Source: an uncultured bacterium (GTDB lineage Bacteria; Bacteroidota; Bacteroidia; Chitinophagales; Chitinophagaceae). From it: 64,000 nucleotides of DNA. The notes under the pieces were generated by a model. It was not told where the DNA came from and ran no database searches. It saw nothing but the letters and a program-made list of their open reading frames with translations. Position numbers and translations under genes: made by a program. Location: assembly GCA_903920455.1 (NCBI GenBank), contig CAIXLY010000079.1, positions 25,937 through 89,936 on the forward strand, given 5' to 3'. This document shows positions 1 through 64,000 of this stretch, piece by piece. Numbering within the stretch: position 1 is the stretch's first letter; each line of letters begins with the position of its first letter.

Positions 1-206
1 TTCATGCTGAGGCATTTCATAACATTTTGAAATGCAGTATGTGGTCCTGTGAATTCTATTGCAGCATCAACCTGAGCAAATTTATCAGGATTGAAATCTG
101 CTAGGGTGTCAATATCAATTTTGACATTAACCTGATGTCCTCTGGATAAAGCCACCTCCTCGATGATTTTCCCCATTTTACCATATCCCACCAATGCAAT
201 ATTCAT
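1..206 (-). CDS. dapB: 4-hydroxy-tetrahydrodipicolinate reductase, N-terminal part (runs off the window edge)
   Basis: Hand translation from ATG at 206: MNIALVGYGKMGKIIEEVALSRGH...DAAIEFTGP, the DapB Rossmann N-terminus. Not in the ORF track because it is truncated. Confidence 0.9.
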   Translation of the reverse strand, partial: MNIALVGYGKMGKIIEEVALSRGHQVNVKIDIDTLADFNPDKFAQVDAAIEFTGPHTAFQNVMKCLSM

Positions 207-258
207 ATACCTAGTTTAATTATCTATGAAGTTAATTTTTTGTTTGTTAATACAAAGC

Positions 259-897
259 TCATTTCGAACTCTTTTGGCGGCCAAAGTTTAGTGTTGCTGT
301 AAAGCCCATCTGTCCCACCGCAGGAGAAATGGTTGGAACTACCCTTAAACTGAGCTCATCACTGATGTCAAATGATTTTAAGTGTCCATCAACTGTAGCA
401 TCTATGATATTTATTCCCCAGAGAAGCAAGAATCCAAGAATAGAAAAATCCATTCCCTTTCTAAATTCATTTCTATACAACTTGAGTGATGAAGTTGAAA
501 GGGGTTGCAGCTCTGGAGCAATGTTGGGGAAGTTTGCACTATCTTTTGTTACCCTGGTTGTATATGCGAAACGTGTCTTGTTGTACCATGTACTGTTGTA
601 CCCGAAAGTACTAATGGGAATGGCCAGGATTCCATAAACGATAGGAACCTTCCAGTATTTTTTATTGTATACTTGACCAAAGCCTGGTAAAATGGCTGAC
701 CGGAGTGCGGCTTTGCTTGCGTTAGACCTTACTTTTTTTGTGGTGTCAGTTGAACTTTTTTTTATCCCAGTATCGCTTGCAATACTTAAAGTATCCTTTG
801 GGTCACCCTTCACTTGCCCCTGAGCAACTTGTCCAAACAGGCTAAAGGCGAGTAACAAATGCAGTATGGGGATGACCTTCTTCAAAGACTTTGTCAA
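259..897 (-). CDS. DUF5683-type membrane/secreted protein
   Basis: Signal-like N-terminus; RSAILPGFGQVYNKKYWKVPIVY motif; usual position between parB and dapB in Bacteroidota. Confidence 0.75.
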   Translation of the reverse strand: MTKSLKKVIPILHLLLAFSLFGQVAQGQVKGDPKDTLSIASDTGIKKSSTDTTKKVRSNASKAALRSAILPGFGQVYNKKYWKVPIVYGILAIPISTFGYNSTWYNKTRFAYTTRVTKDSANFPNIAPELQPLSTSSLKLYRNEFRKGMDFSILGFLLLWGINIIDATVDGHLKSFDISDELSLRVVPTISPAVGQMGFTATLNFGRQKSSK

Positions 898-1811
898 TGT
901 ATGCTTACTTTCATTTTTTCTAACAGGCCATTCAGCTCCTCAAGAGAGTAGTATTCTACAGAAATTTTTCCCCTCCCGCTATTATGATGTTCCAGCTTTA
1001 CTTTGGTGCCAAAATGATTGGTGAGCTGATCTTGTATTTTTTGGAATTGCCCTTGTGGTTTAGTTTGTTTTGCCTCAGCCTTTTTTGAAGGTTTGTACAA
1101 TTGTTTTACCAGATCTTCAGTTTGCCTAACAGAGAGTTTCTTTGCAACGATTGTTTGGTATACATAGAGTTGTTTATCCACTTCTCCTGCATTGATCAAT
1201 GCACGGGCATGTCCCATTGACAATGATCCATTTCTCACAGCGATTACAATATCTGGAGGAAGTTTTAGCATCCTGATATAATTGGATACAGTACTTCTGT
1301 CCATTCCCATCCTCGTTGCCACTTCTTCTTGGGTCATGGCACATTCATCCATCAGCCGTTGGTAGCTTAATCCTATTTCAATCGCATTGAGGTTTTCTCT
1401 TTGAAGATTTTCCAATAAACCAAGTTCGAGTATGGCTTTGTCATCAGCTTCACGCACGTATACGGGCACGTCTTTGATTTTTGCAAGCTTAGCTGCCCGC
1501 CACCTTCTTTCTCCTGCAATGAGTTTATATTTTCCTGAAGGCAATCTCTTTACCGTAAGTGGCTGAATAATATCGTGCAAACGAATGGATTGCGCGAGTT
1601 CTTCCAACGATGCTGGATCAAAATCTTGTCTTGGCTGTTTTGCGTTCGGGGTGATGTCTTCAAGAGGGATTCTTGAAACGGCGGTTGTTCTAATCACGGC
1701 TTCAGGCTGTAAGCCCCCTGAAGTATTTTTTATATCTGAATCTATGCTTCCCAACAGTGAACGAATTCCCCTGTTAAGCGCATCTTTTTTATTTGAAGAA
1801 TTATTACTCAT
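894..1811 (-). CDS. parB: ParB/Spo0J chromosome partitioning protein
   Basis: QPRQDF, LIAGERRWRAA (Arg patch), ENLQRENL and HTH RSTVSNYIR motifs. Confidence 0.97.
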   Translation of the reverse strand: MSNNSSNKKDALNRGIRSLLGSIDSDIKNTSGGLQPEAVIRTTAVSRIPLEDITPNAKQPRQDFDPASLEELAQSIRLHDIIQPLTVKRLPSGKYKLIAGERRWRAAKLAKIKDVPVYVREADDKAILELGLLENLQRENLNAIEIGLSYQRLMDECAMTQEEVATRMGMDRSTVSNYIRMLKLPPDIVIAVRNGSLSMGHARALINAGEVDKQLYVYQTIVAKKLSVRQTEDLVKQLYKPSKKAEAKQTKPQGQFQKIQDQLTNHFGTKVKLEHHNSGRGKISVEYYSLEELNGLLEKMKVSIH

Positions 1812-2616
1812 TGTCGAGATTTAATGTGCGATCAGCTTCCTTGATCTTGGTCATGTTATTTTTTTGAAGAATCTCTTTCGCCAGCGATAGGTATTGAATT
1901 GCACCTTTTGAGTCTGCATCATACAGAATAACCGGCTTCCCCACACTTGGAGCTTCACTCAATTTTGAATTTCTGTGGATGAGGACATCAAAAACCATCT
2001 CCTCAAAATGTCTTCTTACCTCACTCACAATCTGGTTACAGAGCCTGAGCCTGACATCGTACATGGTCATTAGAATTCCTTCTATTGCCAAGTTTGTATT
2101 TAGTCTGCTTTGAACAATTTTTATGGTATTCAATAATTTACCAAGACCTTCAAGTGCAAAGAATTCAGCTTGTACTGGAATCGCAACGGAATCTGATGCC
2201 ACAAGTGCATTTACTGTGATGAGTCCGAGTGAAGGAGAGCAATCAATGACGATGAAGTCATAGTCATCCCTTAACTCATCCAATATATTCTTGATGACAT
2301 TTTCACGGTTCGGATAATTAATCATTTCCAGCTCTGCCCCAACCAGGTCTATTTGAGAGGGAATAAGATCAAGGTTTGGTATTTCAGTTTTTAGGATAAC
2401 ATCTTTGGCCTTGACATCACTGACCATGCAATCATAAATGCTCTGTTGTATATTTTGCAGGTCAAATCCCACACCAGATGTTGTATTTGCTTGTGGATCT
2501 GCATCAACCAGCAAGGTTTTATATTCCAAGACAGCAAGGCTTGCTGCGAGGTTGATTGCCGTGGTTGTTTTACCAACTCCGCCTTTTTGATTTGCTACTC
2601 CTATGATACGAGCCAT
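1804..2616 (-). CDS. parA: ParA/Soj ATPase
   Basis: Deviant Walker A NQKGGVGKTTT, DADPQAN, IDCSPSLG; overlaps the parB start. Confidence 0.97.
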   Translation of the reverse strand: MARIIGVANQKGGVGKTTTAINLAASLAVLEYKTLLVDADPQANTTSGVGFDLQNIQQSIYDCMVSDVKAKDVILKTEIPNLDLIPSQIDLVGAELEMINYPNRENVIKNILDELRDDYDFIVIDCSPSLGLITVNALVASDSVAIPVQAEFFALEGLGKLLNTIKIVQSRLNTNLAIEGILMTMYDVRLRLCNQIVSEVRRHFEEMVFDVLIHRNSKLSEAPSVGKPVILYDADSKGAIQYLSLAKEILQKNNMTKIKEADRTLNLDNE

Positions 2617-2776
2617 GTCACTTGTAGTTTTACCTAAAATATCAAATATTTGCCGTTGTGCCTAGATCATTAAGATACAAATCTGTAGGAGGGAACTAAA
2701 TTTCCCATTCCCGCTCGGATATCCTTCCCTTAAGCCGGTTTGAAGAATTAATGACAGGATCACAAATTTACTGATT

Positions 2777-2791
2777 TGGCACCATTTTTGG
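2777..2791 (+). promoter_or_regulatory. Candidate sigma-54-type (-24/-12) promoter
   Basis: TGGCACC-ATTT-TTGG has the GG-N10-G spacing of TGGCACG-N4-TTGC and lies 46 nt upstream of the FMN reductase ATG. Confidence 0.35.
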
Positions 2792-2837
2792 GAACATTTA
2801 TGCTTAAAATAATGTTACTTACAAAACAAAAAGGCTG

Positions 2838-3338
2838 ATGTATACGATTATAGCAGGGACGAATAGGGCGGAAAGCAATTCACTTCAAATTGGGAAGATT
2901 TACAGCAGTGTTTTGCTCAGTAAGGGTATCCAATCATCTGTTTTTTCTCTAGAGGGTCTGGATTTGAATTCAAGAAGTGCAAGCATGATAGCCTTTGAAA
3001 ATGAGGTGCTTATTCCATGTAGCAAGTTCATTTTCGTGCTGCCAGAATACAATGGCAGCTACCCTGGCCTGTTTAAGTCACTAATTGACTTGAGCGATAT
3101 AAAAAGGTGTTGGCCAGGGAAAAAAGCGCTTTTGGTGGGAGTGGCCACCGGGAGAGGCGGCAATATCAGGGGCTTGGATCACGTCACCGGGGTATTGAAT
3201 TATATCAAAGTTATGGTTCACCCCAATAAGCTTCCACTTTCTGCAGTTGACAAAATCATGTCAGCAGATGGTGAAATTAATGACCTTCGAACAACCGCAT
3301 CTATAGATGAGCAGGTAACTGAATTTATTAACTGTTGA
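2838..3338 (+). CDS. NAD(P)H-dependent FMN reductase (flavodoxin-like)
   Basis: GTNRAES and PEYNGSYPGLFKSLID motifs, GRGGNIRGLDH. Confidence 0.88.
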   Translation: MYTIIAGTNRAESNSLQIGKIYSSVLLSKGIQSSVFSLEGLDLNSRSASMIAFENEVLIPCSKFIFVLPEYNGSYPGLFKSLIDLSDIKRCWPGKKALLVGVATGRGGNIRGLDHVTGVLNYIKVMVHPNKLPLSAVDKIMSADGEINDLRTTASIDEQVTEFINC

Positions 3339-3340
3339 GT

Positions 3341-4588
3341 ATGAAAAAATTGTTGGGTTCTTGGATGTTCATTGGATTTATGCTTTTGATTGATTTCTAT
3401 GTTTTTCAGTCCCTACGGGTCGTTACTGCATCCTTTCCTGTTAAATTGAAGTGGGCAGTACACATTTTTTATTGGTCGTTTACAGTAGTGGCGGTTATTA
3501 TATTTTTGACCCTGCCATACATTCAATTCAACCATCTTCCTGGATTTATCAGGAACTATGTGTTTGCTTTTGTGGTTGGTTTTTTTATTGCCAAAGTTTT
3601 AGCAGCACTGTTTTTCTTAGTGGATGATCTTAGAAGGGTACTTCAATGGAGTGGAGGCAAGGCAATTTCCATGTTATCAGATAGGCCCTCTGCTGATTCA
3701 GTTGGAATTACCAGATCAATTTTCTTATCCTGGCTTGGGGTGAGCGTTGGAGGAGGGTTATTCGGTTCCTTGGTGTATGGAATGGGAAACAAGTATAAGT
3801 ACAAGGTGGAGAAGATTAAACTGAATTTTGCCAATCTGCCTGATGCCTTTAGGGGATTAAAAATTGTTCATATTTCAGACATTCATTCAGGAAGCTTAGA
3901 AGACAAGCGCGCTGTTGAATTGGGTGTTCAAAAGATCATAGACCGTCAAGCAGATATCGTTTTTTTTACAGGAGATATTGTAAATAATTTAGCCTCAGAA
4001 ATGGAAGGGTTCATTGATGTTTTCTCCAAAATTAAGGCTCCAATGGGGGTATACAGTATTCTTGGAAATCATGATTATGGTGATTATTATCAATGGAAAA
4101 CCAAAGAGGATAAAAATGCCAATCTGGATAGACTGAAGCAAATACATGCTGAAATGGGATGGCGTCTATTGCTTAACGAAAATGTATCAATCGATAGAGA
4201 GGGTCAGTCTATTTCCTTGATTGGTATTGAGAATTGGGGGGCAAAAGCAAATTTTAGCAGGTACGGAGATCTTAAAAAGGCATATGAGGGTAGTGATATA
4301 CATCCTTTCAAAATCTTGCTCAGTCATGATCCCAGCCATTGGGAAGCAGAAGTTTGTCCACATTACAAAGACATCGATCTTACCTTGTCTGGACACACAC
4401 ATGGAATGCAATTTGGTGTAGAAATTCCAGGATTCAGGTGGAGCCCTGTGCAATATGTTTACAAACATTGGGCTGGGGTTTACAAAAAACATCATCAACA
4501 TCTGTATGTCAATCGTGGGTTTGGTTTTCTAGGCTATCCTGGAAGGGTTGGTATTTTACCTGAAATAACTTTCATTGACCTTGTCTAA
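3341..4588 (+). CDS. Membrane-anchored metallophosphoesterase (YkuE/YaeI-like)
   Basis: Several N-terminal TM segments, then DIH, GD, GNHD, SH and GHTHG calcineurin-like motifs. ATG start taken at 3341. Confidence 0.9.
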   Translation: MKKLLGSWMFIGFMLLIDFYVFQSLRVVTASFPVKLKWAVHIFYWSFTVVAVIIFLTLPYIQFNHLPGFIRNYVFAFVVGFFIAKVLAALFFLVDDLRRVLQWSGGKAISMLSDRPSADSVGITRSIFLSWLGVSVGGGLFGSLVYGMGNKYKYKVEKIKLNFANLPDAFRGLKIVHISDIHSGSLEDKRAVELGVQKIIDRQADIVFFTGDIVNNLASEMEGFIDVFSKIKAPMGVYSILGNHDYGDYYQWKTKEDKNANLDRLKQIHAEMGWRLLLNENVSIDREGQSISLIGIENWGAKANFSRYGDLKKAYEGSDIHPFKILLSHDPSHWEAEVCPHYKDIDLTLSGHTHGMQFGVEIPGFRWSPVQYVYKHWAGVYKKHHQHLYVNRGFGFLGYPGRVGILPEITFIDLV

Positions 4589-4676
4589 TTTTTAACTGTT
4601 GTTTTAATCTAATCCGCTTACTTTGCTTGAGAATATCGAGGCAATGATTGAATACAAACGAAAGATGCGCTTAGGA

Positions 4677-5696
4677 ATGAACAGAAAAATAATCACTTCT
4701 TTACTGGTCATCTTCCTCTCAATTTCTTTTTATCATCCCTCTGAGGCGCAAGTAATTTCAGACGACAGTCTTTTTGCAGCGCAAGATTTTTCTGCATTAC
4801 GAAATGATACACTCCTTGCCGAATTAAGATTATTGTTGGATTCAATGGGACAGCAAGGCAGTTTTTTTTCTGTAACTACTTCAGTCAGCAACCGTCTTTT
4901 CAGTGCAAAAAACAATGCCTTCAATTCACAGCAAACCAATTCCGGGGTAACTGCATTTATGCCATCCATTGCTTATTTTCATAAGTCTGGTTTTGGTCTG
5001 AGTGGAACAGGTTATGTTAGGGCTATTGATGGTTCACCAGCTTTCTATCAGATGGCATTGTCGCCTTCATATGATAAGATTGGAAAGAAGATCATCTATG
5101 GGATTTCCTATTCATATTACATCAAGCAGCAAGACTTAGCATCCTCAGCAACGCCCTACAATCATGAGTGGTATGCTTATGTTCAGGCAAAAAAACTATG
5201 GTTGAAGCCTGCACTAGCAGTTGGTTGGGCTAGTGGTAAGTATCAGGATGTTTCAAGTACCATTGTGACTCGCTTCGGCGCTCCGAGATTGGTCGTGGAT
5301 ACTTCAGATGTTCGACTAAAAGATTTGTCTTTAAGTGCTTCTCTATCGCATTCATTTTCCTTTACCAAGGTATTCTCTAAAAAGGGACTGCTTGCAATAG
5401 TGCCTCAATTAAGTTTGATTGGGGGTATTCAAAATTATTCTGCAACAAGCAAATCATTGATTCGGCTTGATCATTCAAGAGAGGATGAGCTCAGGAGGGT
5501 AAGAAAGCGTTATAAGGTTTCATCCTCATCCTCATCAACAATGTCTCTTCAAACTGCAGCTTTATCTACCAATGTCAGTTGGTATAAAGGGGCATTTTCA
5601 ATTTCAACAGGATATTTCCTTGGTTATTACTTTAATAGTTCGGCAAGCAGCCAGTTCTCTCATATTTTCAATGTGGGTCTTGGGTTTACGTTTTAG
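4677..5696 (+). CDS. Hypothetical outer-membrane beta-barrel protein
   Basis: Signal peptide from ATG 4677, alternating amphipathic strands, C-terminal GLGFTF aromatic signature, internal Ser6 run. Confidence 0.6.
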   Translation: MNRKIITSLLVIFLSISFYHPSEAQVISDDSLFAAQDFSALRNDTLLAELRLLLDSMGQQGSFFSVTTSVSNRLFSAKNNAFNSQQTNSGVTAFMPSIAYFHKSGFGLSGTGYVRAIDGSPAFYQMALSPSYDKIGKKIIYGISYSYYIKQQDLASSATPYNHEWYAYVQAKKLWLKPALAVGWASGKYQDVSSTIVTRFGAPRLVVDTSDVRLKDLSLSASLSHSFSFTKVFSKKGLLAIVPQLSLIGGIQNYSATSKSLIRLDHSREDELRRVRKRYKVSSSSSSTMSLQTAALSTNVSWYKGAFSISTGYFLGYYFNSSASSQFSHIFNVGLGFTF

Positions 5697-5778
5697 TATT
5701 TCTTTATCATCTATTCATTGATTTACATTTTTCTGACATCTACCTTTATCATCATTTAGAATATTTAAAACATTATTT

Positions 5779-6360
5779 ATGAAAACAGCAATACTCGCAG
5801 CATTTTTCTTTCTTCTTGCTGGCGCAATCCATGCCCAAGGATTTAAGCTAGGCGTAAAAGCAGGTGCAAATATTTCTGGGATGTCCGGATTATCTTTTAA
5901 AGAAGGGTTTAAGTTTGGCTATCATGCGGGGGTAGTATCAGAAATTATGTTCACAAAAAAAATAGGAATTCAACCCGAGTTTTTGTTTAGTGAAAACAGG
6001 CTGAGGACTGGAAATGATTTTTCAAATATTTACACACAAGCATTGCCCAATATCACCAATATCAAATTAACCTACTTGGCTATACCTGTACTGTTTAATT
6101 ATAAACCAATCAAGTTGATTTCTGTCCAAATGGGGCCACAATTTGGTATACTGCTTAACCAGACAAAATCTCTCGCCAGCAATGCTGGGGAAGCATTTAA
6201 AGCTCGCGATTTTTCTCTTCTAACGGGCCTACAGATCAACCTGCCTATTGTAAGGGTCTACGGTCGTTATGCCATTGGGCTGAGCAATCTTAATGATATT
6301 GATAATCAGGATAAGTGGAAAAGTACCGCCCTGCAAGTTGGTGTCGTGCTTGCTTTATAA
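5779..6360 (+). CDS. Porin-family/PorT-like small outer-membrane beta-barrel protein
   Basis: Signal peptide; GVKAGAN, IQPEFLFS and YLAIPVLFNY motifs typical of Bacteroidota 8-stranded OMPs. Confidence 0.8.
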   Translation: MKTAILAAFFFLLAGAIHAQGFKLGVKAGANISGMSGLSFKEGFKFGYHAGVVSEIMFTKKIGIQPEFLFSENRLRTGNDFSNIYTQALPNITNIKLTYLAIPVLFNYKPIKLISVQMGPQFGILLNQTKSLASNAGEAFKARDFSLLTGLQINLPIVRVYGRYAIGLSNLNDIDNQDKWKSTALQVGVVLAL

Positions 6361-6380
6361 ATCCATATTCCCATTTTTAG

Positions 6381-6410
6381 AAGTCTTGGTTTTGCCAAGA
6401 CTTTTTTATT
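6381..6410 (+). terminator. Rho-independent terminator
   Basis: Stem AAGTCTTGG/CCAAGACTT, loop TTTTG, followed by a T-run, 20 nt after the OMP stop. Confidence 0.75.
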
Positions 6411-6424
6411 GGCATCAAACTTGT
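6410..6424 (+). promoter_or_regulatory. Candidate sigma-54-type promoter upstream of lon
   Basis: TGGCATC-AAAC-TTGT with -24/-12 spacing. Confidence 0.35.
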
Positions 6425-6498
6425 GATATATGCTTAACAGTAGATAATCTTATGGATTAATACTACACTTGTGTCATATTGTCGCAAATGAAAAATTT

Positions 6499-8901
6499 AT
6501 GGAATTAAAGATGAATTACCTCCAGCAGGAAGATGAGATGGACTTCATGCCCATTATTGCGTTAAATGAAAACGACGGCGAAGGTGCAGATGAAACCCCT
6601 ATACCAGCTGAATTGCCATTGCTACCATTGAGAAATACAGTGCTTTTTCCTGGGGTAGTGATTCCGATTACGGTCGGAAGAGATAAATCAATTAAAGCCA
6701 TTGCCGAGTCGTACAAGACTGACAAATTGGTAGGTGTTCTTTCACAGAAAGATAGCCTAGTTGAGGATCCTGGTGTTGGGGATCTCGTTCAGGTAGGAAC
6801 TGTGGCAAAGATCATCAAGTTGATTAAAATGCCTGATGGGGGCACTACTGCCATCCTGCAAGGGAAAAAGCGGTTTAGTCTAATAAAAGTCACCTCTGAG
6901 GATCCTTATTTTAAGGGAGAGGTGAGGGTGTTAACAGAAGAGCTAATTTCTGATGATCAGTCGTTTGATGCCACTGTTGCATCCATCAAGGATTTGGCGG
7001 GGCAGATTATTCAATTGTCGCCAAACATTCCTACTGAAGCCTCGATTATTCTTCGAAATATTGAAAGCACCTCTTTTTTAATTCACTTCGTAGGAAGCAA
7101 CCTGAATTGTGAGCTTTCCGAGAAGCAGTTGCTCCTCGAGACCAATGACATGCGGAAAAGGGCAGAAATGCTACTTAATCTTCTTCAAAAGGAACTCCAA
7201 TTTGTTGAGTTAAAAAACAAGGTTACTACCAAGACGAAAACAGAGTTGGATAAGCAGCAAAGAGATTATTTTTTGCAACAACAGTTAAAGAGCATTAAGG
7301 AAGAGCTCGGCGGTGATTCCAACGATCGTGAGCTGCAGCAAATGAAGAAAAAGGCTGAGTCTAAAAAGTGGCCTAGTTCAGCGAAAGAGCTTTTCCAAAA
7401 AGAGATAGAGAAGCTGGAACGCATGCATTCAAGTACACCAGATTATTCAACTGTTTATAATCACGTTGATCTTATGCTTGATCTTCCTTGGGAAGAATAT
7501 ACAGCAGACAGTTATGATCTGAGAAAAGCAAAAAAGATTCTTGATAAAGATCATTATGGCATGCATAAAATCAAGGAAAGAATTCTTGAATATCTCGCTG
7601 TACTGAAATTAAAAGGGGATATGAAAAGTCCAATTCTTTGCTTTATCGGTCCTCCTGGAATTGGTAAAACCTCTCTGGGCAAGAGCATTGCCAGTGCCAT
7701 AGGCAGAAAGTATACGAGGTTTAGTTTAGGCGGATTGCATGATGAGAGTGAAATAAGGGGTCACAGGAAAACATATATTGGCGCCATGCCTGGGCGTATA
7801 CTCCAATCTATCAGAAAGGTAAAGTCGTCAAACCCTGTGATGATACTCGATGAGATTGATAAGGTGGGTAAAGACTTTCGCGGAGATCCTTCCTCAGCCT
7901 TATTGGAAGTATTGGATCCTGAGCAGAACAGCAGTTTTTATGATAATTACCTAGAGCTGGAATATGATTTGAGTAAGGTGCTTTTTATCGCTACTGCCAA
8001 TGATCTTCAAGGGATACAGCCGGCACTAAGAGATAGGCTTGAGGTAATCGATCTTACGGGATATGCGGTAGAAGAAAAGGAAAAAATTGCACAAACACAT
8101 CTTCTTCCAAAGCAAAAACAACTCCATGGCCTAAAGGATTATTCACTTAAGATAGGTACTAAGGTGATGACCTATATCATCGAAAATTATACCAGAGAGA
8201 GCGGGGTTAGGGAATTGGATAGGCAACTTGCCAGCATCATGAGAAGTTTGGCCAAGGATGTAGCCATAAAAGGCAAGATAAGGCCTACCATCACCCAGAA
8301 TGATGTGATTCGAATATTGGGTAAGCCTAAATACAGCAATGAGATTTATAAAACGGCAAATATGCCAGGGGTAGCTGTTGGGCTTGCCTGGACTTATGTT
8401 GGAGGAGATATTCTTTTTATTGAATCTACCCTCAGCGAGGGGAAGGGAGACTTGCAGCTCACTGGCAATTTAGGAACTGTGATGAAGGAGAGTGCAATGA
8501 CGGCCTTGACTTACCTGAATGCCAATGCAAAAAAGTGTGGTATTGATCCTGAGCAGTTGAGAAAGAAGAATATTCATATTCATGTTCCCGAAGGCGCTGT
8601 GCCAAAGGATGGTCCAAGTGCTGGAATCACAATGATGACTGCACTGGCTTCCTGTTTTACTGGGCGCAGGGTAAAGCCTTATTTGGCAATGACTGGAGAG
8701 ATAACCCTAAGAGGACAGGTACTTCCTGTTGGAGGAATCAAGGAAAAGGTCTTGGCTGCCAAGCGTGCGGGATTAAGAGAAATCATCATGTGTTCTCAAA
8801 ATGAGAAAGATGTCTTAGAGATTAACAGTGAATTTATAAAAGGGATAATATTCCATTACGTAAAAAATATGCAACAAGTTCTTGAGCTGGCCCTGGTCTG
8901 A
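6499..8901 (+). CDS. lon: ATP-dependent protease La
   Basis: LON N-domain [11 protein letters not shown], Walker [17 protein letters not shown] (catalytic Ser), GGIKEK (catalytic Lys). ATG start taken at 6499. Confidence 0.98.
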
Positions 8902-8997
8902 TTTTTTTTATCGAATTGCCAAACATTTTATAAGCAGCTGATGTTTAATAGGTCTAAGAGACTAGTGCTCTTAAGTTGGTTGTTTTAAGGGTTACAG

Positions 8998-9030
8998 AAT
9001 CTCCCCCATTTTTATGGGGGATTTTCATTT
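8998..9030 (+). terminator. Probable terminator hairpin after lon
   Basis: AATC(T)CCCCCAT-TTTT-ATGGGGGATT followed by TTTC. Confidence 0.6.
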
Positions 9031-9057
9031 GTGAGAACGTATGATTAATTTAGACGG

Positions 9058-10086
9058 ATGACTAGGCCACTTATCATCATTGCACTCATTCTACTATACT
9101 TTTCTCCGGGGGTTAATGGTCAAACCATAGGAGGAAATTCTACCTTTAGTTTTTTGCGCATGCAACTCCATCCACAAGCTGGGGCTCTTGGGGGCAGAAA
9201 CCTGTCTATGATATCGGGAGATCTTGGTCTCGTTTCCGAAAACCCTGCCTTATTAACAAAGTCGCATCACTCCAGTCTTTCTGCAAATTTTATATTTCTT
9301 GCACCTTCTATCACCGGACTTTACTGTGTTGGGGCCTTTCATTGGAAAAAGACAGCAACCACATTCAGTCTTGGGCTGCAACACATCCTATATGGAAGCC
9401 AGCTTCAAACAGACGCTGCAGGCCTGGTGTTGGGGGAATTTAGAGCCTACGACCAAATGATTGGGCTGACTGCTTCAAGGAGATATGGCAAACGTTGGAG
9501 TTATGGAACAACAATGAAACTGATCAATTCTAGGTATGGGGCATATTCAAGCTTGGCGGTTGCATCCGACGTAGGGGTAACTTACCATCATGAGGAGAAG
9601 CAGTTGAAGATTGGATTTGTTGCAAAAAACATGGGGGTTCAAATGAAAACATTTTCTGGAGTCGGAGAGGATTTGCCATTTGATATGTTGATTGGGGTAA
9701 CGAAGCAGCTGGAAGGTGCGCCTCTTAGATTTTCGATTACTGCACAGCGAATTCATCAGTTCGATCTACTCTATAACGATACATTATTTGCATCGGAAAA
9801 TTACGGGAATAGGGAAAAGACAGGTTTCGGAACAAAGCTCCTAAGCCATTTGATTATGGGAACGGACTTATTGATTGGGGAGAAAATCGTAATCAGCGCT
9901 GGATACAATGTGTTAAGAAGAAGGGAGCTTAGGCTCAGGAATCTTGCCAGCGGACTAACTGGCTTCAGTTATGGCCTCCAGCTTAATCTGCAGCGGTTGA
10001 AATTTTATTTTTCAAGATCACATTATCAGAGTTCCTTATCACAAAACCAAGTTTCAATGTCTTTCAGACTTCAGTCAAAAGAGTGA
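9058..10086 (+). CDS. porQ: Type IX secretion system protein PorQ (PorV-like barrel family)
   Basis: Signal peptide; GGNSTFSFL...ALGG...ENPALL N-terminal motif, GYNxLRRxEL near the C-terminus; conserved position after lon. Confidence 0.75.
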   Translation: MTRPLIIIALILLYFSPGVNGQTIGGNSTFSFLRMQLHPQAGALGGRNLSMISGDLGLVSENPALLTKSHHSSLSANFIFLAPSITGLYCVGAFHWKKTATTFSLGLQHILYGSQLQTDAAGLVLGEFRAYDQMIGLTASRRYGKRWSYGTTMKLINSRYGAYSSLAVASDVGVTYHHEEKQLKIGFVAKNMGVQMKTFSGVGEDLPFDMLIGVTKQLEGAPLRFSITAQRIHQFDLLYNDTLFASENYGNREKTGFGTKLLSHLIMGTDLLIGEKIVISAGYNVLRRRELRLRNLASGLTGFSYGLQLNLQRLKFYFSRSHYQSSLSQNQVSMSFRLQSKE

Positions 10087-11199
10087 TTAGAAATAACTAA
10101 GGTTTGTTTTTGGATTGAGTGCAAGCAGTGTTTCATACATGAGGTAGATGGTTGACTCAACATCATCTTTATGCAGCATCTCAACAGTTGTATGCATATA
10201 TTTTAGCGGAAGTGAAATCAATACTGAAGGACATCCATCATTTGCATATGCGAAAGAATCTGTATCTGTTCCGGTGCTTCTGCTCACTGTTCTCATTTGA
10301 AGAGGAATCTTTTTCTTGCTTGCAACATCTTCTACAACAGATAGTAGTTTGTTGTGCACAGCGGGTCCGAATGCGAGCGAAGGGCCCTTGCCGCATGCCA
10401 CATCACCCTCGATTATCTTATTGACCATTGGAGTGGTTGTGTCGTGTGTAACATCCGTGATGATTGCAATATCTGGCTTTATTCTTCTGGCCATCATTTC
10501 AGCACCACGTAAGCCGATTTCTTCCTGAACAGCATTTACAATATAGAGTGCGTAAGGAAGTTTTTTCTTGTTCGCTTTCAGCATTCTGGCCACTTCAGCA
10601 ATCATAAAACCTCCAATTCTATTGTCCATTGCCCTGCCAATTAGGTAGTCGTATGCAAGCTCATCATATCCCTCCTCGTAAGTTGCAACCGCCCCAATGT
10701 GAATGCCCAGCATTTCAACCTCTCTTTTATTTTTTGCACCACAATCGAGGAAAAGGTTTTCTACACTAGGTTGAGGATCTTTTCTTTCATTGCCTCCCAT
10801 TCTTGTGTGAATTGCGGGCCATCCAAAAACAGCTTTCACTGAACCTTTCTTACCATGTATGAGCACGCGTTTTCCTGGTGCAATCTGATGATCAATACCA
10901 CCATTTCTTTTAAGGTAGATAAGGCCCTCGGTGGATATATAATTGACAAACCAACTGATTTCGTCGGCATGCGCTTCGATAACAACTTTAAATTTTTCTG
11001 ATGGGTTGATAATACCTGCTGCAGACCCGTATGGATCGGTGAAAGTTTCATCAACAAAAGGCTTAATATAATTCAACCATAGTTTTTGTCCGCCTGATTC
11101 AAATCCAGTAGGGGATGGGGTATTGATGTAGTTTCTTAAAAAGCTATATGAAACGTCTGTAAGAAATCTTTTTGATTTTCCTTTTGTGGATTTGACCAT
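10087..11199 (-). CDS. M42 family metallo-aminopeptidase
   Basis: AHADEI, AMDNRIG, VQEEIGLRGA, DVTH, GTDTD and YMHT motifs. Confidence 0.93.
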   Translation of the reverse strand: MVKSTKGKSKRFLTDVSYSFLRNYINTPSPTGFESGGQKLWLNYIKPFVDETFTDPYGSAAGIINPSEKFKVVIEAHADEISWFVNYISTEGLIYLKRNGGIDHQIAPGKRVLIHGKKGSVKAVFGWPAIHTRMGGNERKDPQPSVENLFLDCGAKNKREVEMLGIHIGAVATYEEGYDELAYDYLIGRAMDNRIGGFMIAEVARMLKANKKKLPYALYIVNAVQEEIGLRGAEMMARRIKPDIAIITDVTHDTTTPMVNKIIEGDVACGKGPSLAFGPAVHNKLLSVVEDVASKKKIPLQMRTVSRSTGTDTDSFAYANDGCPSVLISLPLKYMHTTVEMLHKDDVESTIYLMYETLLALNPKTNLSYF

Positions 11200-11229
11200 G
11201 GGTAAAATTTAAATGATGGACAGTGTAAA

Positions 11230-11664
11230 TTATCGCTCTATGATAATTGGAGGAGTACTGATGGTATCGCTTTTATTATTTTTTTCATCTTTAACCCAGA
11301 ACCTAAAGGTTGCTGTGTCAGAGTCATTGCAACGGGGTTGAAGTTCTACAGGGTATGAAAATGAAACAATAACCTCTCCATCAAAATTTCTTGTTCTTGG
11401 AGTCTCAGCTGGAATTCTATATAGGGTAGAATCTATGAAATCACTTGATTCACAGCTAGTCGTTGTTTTCATCACCCAGATGGTATCAACAATATCTCCT
11501 TCCATGTCTGTAAGTCGCATGATAATCTGAAGATCATATCCGATTGGCACAAAGGTTGAGCTAACGCTTTTAAGTTGTAATATGGGTTTTGACTGGAAAG
11601 CATCTTTCCCGCAAGCAGAAATAAACAACATGGTGAGGGATAGGGCGATTAACCGATTTGTCAT
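11230..11664 (-). CDS. Hypothetical lipoprotein
   Basis: Lipobox ISAC at residues 15-18; beta-rich mature part. Confidence 0.7.
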   Translation of the reverse strand: MTNRLIALSLTMLFISACGKDAFQSKPILQLKSVSSTFVPIGYDLQIIMRLTDMEGDIVDTIWVMKTTTSCESSDFIDSTLYRIPAETPRTRNFDGEVIVSFSYPVELQPRCNDSDTATFRFWVKDEKNNKSDTISTPPIIIER

Positions 11665-11701
11665 GTACCTTTATTATCTATTCAAAATTAACCGATTCAA
11701 G

Positions 11702-12712
11702 TTGAAAAACCTATTCGGACATCAGCAATTTAGAGAAGATTTAACCCTTCAGGGGTTAGATCAGTTTGCCCAACAAGCGTTTGCCTTGTTTAGCAGGCAG
11801 GCAGCGCACAACCCACTTTACAGATCTTACTTAGATATACTGGCCATTGAGCCAGCTTCAATCCAACAATTAAATAGAATTCCCTTTCTTCCTATTCGAT
11901 TTTTTAAGTCGCATGACATCCAAACAGGTGAATTTAATCCAGCGTACTGTTTTGAAAGCAGTGGAACAACTGGTGCTGTAAATAGCCGCCATTGTATCAA
12001 GAGCATGACTGGGTACCTTGAAAATGCGAAAGCGAACTTTATTGAATTTTATGGAGATCCTTCGGATTACTGCATTCTTGCACTTTTGCCGTCTTACTTG
12101 GAACGAAAGCACTCCTCCTTGGTGTCTATGGCCGATCATTTGATAAAAGAAAGTGGTCATCCTAAAAGTGGATTTTTTCTTCATGACCTTTCTCGTTTGC
12201 ATGATGTAATCCAAGGATTGGAAGCTGAGGGCAAAAGAACTTTGTTGCTCGGGGTAACTTACGCATTGCTTGATTTTGCTGAGGCCTATCCAATGAAATT
12301 GAGAAATACTATAGTCATGGAAACGGGAGGAATGAAAGGCCGAAGGGAAGAGATAACACGATCTCAGCTTCATGATTTTTTAAAAGACCGCTTAGACATT
12401 GAGATGGTGCATGCTGAATATGGAATGACGGAGTTGCTTTCTCAGGCTTACTCTTTTGGGGAAGGGATATTTGAGCCTTCATCAACCATGCAAATTCTGA
12501 TGCGGTCAACCGATGACCCTTTTGAGGTGTGGATGGCTGATGAATACCCAATGCGAAGTGGGGTTATCAATGTGATCGATCTTGCTAATAAAGACTCAAT
12601 TGCGTTTATTGCAACAGATGACCTTGGAAGATTTACTGGAGATGGAGGATTTGAAGTCACTGGTAGGTTGGATAACTGTGATATCAGGGGGTGTAGCTTG
12701 CTCTCCGTATAA
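11702..12712 (+). CDS. LuxE-like acyl-protein synthetase / acyl transferase (ANL superfamily)
   Basis: ESSGTTG P-loop, METGGMKG, HAEYGMTELLSQAY, IATDDLG, RGCSLL. Start probably TTG 11702; the track ORF start overlaps the divergent gene. Confidence 0.85.
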   Translation: MKNLFGHQQFREDLTLQGLDQFAQQAFALFSRQAAHNPLYRSYLDILAIEPASIQQLNRIPFLPIRFFKSHDIQTGEFNPAYCFESSGTTGAVNSRHCIKSMTGYLENAKANFIEFYGDPSDYCILALLPSYLERKHSSLVSMADHLIKESGHPKSGFFLHDLSRLHDVIQGLEAEGKRTLLLGVTYALLDFAEAYPMKLRNTIVMETGGMKGRREEITRSQLHDFLKDRLDIEMVHAEYGMTELLSQAYSFGEGIFEPSSTMQILMRSTDDPFEVWMADEYPMRSGVINVIDLANKDSIAFIATDDLGRFTGDGGFEVTGRLDNCDIRGCSLLSV

Positions 12713-12764
12713 TTATTGAGCTACTTGGTGATAAAGCCTTTAATTTTGGATTAACAACTAACAC

Positions 12765-12932
12765 ATGAGTGTACTTAAACAAATTGCCACCTATTTATAT
12801 CTTAGAAAAAAAGATCCCAACACACCAGATTCTTCTTGGGTAAATTATATGCATGGCATCAATAGGATTTCGCTATTGCTTTTTCTATTCGCAATTGTTG
12901 TGATTATTGTGAAGCTGATTTTGAAAAAGTGA
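12765..12932 (+). CDS. Small membrane protein, DUF6728-like (55 aa), absent from the ORF track
   Basis: Hand translation MSVLKQIATYLYLRKKDPNTPDSSWVNYMHGINRISLLLFLFAIVVIIVKLILKK; MHGINRIS plus C-terminal TM; fills the gap exactly up to the lpxB stop. Confidence 0.8.
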   Translation: MSVLKQIATYLYLRKKDPNTPDSSWVNYMHGINRISLLLFLFAIVVIIVKLILKK

Positions 12933-12934
12933 TG

Positions 12935-14056
12935 TTAGGCCATCGAGTAAATAATTGATGCTGCCTTCTCAGAAGCTTTTCCTCCGGCACTGAGTAATGT
13001 ATGAAGCGCCTGATAGTCTGATGCGTGTTGTTGTTTGGTAGAATCGTCCATAAGAATCTTTGATAATTCTCTCTTGATATTGATGGGATTAAGTTCATCT
13101 TGAATAAGCTCCGTTACCACTGAGCGATTCATGATAAGGTTAACTAGAGAGATATAGGCTACCTTAATGATTCTTTTTGCAATGGCATAAGATATCGGAG
13201 AACCCTTGTAGCAGACAACTTGAGGAACGCCAAAGAGCGCTGTTTCGAGTGTGGCAGTTCCAGAAGTCACCAATGCTGCATCCGCAATGGATAGCAAGCC
13301 ATATGTGTCTCCTTTCAATACATGTACATTGTTGTATGCTTTGGTATACTGCCTTATCAATTCATCACCTATTCCTGGGGCTTGTGCTACCACAAATTCC
13401 TGTTCAGGGAAGTCCAAACTCGCTTTTAGCATGATGGGTAACTTCTTTTCAATTTCCTGTTTTCTTGATCCCGGAAGCAGTGCAATTATTTTTTTGTCAG
13501 TTGAAATTCCTAGTGAGGCTTTTGTTTCTGCAGGATGACTGGTGCTCTTGAATGCATCAATGATTTCTATAAGTGGATGCCCTACATAGGCAACTTCAAA
13601 ATCCCATTTTTTATAGAATTCTTTTTCAAAAGGAAGTATCACCAACATCTTGTCGATTACCTTTCTCAATGTGTTGACACGATTTTCTTTCCAAGCCCAT
13701 ACCTGTGGTGAAATATAATATGCTGTTTTATATTCCTTCTGTTTTGCAAATTTTGCAATTGGGATATTAAATCCTGGATAATCTACAAAGATGACAATAT
13801 CTGGGTTAAACTGAACGAGATCTCTTTTGCAGTATCTCATGTTTCCAAGTATGGTAGGCAGGTTTGCAATGACTTCTATAAAACCCATAAAAGCCAATTC
13901 CCTATAGTGTTTCACGATTACCGCGCCTTCCTTTTCCATCAAGTCGCCCCCCCAAGCCCTTACGTTGGCATCAGGATCTTTTTGTCGCAGGGCCTGTATC
14001 AATCTGCTGGCATGCAAATCTCCTGAAGCTTCTCCTGCGATGATGTAGTATTTCAT
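12935..14056 (-). CDS. lpxB: Lipid-A-disaccharide synthase
   Basis: MKYYIIAGEASGDLH, VDYPGFN, SPQVWAW, LLPGSR, SGTATLE. ATG at 14056. Confidence 0.97.
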   Translation of the reverse strand: MKYYIIAGEASGDLHASRLIQALRQKDPDANVRAWGGDLMEKEGAVIVKHYRELAFMGFIEVIANLPTILGNMRYCKRDLVQFNPDIVIFVDYPGFNIPIAKFAKQKEYKTAYYISPQVWAWKENRVNTLRKVIDKMLVILPFEKEFYKKWDFEVAYVGHPLIEIIDAFKSTSHPAETKASLGISTDKKIIALLPGSRKQEIEKKLPIMLKASLDFPEQEFVVAQAPGIGDELIRQYTKAYNNVHVLKGDTYGLLSIADAALVTSGTATLETALFGVPQVVCYKGSPISYAIAKRIIKVAYISLVNLIMNRSVVTELIQDELNPINIKRELSKILMDDSTKQQHASDYQALHTLLSAGGKASEKAASIIYSMA

Positions 14057-14078
14057 GGTTGATACAAGATTGGTTCGC

Positions 14079-14378
14079 TTATCCAAAAAATTTAAATATC
14101 AGTGCGGATGAAGCGTATATCAGTGTCACTGTGAAAATGCCCTTTGCGGTTTTGTCCCTTTCGCCATTGATAAACACAGTGAACAAAACAATATTGAGTA
14201 AAAGACATGGTATTGTTATTGCAGTAACCAGTTGTTTATTTGTTCGAAGGGTGGATATGAAATCAGCAAATCCAAAGAAGCTGAATTTCCAATAGTAATA
14301 CCCAAAGAAACTAATCATCGGCATAATGAGTCCAATGATTATTCCATAGGCGAAATTGTCTTTCTTGAAGATTACCAT
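14079..14378 (-). CDS. Hypothetical small multi-TM membrane protein
   Basis: About 3 hydrophobic segments; overlaps the surE stop and sits between surE and lpxB. Confidence 0.7.
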   Translation of the reverse strand: MVIFKKDNFAYGIIIGLIMPMISFFGYYYWKFSFFGFADFISTLRTNKQLVTAITIPCLLLNIVLFTVFINGERDKTAKGIFTVTLIYASSALIFKFFG

Positions 14379-15175
14379 GTATAGTCTTTTTCTATTTTCT
14401 TTTTGATTGCATAGTTGGTGAGATCGTACTGTACAGGAACGATGCTAACGTAATTATTCTTGAGGGCCCAGACATCTGTTTCTTTGCTTTTTTCCAAATT
14501 GAGAAATTCGCCAGTAAGCCAGAAATATTTTTTTCCGGAGGGATCTTTTCTTTCCTCAAATTCTTCCTCATACTTGGCGTAAGCCTGTTTGCAAACTTTT
14601 ACCCCTTTGATTAGGTCTACATCGCCAGTGGGGATGTTTACATTAAGGCAGAGGTGTTTGTCTGCTTTTTTAGACAACATGGTTTCTACAATCATTCGGG
14701 CATATTTTCTTGCACCGGTAAAATCTGCCTCTAGGCTATAGTCCAGCAGGGAGAATCCTGCTGAAGGAATATTTTCAATTGATGCTTCAATGGCAGCACT
14801 CATTGTGCCTGAGTAGATTACATTAATAGAATGATTAGCCCCATGGTTGATTCCGCTTATGCAGATATCGGGTTTTCGGTGTAGCACTTTGTCCACCGCA
14901 AGTTTTACACAATCAACTGGCGTTCCACTACAGCTCCAGGTTTCGATTCCCTCCATGACATGAACGCGTTGCAGCCTCAAGGGATATCCAATCGTAATGG
15001 CATGTCCCATTCCTGATTGGGGTTTGTCAGGGGCCACCACGACTATTCTGCCTAGGCCTTTAACTGCTTCCACCAGGTTCATGATGCCAGGGGCTGTTAT
15101 GCCATCATCATTTACTACGAGAATGATCGGTAATTCCTTCTTTTTTGCTGTTCCTTTCTTCTTTTTCGTTGCCAT
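14372..15175 (-). CDS. surE: 5'/3'-nucleotidase SurE
   Basis: VVNDDG, SGTPVDCV, SGINHGAN, YSGTMSAA. ATG at 15175. Confidence 0.96.
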   Translation of the reverse strand: MATKKKKGTAKKKELPIILVVNDDGITAPGIMNLVEAVKGLGRIVVVAPDKPQSGMGHAITIGYPLRLQRVHVMEGIETWSCSGTPVDCVKLAVDKVLHRKPDICISGINHGANHSINVIYSGTMSAAIEASIENIPSAGFSLLDYSLEADFTGARKYARMIVETMLSKKADKHLCLNVNIPTGDVDLIKGVKVCKQAYAKYEEEFEERKDPSGKKYFWLTGEFLNLEKSKETDVWALKNNYVSIVPVQYDLTNYAIKKKIEKDYTW

Positions 15176-15265
15176 AATAGTGGTTAAAAGTAGCACATAA
15201 TTTGCTGAAGATGGTGTGATAAGGGTCCTTGCCTCACTAAAAATTTAGCAAAAAATACATTGAAA

Positions 15266-15280
15266 ACTAAATTATTTAGT
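15266..15280. promoter_or_regulatory. Palindromic operator ACTAA-ATTAT-TTAGT (CTAA-N5-TTAG)
   Basis: 7-bp arms ACTAAAT/ATTTAGT around a central T, 23 nt upstream of the HTH-S24 repressor ATG, in the divergent promoter region shared with surE. Confidence 0.65.
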
Positions 15281-15303
15281 ATATTGCCCCCAAATTCATT
15301 AGT

Positions 15304-16059
15304 ATGTCACAATCATTTGCCGGACAAAACCTCAAGTATCTGCGAAAGTTAAAGGGCCTTACCCAAGAAGAGTTTGCAAATAAACTTCAAATTAAACGCT
15401 CTCTTTTGGGCGCTTATGAAGAGGACCGTGCTGAGCCTAGAATTGATGTATTGGAAATTGTAAGTGATCAGTTCGAGATCAGTCTTGATGATTTACTGCG
15501 TCGAGATCTTAGTGAGTCAAAGACCAACTATTTGGCTAAGCGCAGGCAACAAAAGTTAGGTGGTGAAAGCAATCTTGTACACTTTGTTCCTGTAAAAGCA
15601 GCGGCGGGTTATTTGGCAGGCTATGCGGATGAGGAGTTTATTGATGAGCTGAATACGTTCACCCTGCCAATGCTGGGAAGTGGCCACTACAGGGCCTTTG
15701 AGATTATTGGTGATAGCATGCTGCCTACCCCGACCGGTTCAATTATAGTTGGACAAAAGATTGATTCCTTAGCCGATGTGAAGCAGCATTCCACTTATAT
15801 TGTAGTGAGCCGAAATGAGGGGATTGTATACAAAAGGGTGTCGATGTCAGCAAAGTCAAAAAGTAAGGTCACCCTGACCAGTGATAATCCTTCATTCCAG
15901 CCATATAATATAAATGCCGAGGATGTACTCGAAATCTGGCAGGCCCAAATCGTAATTACAAAAGTTGCCCAGCAGCAACGGTGGGATGTTGGCCAGCTCG
16001 CCAACCTTGTTACTAATCTACAAGAGCAGGTCAGTTCAATGAAAAAACGAATGAACTAA
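15304..16059 (+). CDS. XRE/CI-type HTH plus S24 peptidase repressor (candidate non-canonical LexA)
   Basis: N-terminal HTH_3 (LTQEEFA...RSLLGAYEEDRAEP), Ala-Gly cleavage site in KAAAGY, catalytic Ser (GDSM) and Lys (YKRV). Confidence 0.88.
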   Translation: MSQSFAGQNLKYLRKLKGLTQEEFANKLQIKRSLLGAYEEDRAEPRIDVLEIVSDQFEISLDDLLRRDLSESKTNYLAKRRQQKLGGESNLVHFVPVKAAAGYLAGYADEEFIDELNTFTLPMLGSGHYRAFEIIGDSMLPTPTGSIIVGQKIDSLADVKQHSTYIVVSRNEGIVYKRVSMSAKSKSKVTLTSDNPSFQPYNINAEDVLEIWQAQIVITKVAQQQRWDVGQLANLVTNLQEQVSSMKKRMN

Positions 16060-16147
16060 TCAGTTTTTGGTTCAAAAATCAGTCGGCTGCAATAATTTAT
16101 ACACACACCGTTGATAAACTTGGTTTACGAAGGCTGGGTCATTCGTT

Positions 16148-16155
16148 TATCTTTG
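16148..16155 (+). promoter_or_regulatory. Bacteroidota primary-sigma -7 element upstream of parE
   Basis: TATCTTTG matches TAnnTTTG about 57 nt before the parE ATG; coordinates approximate. Confidence 0.55.
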
Positions 16156-16211
16156 ACCACCACCGATCCATTTTGGAGTTCGGCCGGTTTATAATATTTA
16201 AGTGAAGAAGA

Positions 16212-18107
16212 ATGGCTAAGCAGCAGGAAAATAAAGTTTATGAATACAACGAAGACTCAATAAGGAGTCTTGACTGGAAAGAACATATTCGGTTGCGTCC
16301 AGGTATGTACATTGGTAAGCTTGGTGATGGAAGCAGTCAAGATGATGGAATCTATGTACTTCTAAAAGAGGTAATGGATAACTGCATAGATGAGCACATG
16401 ATGGGCTATGGCAAGCAAATTGACCTATCGCTTGAAGGTAAAGAGGTTACGATACGTGACTATGGACGGGGAATTCCTTTGGGGAAATTGGTTGACGTAG
16501 TGAGCAAGATAAATACCGGCGCAAAATACGACAGCAAGGCCTTTCAAAAGAGTGTGGGGCTAAATGGGGTTGGTACCAAAGCAGTGAATGCTTTGAGTGA
16601 ATATTTTAAGGTAATTGCTTATCGTGATGGTAAGGAAAAAGTTGCCGAATTCAAAAGAGGCGAGCTGATCAAAGAGCATAAGGAAGCGAGTTCAACTGAA
16701 TCCAACGGAACACTTGTCATTTTTATCCCTGATGAAGCCATATTCCGTAACTATCATTACATATCTGATTATATAGATAAGCAACTTTGGAATTATTGCT
16801 ACCTCAATGCTGGACTCATCATCAATTACAACGGACGCAAGTTTGTTAGTAAAAATGGACTACTTGATTTGCTACATCGAAATGCAAATGAGGATGAGCT
16901 AAGATATCCTGTTATTCACTTGAAAGGTGAAGACATCGAAGTGGCATTGTCTCATAACAACGAATATGGAGAAGATATATACAGCTTCGTAAACGGACAA
17001 TATACCACTCAAGGAGGAACGCATGTCGTCGCCTTTAGGGAGGCATTCGTAAAAACAATTCGTGATTTTTTCAAAAAGGATTATGATACCTCTGATATCC
17101 GTCAGAGTATTGTAGCAGCTGTAGCCGTTAGGGTTCAAGAGCCGGTTTTTGAGTCACAGACAAAAACAAAATTGGGGTCTCAATATGTTTTTGAAGGTGG
17201 GCCTTCTATGAAGAATTTTATGATTGAGTTCTTTTCTAGGGAACTCGACAATTATCTTCACAAGAATCCGGCTGTAGCGGAGGCGATGAAAAAGAGGATT
17301 GAGCAAAGTGAAAGGGAAAGAAAAGAGCTTGCAGGGATAAAAAAATTGGCTAATGAACGCGCAAAGAAAGCCAATCTTCACAACAAGAAACTTCGTGATT
17401 GCAGGGTTCATTTGAATGAAGAACCTCCTGCAAAAGGCAAGGAAGAGTTCATTGCAAAGAAATTACTGAGCACAATTTTTATTACGGAAGGAGATTCTGC
17501 AAGTGGTTCCATTACCAAATCAAGGGAGGTTGAAACTCAGGCCGTATTCAGTTTGCGTGGAAAGCCATTGAACTCATATGGCCTCACAAAAAAAGTTGTT
17601 TACGAAAACGAGGAGTTTAATTTGCTTCAACATGCATTGAATATTGAAGATGGAATGGACGACCTGCGGTACAACAACATCATTATTGCAACTGATGCTG
17701 ATGTTGATGGGATGCATATTCGTTTGCTGCTTATGACCTTTTTTCTTCAATTCTTTCCCGACCTCGTAAGAGATGGACACGTGTATATACTTGAAACTCC
17801 TTTGTTTCGGGTAAGAAATAAACAGGAGACGATTTACTGTTATTCGGAGCAGGAAAAGAATGATGCTGTGCAAAAGATCGGCAGCAAGGCAGAAATAACT
17901 AGGTTCAAGGGATTGGGTGAAATTTCACCGGATGAGTTCAAGCGTTTTATTGGTCCAGATATGAAGAAGACTCCAGTTATACTGGAAGCCCAAATTCATA
18001 TTCAACATATGCTTGAATATTATATGGGTAAAAACACACAAGAGCGACAAGACTTCATTGTTTCCAATTTGCGGGTAGACTTAGATACAATTAAAGAATC
18101 AATTTAA
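16212..18107 (+). CDS. parE: DNA topoisomerase IV subunit B
   Basis: [15 protein letters not shown] motifs ([22 protein letters not shown]), Toprim EGDSA, LRGK, DADVDG; short C-terminus. Confidence 0.93.
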
Positions 18108-18113
18108 TTATAG

Positions 18114-18941
18114 ATGATACATGTAGTTTTTAATGAGCAAGATGTTGAAGCGATTTCAAAGGCTTTCGAGTTGGATGAAACAATGGCAGGAAAAGTTATG
18201 GTTGTCCGTGATGATTTTGCAGTAGGGCCATTGGAAAATATATCTACACCCGAGGGTGCTGTCATCCGAAAGGAGTGGTGGCAAAATGTGTTAACAGGAG
18301 GTGATCAGCATGCAATCACGGAAGAGGGAAAAGTTAATGATGAGGAGGTGGTGCGCGATATTGTAGAATTGCTTGAACAAGACCATGACGAAGTGATTTG
18401 GATTTGGGCTGCTCAAAATAAACATGATGTGTGTGGGTATTATTGGCTGGTGAGTCAACTTGCTGCATTTCAAGGAAGAATTTTTATTCTTTATCTTAAT
18501 AATCTTCCATTCATCAGCGATAAGGGAACAATTTTTTATCCTGATTGGCTTAGCCAGATTCCATCAAAAGAATTTCTTAAGGCAAAAAAACTTGCAAGAC
18601 CGGTAACGGCTAGTGAGTTTGAGATTGATTCAGATGAGTGGAATAAAATTTGTGCTGAAGCAAGTTTGGTTCGCTTATTGGATGGGGGTAAGAAAATTAT
18701 TCACCGAGCGATTGATTTTTATGATGCAGACCTCGTGCGTTATATTTCTGGGGATAAGCAAAAGGCATCAAAAATCATTCATGCTTTCTTGTCAAAAAAT
18801 AAAGAAATCACTGGTGATGCTTTCTTATTGTGGAGGCTTAAACATATTGCAACAACCGGCACCTATGAAGTGCAGGGTGAGTTGAAGGGAATCAAGGATT
18901 TTGAGATTAGCAAGCGTTCTAGCACTGAAGCGGCTGACTAA
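18114..18941 (+). CDS. DUF1835(-DUF3658)-type protein of unknown function
   Basis: MIHVVF, DDFAVGPL, IWAAQNKHDVCGYYW, GDAFLLWRL motifs as I recall them for DUF1835. Confidence 0.75.
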   Translation: MIHVVFNEQDVEAISKAFELDETMAGKVMVVRDDFAVGPLENISTPEGAVIRKEWWQNVLTGGDQHAITEEGKVNDEEVVRDIVELLEQDHDEVIWIWAAQNKHDVCGYYWLVSQLAAFQGRIFILYLNNLPFISDKGTIFYPDWLSQIPSKEFLKAKKLARPVTASEFEIDSDEWNKICAEASLVRLLDGGKKIIHRAIDFYDADLVRYISGDKQKASKIIHAFLSKNKEITGDAFLLWRLKHIATTGTYEVQGELKGIKDFEISKRSSTEAAD

Positions 18942-18951
18942 AAAACAAGAC

Positions 18952-21462
18952 ATGGCCAAATCAAAATTTGTAGTTGATAATGAGAGTGAGACTGGCGTAT
19001 CTGGTCAGTATAAGAGCTGGTTTCTGGATTATGCTTCATATGTAATTTTGGAACGTGCAGTTCCAGAGATAGCAGATGGGGTTAAGCCAGTTCAGCGCAG
19101 GATACTTCATGCGATGAAGGAGATGGATGACGGCAGACTGAATAAGGCGGCAAACATTATCGGACAAACCATGCAGTATCATCCACATGGTGATGCGAGC
19201 ATACAAGATGCATTGGTCAATCTGGGCCAGAAAGATTTGCTTGTTGAAACTCAAGGAAACTGGGGTGATGTTAGAACAGGAGATGATGCAGCTGCGGCAA
19301 GATATATTGAAGCCCGTCTTAGCAAATTTGCATTAGAGGTTGCATTCAATGCAAAAACAACCCAGTGGCAGTTGAGTTATGATGGTAGAAAAAAGGAGCC
19401 GATAAATTTGCCAATGAAGTTTCCTCTTCTACTTGCACAAGGTGCAGAAGGGATTGCAGTGGGGTTGTCTACCAAGATACTTCCTCACAATTTCAATGAA
19501 CTTATTGACGCTTCTATCAAGCACCTCAAAGGGAAAAAGTTTGAATTATTTCCAGACTTTCAAACTGGCGGAATGATTGACGTCACCAATTACAACGATG
19601 GAAAAAGAGGGGGTAGAATTCGTTGTAGGGCTCACATGCAAGAGGTGGATAAAAAAAGTATTTCTATCAAGGATGTGCCTTATGGGGTAACCACTTCCCA
19701 ATTGATGGAGTCGATTGTTAAAGCAAACGACCAAGGAAAAATAAAAATTAAAAAGGTCACCGACAACACTGCTGCAGAAGTTGAAGTGATTGTAGAACTT
19801 GCAGCAGGTATTTCAGCGGATAATACCATTGATGCATTATATGCATTTACTGATTGTGAGGTGAGCATTGCACCCAATGCCTGTGTGATTGTAGAACAGA
19901 AACCACTTTTTCTTACCGTTGCTGAGTTGCTTCGCATTTCAGCCGACAATACAAAGGAGCTGCTGAGGCAGGAGTTAGAAATTAGACTTGCCGAACTCTT
20001 GGAGAAATGGCACTTCACTTCACTGGAAAGAATCTTCTTTGAAGAACAGATCTATAAGGAATTAGAAAAGAAACATCAAGATTGGGATAAGGTACTGGAG
20101 TCAATTCAAAAAGGATTTGATCCTTTTAAAAAGTTATTCAAGCGAGAGATTTCAAAGGAGGATGTTATTAAGCTTACTGAAAAACCAGTTCGCCGAATAT
20201 ATAAGCTTGATATTGATGAGCTTAATGCGCAAATAAAGGGAATTGAAGTTGAAATAAAAGAGACTAAAAACCACTTGGCGAATCTTACGGAGTATGCAAT
20301 CGCTTACTACCAAGGCTTACAAGATAAATATGGTAAGGGCAAGGAACGAAAGACTGAAATCAAACCCTTTGATGTTATACAAGCCAGGCAAGTTGCAATC
20401 GCCAATGTTAGGTTATACATGAACAGGGCTGAGGGTTTCATTGGTACAAGCTTGAAAAAAGATGAATTTGTAGCCGAGTGTTCTGATCTTGATGACATCA
20501 TCGTTTTTACAAGAAGAGGCATAATGAAAGTGGTGAAGGTGGATGATAAGGCCTACATCGGCAAGGATATTATCTATGCTGCTATCTTTCAGAAAAATGA
20601 TGATCGGTTTACCTATAACATGATTTATACGGATGGTGAAACTGGCATATCCTATGCCAAACGTTTTAATGTTACAGGAATTACACGTGATAAAGAGTAC
20701 GACCTGACAAAGGGCTCGGATAAATCCAAGGTAAATTATTTCAGCGCAAACCCCAATGGGGAGGCAGAATCGGTTATTGTTGTATTAAGTCCAAATTGTA
20801 GCGCGCGAATTAAACAATTGGAATTTTATTTTGAAACACTTGACATCAAGGGAAGAAGTTCAGTGGGTAACCAGGTTACAAAATATCCGATCAAGAATGT
20901 TAAAATAAAAGATGCTGGCAAATCTACTTTAGGTGGACGAGAGCTTTGGTTTGATGACCAGTTCGGGAGGTTGAATACGGATAGCAAGGGACTGCACCTT
21001 GGTAGTTTTCAGCCCGAGGATCAACTGCTGGTTTTATATCGTCAGGGATATTATGAGATTACCAATACTGAAATCAACCAACGTTTTGATGTAGACAAGT
21101 TGATGAAGATTGAAAAATTCGATCCAAAGAAAATTGTAACTGCAGTCTATCTCGATAACGAAAAACTGCAGTTTAATGTGAAGCGGTTTAAAATTGAAAC
21201 TACCACGCTTAACAATAAATTTTATTTCATCAAAGAGGCTGAAGGCAATTATCTTGAAGCCATTTCTACTGCAGCAAGTCCTGTAGCAGTTATTCGTTCT
21301 GGCCGTGGTGCTCAGGCGAGAGAGTCAAAAGTGAAAGTGGGAGACTTTGTTGAGGTAATGGGATGGAAGGCCTTGGGCAATAAGCTGACTGACTTTACAA
21401 AAAGTACAGAAATTAAATGGCTGGCTGACGAGGCAGGGAAAAAACAGGCAGAACTTTTTTAG
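18952..21462 (+). CDS. parC: DNA topoisomerase IV subunit A
   Basis: RAVPEIADGVKPVQRRIL, HPHGD, AAARYIEARL (catalytic Tyr), NFNELI. ATG at 18952. Confidence 0.93.
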   Translation: MAKSKFVVDNESETGVSGQYKSWFLDYASYVILERAVPEIADGVKPVQRRILHAMKEMDDGRLNKAANIIGQTMQYHPHGDASIQDALVNLGQKDLLVETQGNWGDVRTGDDAAAARYIEARLSKFALEVAFNAKTTQWQLSYDGRKKEPINLPMKFPLLLAQGAEGIAVGLSTKILPHNFNELIDASIKHLKGKKFELFPDFQTGGMIDVTNYNDGKRGGRIRCRAHMQEVDKKSISIKDVPYGVTTSQLMESIVKANDQGKIKIKKVTDNTAAEVEVIVELAAGISADNTIDALYAFTDCEVSIAPNACVIVEQKPLFLTVAELLRISADNTKELLRQELEIRLAELLEKWHFTSLERIFFEEQIYKELEKKHQDWDKVLESIQKGFDPFKKLFKREISKEDVIKLTEKPVRRIYKLDIDELNAQIKGIEVEIKETKNHLANLTEYAIAYYQGLQDKYGKGKERKTEIKPFDVIQARQVAIANVRLYMNRAEGFIGTSLKKDEFVAECSDLDDIIVFTRRGIMKVVKVDDKAYIGKDIIYAAIFQKNDDRFTYNMIYTDGETGISYAKRFNVTGITRDKEYDLTKGSDKSKVNYFSANPNGEAESVIVVLSPNCSARIKQLEFYFETLDIKGRSSVGNQVTKYPIKNVKIKDAGKSTLGGRELWFDDQFGRLNTDSKGLHLGSFQPEDQLLVLYRQGYYEITNTEINQRFDVDKLMKIEKFDPKKIVTAVYLDNEKLQFNVKRFKIETTTLNNKFYFIKEAEGNYLEAISTAASPVAVIRSGRGAQARESKVKVGDFVEVMGWKALGNKLTDFTKSTEIKWLADEAGKKQAELF

Positions 21463-21586
21463 GATATTGCATGAGCATAGGCATGGGGTAACGTATTGCC
21501 GACTATGCCTTATATTTGTACAGTGTTTGTTTATTAAGTGATGTTGACATAGTGGGGATTGATATTTTTTAACACAATCGGTTCAA

Positions 21587-22504
21587 ATGCCTCTTAATCA
21601 AGAAGACGAATTTAGTGCTCAGTTTTCAGGCTCACTGCCTGTGCAGGAAACCACTTCAAACAGCTGGTTTAAACGGGGGAAGAGGGGTATAAGTACAACC
21701 ACCTCAGAAAAGAAGGAAGCTCCAGATGGTTTGTGGACCAAATGTCCTGACTGCAAGTATACTTGCACCACCGTGGAGCTAAAGGAAAATCTCTCCGTTT
21801 GTCCCCAGTGCAACCATCATCACAGAATTGGCAGCGAGGAATACTTTGATATTCTTTTTGATGATCATCAGCATACTGAACTCTTTGCAGAGGTTAGGTC
21901 AGTCGATTTTCTTGGCTTTAATGACCTCAAGCCCTATAAAAAAAGATTGGTTGAGGCGTATGACAAGACCGGATTACATGACTCAATTACTTCATCCGTT
22001 GGAAAAGTAGGTGGTCGTGACCTCTTGGTGTGTTGTATGGACTTTAATTTCATTGGAGGATCTCTGGGTAGTGTGATGGGTGAAAAGATTGCCAGATCTG
22101 CGGATTACTGCCTTGAGCATAGGATACCGCTCATGATAATCAGTAAGAGTGGTGGAGCGAGAATGATGGAAAGTGCGTTCTCGCTGATGCAACTTCCCAA
22201 AACACTAGGAAAGATAAGCAGGCTTGCAGTAGCAGGCATCCCATATATCTCCCTTTGTACCGATCCCACCTATGGTGGAACAACCGCATCATTTGCTATG
22301 GTTGGTGACATCAATATAGGTGAACCCAGGGCCATGATTGGTTTTGCAGGTCCACGGGTTATCAGGGAAACAATCAAAAGAGACCTTCCGGAAGGGTTTC
22401 AGACCTCCGAATTTGTCTTGGAACATGGATTTCTCGATATGATTGTAGGTCGCAAAGAGCTGAAAGACCGAATTTCAGTCCTTCTTGGCCTATTTGCAGG
22501 CTAA
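21587..22504 (+). CDS. accD: Acetyl-CoA carboxylase carboxyltransferase beta subunit
   Basis: C4 zinc finger CPDC..CPQC, GGSLGSVMGEK, SGGARMME, GFAGPRVI. Confidence 0.97.
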   Translation: MPLNQEDEFSAQFSGSLPVQETTSNSWFKRGKRGISTTTSEKKEAPDGLWTKCPDCKYTCTTVELKENLSVCPQCNHHHRIGSEEYFDILFDDHQHTELFAEVRSVDFLGFNDLKPYKKRLVEAYDKTGLHDSITSSVGKVGGRDLLVCCMDFNFIGGSLGSVMGEKIARSADYCLEHRIPLMIISKSGGARMMESAFSLMQLPKTLGKISRLAVAGIPYISLCTDPTYGGTTASFAMVGDINIGEPRAMIGFAGPRVIRETIKRDLPEGFQTSEFVLEHGFLDMIVGRKELKDRISVLLGLFAG

Positions 22505-22534
22505 TTTTTCAAAAAAGGGATCTTCCCTTGTATT

Positions 22535-22969
22535 ATGGAAATCAGGAATAAAAATGCAACATTCGAGTATTTCATCGAGGATAAATTCGATGCTGGAATG
22601 ATATTGACTGGTACTGAAGTCAAGGCCTTGCGCGATGGCCGAGTTAGTTTTAATGATAGCTATTGTCTCATTGATCACAATGAACTATACATTAAGGGAC
22701 TTCATATCTCTCCCTATGAGTTTGGCAGTTATGCCAATCATCCTCCTTTAAGAGACCGAAAGCTTCTTCTCAAGAAAAAAGAGTTGAATAGGATCATACA
22801 GAAACTCAAGGAGAAGGGACTCACCATAGTGCCCTTGAAAATCTATTTTAATGAACGGGGTTTTGCAAAGATCCAAATTGGTCTCGGAAAAGGGAAAAAG
22901 CTGTACGACAAGCGCGATACGATTAAGCAGCGTGAATCAGAGCGAGAAATCAAAAGATACCTCAAGTAG
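22535..22969 (+). CDS. smpB: SsrA-binding protein
   Basis: LTGTEVKALR, RKLLLKKKE, GKGKKLYDKR. Confidence 0.97.
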   Translation: MEIRNKNATFEYFIEDKFDAGMILTGTEVKALRDGRVSFNDSYCLIDHNELYIKGLHISPYEFGSYANHPPLRDRKLLLKKKELNRIIQKLKEKGLTIVPLKIYFNERGFAKIQIGLGKGKKLYDKRDTIKQRESEREIKRYLK

Positions 22970-23042
22970 CCGTTTTGCCAATGATTGTCCAACTTTTGCA
23001 TGTTTTTTGGAATTCTTGCTATTTTTTCTGAAATTTGACTAA

Positions 23043-23096
23043 ATGAAATTAAATCAAACAAACAACGGTTGGCATATCATACCTTTTCAGGGGTAG
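23043..23096 (+). CDS. Attenuator leader peptide MKLNQTNNGWHIIPFQG (17 aa) with adjacent Trp-His codons
   Basis: ATG 23043, TGG 23070-72, CAT 23073-75, TAG 23094-96, directly upstream of the terminator and trpE. Confidence 0.75.
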   Translation: MKLNQTNNGWHIIPFQG

Positions 23097-23155
23097 TGCC
23101 TATGTTATTTGTTCACATAAGTAAAGCCCCGATATATCATCGGGGCTTTTATTTT
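23071..23155 (+). promoter_or_regulatory. Transcription attenuator (1:2 protector, 2:3 antiterminator, 3:4 terminator)
   Basis: 1:2 = GGCAT(23071-75)/GTGCC(23096-100) plus TACC/GGTA; 2:3 = GGGGT(23090-94)/GCCCC(23126-30) enclosing TATGT/ACATA; 3:4 = the terminator. Confidence 0.75.
23123..23155 (+). terminator. Attenuator terminator
   Basis: AAAGCCCCGAT-ATATC-ATCGGGGCTTT, 11-bp stem, followed by TATTTT, 14 nt before the trpE ATG. Confidence 0.9.
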
Positions 23156-23169
23156 AAATTAATTCCGAA

Positions 23170-24645
23170 ATGGAGAATCAGAATCAGGTTAGTGTTAAGA
23201 CTTCAGTCCGAAAAATGGCTGCAGATCTGTTTACACCCGTTGGCATCTACCTAAGGTTAAGGGATCGGTTCAGGGATACCATCTTGCTTGAGAGTACAGA
23301 TCATCATACGGCAGAAAATAGTTTTTCCTTTATTGCTATCAATGCTATTGGTGGTATTGAAATCTCATCCGATAACAAGGTTGAGTATAAGTATCCAGGG
23401 ATGCTGCCCCAACAAATTAGTTTGGGTGAAGATGCTTCCGTTCCCGATTTGGTATGGTCTTATATGCAGGGATACAATGTGGAGGCCGGAGAAAAGCAAC
23501 TTAAGTTTGCCCAGGGTTTATTTGGCTATACGGCCTACGACGCAATACCTTTCTTTGAAACCATTGCATTCAATAAGAAGCCCTATCGCATCAAGCAAAA
23601 TAACGATGTAAGTGGGGCCCAGATAGATCAAGCAATTCCATTGATGAGATATCGTTTCTATCAGTATGTTATTGCTATAGATCATTTTAGGGATGAGTTG
23701 TATCTGCTGGAAAATCATGTACCCAGCTTGCCAGGAAATAAGCAACTGGTTGAAGAGGTGATCTTGAGTAGGGATCTTCCTCAATATCCATTTGAGACGA
23801 TTGGAGACGAGACCTCTAACCTAACTAATCAAGAGTACCTTGAAATGGTTGAGAAAGGGATTGCTCACTGTTTCAGAGGCGATGTTTTTCAGATTGTGTT
23901 GAGCCGCAGATTTGAGCAGTCATTCAAAGGGGATGAGTTTAACGTATACCGAGCACTGCGCATGATCAATCCATCTCCTTATCTTTTCTTCTTCGATTAT
24001 GGTGATTACAAATTGATGGGGTCATCACCAGAGAGTCAGTTGATTATCGCCAACGATAAAGCCATCGTTCATCCAATTGCTGGTACATTCAAGCGAACCG
24101 GTGATGATACAGTGGATCGAAAAGAGGCAGAGCGATTATTGGAAGATCCAAAAGAAAATGCAGAGCATGTGATGTTGGTGGATTTGGCAAGGAATGATCT
24201 TAGTCGGGTTTGTGAAAAAGTTGAAGTTGCTCAATATCGTCAAGTTAAATATTATTCGCATGTTATTCATCTTGTCAGTGAGGTGGTGGCCAATGTGACG
24301 AAAGGTTCCAATCCAGTGATGCTGATGGCTAAAACATTTCCTGCTGGTACCTTGAGTGGGGCTCCTAAGTTTCGTGCAATGCAACTCATCGATCAATATG
24401 AGAAAACATCCAGGTCTTTTTATGGTGGAGCCATTGGCTTTATGGGATTTGATGGTTCGTCCAATCAAGCTATCTTGATTAGGAGTTTCCTTAGTAAGAA
24501 CAATACACTTTTTTATCAGGCCGGTGCAGGTGTTGTGGCTTCTAGTGTGCCTGAAAGTGAATTGCAAGAAGTGAACAATAAACTCGGGGCCTTAAAAATG
24601 GCAGTGATTTATGCTAGCGAAATAAATGTTGACAGGTCAAACTAA
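23170..24645 (+). CDS. trpE: Anthranilate synthase component I
   Basis: LLES, GDVFQIVLS, NPSPY, PIAGT, KENAEHVMLVDLARND, FPAGTLSGAPK, QAGAGVV. Confidence 0.96.
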   Translation: MENQNQVSVKTSVRKMAADLFTPVGIYLRLRDRFRDTILLESTDHHTAENSFSFIAINAIGGIEISSDNKVEYKYPGMLPQQISLGEDASVPDLVWSYMQGYNVEAGEKQLKFAQGLFGYTAYDAIPFFETIAFNKKPYRIKQNNDVSGAQIDQAIPLMRYRFYQYVIAIDHFRDELYLLENHVPSLPGNKQLVEEVILSRDLPQYPFETIGDETSNLTNQEYLEMVEKGIAHCFRGDVFQIVLSRRFEQSFKGDEFNVYRALRMINPSPYLFFFDYGDYKLMGSSPESQLIIANDKAIVHPIAGTFKRTGDDTVDRKEAERLLEDPKENAEHVMLVDLARNDLSRVCEKVEVAQYRQVKYYSHVIHLVSEVVANVTKGSNPVMLMAKTFPAGTLSGAPKFRAMQLIDQYEKTSRSFYGGAIGFMGFDGSSNQAILIRSFLSKNNTLFYQAGAGVVASSVPESELQEVNNKLGALKMAVIYASEINVDRSN

Positions 24646-24656
24646 AATAATATACG

Positions 24657-25265
24657 ATGCCTTTGAAAAAATTACTGGTACTTGACAATTACGATTCCTT
24701 CACGTACAACTTAGTTCATCTTGCTCTAGAAATACTAGGGGATGGGGTTGATGTATTTAGAAATGATGAGATATCTATCGAGGATGCTGGGAAGTATGAA
24801 AAAATTCTTCTTTCACCTGGTCCGGGTATCCCTGAAGAGGCGGGAATTTTGTTGCCACTGATCCGAACGTATGCATCAAATCATTCTATGTTTGGAGTAT
24901 GTTTAGGTCATCAGGCAATTGGAGAGGCTTTTGGCGGACAATTGGCAAATCTTTCATCTGTTTATCATGGAGTCTCAACTCCAATAACATTGGAAAATAA
25001 CATTGCAGAATCGTCATTTCACAATGATTGGTTTTTGAATTTGAAGAGCCCTCTTGAGGTTGGTCGATATCACAGCTGGGTCGTAGAAGATGAAAGATTT
25101 CCTACTGAGCTTGAAGTTACTTCTAGGGATGGCAAAGGCATGATCATGTCGCTTCGACACAGAAAATTTGATGTTCAGGGTGTTCAATTTCATCCTGAGA
25201 GCGTGCTCACGCGAGATGGAAAGACTATGTTAAACAACTGGTTAAACAATAGGGCTATCCTATAA
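24657..25265 (+). CDS. trpG: Anthranilate synthase component II (glutamine amidotransferase)
   Basis: DNYDSFTYN, SPGPG, GVCLGHQ, RYHS, QFHPES. Confidence 0.96.
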   Translation: MPLKKLLVLDNYDSFTYNLVHLALEILGDGVDVFRNDEISIEDAGKYEKILLSPGPGIPEEAGILLPLIRTYASNHSMFGVCLGHQAIGEAFGGQLANLSSVYHGVSTPITLENNIAESSFHNDWFLNLKSPLEVGRYHSWVVEDERFPTELEVTSRDGKGMIMSLRHRKFDVQGVQFHPESVLTRDGKTMLNNWLNNRAIL

Positions 25266-25276
25266 ATTATAGCACC

Positions 25277-26272
25277 ATGAAACAAATTCTAAATTATTTA
25301 TTTGAACATAAAGTGCTTTCGCGTGAGTACGCAAAGCAGATCATGCTTGATTTGGGAATGGGGAAATTCAATGATCACGAATTAAGTGCTTTGATGACTG
25401 TCTTTCTTATGCGCAGCATAGCTCTTTCTGAACTGCAAGGATTCCGCGACGCATTGTTAGAGCTTGCAGTACCTATTAATTTTGAGGAGCGTAAGGTAAT
25501 GGATATCGTAGGAACTGGTGGAGATGGAAAAAATACCTTTAATATCTCAACACTTTCATGTTTCATAGTTGCTGGGGCAGGACAGCCTGTTGCCAAGCAT
25601 GGGAGTTATGGTTCAAGTTCTGTGAGTGGAGCTTCAAATTTGATGGATTCTTTAGGCTACAAGTTCAAGAATGATGAATCTGTTCTTCGAAATGAGATCG
25701 ACCAAACAAATATGTGCTTTTTGCATGCACCTATCTTTCATCCTGCACTCAAAGCCGTCGCCCCCATCAGAAAGAACCTTGGGATACGAACTTTTTTCAA
25801 TATGCTTGGTCCGATTGTAAATCCGTCTAGCCCAACATTTCAGCTAGTTGGCGTGTATAATCTTGAGATTGCAAGGATGTATAATTATTTCTTTCAAGGC
25901 GAAGCCAGGAAGTATGCAATCATTCACTCTTTGGATGGCTACGATGAGATCTCTCTGACTGCAGATGTCAAATCCTTTTCTCCAGCCGGGGAAAAAATAT
26001 ATTCTCCAGAACAACTTGCGGGACTTAGAGTTGATGGTGCTGATATTTATGGTGGGGAGTCTGTACAGGAAGCATCTTCAATATTTATGAAAATTCTTCA
26101 AGGGGAAGGTACACCCTCCCAAAATGCTGTTGTCATTTCAAATGCGGCAATGGCACTTTCTCTTAATGATGATTTTGGTGATTATCAGGCGGCAAGAGAT
26201 GCCGCAAATGAAAGTCTTGAATCCGGTAAGGCATATATGACGCTTAAACAACTATTGGCTCTCCAAGCTTAA
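25277..26272 (+). CDS. trpD: Anthranilate phosphoribosyltransferase
   Basis: DIVGTGGDGKNTFNIST, KHG, FFNMLGP, DGYDE. Confidence 0.97.
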   Translation: MKQILNYLFEHKVLSREYAKQIMLDLGMGKFNDHELSALMTVFLMRSIALSELQGFRDALLELAVPINFEERKVMDIVGTGGDGKNTFNISTLSCFIVAGAGQPVAKHGSYGSSSVSGASNLMDSLGYKFKNDESVLRNEIDQTNMCFLHAPIFHPALKAVAPIRKNLGIRTFFNMLGPIVNPSSPTFQLVGVYNLEIARMYNYFFQGEARKYAIIHSLDGYDEISLTADVKSFSPAGEKIYSPEQLAGLRVDGADIYGGESVQEASSIFMKILQGEGTPSQNAVVISNAAMALSLNDDFGDYQAARDAANESLESGKAYMTLKQLLALQA

Positions 26273-26277
26273 TTGAG

Positions 26278-27057
26278 ATGAATATATTAGACACGATAAT
26301 TGAAAAAAAAAGAAACGAGGTTTCTGAAAGAAAGCTTAGGGTTGCTTTATCTGATCTTCAGCAGAGACCTTATTATTCAAGAAATACTTATTCGCTAGTA
26401 AATACATTGAAGGGAGCAGATGCCTCAGGCATTATAGCAGAATTCAAGAGAAAGTCGCCTTCAAAAGGGATCATTAATGATCAAGCCGACGTAGTTCAAG
26501 TTGCGACTGCGTATCAGGATGCAGGGGCATCTGCAGTTTCTGTATTGACAGATGAATCTTTCTTTGGTGGATCTGATGCTGATTTACTTGCCATCAGGCC
26601 ATTCCTTCAAATTCCAATTCTGAGAAAAGAGTTTATCGTTGACCAATACCAGATTCACGAGGCAAAATCAATTGGCGCCGATTTAATTCTCCTGATTGCA
26701 GCCTGTCTTAGTCCAACTGAAGTAAAAGAATTGTCCACTTTAGCCCAAGCAATAGGTCTTGAGGTCTTGCTTGAACTGCATGATGAGGATGAATTAGGTC
26801 ATATCTGCGATACGGTTAATCTTGTTGGGATAAACAATCGAAGCCTCAAGACGTTTGATGTAAATATTGAAAGAAGTTTAATGATGGCAAAGCAGATTCC
26901 AGAGGATAAGATGAAGGTAGCCGAAAGTGGGATTGATGATCCAGGCCAAGTGAAGTTGTTTCGGAATGATGGCTACAATGCTTTTTTGATTGGTGAAAAC
27001 TTTATGAAAACAACTAATCCAGGATTAGCGCTAAGTCAGTTTATAGAAAATATTTAA
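26278..27057 (+). CDS. trpC: Indole-3-glycerol phosphate synthase
   Basis: IAEFKRKSPSKG, SVLTD, LRKEF, GINNR, AESGI. Confidence 0.97.
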   Translation: MNILDTIIEKKRNEVSERKLRVALSDLQQRPYYSRNTYSLVNTLKGADASGIIAEFKRKSPSKGIINDQADVVQVATAYQDAGASAVSVLTDESFFGGSDADLLAIRPFLQIPILRKEFIVDQYQIHEAKSIGADLILLIAACLSPTEVKELSTLAQAIGLEVLLELHDEDELGHICDTVNLVGINNRSLKTFDVNIERSLMMAKQIPEDKMKVAESGIDDPGQVKLFRNDGYNAFLIGENFMKTTNPGLALSQFIENI

Positions 27058-27059
27058 TC

Positions 27060-27698
27060 ATGAGAATAAAGGTATGCGGAATGACCAGTATTGTTCAGCT
27101 CAAAGAGCTGGAAGAGATGGGTGTGGATTTCGCAGGCCTCATTTTTTATTCACGTTCACCAAGATACGCCACCCGCGGAGGTCTCACGCCCGAGGTATTG
27201 AAAAAAGAAAAGCTTAGGATAAACCGAATTGGAGTTTTTGTTAATGAGACGATTGAAATGGTGCTAAAGACCGTGGATGCTTGGAAGCTCGATATGGTTC
27301 AGTTGCATGGTGATGAATCTCCAATTTTTTGTGAGAAAATCAGTAATCATGTGAACACTATCAAAGCGTTTAGGGTAAGTAGTGAGGATAATATTCCCTA
27401 CAAGGTTTCCCCTTTTTCAGAAGCTACAGATCTTTTTCTATACGACACCATGGGAAAACAGTATGGCGGAACTGGGGAGCAGTTCAGCTGGGATCTATTG
27501 GACAATGCCAAGCTCTCCAAGTCATATTTTTTAAGTGGCGGAATTGGTCCTGATGATCTCGATAAAATCAAGGACTTTTGTATAAACCAGGACAAACTAT
27601 TCTCCTTGGATCTCAACAGTAAATTCGAGACTTCTCCTGGCGTTAAGGACATGACTGTTTTAAAACGATTTGTAGAAAGCATAAAAAATAACAATTAA
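27060..27698 (+). CDS. trpF: Phosphoribosylanthranilate isomerase
   Basis: KVCG, SPR, GVFVN, QLHGDE, GGTG, LSGGI, DLNSKFE. Confidence 0.96.
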
Positions 27699-27699
27699 G

Positions 27700-28893
27700 A
27701 TGGTACAAGTTTTTTCAAAGCCAGACGAAAATGGCTATTACGGTGAATTTGGTGGAGCCTATATTCCTGAAATGCTTTACCAAAATGTAGAACATTTGAA
27801 ATCTGCTTATTTGTCCATCATCGGGGATCCAGTATTTCAAAAAGAGTTTCACGCATTGTTGAAAGATTATGTTGGAAGACCCACACCGCTTTTTCTTGCT
27901 GAACGTTTGAGTGAACGTTTTGGGTCGACGATCTATCTTAAAAGAGAAGACCTTTGTCATACTGGGGCTCATAAAATTAATAATACCATTGGACAGATTC
28001 TTCTTGCTCAACGTTTGGGCAAGACAAGAATTATCGCTGAAACAGGTGCCGGACAACATGGAGTTGCTACTGCAACAGTTTGTGCACTAAAGGGAATGGA
28101 ATGTATTGTGTATATGGGCGAAAAAGATATCCAACGCCAGGCTCCTAATGTGGCACGCATGAAAATGTTAGGCGCCAAAGTTATTCCTGCAACAAGTGGA
28201 AGCAAGACACTTAAAGATGCTACAAATGAGGCAATTCGGGATTGGATAAACAATCCTGTTGATACCCATTACATCATTGGTTCGGTTGTTGGGCCACATC
28301 CATATCCAGATATGGTTTCTATTTTTCAATCTGTCATCAGTGCTGAAATTCGGGTTCAGTTAAAAGAAAAAACTGGAAACGAATTGCCAACACGGGTTAT
28401 TGCCTGCGTTGGTGGTGGTAGCAATGCTGCAGGTGCTTTCTATCATTTCTTGGATGAACCCGCAGTTGAAATTGTTTCTGTTGAAGCAGCTGGGCATGGC
28501 GTGAACAGTGGAATGAGTGCTGCCACTACACAGCTTGGAGTTCCAGGTATCTTGCATGGCAGCAAAAGTATTGTGATGCAAACTGCAGACGGACAAGTTG
28601 TTGAGCCTCATAGCATTTCTGCTGGCCTGGATTACCCTGGAATTGGTCCCATGCATGCCAACTTATATACTAGTAAGCGTGCCAGGTTTATGAGCGCCAC
28701 CGATGAAGAAGCCTTAAGCTGGGCTTTTGAGTTATCACGTATGGAAGGAATTATTCCTGCCTTGGAGACCGCACATGCATTTGCAGTATTGGGGGAAATG
28801 GGACTGAAGAAAAATGATGTTAACGTGGTTTGTTTGAGTGGTAGAGGCGACAAAGACCTTTCCACCTATATGAATGCAATGAATGAACAATAA
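27700..28893 (+). CDS. trpB: Tryptophan synthase beta chain
   Basis: [15 protein letters not shown] (PLP lysine), [35 protein letters not shown]. Confidence 0.98.
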
Positions 28894-28905
28894 AAGTGAA
28901 AAGAA

Positions 28906-29676
28906 ATGAGCAGGTTCAAAGAATTATTTGAAAAGAAACACTCAGGCGTTTTGAATGTGTATGTCACAGCCGGGTTTCCTGAGCTTGATAGCACGCTTGT
29001 TATTATGGAGGCACTTCAACAAAGTGGTGCTGACGTGATTGAGATTGGGATGCCTTATAGCGATCCGCTAGCCGATGGTCCTGTTATTCAAGAGAGCAGT
29101 GCTGTAGCATTGGAAAATGGGATGACCATTGCTCGACTTTTTGAACAGCTCAAAGGATTTAGAGAAAAAATACATGTGCCTGTCGTGCTGATGGGGTATA
29201 TGAACCCAGTGCTTCAATATGGGTTTGAAAATTTTTGTTCAGATGCTGCGGCGGTAGGGATTGATGGGTTGATACTTCCAGACCTTCCAGCCCTTGAGTT
29301 TGAGCAGTCCTATGGGAAGGTTATAAAAAAGTACAACCTAGATTTCATCTTTCTAGTTACACCAGAGACGAGTGAGGAAAGGGTTAGAAAACTAGACGGG
29401 CTCAGTTCAGGTTTTTTATATGCTGTTTCATCTTCATCCACTACTGGTAAAGAGCAGGATTTTTCGGGAGTTACTTCATACCTAAAAAAACTCGAGTCCT
29501 ATCAACTTAAAAATCCTGTATTGGTTGGATTTGGTATTAAGGACAAAGCCACATTTGATGCTGTAAAAGCTCATGCACATGGTGCAATCATTGGGTCTGC
29601 TTTCATTAAGGCACTCTCTGAAAAAGGAACTCCATCAGCTATCACTTCCAGGTTTATCAACGGAGTACTTAACTAA
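28906..29676 (+). CDS. trpA: Tryptophan synthase alpha chain
   Basis: EIGMPYSDPLADGPVIQ, MGYMNP, PDLP, VGFGI, GSAF. Confidence 0.98.
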   Translation: MSRFKELFEKKHSGVLNVYVTAGFPELDSTLVIMEALQQSGADVIEIGMPYSDPLADGPVIQESSAVALENGMTIARLFEQLKGFREKIHVPVVLMGYMNPVLQYGFENFCSDAAAVGIDGLILPDLPALEFEQSYGKVIKKYNLDFIFLVTPETSEERVRKLDGLSSGFLYAVSSSSTTGKEQDFSGVTSYLKKLESYQLKNPVLVGFGIKDKATFDAVKAHAHGAIIGSAFIKALSEKGTPSAITSRFINGVLN

Positions 29677-29682
29677 TTATTG

Positions 29683-30279
29683 ATGAAGGTAGTTGTGATA
29701 AAATATAATGCGGGGAATGTGAGATCTGTGCAATTTGCATTGGAAAGACTTGGTATTTCGCCAACATTTTCTGATGATCCAGAAACTATTTTGTCGGCTG
29801 ATAAAATAATTTTTCCAGGAGTTGGAGAAGCGAGCTCTGCCATGACGTATCTCAAAGAAAGGGGACTAGATCAAGTTATCTTACAATCAACACAGCCCTT
29901 TCTTGGTATCTGTCTAGGCATGCAACTGATGTGTTCACATTCTGAAGAAAATAATACTGCCTGCTTGGGTGTGTTTAAGGAAGATGTCAAACGGTTTGTG
30001 CCAAATCAAGCTGCTGAGAAGGTGCCGCAAATTGGGTGGAATACCATCTATGATTTGAAGACAGACTTGTTTGATCGTGTACAAGAAAATAGCTTTTGTT
30101 ATTTTGTTCATAGCTATTATGCCAGCAAAGGAGAACATACCGTTGCTACAACTGATTATTGCGGGCCTTATAGTGCTGCATTACACGTTAATAATTTTTA
30201 CGGTGTTCAGTTTCACCCTGAGAAAAGTGCAGATACCGGAGAATTAATATTGAAGAACTTTTTAAATCTACCACTATAA
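29683..30279 (+). CDS. hisH: Imidazole glycerol phosphate synthase, glutamine amidotransferase subunit
   Basis: GNVRSV, PGVG, GICLGMQ, VPQIGWN, YFVHSY, QFHPEKS. Confidence 0.96.
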   Translation: MKVVVIKYNAGNVRSVQFALERLGISPTFSDDPETILSADKIIFPGVGEASSAMTYLKERGLDQVILQSTQPFLGICLGMQLMCSHSEENNTACLGVFKEDVKRFVPNQAAEKVPQIGWNTIYDLKTDLFDRVQENSFCYFVHSYYASKGEHTVATTDYCGPYSAALHVNNFYGVQFHPEKSADTGELILKNFLNLPL

Positions 30280-31010
30280 TGCAGATTATACCTGCTATTG
30301 ATATTATTGATGGAAAGTGTGTGAGGCTTACAGAAGGCGACTATACTCAGAAGACTGAGTATGCATACACCCCATTGGACCTGGCAAAAATGTATGAGGA
30401 TAGCAGCATTGAGCGATTACACTTGGTTGATCTTGACGGAGCAAAAGCTGGAAAAGTAACCAATTGGGCTGTTGCTGAATCTATCGTCAAGCACACCAAG
30501 TTGGTCATAGATTTTGGAGGAGGAGTGAAAACAGTTGAAGAGGTAAGAAGAATTCTTGATTTGAATATTTCCTATGTGACTGTTGGGAGTGTTGCCGCAA
30601 AGCAGCCTGAAGTCTTTAACAGCTGGGTAGATGAATTTGGTGCAGAGAAATTTATGCTTGGTGCGGATGTTAGGGGTGAGCACATCATGGTAAGTGGCTG
30701 GATGGAAAAGTCTGATTTGGAATTGATGCCCTTCTTAAAGGAAAATAGTGCTAAAGGAATTCGAAATGTATTCTGTACTGACGTCAGTAAAGATGGAAGG
30801 CTAGAAGGTCCTGCCACTGAACTGTACAGACGCATTAAGCTTCAGTTCCCAGAGCTTTTTTTAATTGCAAGCGGAGGTGTTTCTCAAATTTCTGATTTGT
30901 ATGATCTTCAGGAGGCGGGTTGTGATGGTGTAATAATTGGGAAGGCCATTTATGAGAACCGAATCTCTATGGATCAATTGAAGAGTTTTATTCAACAACA
31001 AGGAAACTGA
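30279..31010 (+). CDS. hisA: ProFAR isomerase
   Basis: [40 protein letters not shown]; TAATG overlap with hisH. Confidence 0.96.
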
Positions 31011-31014
31011 TGAT

Positions 31015-31767
31015 ATGCTAACTAAAAGAATAATTCCTTGTTTGGATATTAAAGATGGCCGAACGGTTAAAGGAACAAACTTTGTTGACCTTCGTGATGC
31101 CGGTGATCCTGTTGAGCTTGCTGCACGCTATGCTGAAGAGGGTGCTGATGAGCTTGTTTTTCTTGATATTACTGCTACCAATGAGAAGCGAAAAACTCTA
31201 GCTAGTCTGGTTGATAAAATCGCCCATCGGATTAACATCCCTTTTACTGTAGGAGGAGGAATTTCTTCTATTGAAGATGTTAGGATATTGCTTGATAGCG
31301 GAGCTGATAAAGTTTCTATCAATACCTCAGCATTTAAAGATCCGGAATTAATTAATAGGCTTTCCTCTGAATTCGGAAGCCAGTGTATCGTTTTGGCAAT
31401 CGATACGAAGCAACATGCAGATGGAGCGTGGTATGTTTATTTGAATGGCGGAAGGGTAGCAACGGAAAGAAAATGTATTGATTGGGCCATTGAAGGTGTA
31501 GCACGGGGTGCTGGAGAAATTCTACTCACCTCTATGGATCATGATGGCACTAAAGCCGGATTTGCAAAAGCCATTACTGAAGCTGTTTCTAAGTCTGTTC
31601 CTGTTCCGGTTATCGCTTCTGGTGGAGGAGGTGCGCCCGAACATTTTGCTGAGATTCTCAATGGCCCTGCTGACGCAGCCTTGGCCGCGAGTATTTTCCA
31701 TTTTAGAGAAATATCTATCCCTGACCTTAAATCATATCTCCGACTTCACTCCATTTGTGTCCGTTAA
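31015..31767 (+). CDS. hisF: Imidazole glycerol phosphate synthase, cyclase subunit
   Basis: [41 protein letters not shown]. Confidence 0.98.
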
Positions 31768-31796
31768 TGCGTTTGAATGTTTAATTTTACATCATT

Positions 31797-32396
31797 ATGG
31801 AAGCAACAATAGATTTTAAGAAATTTGCTGATGGACTTGTTCCTGCGATTACTCAAGATGAGCATACTGGTAAGGTGCTCATGTTGGGATACATGAATCA
31901 GGATGCATTTGATGCTACTATGGCTTCAGGGAAAGTGACTTTTTACAGTCGATCTAAAGAGCGGTTGTGGACTAAAGGAGAGGAGAGTGGTAACTTTTTG
32001 ATGTTGAAGTCGTATGCCTTGGATTGTGATCAGGATGCTTTATTGTTTAAAGTTTCTCCTGTTGGTCCGGTTTGTCATACTGGTGCCGACACCTGCTGGG
32101 GAGAAGTTAATGCATCTGACGATTTTTTAAGTTACTTGGAATCTATCATTGAACTTAGGAAGAACGGAGAGGATGACAGTTCATATATAAAAAGTCTTTT
32201 TGCAAAAGGGATAAATAAGATTGCACAGAAGGTTGGAGAAGAGGCTGTCGAGCTGGTCATAGAGGCAAAAGATCAGGATGATGAAAAATTTTTAGACGAA
32301 GCTGCGGATCTCCTCTTTCACTATTTGCTTTTGCTTAACAGGAAAGGGTTTACTTTAGATGATGTCAAATTGATACTCAAAAAAAGACATAAATAA
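31797..32396 (+). CDS. hisIE: Bifunctional PRAMP cyclohydrolase / PRATP pyrophosphatase
   Basis: SRSKERLWTKGEESG, DCDQD, CHTG...C, KVGEEAVE, EAADLLFH. Confidence 0.96.
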   Translation: MEATIDFKKFADGLVPAITQDEHTGKVLMLGYMNQDAFDATMASGKVTFYSRSKERLWTKGEESGNFLMLKSYALDCDQDALLFKVSPVGPVCHTGADTCWGEVNASDDFLSYLESIIELRKNGEDDSSYIKSLFAKGINKIAQKVGEEAVELVIEAKDQDDEKFLDEAADLLFHYLLLLNRKGFTLDDVKLILKKRHK

Positions 32397-33478
32397 TGAA
32401 AAGCACCATACTTTTATTACTCTTGGTTCCTTGCCTTCTGTTCTCACAATCATCTAAAAAGTACAGCATAAAGGGCGTCTTGAAAGGGATGACCGATAAA
32501 ACTGAACTTGTGCTAAAAAATGATGAGCTAAGTAAAGAGCCAATTGCTTCATGCAAATCTAAAGGAGATCAGTTTGAAATAACTGGTGATTTGAAGGAAT
32601 CAGGTCTGTATTATATCTCTACGAAATCTGGAAATGACAAGTTGCTTATTTTTCTTGACGCCTCTAAAATAAGTATTGAGGGTGATTTTTCTACCTTGCA
32701 AAGTTCACGCGTGACAGGGTCTTCCACCCACAATGATTTTATTGCGTTCAATACTATCTTTAATCCATTGTTCACAAAACTATCTGCCTTAGCACAACAG
32801 CTAAACCAAGGGGCAAAGGATGATGACCAACAGATCCGGAAAGCATATACCAATTCAGTTGGAGAAGTTAATCTTGAAATAGACAATTTCATATCTGCGC
32901 ATTCTTCTTCTCCTGTATCTCCATTTATTTTATTGGTTACGATGCAGCTGAATGATGACCCAAAGCTTCTTGAGAGCAGGCTTGATAAGATTTCAGCGTC
33001 CGCAAAGCAAAACTATTTTGGCCGTGCTGCTATTAAGGTTGTTGAGGACGCAAGATTTGGATCTATAGGATCACCAGCCCTAGAATTTACTCAGCAAGAT
33101 CCCAATGGGAAAGATATTTCTCTTTCAAGCTTCAATGGCAAGTATGTGCTTATTGACTTTTGGGCAAGCTGGTGTGGGCCTTGTCGTCAGGAAAATCCAA
33201 ATTTGGTGAACGCATACAATAAGTTTAAAGAAAAAAATTTCACAGTTTTGGGTGTTTCATTGGACAGGTCAAAAGAAGCATGGTTGAAAGCAGTTAAAGA
33301 TGACCAGTTGACATGGACACAAGTAAGTGATTTGAAGTGGTGGAGTAATGAAGTGGCTGTTAAGTATAAGATACAGAGTATCCCCCAAAACTATTTGCTT
33401 GACCCCGAGGGAAAGATCATTGCTAAAAACTTGCGTGGTCCGGCATTACATGCTACCTTATCTAAGCTGCTCCAGTAG
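32396..33478 (+). CDS. TlpA/AhpC-TSA family exported disulfide reductase (DUF4369-type N-terminus)
   Basis: Signal peptide, DFWASWCGPC thioredoxin motif, IPQNYL; TAATG overlap with hisIE. Confidence 0.9.
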   Translation: MKSTILLLLLVPCLLFSQSSKKYSIKGVLKGMTDKTELVLKNDELSKEPIASCKSKGDQFEITGDLKESGLYYISTKSGNDKLLIFLDASKISIEGDFSTLQSSRVTGSSTHNDFIAFNTIFNPLFTKLSALAQQLNQGAKDDDQQIRKAYTNSVGEVNLEIDNFISAHSSSPVSPFILLVTMQLNDDPKLLESRLDKISASAKQNYFGRAAIKVVEDARFGSIGSPALEFTQQDPNGKDISLSSFNGKYVLIDFWASWCGPCRQENPNLVNAYNKFKEKNFTVLGVSLDRSKEAWLKAVKDDQLTWTQVSDLKWWSNEVAVKYKIQSIPQNYLLDPEGKIIAKNLRGPALHATLSKLLQ

Positions 33479-33481
33479 TAT

Positions 33482-33838
33482 TTATAAGTATACATCCTCA
33501 ATCATAAAGAACTCAGTTTCTTTATCTTCTGATAGGGTGATTGATAAAATATCAAATCTGATCCATTTGTCATCTGGATGTATTCTGATATATTCTGTGC
33601 CCGCACTAATAAAGAAATACAACTTTTTTCTGTTTACCAATTCCTCTGGGTATCCAAAGGTGTTGCTTCTTCTGGTTTTAACCTCAATAAAGTGAATCAT
33701 ATCATTTTTTTTGGCGATGATGTCAATCTCCAGTTTGCCATAGTACCAATTTTTTTCAATGATTGCGAATCCACTTTCTCTTAACCATTGCTCTGCCAGT
33801 ATTTCCCCCAATTTTCCTGTTTCATTATGTCTTGCCAT
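33482..33838 (-). CDS. YraN/UPF0102 family putative endonuclease
   Basis: GKLGE.LA, EIDII, FIEVKTR, IRFD motifs. Confidence 0.92.
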   Translation of the reverse strand: MARHNETGKLGEILAEQWLRESGFAIIEKNWYYGKLEIDIIAKKNDMIHFIEVKTRRSNTFGYPEELVNRKKLYFFISAGTEYIRIHPDDKWIRFDILSITLSEDKETEFFMIEDVYL

Positions 33839-33894
33839 GAACGGTTATTTTTCTAACTTCGAAGCTATCAACCTGAAATATTCAAAGAAGCGAA

Positions 33895-35088
33895 ATGCAC
33901 CAACTAACCGGAAGAGTTCAACATTATCCTTGGGGGGGAAACACCTTTATCCCATCGCTTTTGTCACAGGAAAATTCGCATAACCAACCCTTTGCCGAAT
34001 ATTGGCTAGGGGTTCATTCCGGTGGTCCTTCTCGCGTATTTTTGGGCCAAGGGGCCTTCACATTTCTTCCTGCCCTGATTAACTCTGATAAAACCCGTTA
34101 CTTGGGAGCGTCAGTCACATCAACATTTGGGAACCTCCCATTCTTGCTTAAGGTATTGGATGTAAAAGATATGCTTTCGATTCAGGTTCACCCTAGCAAG
34201 GCCTCTGCAGAAGAGGGGTTTAGGCGTGAAAATGAGGCTGGAATATCCCTTGATGCACCAAATAGAAACTATAAGGATACAAACCACAAACCAGAGGTCA
34301 TGGTGGCACTAAGTGACGATTTCTGGTTGTTACATGGCTTTTCACCCGAAATTGATAGGACGCTAGAAGTTTATGATTTTTTAAACCCCCTAAAGAAGGT
34401 TTTTGTTGAGGGCGGAATTCGGGCTTTGTATCAATTTATAATGGAGCTGCCTCAGCATGCTGTTGATGAGCTGATTGGTGAACATGCAAAGGCGATCATG
34501 CCCAAATATTTGGACTCAGAACTCGATAAATCTTCGCCAGACTTCTGGGCAGCCAGAGCTATTGCTAATATGGGCGCGGGGAATAGTCATTTTGATCGGG
34601 GCATATTTTCTATCTATCTTTTTAATATTGTTCATCTCAAACGAGGGGAAGGAATTTTTCAAGGAGCCGGCATGCCTCATGCCTATTTAGAGGGACAGAA
34701 TATTGAATTGATGTCCAACTCAGACAATGTGTTGAGGGCAGGGTTGACTCCCAAATATGTAGACATTCCAGAATTGATCAGGAACACAAGCTTTGTTCCA
34801 ACATTTCCTGAAATTATCTATGGCGACTTAAACAAAACACTTCAGGAGTATAGCTGTCCAGTTCCAGATTTCACTTTATTTACTGTATTTGTGAGGGCTG
34901 GAGAAATTCAATCATTTTTAGAGGGGTCACCTAAGATACTGCTTGTGATGAACGGAATTGGCTGGTGCCTAAGCGCTGAAACTGAGCAAATTTCCACTGG
35001 GATGGCACTGTTTCTCGGGGCTAGCGAAACTCTTGATATCAGGGCAGAATCTGATCTGCTGATATTTATTGCTTCTGTTCCCTTTTAG
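33895..35088 (+). CDS. manA: Mannose-6-phosphate isomerase, class I
   Basis: YPWG, AEYWLG.H, LPFLLKVL, LSIQVHP, NYKD.NHKPE, PHAY, SDNVLRAGLT. Confidence 0.95.
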   Translation: MHQLTGRVQHYPWGGNTFIPSLLSQENSHNQPFAEYWLGVHSGGPSRVFLGQGAFTFLPALINSDKTRYLGASVTSTFGNLPFLLKVLDVKDMLSIQVHPSKASAEEGFRRENEAGISLDAPNRNYKDTNHKPEVMVALSDDFWLLHGFSPEIDRTLEVYDFLNPLKKVFVEGGIRALYQFIMELPQHAVDELIGEHAKAIMPKYLDSELDKSSPDFWAARAIANMGAGNSHFDRGIFSIYLFNIVHLKRGEGIFQGAGMPHAYLEGQNIELMSNSDNVLRAGLTPKYVDIPELIRNTSFVPTFPEIIYGDLNKTLQEYSCPVPDFTLFTVFVRAGEIQSFLEGSPKILLVMNGIGWCLSAETEQISTGMALFLGASETLDIRAESDLLIFIASVPF

Positions 35089-35201
35089 TTTGTCTTGCTT
35101 CCGGGTAAGCTCTATCTGAGCTATACACATCATGAGGATAACTGTATGGCCGATTTCTTGAATGGGAGTATTAAATCATTATTTTTGTTCAAATCGATTA
35201 C

Positions 35202-35762
35202 ATGAAATTTTCAAAATATACAGTTATTTCAATGTTGCTGCTTGTGTCAATAGCAGCAATTTATAGAGCAATACCTGGCCGTCCCTGGGGTTTTGCGCCA
35301 CAGTTTGCTATGGCAATTTTTGGTGGAGCCATGATTAAGGACAAAAAACTTGCCATTGTTCTACCACTCTTATCACTATTGCTTTCAGACCTTTTGTATG
35401 AATTGCTATACATCAATGGGCTAACTGAAATAAAAGGATTTTACGCAGGAATGTGGATGAATTACTTAATTTTTGGTTCACTCACCATCGTTGGTTTTTT
35501 GGTCAACGGCGAAAAGATTGCTTCTATTGCAAAAGGTGCGTTGGCCGCGCCAACTATATTCTTTCTTGTTTCCAATCTAGCCACTTGGGCTGGGAACGGC
35601 GGCTTCCAGCGCCCAAAAACTCTTTCTGGTTTATTCCAGGCCTATGTTGATGGTATCCCTTTTTATGCCAACAGCCTAGTTGCTACTGTTGTGTTTGGTG
35701 CGGTACTTTTTGGTGGTCAATACATAATTGCCAAATGGAGTAGCAGGAGGCAAGTGGCATAA
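35202..35762 (+). CDS. DUF6580-family putative transporter (ECF S-component-like)
   Basis: About 5 TM; FAPQFAMAIFGGA, FFLVSN, Y..GIPF..NSLV motifs. Confidence 0.7.
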   Translation: MKFSKYTVISMLLLVSIAAIYRAIPGRPWGFAPQFAMAIFGGAMIKDKKLAIVLPLLSLLLSDLLYELLYINGLTEIKGFYAGMWMNYLIFGSLTIVGFLVNGEKIASIAKGALAAPTIFFLVSNLATWAGNGGFQRPKTLSGLFQAYVDGIPFYANSLVATVVFGAVLFGGQYIIAKWSSRRQVA

Positions 35763-35885
35763 GAATTGATGATAGCAATTTTAATCAGCTCCAATTTAAT
35801 ACAGTTCATTAATCTGTCGCTTTACTTAAGCCTCTTTTGAATTAATTTCAAGCTATTGCTCTCTTCTGAGATATAAAAAACTCAT

Positions 35886-36647
35886 ATGGAACAGACACTG
35901 AGAGAAATATTTTACAGTCATAATGATAGGTTGATTCATAAATGGGATCATTATTTTGAAATCTATGAGAGATATTTTTCGAAGTACAGAGGGAATTCAT
36001 TGAATGTATTAGAAATTGGGGTATCCCAAGGTGGATCTATACAGCTATGGAAGAAGTACTTTGGTGATAAGCTTAATCTCTATTCTGTAGATATCAATCC
36101 AGAATGTAAATTATTTGAGAAGGACACCACCAAGCTATATATCGGTTCTCAAGAAGATCCCGTATTTCTTGAGAAGCTATACGCTGAGTTGCCGGAAATG
36201 GACATCATCATGGATGATGGAGGGCATTCAATGAAGCAACAAATTTTAACATTCGAACATCTTTTTTTAAAGGTGAAAGAGGGAGGTGTTTTTTTAGTTG
36301 AGGATACCCATACTTCTTATTGGTATCACTTTGGAGGTGGACTTAGAAAACGTGGTAGCTTTATTGAATATTCAAAAAAAATGATTGACTCATTGTATAA
36401 GTCACACTTAACAAATACTAAGGGAATAAGAGTAGATAATTTAACCGATCACATCAAATCAATTTCATTTTACGATAGTATTGTTGTGTTCGAAAAAGGA
36501 AAAAGGCCCGATCCTTTTCATATTAAAGTTGGAAATCCATCAATAAAGGATTTTCTTACTAAAGGTTCTATTTGGAGTGCTATAAAGACAAAGCTTTTCC
36601 GAATGAGTGATAGCACTTTTCGTTCAAATTTTAAAAATAATCCATAG
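35886..36647 (+). CDS. Class I SAM-dependent (sugar O-)methyltransferase, MycE/TylE-like
   Basis: KW.HY..IYERYF, LEIGV..GGS, DIN, GSQ.D, IIMDDGGH, VED..TSY motifs. Confidence 0.8.
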   Translation: MEQTLREIFYSHNDRLIHKWDHYFEIYERYFSKYRGNSLNVLEIGVSQGGSIQLWKKYFGDKLNLYSVDINPECKLFEKDTTKLYIGSQEDPVFLEKLYAELPEMDIIMDDGGHSMKQQILTFEHLFLKVKEGGVFLVEDTHTSYWYHFGGGLRKRGSFIEYSKKMIDSLYKSHLTNTKGIRVDNLTDHIKSISFYDSIVVFEKGKRPDPFHIKVGNPSIKDFLTKGSIWSAIKTKLFRMSDSTFRSNFKNNP

Positions 36648-36793
36648 ATTGATACTTTCTCTTTGATTGATTATCATGCAAATTATTTTATAATTTATTC
36701 CCCTTACAATAGAACTTAGGAATGACCTTTAATTCTCTTCGATTATTTAAATAACCTCTATTTTTTTTAGTCGTTGATTCTCTTGCTTGTGCA

Positions 36794-38080
36794 TTATTCT
36801 AATGGCCTATTTTCTTCGAGGCAATAAATTTTCTTTTCACAAGCCTTGAATCCAATGTTGGCCGCCTTCTGTTTAATTGGGTAGTGATATTCATTAAATA
36901 TTGCCCTATTTCTATAAATTTGGAACATTTGATCTCCAAATTTATAATTTTCGGTATAACCTTTAATGTAAATAAAGCCGATTATTGATATTGCAATCCA
37001 CTTTATTTTTGTCCTTTCTACAAAATAAGCTATTAATATTATAAGTATCGCTGCATACAAATGAGGATAAATAAGGTATCTACTAGAGTATGACAAAGTT
37101 TCAATTTTGCTTTCTTCGGCTGACCGAAATACTGCAACACTACCCATACTCAGTATTATGAAAAGAATTGTCGCCAGGAAAGGGAAAGATTCTTTATCAC
37201 CTTTCAATATTTTTGGGCTTAAAAAATATATTATAAGCATAATAGCAATTAAGAATATAATACCTATGAATATCCTATGGTCAGGCCCCAAGTGCCCACC
37301 TATTAATCTTAAAAAGAATTCAGTAATTGCGACTAAACTTTTGCCAGTAAGATTATTTTCAGTTTTATGATATTGTTGAAAATATAATATACTTGAGGCT
37401 GCAAAGGTTATTATGCTTGAAAATAATTTTAACCTATTTCTTGTTGCAACACAAAACAATACTAAAACAAAGCCTCCAATAATTCCATTACCATTTGAAT
37501 AAATACAAAGTATTTGAAATACTATTGCTACTATTAGCAAAGAATATTTCTGAGAACTATAGCATAATAGGCTTATAAGAAATAGCATAATAACTCCATA
37601 ATTCGCCATTCCAGCCATTGACATCATTGAATTTTCATAATTTGAAGCATCAAATATGCAGAATGCAATGAATATCGATATGATTGGCCATGTATTTTTT
37701 ATGAATTTAGCGCTGAAATAAACCAGAATCCCAAAAATGACCAATAGTTGTAGGTTTGAAATGATTCCAAGATTGATGAAATTTATCTTATTCGATATTG
37801 AGTAGTACAATACATAAATTACTCTTGATACAACTATTCTGTGTTCATTGTGTTGGCTCATTAGCAACCTAAACTTTTCGTCATTGGGTGATTTTGTCCA
37901 GTCAATGATGAATCCTAGTATTGCATCCCAATCGTCCAACATTGGGATATTGACTGCGTACCTATTGATCATTGAAAAAAATAGATAAATGGGAATCAAT
38001 GATATCAGTAGGTAATAGCTTTTTACTGGGGTACTTTCTTTTTTTTCATTCTGTTCAACTTGATGTATGTGTTTTTTCAT
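36794..38080 (-). CDS. Polytopic membrane protein, probable GT-C glycosyltransferase (GtrII-like)
   Basis: About 11 TM; DDW acidic motif after TM1, QHNEHRI loop, SSRY late motif; strongly AT-rich. Confidence 0.55.
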   Translation of the reverse strand: MKKHIHQVEQNEKKESTPVKSYYLLISLIPIYLFFSMINRYAVNIPMLDDWDAILGFIIDWTKSPNDEKFRLLMSQHNEHRIVVSRVIYVLYYSISNKINFINLGIISNLQLLVIFGILVYFSAKFIKNTWPIISIFIAFCIFDASNYENSMMSMAGMANYGVIMLFLISLLCYSSQKYSLLIVAIVFQILCIYSNGNGIIGGFVLVLFCVATRNRLKLFSSIITFAASSILYFQQYHKTENNLTGKSLVAITEFFLRLIGGHLGPDHRIFIGIIFLIAIMLIIYFLSPKILKGDKESFPFLATILFIILSMGSVAVFRSAEESKIETLSYSSRYLIYPHLYAAILIILIAYFVERTKIKWIAISIIGFIYIKGYTENYKFGDQMFQIYRNRAIFNEYHYPIKQKAANIGFKACEKKIYCLEENRPLE

Positions 38081-38154
38081 CCAGACTGCTTAATTTATTA
38101 TAGTTTTGCTCTTTTACGCCTTTAAATATAGATAAAATTATAACTTAGTTTATC

Positions 38155-39222
38155 ATGAATGGTGTATTGCTTGTTACTGGAGGTTGTGGTTTTGTTGGTT
38201 CTAGTCTTTGCATACTTTTGAAGGCTAACTATCCTCAACTTCAGGTATTAGCTTTTGATAACCTCAAAAGGCGTGGATCTGAATTGAACTTAGAGCGTTT
38301 GAAGCCTCTGGGTATTTCCTTCATTCACGGAGACATAAGAAACAAAGAAGATTTTGATCAAATTGGAAAGATAGATTTTCTAATTGACGCAGCTGCTGAA
38401 CCCTCAGTATTGGCGGGAATAGATGACTCGGTGGATTATGTGATCAATACAAATCTTATTGGAACAGTCAACTGCTTGAATTTCGCTGTAAAGCATAAGG
38501 CACTTTTTATCTTTTTGTCAACTAGCCGTGTCTATCCTTTTGAAACGTTGGATAGACTTTCATACGCTGAATCAGAAACTCGGTTTAATTTGCTGCCAGA
38601 TCAATTGATTTCAGGTTTCTCACAACTTGGTATTGGTGAAGATTTTCCGTTGACTGGTGCCAGGTCTTTTTATGGGGCTACAAAACTGTCTTCTGAGCTT
38701 CTCATTGCAGAGTACGTAGAATTCCTTGGGCTTAAGGCAATCATCAACCGCTGTGGGGTGCTTACTGGCCCTTGGCAAATGGGAAAAGTTGACCAGGGTG
38801 TTGTTGTGCTTTGGATGGCTCGCCACTATTGGAAGAAAAATCTAACTTACAATGGGTATGGTGGGCAGGGAAAGCAAGTCAGGGACCTACTTCATGTCAA
38901 TGATCTTTTTAATCTGATTGAGTATCAACTGCAGAACCCAAGCCATTTAATTGGAAAGACTCTAAATGTTGGCGGTGGACTTGACTCTAGTATATCCCTT
39001 AAAGAGCTAACTACAATGTGTGAAAAAATCACCGGAAATACAATATCAATTCCTTCCGTTCCTGAAAATCGAAAAGCCGATGTACGCATATATGTTACGG
39101 ATAATACTGAGGTTACAAGGCTGACTGGCTGGAAACCAACTTATACTGTCGAACAAATATTAGTTGAGATTTATGATTGGATCCGTCTTAATGAAGAAAA
39201 ACTCTCTAAAATATTGAACTAA
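38155..39222 (+). CDS. NAD-dependent sugar-nucleotide epimerase (CDP-paratose 2-epimerase-like), YxxxK intact
   Basis: [42 protein letters not shown]. Confidence 0.88.
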
Positions 39223-39223
39223 C

Positions 39224-40285
39224 ATGGGTGTAGCATTAGTAACCGGCTCTGCTGGCTTGATTGGCAGTGAATCTGTAAGTTTTCTTGCTGATAAATTTGA
39301 GTCAATTGTTGGAATCGATAACAACCTTAGACAATATTTCTTTGGTCAAGAGGCTTCCACAGAATGGAACAGAATTCGGCTTTCTACAGACTACAGTAAT
39401 TATAAGCATCATGATGTTGATATAAGGGACTTACAGAAGCTTGAAATTTTATTTTCTGAATATGGATCATCAATTGAGCTTATCGTCCATACCGCTGCTC
39501 AGCCAAGCCATGATTGGGCAGCTCAAGAGCCTTTGACAGACTTTTCAGTAAACGCTACTGGCACGCTCAATCTTCTTGAATTAACTAGAGAGTATTGTCC
39601 AGATGCTGTTTTTATTTTCACTTCGACAAATAAGGTTTATGGCGATACCCCCAATTATCTTTCATTGATTGAATTAGACACTCGATGGGAGATTGACCCC
39701 TCACATGCTTATTATAAGGATGGCATTGATGAGCATATGAGCATTGATCAGACCAAGCATTCCATATTTGGGGCATCGAAAGTGGCCGCTGATGTACTGG
39801 TTCAGGAATATGGAAAGTATTTTGGTATGAAAACCGGAGTTTTTAGAGGTGGTTGTTTGACAGGTCCAAATCATTCTGGAGCACAGCTGCACGGTTTTCT
39901 TGCCTACCTGATGAAATGCGCTATTACAGGTCAACAGTATACCATTTTTGGATATAAAGGGAAGCAAGTACGCGATAATATTCATAGCAATGATCTTGTC
40001 AATATGTTCTGGCATTTTTATAAAAATCCCAGACCAGGGGAGGTTTATAATGCAGGGGGTGGAAGATTTGCCAATTGTTCTATGATGGAAGCTGTTTCAC
40101 TCTGTGAAAAAATAACCGGCAATAAAATGAACATTGCTTACTCAGAAAATAATCGAATCGGTGATCATATCTGGTATATTAGCAACTTGAGTAAGTTTAA
40201 AGAACATTATCCCGATTGGAATTGGGAGTATGGTCTTGAACTAACCATGTCTCAGATTCACAATAGTATTTCCAGTCGTATGTAA
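39224..40285 (+). CDS. NAD-dependent sugar-nucleotide epimerase (tyvelose-epimerase-like), catalytic Tyr replaced by Phe
   Basis: [39 protein letters not shown]. Confidence 0.88.
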
Positions 40286-40321
40286 ACATTTATCTTTTTA
40301 CTAAAAGTCAAATCTTTTTTT

Positions 40322-41059
40322 CTGAAACTATCTATTGTAATTCCTGCATATAATGAGCAAGATGCCATCTCAGATACGGTCACATCACTGTATAAGTCCC
40401 TTCATTCGAATGGCATCAACCATGAAATTTTAGTTGTCAATGATAATTCAAAGGACAATACATTGGAGGTCCTCCAATCATTAAGTAATGAGGTTCCTAC
40501 CTTGGTAATTCTTACCAATACTGGGCCTAATGGATTTGGATATGCAGTTCGATGTGGTTTAGAAGGGTTTTCTGGTGATTGTGTTGCCATTTTCATGGCA
40601 GATCTTTCTGATGATCCTCTTGACTTGGTGAAATTTTATCGAAAGATGATTGAAACCGGTGTTGACTGTGTTTTTGGATCACGATTCATGAGGGGAGGGC
40701 GAGTGATTGACTATCCCTTTCACAAGTTGATTGTAAACAGAATTGCTAATAATATTATACGTTTTGTGATAGGCACCGGCTACAATGATTCAACCAATGC
40801 TTTCAAATTGTATTCACGGCAAACAATTGAAGGACTTAAGCCATTTCTTGCTCCACACTTTAATCTGACTATTGAATTATCCTTGAAATCTATCGTAAGG
40901 GGCTACAGTTATGTTGTATTGCCTAATTCCTGGACGAATCGAAAGACCGGTGTTTCTAAACTCAAGATTCGGGAAATGGGCAGCAGGTACTTTTTTATTT
41001 TAATGTATTGTTTCATTGAGAAGTTTTTTTCAAGAGGGGACTTTAAAAAAAAGTATTGA
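40322..41059 (+). CDS. GT2 polyprenol-phosphate glycosyltransferase (DPM1/GtrB-like), probable CTG start
   Basis: Frame is open from CTG 40322: KLSIVIPAYNEQ...VVNDNSKD, MADLSDDP, GSRF, DSTNAFK. The track ORF starts at an internal TTG (40463) and lacks the conserved N-terminus. Confidence 0.85.
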   Translation: MKLSIVIPAYNEQDAISDTVTSLYKSLHSNGINHEILVVNDNSKDNTLEVLQSLSNEVPTLVILTNTGPNGFGYAVRCGLEGFSGDCVAIFMADLSDDPLDLVKFYRKMIETGVDCVFGSRFMRGGRVIDYPFHKLIVNRIANNIIRFVIGTGYNDSTNAFKLYSRQTIEGLKPFLAPHFNLTIELSLKSIVRGYSYVVLPNSWTNRKTGVSKLKIREMGSRYFFILMYCFIEKFFSRGDFKKKY

Positions 41060-41128
41060 AATGGGTGTCTATAGTATCTTGTACTAATTATTTTCTATCT
41101 ATTCTGGTGTTAGCATAAAAAAACAAAA

Positions 41129-42067
41129 ATGAATCCCTTTATTTCCATTTGCATTCCTGCCTTCAAGAATTATGGTTATTTAAGGCGATTGTTGGATTCA
41201 ATAAAAACACAGGACTATTTTAATTTTGAAGTTGTCATTACAGATGATAGTCCAGGCGACGAGTTGAGAGACTTATGCAAAGAATATGAGAGTTTTTTTG
41301 ACCTCAATTATTATAAGAATGCCACCAATTTAAATACTCCGGAGAACTGGAATGAAGCTGTCAGCAAGGCTAAATATGACTGGGTGAAAATAATGCATGA
41401 TGACGATTGGTTTACCCGGCCTAATGCTTTAACTTCCTTCTCTCAGTCGATTATTGCCCATCCAGGCACAACCTTTTTCTTTTCTGCTTATCAGAATGTC
41501 TATGAGGGGTCAGGGCTGGTTGAGCCAATGAAAACTAACCCTATCTGGCAGTATCTCTTGGCAAACAATATTGAAATTTTAATTTCTAGAAATGTTATCG
41601 GACCACCGAGTGTTGTTTTATATAAAGAGAATTCTATTGCATATGATGCTTCAATGAAATACGTTGTTGATATCGATTTCTATTCTAGGTATTGTGCTTC
41701 GAATGAATTTCTTTTCATTCCGGATATTCTTGTAAATGTTGGGATACATGCACATCAGGTTACTAAATACACCCATGGGGTGGAAGAGATTCATCTAAAA
41801 GAATCTATTTTGATGCTGAATAAGAAACCATTATCAGTGTTAAAAAATATTGTAGTATTCGATGGCTGGTGGCGCTTGGTTAGAAACTTCAACGTAATGC
41901 AATTGAAAAAGCTAGACGATTTAGGGTTGCATGCTAAGTTCAGTAATGCTTTTAATATTATTATTTCAATCCAGCAACAATTCTCTCAAAAAGCCCTTCA
42001 AAATGGTTATTTCTCAAAATTGATAATGGGATACGCCTATATCAGGTATTGCTTATTTGGAAAGTAG
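41129..42067 (+). CDS. Glycosyltransferase family 2
   Basis: ISICIPAFK, ITDDS, HDDDW, GPPS, VDIDF. Confidence 0.9.
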   Translation: MNPFISICIPAFKNYGYLRRLLDSIKTQDYFNFEVVITDDSPGDELRDLCKEYESFFDLNYYKNATNLNTPENWNEAVSKAKYDWVKIMHDDDWFTRPNALTSFSQSIIAHPGTTFFFSAYQNVYEGSGLVEPMKTNPIWQYLLANNIEILISRNVIGPPSVVLYKENSIAYDASMKYVVDIDFYSRYCASNEFLFIPDILVNVGIHAHQVTKYTHGVEEIHLKESILMLNKKPLSVLKNIVVFDGWWRLVRNFNVMQLKKLDDLGLHAKFSNAFNIIISIQQQFSQKALQNGYFSKLIMGYAYIRYCLFGK

Positions 42068-42901
42068 AGCGATTATTTTCTGTTTGGCTAGATAAATCAA
42101 TTTAAATATATACCATCTCCAGTCTGGATATATTCTTTTCATGAACATGGTATGATTCTTAAGTATTACCTTATTTATTTTTTTGCTATTCCCAGTGCTG
42201 CTGCCCTTGTGCACATGCATTACTCTTCCTTCTGGTAAAAAGGTAATTTTTAACCCAAGCTGTTTGATCTGCCAACACCAGAGTACATCTTCACAGTACA
42301 TGAAGAAATCTTCTGCAAGCTTTTGTTCTGGCAATCTTTTAATTGTTTCTGCACGAATAAACATATATGTCCCCCAAACCCAATCACAGTCTATTTGTTT
42401 GTCATGACTAAAGTAATGGTGCAGCATTAATTCTTCCCTTTTGTTTTTTGGAAGTAAAATATATAGAGGAAAAACTTCAAGTAGTTCCCATGATATTGTT
42501 CTGAATTTCCTGCAATTAAATTGAATCTTTCCGTTTGGATATTGAAGTCTAACTGTGCTTATACCACAATCTGGATAGCTTTCCATGTGCCTTAGGCTTA
42601 TCAATGGTGCATTATTAAGTAGCTCACAGTCGCTATTCAATAGCAGGATGTATTTTCCTTTTGCTTGCTGAATGCCAATATTATTTCCCTTGGCAAAGCC
42701 TGAGTTTACTTGACTTTTTATTAGTTTGATGTCAGGAAATATGTTCTTAAAAGATTCAGCATCTTTTTCCGACGAAGCATTATCTACCAATATAATCTCA
42801 TAGGGAATGTCCTTTACATTATTATAAATTGATTGAATGCATTTTGAAGTCAGTTCAAATGTATTGTAGTTGATAACAATAATAGATAATGCAGTATTCA
42901 T
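42053..42901 (-). CDS. Glycosyltransferase family 2 (WbbL/RfbF-like rhamnosyltransferase group)
   Basis: SIIVINYN, VDNAS, GFAKGNN, LLNSD, FFMYCEDVLWC. Confidence 0.9.
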   Translation of the reverse strand: MNTALSIIVINYNTFELTSKCIQSIYNNVKDIPYEIILVDNASSEKDAESFKNIFPDIKLIKSQVNSGFAKGNNIGIQQAKGKYILLLNSDCELLNNAPLISLRHMESYPDCGISTVRLQYPNGKIQFNCRKFRTISWELLEVFPLYILLPKNKREELMLHHYFSHDKQIDCDWVWGTYMFIRAETIKRLPEQKLAEDFFMYCEDVLWCWQIKQLGLKITFLPEGRVMHVHKGSSTGNSKKINKVILKNHTMFMKRIYPDWRWYIFKLIYLAKQKIIALLSK

Positions 42902-43912
42902 TTACGCTTTATAAAAAATGTGTTTATTGATTGAAATTGCAGGGAAAAAGTGACTTATTCCTAAGATATTTCTAGTGTATCCTTTCCATTCAGAGTATCT
43001 AAATTTCCGATTGTTAATACGTATCGCATTTTCAATGATCATACACGCGCCAAATAGTACTATTTCAAAAATATATACTAGGAGGTGAATAAAATACCAT
43101 ACAACCCCATATTGTTTTCTTATTCTTAGTAATTGTGAAAGAATAATTTGTTTACCCTTTCTGTCAAATAAATCACTAAAATTTTCGTTGGATTCTTTTT
43201 TATAAAACTTACTGCTGGTTCCGCCTCCAATATGTGTCACCTTTGGTGAATGATAGAGAATCAATGGTCCATTTTTTCTGATTCTCGAACACCATTCTAT
43301 TTCTTCTGCATACATAAAAAAATCCTCGTCAAGTAATCCTGATTTTTCAATAATTGATCGCCTTGTCATGATGAACGCACCGACAATCCAATCTACTTGC
43401 ATATCTTGTTGCATATCCACAACATTATGTTGTTTCAGGCCAAAATTGTACCCTAATTTTTTTATTGCATTTCCTAAGTAGGGGAGTGCAAGGAAATTAT
43501 TGATGCCGCCCACTACAAATCTTGCACCTGATTGTTGTTTGCTGCTGTCTGTATTTAGTAGTTGTGCCCCACAGGCAGCATATTGTTTATCGTTTTCAAA
43601 TTTTATTAATGTTTGTTCTATTGCATTATTTGTTATGATTGTATCAGCATTTAATAGTAGTATATTTCTTCCACGCGACGCCTTGATCCCCATATTATTT
43701 GCTCTAGCAAATCCTGCATTATACTCACTTTGAATCCATATTAATTCTTTATAAAGGGAGCAGATTTTATATCGGCTACTATCGTTTGATGCATTATCTA
43801 CAATTATTATTTCATGGCTTATATTCATCCTGCTTTCATAAATTGAATGAAGGCAGTTCATCACGTGATGCGATGATTTATAGTTTACAATAATAATTGA
43901 TAGATCTATCAT
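42902..43912 (-). CDS. Glycosyltransferase family 2 (WbbL/RfbF-like)
   Basis: SIIIVNYK, VDNAS, GFARANN, LLNAD, FFMYAEEIEWC. Confidence 0.9.
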   Translation of the reverse strand: MIDLSIIIVNYKSSHHVMNCLHSIYESRMNISHEIIIVDNASNDSSRYKICSLYKELIWIQSEYNAGFARANNMGIKASRGRNILLLNADTIITNNAIEQTLIKFENDKQYAACGAQLLNTDSSKQQSGARFVVGGINNFLALPYLGNAIKKLGYNFGLKQHNVVDMQQDMQVDWIVGAFIMTRRSIIEKSGLLDEDFFMYAEEIEWCSRIRKNGPLILYHSPKVTHIGGGTSSKFYKKESNENFSDLFDRKGKQIILSQLLRIRKQYGVVWYFIHLLVYIFEIVLFGACMIIENAIRINNRKFRYSEWKGYTRNILGISHFFPAISINKHIFYKA

Positions 43913-46386
43913 GGCTTAGATATGGACTTTTTCTTCTCAAGATAAAATGCCCAAAGAGCTAATATAATTGTTGTGTATAGGGCCCATCCAGACCACCACG
44001 ATATTGTTGATGATAATTTGTATGTTTCCGGTTCAAATATAAAATCAATAGTATGCTCTCCCGCTGGTATGCTCATTCCTCTAAGAAGGTAGTTGACTTT
44101 ATTGTAGTTGGTTTTTTTGCCATCTATGTAAGCATTCCACCCTTTGGGGTAATATATTTCACTGAAAACCGCATATTGTTCAGTGTTAGCCTTGCTTTTA
44201 TATTCAGCTGTGTCATTTCTGTACTTAGTCAGTATAATATTGCTGCCGGCTTTTATAAATTTTACATTTTTGACCAACTCTGACTTTTCTATCACCCCTT
44301 GCGTTGTTGGATTGATAGAATCTAAGGCTTTTAATTCTTCTATATTAGTTCTTACTACTATCAGGCTGTCAATTAGCCAAGCTGCTCCAAGTGCCTGCTC
44401 GTTTTTTTGTACCTGATATTTTCCATTTTGTTCTTGTGGTGGCAGTATGAGATATCTAGTATCTAGCATATTTAGCACATTCATATTGGGTTGGCCCGAT
44501 AATTTGGTCTCAATTATATCTTGGTAGTTTCTCAACTTGGCTGCATGGTATCCACCAATTGATCTGTGATGAAAAGATGTTCTTGTTTCAGAGAATCGAT
44601 CACCTGAAAGATTGTATACCCTGTAGTGAGGGTCTTTATCTGTTAGAATATATTCATCAACCTCATTTGGAGAAAAGTTATTTGAAATAAAATCTTCTTT
44701 TTCGATATAATTCTCTTCGTTAAGATATTTACTTCCTACTGCGATAAGATCACCGGTGTTGATTAATAAGCATAGGATCAAAAAGGTTTTGGTGGTCAAA
44801 TTTTGTCTTATATACATTATAATTCCAGCAATCAGGATCAATCCAGTCAATACCATTTGAATGATAGAAAATAAAAACATTGATTTTCTTTCTGACACCA
44901 GTGCTTCAATTACAATACTTGCGTATGATTCACTTCCAATTTGCTGTCCTCCAAATACCTGCCTTATCTGTTGATCAATTTCTTTTGATTCATAGTTATT
45001 GAATAGGTAAATAATCAATAGAATAGCGGTTAACCCACCTAATGAATAGAGTAGTTTTCTTGTGTACTCTTTTTTTTCATTTTTTTGTACGTCGGCCAAT
45101 TGATTTAAAAACATTCCTGCCATGAGCGGTGTCACAAACTGTATCATGACGAGTGACATGCTGGGCGCTCTAAACTTATTGTATAGCGGTATGATATTGA
45201 AGATTGTTTCATTTATTCCAGGTAGATATTTTCCGAAGGCAAGTATCGCTCCCGTAATTATTGATGCTAGAATCCACCATCGATCTCTTGTTTTAACAAA
45301 TACAAATCCAAATAATGCCAGTAATACGCATATTACGCCTAGGTAGTTTGGGCCAACTGTACTTTCTAGACCTCCCCAGTAGCGTGGCAATTGACCAGCT
45401 AGTTGCTCGGCATTTTCCGAAGGAATATTTTTTTCAGTTAATTCTTTAACGAATTTAGAATCACTTGAAATTGTCTCAGTACTACTTCCACCAAAAGATT
45501 TTGGCATGAATAGCGTTACGATTTCTGACATCCTAATGCTCCACATGGAAGCATAATCAAAATCAAGGCCTTTAGTATTTGCAGCAACAATTTTCCCATC
45601 CTTACTTTCAATTGTTTTGCCATTCCTCATCGTATACTTTCCATACTCATTTGTGTTCATCAACAGTGGGGCTGCATTTCCGATTGAGATAATTCCGATC
45701 GCAGTTATGATGATGACTACCTTGGTGATATGGGCCCAGTCTTTTTCACTGATCCATTTGGCTAGGTAGATTAGTCCCATGAATAATCCAATAATGATCA
45801 GATAATAGGCAATCTGTGGATGATTTGAAGTGAGTTCCATTGTGCCATAAAAAGTTCCCACAGCAAGTCCAACCCAATATTTCTTATCAAAAATTAGTTT
45901 CAATCCAGCAAAGAGTCCAGGTGCATACCCAAGGGCATATGCTTTTGTAATATGACCCGCATTAATGATTGCAGGATTGTAGGTTGCAAATGCATACCCT
46001 AATGCACTAAACATAGCAACAAGAGGACGTAGTCCGAATGCTAAACCCAGAATATAAAACGACACTGATGATATGAAGAAAAAATTAGCTGGTTGTGGAA
46101 GTCCTAATGAAAGCAATCTTTCAAAATGCAAAAGCGGCGATTCCCAGTCAAATCGAATCTGAAAATTAGGCATACCGCTGAACATATTTGTGTTCCAGAG
46201 TGGAAGATTTCCGTATAAGGTTTTATGATCATAGCTATTTTTGATCATGCCCTCTACAGCAATCATATCATGCTGCTCTAGAGTCATTCCCTGAAAGGCG
46301 GGCAGACAAAAAAATGCTGATATAATAAAAAATACAGCAATGGATATTGCATGTGGGACTATCTTACCAAGAATTTGACGATTCAT
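43909..46386 (-). CDS. YfhO-family GT-C membrane protein
   Basis: Many TM segments; QHD after TM1, PLWN.NMFSGMP, KFRAPS, GGYHAAKL, SEIYYPKGW.A.IDG. Confidence 0.88.
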   Translation of the reverse strand: MNRQILGKIVPHAISIAVFFIISAFFCLPAFQGMTLEQHDMIAVEGMIKNSYDHKTLYGNLPLWNTNMFSGMPNFQIRFDWESPLLHFERLLSLGLPQPANFFFISSVSFYILGLAFGLRPLVAMFSALGYAFATYNPAIINAGHITKAYALGYAPGLFAGLKLIFDKKYWVGLAVGTFYGTMELTSNHPQIAYYLIIIGLFMGLIYLAKWISEKDWAHITKVVIIITAIGIISIGNAAPLLMNTNEYGKYTMRNGKTIESKDGKIVAANTKGLDFDYASMWSIRMSEIVTLFMPKSFGGSSTETISSDSKFVKELTEKNIPSENAEQLAGQLPRYWGGLESTVGPNYLGVICVLLALFGFVFVKTRDRWWILASIITGAILAFGKYLPGINETIFNIIPLYNKFRAPSMSLVMIQFVTPLMAGMFLNQLADVQKNEKKEYTRKLLYSLGGLTAILLIIYLFNNYESKEIDQQIRQVFGGQQIGSESYASIVIEALVSERKSMFLFSIIQMVLTGLILIAGIIMYIRQNLTTKTFLILCLLINTGDLIAVGSKYLNEENYIEKEDFISNNFSPNEVDEYILTDKDPHYRVYNLSGDRFSETRTSFHHRSIGGYHAAKLRNYQDIIETKLSGQPNMNVLNMLDTRYLILPPQEQNGKYQVQKNEQALGAAWLIDSLIVVRTNIEELKALDSINPTTQGVIEKSELVKNVKFIKAGSNIILTKYRNDTAEYKSKANTEQYAVFSEIYYPKGWNAYIDGKKTNYNKVNYLLRGMSIPAGEHTIDFIFEPETYKLSSTISWWSGWALYTTIILALWAFYLEKKKSISKP

Positions 46387-46567
46387 ATAGTGAGTTTAAC
46401 TTTCAATGAGGCGTTCTGTAAAAATAAATGAATATCATCTAACTTCCTCCTACTGAATCATTTGGATCCTCACTTGTGATTTTAGAATTTTGTTAAAAAG
46501 CCTTATTTTTACAGTAATCCTTCATCCTCCCACCCCCCACTGACTTTTACCCCCTAATTTTGATAAT

Positions 46568-47947
46568 ATGTCTCATATTAAATGTGTTACTCTATTGTGT
46601 TTGTTCTCATTTGTTCTCGCCTCTTGCAATAAGGAGGATCTATCCAATTCCTCTCTGAAACTAGACTTTGAATCTGCCTCCAACGGGGTGAAACAAAGTC
46701 CAACCGCTGAATTTGTTCAAGGGGAAGTCTTGGTAAAGTTCAAGAAGGGGAAGTCAGCTCTTGGAAAGGGCAAGGCTATGGGCTTGCTAAAAGCTTCACT
46801 CAAGGAGCATGTTCATACTGAAGGCATGAAGAGTTCTGGGGATGATGAAGGAATATATGTTTTAGGCGTGTCGGAAGATGTTTTTATTGCTTCTAAGAAA
46901 GCCAAAGGGCTTCTTGAAGTTGAGTTTGCAGAGCCAAATTGGGTGTATCACCACCAGGCCACCTCCAACGATCCATATTATACCAGTTTAACTCAAAACT
47001 TATGGGGGATGGGTGCTGGTAATAATGAATACGGAATTGGAGCTTCAACTGCTTGGGCTGCAGGAAAAACCGGGCTTGGATCGGTATATGTAGGGATTAT
47101 CGATGAGGGATATCAATTCAGTCATACTGATCTTGCTGCAAATGCTGGTGTCAATCCAAAAGAAAAACCAGGCAATAAAAGGGATGATGATGGTAATGGA
47201 TACAAAGATGATATCTATGGATGGGATTTTGCGGGCAATAACAATTCAGTATATGACGGTAGTAGTTCTAGGCCAGGTATTGATGCACATGGAACGCATG
47301 TCGCGGGAACAATTGGGGGAGTTGGTGGCAATGGAATTGGTGTTGCTGGGGTTTGCTGGAATGTCAAATTCGTCTCTGCTAAATTTTTGGGTTCTACTGG
47401 TGGAACGACTGCTAATGCCATCAAAGCGGTTGATTACATGACTAATTTGAAAAAAGCTGGTTTGAACATCGTTGCAACCAATAACTCTTGGGGCGGGGGT
47501 GGCTATTCCTCTTTGCTCTACGACGCCATTAACCGCGCAAATGATGCTGGAATTTTATTCATAGCCGCAGCGGGAAATGATGGATTGGATATTGATCTTT
47601 CTGCCAGTTACCCAGCTGGGTATGACCTGCCAAATGTAATTTCGGTAGCCGCGATTAATTCTACAGGTGGATTAGCTTCATTTTCAAACTATGGGTTAAC
47701 TCAGGTTGATCTTGGTGCTCCTGGAGTAGCTATCATATCTACAGTGCCATCAAATAAATACGCAAGTTACAATGGTACTTCTATGGCAACACCACATGTA
47801 ACGGGAGCAGCAGCATTATATAAGAGTATCAATCCGTCTGCAACCGCTGCTCAAATAAAAGCAGCAATACTTAATTCAGTAATACAAACTCCATCATTGT
47901 CTGGGAAAACCTCTACGGGTGGAAGGTTAAATGTATCTGGATTTTAG
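46568..47947 (+). CDS. S8 (subtilisin-like) serine protease, lipoprotein
   Basis: Lipobox LASC; catalytic triad IIDEG, HGTHVAG, GTSMATPHV; oxyanion AAAGND. Confidence 0.93.
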   Translation: MSHIKCVTLLCLFSFVLASCNKEDLSNSSLKLDFESASNGVKQSPTAEFVQGEVLVKFKKGKSALGKGKAMGLLKASLKEHVHTEGMKSSGDDEGIYVLGVSEDVFIASKKAKGLLEVEFAEPNWVYHHQATSNDPYYTSLTQNLWGMGAGNNEYGIGASTAWAAGKTGLGSVYVGIIDEGYQFSHTDLAANAGVNPKEKPGNKRDDDGNGYKDDIYGWDFAGNNNSVYDGSSSRPGIDAHGTHVAGTIGGVGGNGIGVAGVCWNVKFVSAKFLGSTGGTTANAIKAVDYMTNLKKAGLNIVATNNSWGGGGYSSLLYDAINRANDAGILFIAAAGNDGLDIDLSASYPAGYDLPNVISVAAINSTGGLASFSNYGLTQVDLGAPGVAIISTVPSNKYASYNGTSMATPHVTGAAALYKSINPSATAAQIKAAILNSVIQTPSLSGKTSTGGRLNVSGF

Positions 47948-47956
47948 CAGCGCAAC

Positions 47957-49276
47957 TTATTCTGGTGTATTTCCTTCTTGGTTTGATTTAACTATGGTCG
48001 GCTTTACTCTTGGTGCATCATCTGCTGTGCGCTTAGGGATTGTCCGGGTACCGTCATTATGAGTTATTGGTCTTGACAAGCGTGGGCTTTCCGTTTTTCC
48101 TTTGAACTTATTCCTTGGCCCAGAAGCTACGTAGGCCGGTCCTTCTCCAAGTTTTTCAGGGAGTGGCGTTTTGTCAATGACTCGCTCGATGAGCTTTTCA
48201 ATCCTTTGAAACTTATGTATGTCATCTGGGTTTATCAAGGTCATTGCAGATCCGGTTGTTGCGGCTCTTGCAGTTCTTCCTATCCGATGAACGTAGTCTT
48301 CACCATCAGAGGGAACATCAAAATTGATGACTAGCTCAATTTGATCGATATCAATACCCCGACTGAGGATATCCGTTGCAATTAAAATGGGTAGTCTTTT
48401 TGAGGCAAATTCCAACAGTACATCTTCTCGCTGGGTTTGATCAAGGTCAGAATGAATATCCTTTGCATTATATCCTTTTCTCTGAAGCTGAGCAGTCAGT
48501 TGCTTAACAGTTTGTTTTTTTGAACAAAAAACCAATACCGATTTATATTCCTTCTGGGCTAAAATATGCTCAATTACGGGGATCTTTTGGGTGTCATATA
48601 CCAAAAAAGCCTCTTGTTTGATACTCTCAGGTGGTTTAGACAGGGCCACACTCACTTCAACGGGATTGTGAAGTATTGTTTTTGTCAACTGCAATATTTT
48701 TGGTGGCATGGTTGCAGAAAACATGAGAGTCTGTCTTTTCTCGGGCAAATGGGAAATAATTCGCATGATATCATCATGAAATCCCATATCCAACATCCTG
48801 TCTGCTTCATCCAAGATCAGAAACTTCAATTCTTTCATCTTAACATATCCCATATTGAGGTGGGAGATGAGCTTGCCTGGAGTTGCTACAACAATATCAA
48901 CCCCCTTTGATAGGGCCTGTTTTTCACGAACAAAACTTCCTCCGTCTCCACCACCATATACGGCAATAGAGCTGAGTGATGAAAAATAGGTGAGCCCATC
49001 TAAGTGGCTACTTATCTGAACCGCTAACTCACGGGTTGGAACCATGATCAATACATGAACCTCGCTGTCTTTATAATCACTAGAAAGCAACTTGTGCAAA
49101 ACTGGCAATAGAAATGCTGCTGTTTTACCTGTTCCTGTTTGTGCTGATGCTATGATATCCCGACCTTCCATGATTACTGGAATGGCTTTTTCTTGAATTG
49201 CCGTGGGTTTTTTATATCCACTCATTGCGAGACTCTCGTTGAGGGATTCGTGAAATTGAAACGTTGAAAAATCCAA
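47957..49276 (-). CDS. DEAD-box RNA helicase (RhlE-like)
   Basis: Q motif, AQTGTGKT, PTRELA, TPG, DEAD, SAT, HRIGRTAR. Start probably TTG 49276. Confidence 0.95.
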   Translation of the reverse strand: MDFSTFQFHESLNESLAMSGYKKPTAIQEKAIPVIMEGRDIIASAQTGTGKTAAFLLPVLHKLLSSDYKDSEVHVLIMVPTRELAVQISSHLDGLTYFSSLSSIAVYGGGDGGSFVREKQALSKGVDIVVATPGKLISHLNMGYVKMKELKFLILDEADRMLDMGFHDDIMRIISHLPEKRQTLMFSATMPPKILQLTKTILHNPVEVSVALSKPPESIKQEAFLVYDTQKIPVIEHILAQKEYKSVLVFCSKKQTVKQLTAQLQRKGYNAKDIHSDLDQTQREDVLLEFASKRLPILIATDILSRGIDIDQIELVINFDVPSDGEDYVHRIGRTARAATTGSAMTLINPDDIHKFQRIEKLIERVIDKTPLPEKLGEGPAYVASGPRNKFKGKTESPRLSRPITHNDGTRTIPKRTADDAPRVKPTIVKSNQEGNTPE

Positions 49277-49442
49277 ACTGCTACTTTTTGTTGTTATTGC
49301 AAAGGTAATTGAATTCAAGCCGATTGCAATTTTAAGATAGTTGTTGCTTTTTCTTTGGTAATTTGCCTGTAGATTGATGATTTTTTTAAACAAGATTAAT
49401 TGTCTGTTCAATTGATTTTATTCAACACCTAACAAGCACTGC

Positions 49443-50468
49443 ATGCGTTTTATTTTGAATGTTTACTCCTCGGTTATCCTGTTTTGCATCCTGATTCTGC
49501 AATCTAGTTGCGGCAACGCCCAATCGGATCCCAATGCTCATTTGACTTCAACTTCAGTCACTTCAAGCAACGAGGCTCCTATTCATTTACTTGATACTGT
49601 TGCATACAAGAAGAAAATGACCATGATGGCAAATGGCGACAGCTCTCAAAAATGGGTATTTAAGGGGCATTATCCACTTGCTGGAGCATTGCTCCCTTTC
49701 AATAGGATTATTGCTTATTATGGTAATCTTTACTCTACCCGCATGGGTATTTTGGGAGAGCTGCCCAAGCCTCAGATGTTTAAAAGGTTAAAAGAAGAAG
49801 TGGCAGCATGGCAAAAGGCTGATTCAGCTACCCCCGTCATACCAGCTCTCCATTATATCGTTGCCACAGCTCAGGGGGCTCCTGGCTCTTCAGGAAAATA
49901 TCGTTTACGCATGCCCGATAAGGAAATTGATAAAGTGTTGGCCATGGCAGCTGAGATACATGCAATTGTTTTTCTTGATATTCAGGTTGGACTTAGCACG
50001 CTTCGGGAGGAAATTCCCTTGCTTGAAAAGTATCTCTCACTTCCCAATGTTCACCTAGGCATCGATCCTGAGTTTTCAATGAAGGGGGGGCAGAAGCCTG
50101 GGACAGTAATTGGCTATTTTGATTCAGCAGACATCAACTATGCCTCCCAATACCTTGCTGAACTGGTAAAAAAGCATAAGCTTTCACCCAAAGTTCTTGT
50201 TGTCCATCGCTTCACCCAAGGGATGTTAAAAGGTTACAAATCAATTAAGCTTTTGCCTGAGGTTCAGATCGTTGTTGACATGGATGGGTGGGGCGCTCCA
50301 GCAAAAAAAATCAATACCTATAGGCAGTTTGTCTATAAAGAACCGATTCAATTCACAGGGTTTAAGTTGTTTTACAAAAACGATCTAAAGGAAGCACCAC
50401 ACCGGATGCTCACAAGGCAAGAACTGCTTTCTTTAAAGCCAGCACCTATGTATATTCAGTATCAATAA
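49443..50468 (+). CDS. Conserved hypothetical lipoprotein (possible TIM-barrel/GH-like fold)
   Basis: Lipobox QSSC; RIIAYYG, FLDIQVG, HLGIDPEF, VHRF, DMDGWG, GFKLFY..D motifs. Confidence 0.7.
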   Translation: MRFILNVYSSVILFCILILQSSCGNAQSDPNAHLTSTSVTSSNEAPIHLLDTVAYKKKMTMMANGDSSQKWVFKGHYPLAGALLPFNRIIAYYGNLYSTRMGILGELPKPQMFKRLKEEVAAWQKADSATPVIPALHYIVATAQGAPGSSGKYRLRMPDKEIDKVLAMAAEIHAIVFLDIQVGLSTLREEIPLLEKYLSLPNVHLGIDPEFSMKGGQKPGTVIGYFDSADINYASQYLAELVKKHKLSPKVLVVHRFTQGMLKGYKSIKLLPEVQIVVDMDGWGAPAKKINTYRQFVYKEPIQFTGFKLFYKNDLKEAPHRMLTRQELLSLKPAPMYIQYQ

Positions 50469-50483
50469 TAGATTGATCTCATC

Positions 50484-50981
50484 ATGAATGCTTCAGGGAT
50501 AATCAATTTTTATGGCCTTCAGCCTCATCCAGAAGGGGGTTATTATAAACAAACCTATCGTTCAGAAGTTTTGATTGATTCAGGGGCTTTGCCGGATTCT
50601 TTTTCTGGGCAGCGACCAATTTCTACAGCGATTTATTTCTTATTACCGGCTGGGAACTTTGCTGCTTTTCACCGCATTAAAAGCGATGAGCTTTGGCATT
50701 TCTATTCAGGGGTTTCTCTGCATATTCATGTTATTCATCAAGACGGATTTTATGAATTGCTGAAGCTTGGTTCCGATATTGAAAACGGACAATCGCATCA
50801 GCACAAGGTGCCTGCGGGTGTTTGGTTTGCCTCTGAACCCTCATCTACGGAAGGCTTTAGTTTTGTTGGGTGTACCGTTTCTCCGGGTTTTGATTTTAAT
50901 GATTTTGAGCTGGCAACATCCGATCAATTAATAGCAGAATATCCTCATCTAGAAGAAATTGTAAGTCGACTCTGCAGATAA
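50484..50981 (+). CDS. Cupin, DUF985/Cupin_5 family
   Basis: L.PHPEGGYY, TAIYFLL, HRIKSDELWHF, VPAGVWFA, CTVSPGFDF.DFELA. Confidence 0.9.
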   Translation: MNASGIINFYGLQPHPEGGYYKQTYRSEVLIDSGALPDSFSGQRPISTAIYFLLPAGNFAAFHRIKSDELWHFYSGVSLHIHVIHQDGFYELLKLGSDIENGQSHQHKVPAGVWFASEPSSTEGFSFVGCTVSPGFDFNDFELATSDQLIAEYPHLEEIVSRLCR

Positions 50982-51029
50982 AGGCTCATCACTGAAACTT
51001 TTTGAAGTAAAAGAAAATCTGCTGAGTGT

Positions 51030-51434
51030 TTAGCTGATTTTTCTTTCAGAAAAAAGCATCTTGATGGCGAGAATAATCATGATTACTGCAAATATCTTTT
51101 TTACGGTTTCTTGTGGTAGGCTCAGAGAAAACTTACTCCCTAGGTGACCACCAATTAGGAAACCGATGGCCAGCAAGCCCGCAAGCCTAAAATCGACATA
51201 TCCTTTTTTATAATAGTTGAATACAGCAAATATTCCCACTGGGAAAAGCATCATTGTTAGTGAGATGCCCTGAGATTGATGCTGACTTAATCCAAGAAGA
51301 ATGACGAGTGCAGGAACGAGGATAATCCCTCCACCTACTCCAACCATCCCTCCTAAAAAACCTGCTGCAATTCCGATTAGGATCAAATAAAATATGGTGT
51401 CCATGCCAAGGGTATGTTTGTATTGATTCATCAC
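51030..51434 (-). CDS. Half-size TauE/SafE (TSUP) family transporter, about 4 TM
   Basis: GMVGVGGGIILVP, HQSQGISL, G..GS motifs; only about 124-134 aa (alternative ATG 51404). Confidence 0.85.
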   Translation of the reverse strand: MMNQYKHTLGMDTIFYLILIGIAAGFLGGMVGVGGGIILVPALVILLGLSQHQSQGISLTMMLFPVGIFAVFNYYKKGYVDFRLAGLLAIGFLIGGHLGSKFSLSLPQETVKKIFAVIMIILAIKMLFSERKIS

Positions 51435-51808
51435 TTGAACATAAGTGTTCCTGCAAAAGTAGCAATGATCCCTAACGTAATGGATAAAAGAATATAGGTT
51501 AGTGCTGTTAGGTGGTTTCCAGATTTAAATAGTTCCAGATTCTCAATTGCAAATGCTGAAAAGGTGGTAAATCCACCACAAAAACCAGTGGCCAATAACA
51601 GTTTCATGTCATTAGCTCCTTGAGCATTTTTGGCTGCGAGAGAAAAAATGATGCCTATGAAGAAGCACCCAATTAGATTTACAGCAAAGGTGCCGGATGG
51701 AAACCTATCCCCAAGCTTTTGTTGAATCAAGTAGGAGCTTATAAACCTCAACAGGCCTCCAATGGCACTTCCAACCAGTACAAGTAAGATGTTGCGAGGG
51801 TTGATCAT
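51431..51808 (-). CDS. crcB: Fluoride channel Fluc
   Basis: GGLLR, GTFAVNLIGCF, GFCGGFTTFSAF. Confidence 0.95.
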   Translation of the reverse strand: MINPRNILLVLVGSAIGGLLRFISSYLIQQKLGDRFPSGTFAVNLIGCFFIGIIFSLAAKNAQGANDMKLLLATGFCGGFTTFSAFAIENLELFKSGNHLTALTYILLSITLGIIATFAGTLMFK

Positions 51809-52233
51809 TTTGAAGGGATATTTCCTGAAAAAGTATAGCTAAAATCAACCTTCCATGTCTTCTCAGTTTTAATGATCTTTAGATTCATCGGTTTCATGGA
51901 ATGGGAGTTGGAAAAATTGAGGATGGAGGTGCTGTCATTTATATTTTCAACCTTGTTGATAATGATGGATGCTGATTTTAATGAAAGTCTTTCCTTATTT
52001 GGCTGTTTCTTTTGGTATTTGACATACCTACTGAACAACTCTTGATCCTCAGCATCATTGTTCAAATACAGTGTTGCCTTTTTGTAATCACCATCCAGTA
52101 CTGCCCTTACAAACTCTCTTCCCGCGTCCAATGGATCTTCTGGAGCATCGAATCCTTCTGGTTCTGCGCATGCAAAAAATGAGAATGCACACAAGAGTAT
52201 ATAAATGCTGTATTTTGATTTGTTATTTTTCAT
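51805..52233 (-). CDS. DUF4878-like lipoprotein (NTF2-like)
   Basis: Lipobox FFAC; P.DAGREFVRA.L.GDY and WKVD motifs. ATG at 52233. Confidence 0.65.
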   Translation of the reverse strand: MKNNKSKYSIYILLCAFSFFACAEPEGFDAPEDPLDAGREFVRAVLDGDYKKATLYLNNDAEDQELFSRYVKYQKKQPNKERLSLKSASIIINKVENINDSTSILNFSNSHSMKPMNLKIIKTEKTWKVDFSYTFSGNIPSK

Positions 52234-53191
52234 TGCTTGGGTCTTTATCTTTGTCATAAGCCTTGATGATAGCTTTTACTAGCCTATGTCTTACCACATC
52301 TTCTTCGTCAAGTTCAATGTGAGCAATCCCATCAATATTTTTTAATATGCGCGTTGCCTTTTCAAGCCCGCTTTTTTGATTTTTCGGAAGGTCTACTTGA
52401 GTGAGGTCGCCAGTAATGATGGCTTTTGCATTTGCACCTATTCGGGTTAAAAACATCTTGATTTGTAGATCTGTGGTATTTTGTGCTTCATCCAGGATGA
52501 TGTAGGCATGATCTAGGGTTCTCCCCCTCATGTAGGCGAGTGGTGCAATTTCAATCACTCTTGTACTCATGTAATAACCAAGCTTATCAGCTGGAATCAT
52601 GTCGTCTAATGCGTCGTATAGGGGCCTGAGGTATGGATCTATTTTTTCTTTTAAATCACCTGGAAGAAAACCCAGACTTTCTCCAGCTTCAACCGCGGGT
52701 CTGGTTAGGATTATTTTTTTAACCAATTTATTTTTTAGTGCCCTGACTGCAAGTGCAACTGCTGTATATGTTTTTCCTGTTCCTGCTGGTCCTATGGCAA
52801 AAATGATATCATTTTTTTCTGCCATGCTTACCATTTTCTTTTGGTTCTGTGTTCTGGCTCTTACAGATTTACCATTTGGTCCAAATACAAGCACTTCATG
52901 TGGATTCTTGTCAACAAAATGATCAACCGATTCAGCATCGTCTCCACCAAGAATTTGCTCGAAGTAATTTTGCGAGACGTTTCCATTCTTTTCAAGATAC
53001 TGGATAAGCATTTTGATTTTTTCCTTGGCTTGCTCAATTTGTTCTTCGGCACCACTGAGTTTTACTTGGGTGCCGCGACTAAGTATTTTCAATAAAGGGA
53101 AGCGTTTTTTTAAGAGATCCAGCTTTCCATTATTTACTCCAAAAAATTCTAAAGGGTTGACGGATTCGAGGTTGATGATTGTTTCAGTCAA
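52223..53191 (-). CDS. phoH: PhoH family ATPase (YbeZ-like)
   Basis: GPAGTGKT, RPAVEAGE.LGFLPGD, PYLRPLYD, RGRT, DEAQN, GD..Q.DLP. Confidence 0.95.
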   Translation of the reverse strand: MTETIINLESVNPLEFFGVNNGKLDLLKKRFPLLKILSRGTQVKLSGAEEQIEQAKEKIKMLIQYLEKNGNVSQNYFEQILGGDDAESVDHFVDKNPHEVLVFGPNGKSVRARTQNQKKMVSMAEKNDIIFAIGPAGTGKTYTAVALAVRALKNKLVKKIILTRPAVEAGESLGFLPGDLKEKIDPYLRPLYDALDDMIPADKLGYYMSTRVIEIAPLAYMRGRTLDHAYIILDEAQNTTDLQIKMFLTRIGANAKAIITGDLTQVDLPKNQKSGLEKATRILKNIDGIAHIELDEEDVVRHRLVKAIIKAYDKDKDPSNEK

Positions 53192-53321
53192 AGCGTAGAT
53201 TTAGTTGTTATTGAAAAGTGGGGAGGCTAACCAAATCTAATTATTTGGTTCCAAAACCCCTAATTCTTAATATAAACATCCTGTGGGTAAACTTGTTCGT
53301 AGACCATAGCCCCAGAAGAAA

Positions 53322-53972
53322 TCAAACCATATTTTTTAACAATCTGATAGTCAATTCTGGATCTTTTGCGTTGAAGACGGTATTGCCTGCAACAAGTACA
53401 TCTGCACCAGCTTTTACGATTGCTGATGCATTTTCAAGGGTTACCCCGCCATCAACCTCAATCATTGTATTTGTTCCTTGTTTAAGGATGGATTCTTTGA
53501 GCTTTTCAATTTTTTTAAGCATGCTGTAGATGAATTTTTGGCCACCAAAACCCGGATTAACGGTCATGATACAAACAAGGTCTGCTTCGTCCAGCACCTC
53601 CTCTATAGAAGAAATAGGAGTATGTGGGTTTAAAGCCACTCCTGATTTCATTCCGAGTGAGCGAATTTGTTGAAGGTTTCTATGGAGGTGTTGGCAGGCC
53701 TCTGCGTGAACAGTTAAAATATCCGCTCCAGCATCTTTGAATGCCTGAGCATATTTTTCTGGCTCTTCAATCATAAGATGCACATCACATACCTTATTCG
53801 TAGCTTTTCTCATTGCGGCAATGACCGGAAGGCCAAAGCTTATGTTTGGCACAAATCGTCCATCCATTACGTCCAAATGAAGCCATGCTGCTTCTGAGCG
53901 GTTAATGAGATCACCTGCTTCTTTGAGGTGAAGAAAATCTGCTGAAAGTAGGGAAGGTGCAATGATTGGCAT
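53322..53972 (-). CDS. rpe: Ribulose-phosphate 3-epimerase
   Basis: APSLLSADF, HLDVMDG.FVPN, DVHLM, VNPGFGGQ, EVDGG. Confidence 0.97.
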   Translation of the reverse strand: MPIIAPSLLSADFLHLKEAGDLINRSEAAWLHLDVMDGRFVPNISFGLPVIAAMRKATNKVCDVHLMIEEPEKYAQAFKDAGADILTVHAEACQHLHRNLQQIRSLGMKSGVALNPHTPISSIEEVLDEADLVCIMTVNPGFGGQKFIYSMLKKIEKLKESILKQGTNTMIEVDGGVTLENASAIVKAGADVLVAGNTVFNAKDPELTIRLLKNMV

Positions 53973-53975
53973 GTG

Positions 53976-54596
53976 TTATTTTTTTTGTGGGTTGTCTACC
54001 TTTTTAATCCTATTCAGGGCCTCTTTTGCAGCCCCGTAGTTTTTGTCTAGCAACAATGTTTGCTGGTAATAAAAAAAAGCTTCCTCTTCGTTATGAATTG
54101 ACTCATAATTTTTGGCCATCCAAAAATAAATTTCTGCATCATACCGATTTAGCTCAGTCGCTTTTTTGAGTATATCAAGTGCAAGATCAAACTTTTTCTT
54201 GTCATAGAGCAAGATCGCTTTTTCAAGGTATGCATCCGTGAATGTAAAATTGGTGATGATGGCGGAGTCAAATTGTACAAGCGCGCTGTTTGCTTCATTC
54301 TTATTGGTGTAATAAATTCCTTTCAGATAGTGTCCCTGACCAATGATATCCTCATTTTTCCCAAATTGTATGAGGCTGTCCGCCAATTCCAGCGCCCTTG
54401 GATCTGCATCTCTTGCATACATAAATGCTTTCTCAATTGGGTTTTGTCTGATTTCAGTATTGTTATTTGATAAGCTGGTGTCTGATGCTTCTATGGTTGC
54501 TGAATGCTTATTGGGGGAAGTACTATTTTCACAAGAGCTCATTGAAATAGTAAGGCAAGTGATAAGGCCCAAAAAAATGAAAAAGGTATGGGGCAT
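53976..54596 (-). CDS. TPR-repeat lipoprotein
   Basis: Lipobox MSSC after ATG 54596; helical TPR repeats with Y/A/G/L pattern. Confidence 0.75.
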   Translation of the reverse strand: MPHTFFIFLGLITCLTISMSSCENSTSPNKHSATIEASDTSLSNNNTEIRQNPIEKAFMYARDADPRALELADSLIQFGKNEDIIGQGHYLKGIYYTNKNEANSALVQFDSAIITNFTFTDAYLEKAILLYDKKKFDLALDILKKATELNRYDAEIYFWMAKNYESIHNEEEAFFYYQQTLLLDKNYGAAKEALNRIKKVDNPQKK

Positions 54597-54685
54597 GCCC
54601 AAAATTACAGAATACTCATGTTTTATTACAGATTTATGATAATTCCGAGTTCTTTTGTGCTTATTTTGTTTCACAATTTCATCAT

Positions 54686-55783
54686 ATGAGCAGATCTTCA
54701 GGTTTTTTTAGTCCTTCCTTGGCTTTATTACAGCTTCTAATCTGTGTTTTGTTTATACCATTTCATTCAATCTCGCAGGATTCATTGGCCTATGCTGAAG
54801 AATCTCATTTTAAAAATATCCGCCAACTCACCTTTGGGGGTGATAATGCTGAAGCCTATTTCAGTTTCGATGGGAAATGGTTAATATTTCAAAAAACCAA
54901 CCCTAAGGAGGGGATTCCTTGTGACCAGATCTATATTGGAAAGATCCCAACCAAAGAAGGTCAGGCGTTTGAGCCACGTTTGATCAGTACTGGAAAGGGG
55001 AGAACAACTTGTGGGGCATTTCTCAAGGGGGACAAGCATGTTGTTTTTGCGTCGACTCATCTGGCCGATATGGGATGTCCGCCTGTTCCAGATCGCACCA
55101 AATATGGTAACAAATATATCTGGCCTTTATATCCTTCTTATGATATTTTCATGGCAGACCTTAATGGAAATATCACCAAGCAGCTCACAGATTCTCCAGG
55201 CTATGATGCTGAAGCAACCATTTCTCCAGATGGAAAAACCATGTTGTTTACTTCTACGCGAGACGGCGATATTGATTTGTATACCATGAATCTTAAATCA
55301 GGTGAAGTAAAGCGCATCACTAATATTCTTGGATATGATGGGGGTGCTTGGTTTAGTCCAGATGGCAAAAAAATAATTTGGCGAGCGTCAAGGCCTTCTA
55401 CTCCTGCAGAAGTAAAAGAGTATCAAGAGTTTCTCAGTGAAAATTTAGTGGCACCAACCCGAATGGAAGTGTGGGTTGCAGATGCCGATGGTAGCCATGC
55501 ACGTCAAGTAAGTAATCTTGGTCAGGCAAATTGGGCACCTGCCTACATGCCCGATGGAAAGAGAATTATTTTTGCTTCAAACCATGAATACAAGAGAGGG
55601 TTTCCATTTAATCTCTATACCATGAATGAGGATGGATCTCAGTTAACAAAAATCAGTAGGGATAAGGGTTTTGATGCTTTTCCCATGTTTAGTTTGGATG
55701 GCAAAAAAATTGTTTTCTGTTCCAATCGAAACAATGGCGGAACAAGAGATACAAATATCTTTATCGCTGATTGGGTTGATTAA
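54686..55783 (+). CDS. TolB-like PD40 beta-propeller protein
   Basis: Signal peptide; repeated FS.DG motifs (SFDG, SPDG, SPDG, MPDG, SLDG). Confidence 0.85.
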   Translation: MSRSSGFFSPSLALLQLLICVLFIPFHSISQDSLAYAEESHFKNIRQLTFGGDNAEAYFSFDGKWLIFQKTNPKEGIPCDQIYIGKIPTKEGQAFEPRLISTGKGRTTCGAFLKGDKHVVFASTHLADMGCPPVPDRTKYGNKYIWPLYPSYDIFMADLNGNITKQLTDSPGYDAEATISPDGKTMLFTSTRDGDIDLYTMNLKSGEVKRITNILGYDGGAWFSPDGKKIIWRASRPSTPAEVKEYQEFLSENLVAPTRMEVWVADADGSHARQVSNLGQANWAPAYMPDGKRIIFASNHEYKRGFPFNLYTMNEDGSQLTKISRDKGFDAFPMFSLDGKKIVFCSNRNNGGTRDTNIFIADWVD

Positions 55784-55784
55784 A

Positions 55785-56948
55785 TTATTGCGTGCTTTCC
55801 ACGCCGTTTAATCTTCTAATAAAATAGATTCTCTTGTTTTCAAAATAGTCAGGCACTTGCGTTTCTTGAGACCATTTTATTGCCCTGAAATCGAGGTTGT
55901 TAAATACTTTGAACGGCTTGTCTGCAGAGTTGTCAATTTTGATCGTTCCATACTTTGCAAGGATGTTTAAAAAGTAAAACGTCAGCTCAAATCCTTTCAA
56001 TGCCGAGGTGGATGAATTGATGCCTGTTTCTTCTTTCATTTTTTTATCAAACTCAATTGCCCATTTGTTATCGGTTGCAGGGGACATACCGCTTGTATAG
56101 TAAATTGGAATTCCGGCATAACTCGTTGATTGCAATTCTTTGAGCCCATCCCAGTTAGGCATTCCGATTACATGGATGATTCCCTTTTTTTCATACAGAG
56201 AAATTGCCTTAGCAAAGTTCACAGCGAAGGCATTGTCAAGGCTGCCTGCAAGCAATACGTTTATTTTTGTGCTGTCGATTGCTTTTAAAATTTCTTCGGC
56301 AGAAAATGTCTTGCCAAGTTCAATGTACTTTGGGCGCTGGGCAATTAGAGATTGCTTAATCAATTCTCTAAATATATCCTGCAGTCTATCATCTCCAGGA
56401 TCTGATCTTTTGAACCAAATGATGTTTGCGTCATGCCATCTGCTGTTAATCTGATTTGTGATTATTTGCAGATGCGAATTGATTTTTGGATTGGCTATAT
56501 ACACCATTGGACTTCCCCTGATTCCAGCATCATTGGGGTAGGAGGCACTCACCAAAGGGATATTTTTTGATTTTGAAATTGATGCCAAGGCAGTGTATTC
56601 CGGAGGGCCTCCGTAGACAAACATGATATCAAGAGAATCAAACTTGCCCCTTTTGAGCAGCTGTTCGATATTGCCTTGTTTGCTTGATACGTCAAATACT
56701 TCTAAGGTTGCTGATTTGCCTATTTGATTTATTGAGTCTATGGCCATTACAGCACCTTCGTAGTATTCAAGGCTAGTGATGGCCTGTCGGGGGAATGCAT
56801 GTGCGAGCTGGTAGTTTCCGGAAACATCAAATGCACTATCAAGAAAAAATGAGATAAATAGTCCTGCACGAATAGTCTTAGATTTTTCCTGTGCATTGGG
56901 AAGTAAATATCCCAGCAGCAAGAGAAGGAAAAAAATAGTCTTTTTCAT
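55785..56948 (-). CDS. Exported type-1 periplasmic-binding-fold protein (LpoA/LppC-like)
   Basis: Signal peptide; EYYEG..MA.DS, EVFD, G.PNWD, GFELT motifs typical of this fold; directly downstream of guaA. Confidence 0.6.
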   Translation of the reverse strand: MKKTIFFLLLLLGYLLPNAQEKSKTIRAGLFISFFLDSAFDVSGNYQLAHAFPRQAITSLEYYEGAVMAIDSINQIGKSATLEVFDVSSKQGNIEQLLKRGKFDSLDIMFVYGGPPEYTALASISKSKNIPLVSASYPNDAGIRGSPMVYIANPKINSHLQIITNQINSRWHDANIIWFKRSDPGDDRLQDIFRELIKQSLIAQRPKYIELGKTFSAEEILKAIDSTKINVLLAGSLDNAFAVNFAKAISLYEKKGIIHVIGMPNWDGLKELQSTSYAGIPIYYTSGMSPATDNKWAIEFDKKMKEETGINSSTSALKGFELTFYFLNILAKYGTIKIDNSADKPFKVFNNLDFRAIKWSQETQVPDYFENKRIYFIRRLNGVESTQ

Positions 56949-56966
56949 GGGAGTAAAATAAGTGGG

Positions 56967-58502
56967 TTATTCCCATTCGATAGTCGCAGGGGGCTTGCTT
57001 GAAATATCATAGACAACCCGGTTTATACCGCGAACCCTGTTGATAATCTCATTGGATACAATACCAAGGAATTCGTGGGGTAGGTGAGCCCAGTCGGCTG
57101 TCATGCCATCTACTGAAGTTACCGCCCTGAGTGCAACGGTGAACTCATAGGTTCTCTCATCACCCATGACTCCGACAGATTTTACTGGAAGTAGTATTGT
57201 GCCAGCCTGCCATACCTTGTCATATAATCCATGCTCTTTCAGGGCATTCATATAAATGTGATCAGCTTCTTGAAGTAAGCGGACTTTTTCCTCATTGATG
57301 TCGCCTAGAATTCTGATTGCTAGTCCCGGACCCGGGAATGGGTGCCTAAAAAGCAGATCTGGAGGGATGCCAAGTTCTAGTCCAACCTTTCTTACTTCAT
57401 CCTTGAAAAGATACCGCAAGGGCTCAATTAAGCTAAGTTTCATTGTATCGGGTAGTCCGCCTACATTATGGTGCGATTTTATAGTCACAGACGGGCCATG
57501 TACAGAAACACTTTCAATTACATCCGGATAAATGGTTCCTTGACCCAGAAAGGAGATATCTGTTAATTCATGTGCTTCCCTATCAAAGACCTCGATAAAC
57601 GTTCTGCCTATTGCCTTTCTCTTATCTTCGGGATTGGTCAATCCGGAAAGTGCATCGTAAAAGGATTGTTTAGCATCTACACCTTTTACATTTAATTCGA
57701 GCTGCTCGTATGTTTTTAAAACATCCTCAAACTCATTTTTTCTAAGTACTCCATTATCTACAAAAATCCCAAAAAGATTTTTGCCAATTGCCTTGTGGAT
57801 GAGTGTAGCAGCTACTGTTGAGTCTACACCACCACTCAAACCCATCACCACTTTTCTGTCACCAATCTCTTCTTTTATTGCATGTACAGTGTCTGTAATA
57901 AAATGTGCGGGAGTCCAATCACCCTTACATCCGCAAACAGCGTGTAAAAAGTTATGGAGTATTTTTTTTCCAAACTCTGAATGGTATACCTCGGGGTGAA
58001 ATTGTAGACCGAATATATTATTACAGTCGGGTTCATCAACCCTAAATGCTGCAATTGGAATAGAGTTTGTTGTTGCTAAAATGCTGGAATTGGTGGGTAG
58101 TTCAAGAATTGAATCACCGTGACTCATCCATACTTGTGATGATTCTGGGATATGCTCCATTAAAACATCATCAACGTTTTTTTGAAGAATGGCCCTTCCA
58201 TATTCTCTTTTTTCAGATCGTTCAACCCGGCCACCAAAGAATTTGGCGGTAAGCTGGGCTCCATAGCAAATACCTAAGATATTTCTATGCTTTGCCATGG
58301 TTTTTATATCAACCTCTGGAGCATTGCTATCGTTCACGGAGAATGGGGAACCGGAAAGGATGATCCCTTTTAGTTCTGGTCCGTATTCTATTTTTTTGTG
58401 ATAGGGGACTATTTCGCAGTAAACGTTTGCTTCTCTAACAGCACGAGCAATGAGTTGCGTGTATTGAGATCCGAAATCGAGGATAAGTATTTTCTCAGTC
58501 AT
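56967..58502 (-). CDS. guaA: GMP synthase (glutamine-hydrolysing)
   Basis: [55 protein letters not shown] at 58502. Confidence 0.98.
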
Positions 58503-58555
58503 AGATGAGTGCGAAGGTAAAGATTTCACAGATGAAGACGCTATCAGATGGCCCC

Positions 58556-58590
58556 AAAAAAAAGAACATCCCTGGGGATGTTCTTTTTTC
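58556..58590 (-). terminator. Bidirectional-type terminator after rpsT
   Basis: AAAAAAGAACATCC-CTGG-GGATGTTCTTTTTT inverted repeat with A/T tails on both sides. Confidence 0.85.
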
Positions 58591-58608
58591 AATGTATTGA
58601 GTTGTAGA

Positions 58609-58863
58609 CTAAGCTATTTTAGAAATAGCTTTTGCCAGTGAACTTTTGAGGTTTGCAGCCTTATTTTTGTGAATAACGCCCTTTTTTGCAAGTTTATCGA
58701 TCTTGCTGAGCACATTAGGGAGGGATTCCTTGGCTTCACCTGCAGAAGTCAATGCGCGAAGATCACGCATGGCGTTTCTGGTAGTTTTACCTTGGTAACG
58801 ATTTTTCTCCCTACGTTTAGCCACCTGGCGTACGTCTTTCTTGGTTGCCTTATGATTTGCCAT
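58609..58863 (-). CDS. rpsT: 30S ribosomal protein S20
   Basis: [20 protein letters not shown]. Confidence 0.97.
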
Positions 58864-59043
58864 CCTTTCTTGTTTTCTTTTTTACGGGATGCGAAGGTAA
58901 GGGACTTAGTGATATCAACCAAAAATAAGCTGTTTTTAAAAAGTATTTCATTCAGAGGATGATCGAAGATTCCTGATATTTTTTCAGTCCAAATGAACGA
59001 TATTTGCCACAGTTTTAGGCAGTTAACCTTATAGCTATAGGAA

Positions 59044-61779
59044 ATGAAGGATTTTTCATACATCACATCGTCTCATCCATCTTATATTGAGCAGCTTTAT
59101 CAGGATTTTTCGCGTTCTCCTGAAAGTATTGATCCAGACCTGAGGAAGTTTTTTGAAGGATTCGATTTTGCCGTTTCCCAAATTCAGGATAGAAAACCTG
59201 GCGAGGGGGCTACCTTATCTGCAGAAATTGATTGGAGAAAAGAACTGGGCGTGTACCGACTGATTCTCGGCTACCGCAATAAAGGTCATCTAATTGCCAA
59301 GACTAATCCTATCAGGGAAAGAAAGGACAGAAAGCCTAATCTTGATTTAGGGTTCTTTGGTCTATCTCAGGCAGATCTCACATCAACGTTCTATGCAGGC
59401 AATTTAATTGGGTTGGGCACTGTTCAGCTATCAGATATTCTAACACATCTTGAAAAATGTTATGCTCACCATGTGGGTATTGAGTTTAAATACATCAGCA
59501 ATCAGGAGAAAATCGATTTTCTTACTCAAGAGATGGAGCATCATTTTCCAACTCCCTTATCTTTTGACAAGAAGAAGAGAATTCTTGAGAAATTGAATCA
59601 GGGTGTCATTTTTGAAAAGTTCCTTCACACAAAATACATTGGACAGAAAAGATTCTCACTCGAAGGGGGAGAAACTACCATAGCAGCATTGGATGCCATG
59701 ATCAATACCGCAAGTGAGTTGGGTGTTAAAGAAGTAGTGATTGGGATGGCCCACAGAGGCAGGTTAAATGTATTGGCTAACATCATGGGCAAAACCTATG
59801 AGCATATTTTTAGTGAATTTGAGGGCAAGTCATCTCCAGATCAAACGATGGGCAGTGGCGACGTTAAATATCATCTTGGATTTGGAAGTGAAGTAAAGAC
59901 CGATTCAGGAAATACGATTGCACTTAAGCTGATGCCCAATCCTTCTCACTTGGAGGCTGTTGATCCTGTTGTGCTTGGATTTTCACGCGCAAAAGCGGAT
60001 GTGATGTACAGCAGTGAGTATGATTCAATCCTTCCCGTCCTGATTCATGGTGATGCATCTATAGCTGGCCAGGGAATTGTTTATGAAATTCTTCAAATGT
60101 CTGGTCTTGATGGATACTCCACAGGAGGAACCATTCACTTTGTGATCAATAATCAAATTGGGTTCACCACCAACTTCGAAGATGCACGATCTGCAGATTA
60201 TTGCACTTCGCTTGCAGCAATGGTACAAGCCCCTGTGATGCACGTCAATGGTGATGATCCGGAGGCTGTTGTAAAATGCATAGAGATCGCGACTCGCTAT
60301 AGGCAACGTTTCAACAGTGATGTGTTTATTGACATGGTTTGCTATCGTAAGCATGGGCACAACGAGGGAGATGATCCTAAATTCACACAGCCACATCTGT
60401 ATGCAATCATTGAAAAGCATCTCAACCCCAGAGAGCAGTATGTTAACTTTCTACAAGAAAATGAGAGTCAGGAGATTAGGACTTTAGCCTCAGATATGGA
60501 GAAGAAGTTTTGGTCTGATTTGCAGGAGCGGTTGGATGAGGTGAAGCAGCATCCATTGCCCTATCATTACCAGGCTCCCGAGTTGGTTTGGAAGAGCCTT
60601 AAAAAAGCAGTAGCAACTGACTTTGATTACTCGCCTTCAACGGCAGTTTCTGTTGATTTGTTCAAGAAGTTGTTCGGTGCAATAATGAAAGTACCCTCAG
60701 GGTTTAAGCCGCTAAAAAAGATAGAAAAATTATTGAGTGATAAAATAAGTCTACTCGAAAAAGAAAATAAAGTTGACTGGGCAACTGGTGAACTATTGGC
60801 TTATGCGAGTTTGCTTGCTGATGGAAAGGGTGTAAGGATGAGTGGACAAGACGTAAAGCGGGGTACCTTTAGCCACCGACATGCAGTAATTTTGGATGAG
60901 CAAACCGATAGCCAGCACAATAGGCTTCAAGATATACCAGGTGCAAAAGAAAAATTCAATATTTACAATTCTTTATTGAGTGAATATGGTGTACTTGGTT
61001 TCGAATATGGTTATGCTTTGGCGAACCCAAATGCACTGGTACTTTGGGAAGCTCAGTTTGGCGATTTTTCCAATGGCGCACAAACCATGATTGATCAGTT
61101 TATTTGCAGCGCTGAGCAAAAATGGAATCGGATGAATGGGCTAGTCATGTTATTGCCCCATGGCTACGAAGGCCAAGGTCCTGAGCACAGCAGTGCAAGA
61201 ATGGAAAGATTTCTTCAGATGTGTGCTGAGCTCAATATGGTGATAACCAACATCACTACCTCCTCAAATTTATTTCATGCCCTCAGGCGTCAGATGACTT
61301 GGGGCTTTAGAAAGCCGTTAATTAATTTTTCTCCCAAGGCCAATTTGAGACATCCTGGATCTTATTCCTTGATGACTGATTTTACCGATGGAGCTTTTAA
61401 AGAGGTCATTGACGACGCCGAAGCAATTGCTGATAAAGTAAAGCGCGTGCTGTTTTGTAGCGGTAAGGTTTATTTTGACCTTAATGAATACAAGGCCAAA
61501 AATAATATTGTTGATACCGCTGTACTTCGTTTAGAGCAGCTCTATCCACTGCCAACAAAGCAACTCCATGCATTGGTAGCAAAGTATGGAAAAGCTGAGT
61601 GGACATGGGTTCAGGAAGAGCCTATGAACATGGGGGCCGCTTCATTCTTGAAGATGAACCTTGAAGGGTTTGCTTACAAAATTGTTGCACGCTCTGCCAG
61701 TGCATCAACTGCAACAGGGTTTAGTAAAATTCATGCTGCTGAGCAGGAAAGCATTGTTAATAAAGCATTCACATCATAA
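59044..61779 (+). CDS. sucA: 2-oxoglutarate dehydrogenase E1
   Basis: KRFSLEGGE, GMAHRGRLN, GDVKYHLG, NPSHLE, HGDA (TPP site), GHNEGD, LWEAQFGDF, LPHGYEGQGPEHSS. Confidence 0.98.
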   Translation: MKDFSYITSSHPSYIEQLYQDFSRSPESIDPDLRKFFEGFDFAVSQIQDRKPGEGATLSAEIDWRKELGVYRLILGYRNKGHLIAKTNPIRERKDRKPNLDLGFFGLSQADLTSTFYAGNLIGLGTVQLSDILTHLEKCYAHHVGIEFKYISNQEKIDFLTQEMEHHFPTPLSFDKKKRILEKLNQGVIFEKFLHTKYIGQKRFSLEGGETTIAALDAMINTASELGVKEVVIGMAHRGRLNVLANIMGKTYEHIFSEFEGKSSPDQTMGSGDVKYHLGFGSEVKTDSGNTIALKLMPNPSHLEAVDPVVLGFSRAKADVMYSSEYDSILPVLIHGDASIAGQGIVYEILQMSGLDGYSTGGTIHFVINNQIGFTTNFEDARSADYCTSLAAMVQAPVMHVNGDDPEAVVKCIEIATRYRQRFNSDVFIDMVCYRKHGHNEGDDPKFTQPHLYAIIEKHLNPREQYVNFLQENESQEIRTLASDMEKKFWSDLQERLDEVKQHPLPYHYQAPELVWKSLKKAVATDFDYSPSTAVSVDLFKKLFGAIMKVPSGFKPLKKIEKLLSDKISLLEKENKVDWATGELLAYASLLADGKGVRMSGQDVKRGTFSHRHAVILDEQTDSQHNRLQDIPGAKEKFNIYNSLLSEYGVLGFEYGYALANPNALVLWEAQFGDFSNGAQTMIDQFICSAEQKWNRMNGLVMLLPHGYEGQGPEHSSARMERFLQMCAELNMVITNITTSSNLFHALRRQMTWGFRKPLINFSPKANLRHPGSYSLMTDFTDGAFKEVIDDAEAIADKVKRVLFCSGKVYFDLNEYKAKNNIVDTAVLRLEQLYPLPTKQLHALVAKYGKAEWTWVQEEPMNMGAASFLKMNLEGFAYKIVARSASASTATGFSKIHAAEQESIVNKAFTS

Positions 61780-61812
61780 AGTATCACGATTCAAAACTTT
61801 CAATCGAAAAGT

Positions 61813-63006
61813 ATGATAGAAATAAAAGTACCAACAGTAGGAGAATCAATTAACGAGGTAAGTCTTGCCAAGTGGTTAAAAAAAGATGGCCAATGGGTTG
61901 AACGAGACGAGGTACTCGCAGAGATAGAAAGTGAAAAAGCCACTTTCGAAATCAATGCTGAGCAGTCTGGTTTGTTGAAGATTCTAGTTGCTGAGGGTGA
62001 TACATTAGGAATAGGTGATATCGTTTGCTCTATCGATGATAAAGCTACAAGACCTGCCGATGTTCCTAAAGCGGTAACAGAGGAAAAACCTTCCAAAAAA
62101 GTTGAGCAAGTAGTAAAGCAAGATGTAAAGGCCAGTCCGGTTGCTGCTGCAATTATCGCAGATAAGAAAGTTGATGCAAAGGCTATTGCACCTTCTGGAA
62201 CTGGTGGTAAAATACTCAAGCAGGACGTATTGGAAGCGCTCTCAACCCCTGGTCGAAAAGCGGGTACGGTATTGTTTGGAAGGGGTGAGCGAAAAGAGAA
62301 AATGACCCAATTGAGGAAGACTGTTTCACGCAGATTGGTGGAGGCTAAAAATACTACTGCAATGTTAACCACATTTAATGAGGTTGATATGAGCCATGTA
62401 ATGGAAATCCGATCCCAGTATAAGGATAAATTTAAGGAAGTTCATGGTGTTGGACTTGGATTCATGAGTTTCTTTACAAAAGCATGTGCATTTGCTTTGC
62501 AAGAGTGGCCTGCAGTAAATGCCTATCTGAATAACGAAGAAATTGTCTATCACGATTTTTGTGATATCTCTATTGCTGTTTCTGCTCCCAAAGGGCTAGT
62601 TGTTCCAATCATTAGAAATGCGGAGAGCTTATCAATGTCAGAAGTTGAAAAGAAAGTTGTGGAACTGGCTACAAAAGCAAGAGATAATAAATTAACCCTT
62701 GAGGAAATGCAGGGTGGAACATTTACAATTACCAATGGTGGAGTTTTTGGTTCACTCATGAGTACACCCATCATCAACATACCTCAATCGGCAATCCTCG
62801 GAATGCACAAAATTGAAGATCGTGCCGTTGTTCTTAAGGGCCAAGTTGTAGTAAGGCCTATGATGTATCTCGCTTTAAGTTACGATCACCGCATAATTGA
62901 TGGTAGAGAGAGTGTTGGCTTTCTAGTTAGGGTAAAGGAGTTGCTTGAAAACCCTGCTCAATTGTTATTCGGTAAGGATCCTGTAAAATCATTGCTGGAG
63001 CTTTGA
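61813..63006 (+). CDS. sucB: 2-oxoglutarate dehydrogenase E2 (dihydrolipoyl succinyltransferase)
   Basis: Lipoyl domain ESEKAT, PSBD G.GGKI.K.DV, LTTFNE.DM, DHRIIDG. Confidence 0.98.
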
Positions 63007-63039
63007 TCTAGTATTCATTAAATCTATTACCATATCAGG

Positions 63040-64000
63040 ATGAGTGCATATTTTCATTCCTATCAAAATACTGCATCATCTATTCTGAATGCATATTCCT
63101 ACAGGGAACCTTTTACTTTTTATTTAAAGAAGTATTTTCGGAGGTTTAAAAAATTCGGGTCGAGAGACAGAAAGATTATTACCGATTTGTGTTTTGGTTA
63201 TTTTAGGGTAGGACAGTCTGCATTGGACTACAACGTGCAAGACCAGCTCATTATAGGCTACTATCTTACTCATCAGTTCGACAGAGGTTATCTCGAGATG
63301 TTTAGTCCATCCTTAAGCATGTCGATAGACAGAGAAATTGCAGATAAAATTGAAGTCCTCAAGACTCAATATCCAGCTTTTGATGAGCATAAAATTTTTC
63401 CTTCTCAACATCAACTGTCAACTGGAATTGATGTTGACGTTTTTTCCATTAATCACATTAAAAAGCCTGCTTTTTTTATAAGGGTAAGACCTGGTAAAAA
63501 GGATAAGGTTCTGGAGGTGCTGACAAAGAACGAAGTTAAATTTCAATCTCTAACAGATTCCTGTCTAAAGCTTTTCGGCAATGTGAATATTGAAGAACTG
63601 TTGGATATTGATGCAGATTGTGTTGTTCAAGATTATGGGTCACAGCAGACTTTTGATGTATTGAGTGGTATTGCTTTTCCTAAATATCTCTCAATCTGGG
63701 ACGCTTGCGCGGGCAGTGGCGGAAAGTCAATTTTGGCTCGAGATATTTTTCCTCAAGCAAAACTATATGTATCTGATATTCGGGAAGATATTCTTGAGGA
63801 ATTGGACTACCGATTTAAGCTTGCTCATATTATTCCTGAAAAAGTTTTTTGTACTGATTTGCAGCACCCCCTATCTTCTCAGGTTTCGATTTCAAATCTA
63901 CCTAAAGGCGGAGTAGATCTGATTATTGCAGATGTACCTTGCACTGGTTCAGGTACATGGGGGAGGAGCCCTGAATGGCTTAGATCATTTGATGAAACGT
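63040..64000 (+). CDS. RsmB/NOP2 (Fmu/Sun-like) RNA cytosine-C5 methyltransferase, truncated by the window end
   Basis: Hand translation from ATG 63040 stays open to the end: ...VQDYGSQ...WDACAGSGGKS...DVPCTGSGTW. Not in the ORF track because there is no stop. Confidence 0.9.
   Translation, partial: MSAYFHSYQNTASSILNAYSYREPFTFYLKKYFRRFKKFGSRDRKIITDLCFGYFRVGQSALDYNVQDQLIIGYYLTHQFDRGYLEMFSPSLSMSIDREIADKIEVLKTQYPAFDEHKIFPSQHQLSTGIDVDVFSINHIKKPAFFIRVRPGKKDKVLEVLTKNEVKFQSLTDSCLKLFGNVNIEELLDIDADCVVQDYGSQQTFDVLSGIAFPKYLSIWDACAGSGGKSILARDIFPQAKLYVSDIREDILEELDYRFKLAHIIPEKVFCTDLQHPLSSQVSISNLPKGGVDLIIADVPCTGSGTWGRSPEWLRSFDET

Follow-up and report, generated by a model that had tools for sequence, protein, structure and literature searches.

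An attenuator-like leader with adjacent Trp and His codons upstream of a hybrid trp-his operon in Chitinophagaceae

In an uncultured member of the Chitinophagaceae (Bacteroidota), tryptophan and histidine biosynthesis genes stand in a single run behind one short leader open reading frame (ORF), in which a Trp codon is directly followed by a His codon. Does this leader control the operon by attenuation, and, if so, does it answer to both amino acids or to tryptophan alone? We addressed these questions within a stretch of 64,000 nucleotides (here, the window; contig CAIXLY010000079.1 of GenBank assembly GCA_903920455.1) and across the related loci of the family. To our knowledge, attenuation in Bacteroidota has hardly been studied.

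Results

A short leader ORF precedes a trp-his operon

The leader, its putative promoter, and the genes behind it are as follows.

23030 to 23037, forward strand: candidate Bacteroidota-type -7 promoter box, GAAATTTG (sequence reading)
23043 to 23096, forward strand: leader ORF, MKLNQTNNGWHIIPFQG and stop (read from the sequence; homologous to the family consensus)
23170 to 29676, forward strand: trpE, trpG, trpD, trpC, trpF, trpB, and trpA (NCBIfam matches, ORF coordinates)
29680 to 32396, forward strand: hisH, hisA, hisF, and hisIE (NCBIfam matches, ORFs)
32396 to 33478, forward strand: gene for a TlpA/ResA-like thiol-disulfide oxidoreductase, overlapping the hisIE stop

The leader ORF reads from ATG at 23043 through 17 sense codons to TAG at 23094-23096, 73 nt before trpE (start at 23170). 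A sequence-only reading of this DNA had described a 17-codon ORF with a single TGG followed by CAT and an operon downstream with both trp and his genes; the ORF is present as described, with the Trp codon at 23070-23072 and the His codon immediately after it at 23073-23075, and NCBIfam matches confirm both sets of genes. hisH begins 3 nt past trpA, and the terminator scan found no terminator-like site between the two. The thiol-disulfide oxidoreductase gene is found family-wide 3' of hisIE or, where the his genes are absent, of trpA.

The -7 promoter box of Bacteroidota has the consensus TAnnTTTG. The candidate box lies 5 nt before the leader ATG, and relatives have similar boxes 5 to 12 nt ahead of theirs (alignment A1 and sequences). 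This position implies a nearly leaderless leader mRNA, and we infer from it that transcription would start just before the ATG.

The hisG gene of the window organism is on another contig, and since it has a leader (MFLTIHNHHHKFPPIR and stop) and a terminator of its own, His attenuation would appear, from the sequence only, to be in use in this organism. In 13 relatives, hisNB is found directly upstream of the trp operon on the same strand, so that the trp operon is nested there in the his operon.

Three alternative helices link the leader to a terminator

Three structures can form between the leader ORF and trpE.

23057 to 23113, forward strand: hairpin 1:2, the anti-antiterminator (minimum-energy fold)
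23090 to 23130, forward strand: antiterminator 2:3 (ribosome-constrained folds)
23123 to 23159, forward strand: intrinsic terminator 3:4, stem AAAGCCCCGAT / ATCGGGGCTTT, loop ATATC, U-rich tail (terminator scan, fold)

The terminator is the top-ranked terminator-like site in the 15.5 kb scanned, with a G+C-rich stem of 11 bp (23123-23133 and 23139-23149) followed by TATTTT. In the minimum-energy fold, hairpin 1:2 pairs GGCAU (23071-23075, within the Trp and His codons) with GUGCC (23096-23100) and UACCUU (23080-23085) with GGGGUA (23090-23095), and its outer, A/U-rich pairs join 23057-23067 to 23103-23113. The antiterminator is an alternative to this hairpin: its core pairs GGGGU (23090-23094) with GCCCC (23126-23130), extended by UGC (23097-23099) with GUA (23121-23123) and by UAUGU (23101-23105) with ACAUA (23115-23119), for a predicted energy of -14.6 kcal/mol in constrained folds. 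This minimum-energy fold has a z-score of -3.66, and 2 of 200 shuffles folded equally well; that the element is more than chance rests on its conservation in the family, not on this single sequence.

For masked folds, a 28-nt ribosome footprint was centered on UGG or CAU, and the RNA ended before the 3' arm of the terminator. The antiterminator held its full predicted energy with the A site placed anywhere from four codons before Trp to two after it, His included, weakened to -7.6 kcal/mol at +3, and was absent by +5; a ribosome at the stop codon likewise abolished it. Relatives gave similar antiterminator energies (-13.3 to -22.9 kcal/mol). A crude criterion for antiterminator formation, applied over all leaders, scores 45% even without a ribosome, and the informative quantity is the relative drop past +2.

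The element has a short ORF with a Trp codon, a terminator before the first gene, and mutually exclusive 1:2, 2:3, and 3:4 pairings, as expected of a trpL-type attenuator; the further criterion, that a stalled ribosome mask segment 1 and a ribosome at the stop codon mask segment 2, is met in silico only. All of this had been proposed by the sequence-only reading, and its structural claims hold up well: UGG-CAU does lie in arm 1 of hairpin 1:2 in the minimum-energy fold, the folds include both of the pairings foreseen for GGGGU (within 1:2 or with GCCCC of the terminator), and the trpL architecture gains support from family-wide covariation and masked folds, which also agree, computationally, that a stall at UGG or CAU frees GGGGU and that a ribosome at UAG covers it.

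Proposed mechanism

The reading that we prefer, albeit with considerable reserve, is that of a ribosome-mediated attenuator of trpEGDCFBA-hisHAF(IE), which most likely responds when either charged tRNA-Trp or charged tRNA-His runs short. Transcription would start a few bases before the leader ATG. A ribosome that reaches the stop of the 17-codon leader would cover GGGGU, allowing the 11-bp terminator to form and transcription to stop before trpE. A ribosome stalled with UGG or CAU in the A site would instead cover arm 1 of hairpin 1:2 and leave GGGGU free to pair with GCCCC once the 5' arm of the terminator is made, and polymerase would read through. Without translation, hairpin 1:2 would hold GGGGU, and the terminator would again form. 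With the His codon, a shortage of histidine alone would suffice for expression of the latter half of the histidine pathway, whose genes sit behind a Trp-controlled terminator; the earlier half (the hisG operon) has a separate His-rich leader at another place in the genome. The codon arrangement expected of a multivalent leader is present, in that UGG and CAU are adjacent, both lie in the interval from which the antiterminator can form, and they match the trp and his genes downstream. The response to Trp and His starvation is inferred, without expression, Term-seq, or ribosome-profiling data, and coupling of translation to transcription at the leader is likewise an inference.

The leader belongs to a family found across Chitinophagaceae

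Nearly all Chitinophagaceae sampled possess a leader-peptide attenuator of this family, with the consensus M..N..WWWHTNS.RGL and stop. A homologous ORF with Trp codons, followed by a terminator, precedes trpE in about 100 of the 107 family genomes of the first sample and in 73 of another 80 named genomes, and the leader ORF is conserved in more than 170 related loci.

All three pairings are supported by covariation. Counted jointly, hairpin 1:2 (columns 37-56 with 61-83 of alignment A1) and the terminator have 90% of cells paired (38 to 52% in slid controls), with 16 pairs in which both sides have changed; the 10 pairs of the terminator alone are 96% paired, 7 of them with changes on both sides. 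The antiterminator helix is 75% paired (25 to 61% in slid controls). Two leaders carry three-way compensatory changes across segments 2, 3, and 4 (L050 and L081), and in L081, CGAGGC / GCCTCG / CGAGGC have changed together in all three strands.

In the clade to which the window belongs, the reduction to one Trp codon is derived, the family norm being WWWH. This clade (five sequences in all) has a conserved minimal leader, NNGWH, whose core AACAACGGTTGGCAT is identical to that of the window in L142, L143, L329, and L333. The TrpE proteins of L142 and L143 are only about 80% identical to that of the window, and their leader and all three helices are kept. A 15-base pattern scan of metagenome contigs gave 120 matches, of which 2 were true leaders and the rest mostly chance; neither of the two contigs reached the his region.

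With two of the three family Trp codons lost and a core antiterminator pairing of 5 bp (a shortened GGGG:CCCC, versus 8 bp in the family consensus), the window element might be taken for a decayed, nonfunctional relic, or else for the terminator of smpB beside a fortuitous small ORF, given that smpB, on the same strand, ends 150 nt upstream and that no other terminator intervenes. We consider either version very improbable and reject both. The NNGWH leader, hairpin 1:2, the antiterminator, and the terminator are kept in the one-Trp relatives with compensatory differences in their stems (L142, L143, and two metagenome contigs); the full antiterminator of the window falls inside the energy range of typical family members; and the same leader stands before trpE in relatives whatever the gene farther upstream, including quite different ones.

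The His codon tracks the his genes

If the leader is functional, it remains to be asked whether its His codon is there to sense histidine. The set used to examine co-evolution comprised 143 leaders, 91 from operons with hisH and 52 from operons without. A His codon directly after the Trp run (position +1) is present in 88 of the 91 operons with his genes versus 28 of the 52 without, and a test of dependent evolution returned a likelihood ratio (LRT) of 34.3 (p = 3.5e-8), such that the check set by the sequence-only reading, conservation of the His codon where his genes follow trpA, came out in its favor. The rate at which His +1 is lost is 0.076 with his genes and 2.05 without (ca. 27-fold). 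Leaving out outgroups or taxa of uncertain operon state did not overturn the result, and it was replicated in 42 newly added taxa alone (25/25 versus 10/17; p = 0.003). Under parsimony, His was lost eight times where the his genes are absent (branch length, 12.9) and twice where they are present (branch length, 21.3), and the replacements (Q, L, Y, N, P, and T) are each a separate change.

An additional His codon just ahead of the Trp run (position -1) shows the same bias (19/91 versus 1/52; LRT 12.0, p = 0.0025), whereas Gln at -1 showed no effect of the his genes. Every one of the 91 his-containing operons has a His codon somewhere from -1 to +2 relative to the Trp run, including the three that lack His +1, whose leaders read WWWQH (L089) and HWWWQ (L119 and L120).

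These data must be weighed against a possible, if less probable, explanation: that the attenuator senses Trp only, with CAU kept by its pairing with AUG/GUG just past the stop or for some other sequence reason, and the link to the his genes arising secondarily from shared ancestry and from general leader decay in rearranged lineages. The His codon is in fact base-paired family-wide in hairpin 1:2 (C45-G73, A46-U72, and U47-A71), its third position covarying with the stop codon (UA, 50; UG, 15; CG, 4), so part of its conservation is structural. It is also not strictly tied to the his genes: the 28 operons that keep WWWH without them include two from Flavobacteriales (L220 and L221), and G042, the sister of the window in the first tree, retains His +1 although its trpE, trpA, and hisH are all apart. 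Moreover, Thr at +2 and Asn at +3, examined as control codons, are lost 2.6- and 3.1-fold faster without his genes (p = 0.03 each), meaning that part of the effect is general relaxation. Enterobacterial his leaders have seven His codons, next to which a single one is a weak sensor, and this too counts against His sensing.

Several observations are nevertheless hard to reconcile with a response to Trp alone. For His, the ratio of the two loss rates is roughly tenfold that found for Thr and Asn, which lie on the same helix strand; with his genes, His is lost 8 to 11 times slower than Thr or Asn, and without them at about the same rate. His -1 falls outside the columns tested for hairpin 1:2, and its bias is the same; the three exceptions at +1 carry their His at -1 or +2 instead. 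In the first data set (98 taxa; LRT 24.4), none of 200 parametric simulations under independence reached the observed statistic (maximum, 13.5). A sign test on phylogenetically independent pairs had low power (n = 9; about 3 pairs follow the his genes, 0 the opposite, and 6 are tied; median p = 0.25) and was replaced by the rate-based likelihood tests. Correlated-evolution tests of this kind may be overconfident, the tree came from a quick search, and some operon states in draft genomes were inferred across contig breaks.

The earlier suggestion of an OR gate for Trp and His starvation stands on the co-evolution and masked folds, and no experiment supports its His-sensing part. For the family as a whole, we incline, by a narrow measure, to a bivalent attenuator throughout Chitinophagaceae, its codons changing with the genes that the operon contains. 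As one joint reading, insertion of trp genes into a his operon would have made a His codon necessary for hisHAF(IE) to escape a Trp-controlled terminator; the codon would be purged whenever the his genes leave the operon; and the clade of the window would have been reduced to a one-Trp, one-His sensor that weights the two signals more evenly than WWWH.

Discussion

In silico, three things are established: the ORF, a set of three alternative helices backed by covariation, and co-evolution between the His codon and the presence of his genes in the operon. Should the bivalent reading be confirmed, the leader would offer a clear example from nature of a regulatory peptide recoded to match a changed operon content, with one attenuator integrating two unrelated amino acid pathways and a single codon serving as a selectable sensor; it would also define, for Bacteroidota, an attenuator family so far uncatalogued. 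Its evolutionary history is unusually informative: his genes have left the operon many times independently, and each loss was followed by decay of the His codon. The case also bears on how operons can nest or fuse without disrupting the control of pathways.

Among known systems, the E. coli trpL leader (RF00513) shares the short Trp-codon ORF, the 1:2, 2:3, and 3:4 helices, the terminator before trpE, and an outcome decided by the position of the stalled ribosome. The present element differs in having no sequence or covariance-model match to it, in its occurrence in Bacteroidota, in its leader mRNA, inferred to be nearly leaderless, in that the antiterminator strand (segment 2) is formed by the last ORF codons themselves, and in its codons and genes (three Trp plus His in the family, one Trp plus His in the window, and hisHAF(IE) added to the operon).

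Leaders that read several amino acids are textbook cases in enterobacteria: thrL has Thr and Ile codons, and ilvL and ivbL have Ile, Val, and Leu codons. As in these, a single leader here combines codons of different amino acids, and shortage of any would relieve termination. The amino acids of thrL and ilvL come from one branched pathway, whereas Trp and His are unrelated and joined by operon fusion, and the second amino acid here is represented by one codon, or by two in 21% of leaders. The earlier remark that no description of such a device was known thus needs qualifying: the Trp/His variant is new, and the principle is not. On our best reading, which is experimentally untested, it is a new variant of multivalent attenuation and not a new kind.

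A his gene cotranscribed with a trp operon also occurs in the aromatic supraoperon of Bacillus subtilis (aroFBH-trpEDCFBA-hisC-tyrA-aroE), where hisC owes its place to the additional role of its enzyme in making Tyr and Phe. That supraoperon is controlled by the TRAP protein and not, as proposed for the operon described here, through a leader peptide.

In an Rfam search of window positions 22000-24000 at E values up to 10, Trp_leader (RF00513) and His_leader (RF00514) were not listed; the only matches were terminator-driven chance matches and Phe_leader at 19 bits. The Bacteroid-trp motif (RF01692) is located upstream of tryptophan genes. Its model likewise had no match in positions 22000-24000 at E values up to 10, its best score on the whole genome was 23.4 bits, elsewhere (gathering cutoff, 49 bits), and a gathering-level search of nine relatives gave no match. 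This motif appears in Table 1 of Weinberg et al. 2010 (PMC2864571) as a cis-regulatory element in Bacteroidetes; as its model misses the element in the window and in nine relatives, the leaders described here appear to be a separate, uncatalogued family.

No relevant report of a Trp/His leader came out of a literature search covering Bacteroidota and Chitinophagaceae. Operons of this type have themselves been reported: in Thermoflavifilum thermophilum and Filimonas lacunae, the his operon is interrupted by trp genes, and a single transcription unit was suggested for the hybrid operon (Del Duca et al. 2021, PMC8305728), in a main text in which the word "leader" has no match and attenuation is named only for the enterobacterial his operon. 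These two species belong to the same family as the window organism and have the same hybrid gene order, but in the window organism hisG is on another contig and smpB stands before the leader.

A very probable leader-peptide attenuator ahead of the trp-his operon

The element directly upstream of trpE is very probably a real attenuator, a judgment made without transcription or translation data; His sensing is its best-supported reading, which we favor with moderate confidence in the absence of starvation-response data. The ORF, codons, and terminator described in the sequence-only reading match the window sequence exactly:

Leader ORF: ATG at 23043, codons MKLNQTNNGWHIIPFQG, stop TAG at 23094-23096 (read from sequence)
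Trp codon TGG: 23070-23072, in the leader ORF
His codon CAT: 23073-23075, in the leader ORF, directly after TGG
Terminator: 23123-23149, AAAGCCCCGAT-ATATC-ATCGGGGCTTT, then TATTTT
trpE start: 23170

A terminator scan ranked this hairpin first among terminator-like sites within 15.5 kb and detected no such site between the leader and smpB, which lies upstream on the same strand. An unconstrained fold of the leader region (-35.6 kcal/mol, z = -3.66) pairs GGCAU, from the adjoining Trp codon UGG and His codon CAU, with GUGCC directly past the stop, reproducing the proposed 1:2 hairpin with UGG-CAU in arm 1; the same fold pairs UACCUU with GGGGUA and also contains the terminator. The trp and his genes proposed to lie below the leader were found in the order trpE, G, D, C, F, B, A, hisH, hisA, hisF, hisIE, followed by a TlpA/ResA-like gene, with a 3-nt gap between trpA and hisH.

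In most family members the operon ends with this last gene (a thiol-disulfide oxidoreductase; 32396-33478), which stands after hisIE or, where the his genes are gone, straight after trpA, and has no evident connection to the Trp or His pathway. trpF is single copy and tightly spaced in the window; many relatives (loci L034, L045, L047, L049, L061, L063, L069, L078, L087, and others) have two adjoining trpF-like matches, with an additional 0.5 to 2 kb of DNA ahead of trpB.

Ribosome stalling was modeled by masking a 28-nt footprint and cutting the RNA before the terminator 3' arm. When UGG or CAU occupies the A site, the one-Trp leader of the window forms an antiterminator of -14.6 kcal/mol (core 2:3 pairing GGGGU:GCCCC, with UGC:GUA and UAUGU:ACAUA), inside the typical relatives' range of -13.3 to -22.9, and with the ribosome at the stop it forms none; the claim that a stall at either codon frees GGGGU, which a ribosome at the stop would cover, is thus borne out in silico. 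The stall-sensitive stretch extends two codons beyond the Trp codon and therefore includes the His codon. The mode of working is like that of E. coli trpL and the multivalent thr and ilv leaders, which are leader-peptide attenuators.

A conserved leader family with alternative helices

TrpE was searched in a one-per-genus set of 150 genomes from the same family, and the region from -700 to +9800 of trpE was retrieved for 107. Ahead of trpE, nearly all of these loci have a small ORF that follows the consensus M-K-x-x-I-x-N-x-x-W-W-W-H-T-N-S-x-R-G-L-stop and, about 30 nt past it, a terminator, AGCCCCGA...TCGGGGCUUUUU. The same leader is present in a second sample of 80 named loci, which identifies the family as Chitinophagaceae (Lacibacter, Flavihumibacter, Terrimonas, Hydrotalea, Sediminibacterium, Ferruginibacter, Niabella, Puia, Chitinophaga, and others). 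The window leader belongs to no Rfam leader family tested: none matches the region at E values up to 10, and Bacteroid-trp (RF01692) reaches at most 23 bits in the window's own genome, at sites other than the leader, with no match in nine relatives. We found no description of a Trp/His leader in the literature.

In an alignment of 82 leaders, RNAalifold recovered the terminator, which shows covariation, along with a 5' hairpin joining the Trp codons (GGUGGUG) to CAUUGCC past the stop. Written out in full, the 1:2 hairpin sets the codons for Trp, His, Thr, Asn, and Ser against a stretch comprising the G of the Arg codon, the codons for Gly and Leu, the stop, and roughly 12 nt past it. Across this hairpin and the terminator combined, 90% of cells are paired, versus 38 to 52% with partners slid, and 16 pairs show both-sided changes. 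The ORF's final codons, (U)CGGGGCU(U), copy the terminator 3' arm and pair with the 5' arm of the terminator (75% of cells paired versus 25 to 61% slid); in leaders L081 and L050, G to A in segment 2 is matched by C to U in segment 3, with segment 4 altered as well in L081. The family has the classical 1:2/2:3/3:4 design, with segment 2 within the end of the ORF. An A-U-A-U-U-C-A motif directly ahead of the terminator 5' arm, conserved in most leaders (alignment columns 101-116; about 23113-23122 in the window), is unaccounted for by the three helices.

Two Flavobacteriales MAGs, one of them Cloacibacterium, lack his genes and have trp leaders of the form N-WWWH-L-(Y/F)-S, with a terminator quite unlike the family's. 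At 59% identity, their TrpE is as near to the window's as that of distant Chitinophagaceae is, suggesting that the WWWH motif may be ancient or horizontally transferred.

Decay was considered as the origin of the one-Trp leader and rejected. The nearest relatives (L142 and L143, TrpE 80% and 79% identical to the window's) have the leaders MKRIYTNNGWHFISDKG and MNRNYTNNGWHFISDKG, likewise behind smpB, with the three helices kept and compensatory differences in them, and two metagenome contigs carry MKSMNTNNGWHTIS and another copy of the L143-type leader. Judged from these leader sequences, one Trp and one His codon are a conserved trait of the window's clade.

The His codon tracks the his genes

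The contribution of this analysis is a phylogenetic test, based on sequence comparison alone, of the His codon against his-gene content. Operons were classed as having hisH after trpA, or as either split or having tlpA or other genes in that place; states unresolved in drafts were settled by a TrpA+HisH query, and some span contig breaks. Among 98 taxa (concatenated TrpE-G-D-C-F tree from a quick search), His directly follows the Trp run in 60/63 operons with his genes versus 18/35 without. A two-trait Markov model favors operon-dependent rates (LRT 24.4, 2 df, p = 5e-6), with His-codon loss at 2.27 without his genes versus 0.11 with them; the maximum LRT in 200 simulations under independence was 13.5. 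Thr (+2) and Asn (+3), on the same helix strand, gave LRTs of 2.3 and 4.5, neither significant. Dependence persists with outgroups dropped (p = 1.7e-4), inferred states dropped (p = 4e-5), or leader L089 scored as His (p = 9e-7). By parsimony, 8 losses of the His codon fall on his-less branches (length 12.9), 2 on branches that switch state, and another 2 on his-containing branches (length 21.3).

Adding the named loci (143 taxa, tree again from a quick search) gives His at +1 in 88/91 operons with his genes versus 28/52 without (LRT 34.3, p = 3.5e-8), as expected from the proposal that it is kept specifically where his genes follow trpA. Loss rates are 2.05 and 0.076 without and with his genes, a 27-fold difference, versus 2.6-fold for Thr and 3.1-fold for Asn (p = 0.03 each); restricted to the 42 added taxa, the counts are 25/25 versus 10/17 (p = 0.003). 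The three his-containing exceptions have His one codon off (WWWQH, HWWWQ, HWWWQ), so that a His codon falls between -1 and +2 relative to the Trp run in 91/91 his-containing operons versus 28/52 others. An extra His codon at -1, outside the 1:2 hairpin columns tested, occurs in 19/91 versus 1/52 (LRT 12.0, p = 0.0025); for Gln at -1, the 143 taxa show no effect of his genes.

Structure accounts for part of the His conservation, since the codon is base-paired in hairpin 1:2, its third base covarying with the stop codon (UA 50, UG 15, CG 4). His is also retained in half of the his-less operons, including the two Flavobacteriales and G042, the window's sister genome in the first tree, where trpE, trpA, and hisH are all separate. 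A single His codon is a weak sensor.

Nested operons and a second leader at hisG

Among relatives with long upstream flanks, 13 have hisNB directly upstream of the trp leader, in the slot occupied by smpB in the window, an arrangement that nests the trp operon within the his operon:

Bifunctional hisNB: 40-580 nt upstream of the trp leader, same strand (loci including L157, L163, L171, L178, L181, L183, L185, L202, L209, L211, L213, L214)

Such nesting is reported for two species, without analysis of regulation (Del Duca et al. 2021, PMC8305728). In the nested relatives and the window, hisHAF(IE) lies behind a terminator predicted to be shut when Trp is abundant, and a His codon inside the stall-sensitive stretch would reopen it under His shortage. 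hisG of the window's genome lies on a separate contig behind its own leader and terminator, a second attenuator, judged from sequence alone, directly upstream of the gene (locus L141, 1363-1470, contig C106 of G000). Its ORF, MFLTIHNHHHKFPPIR-stop, has 4 His in 5 codons and is followed by GGGCTTGCCATTGGTAAGCCTTTTTT and then hisG; with both leaders in place, both halves of the His pathway would be predicted to respond to His.

In two relatives (L072, G105:C12; L088, G034:C2), trpA and hisH still adjoin but lie 45 kb and 283 kb from trpEGDCF(B).
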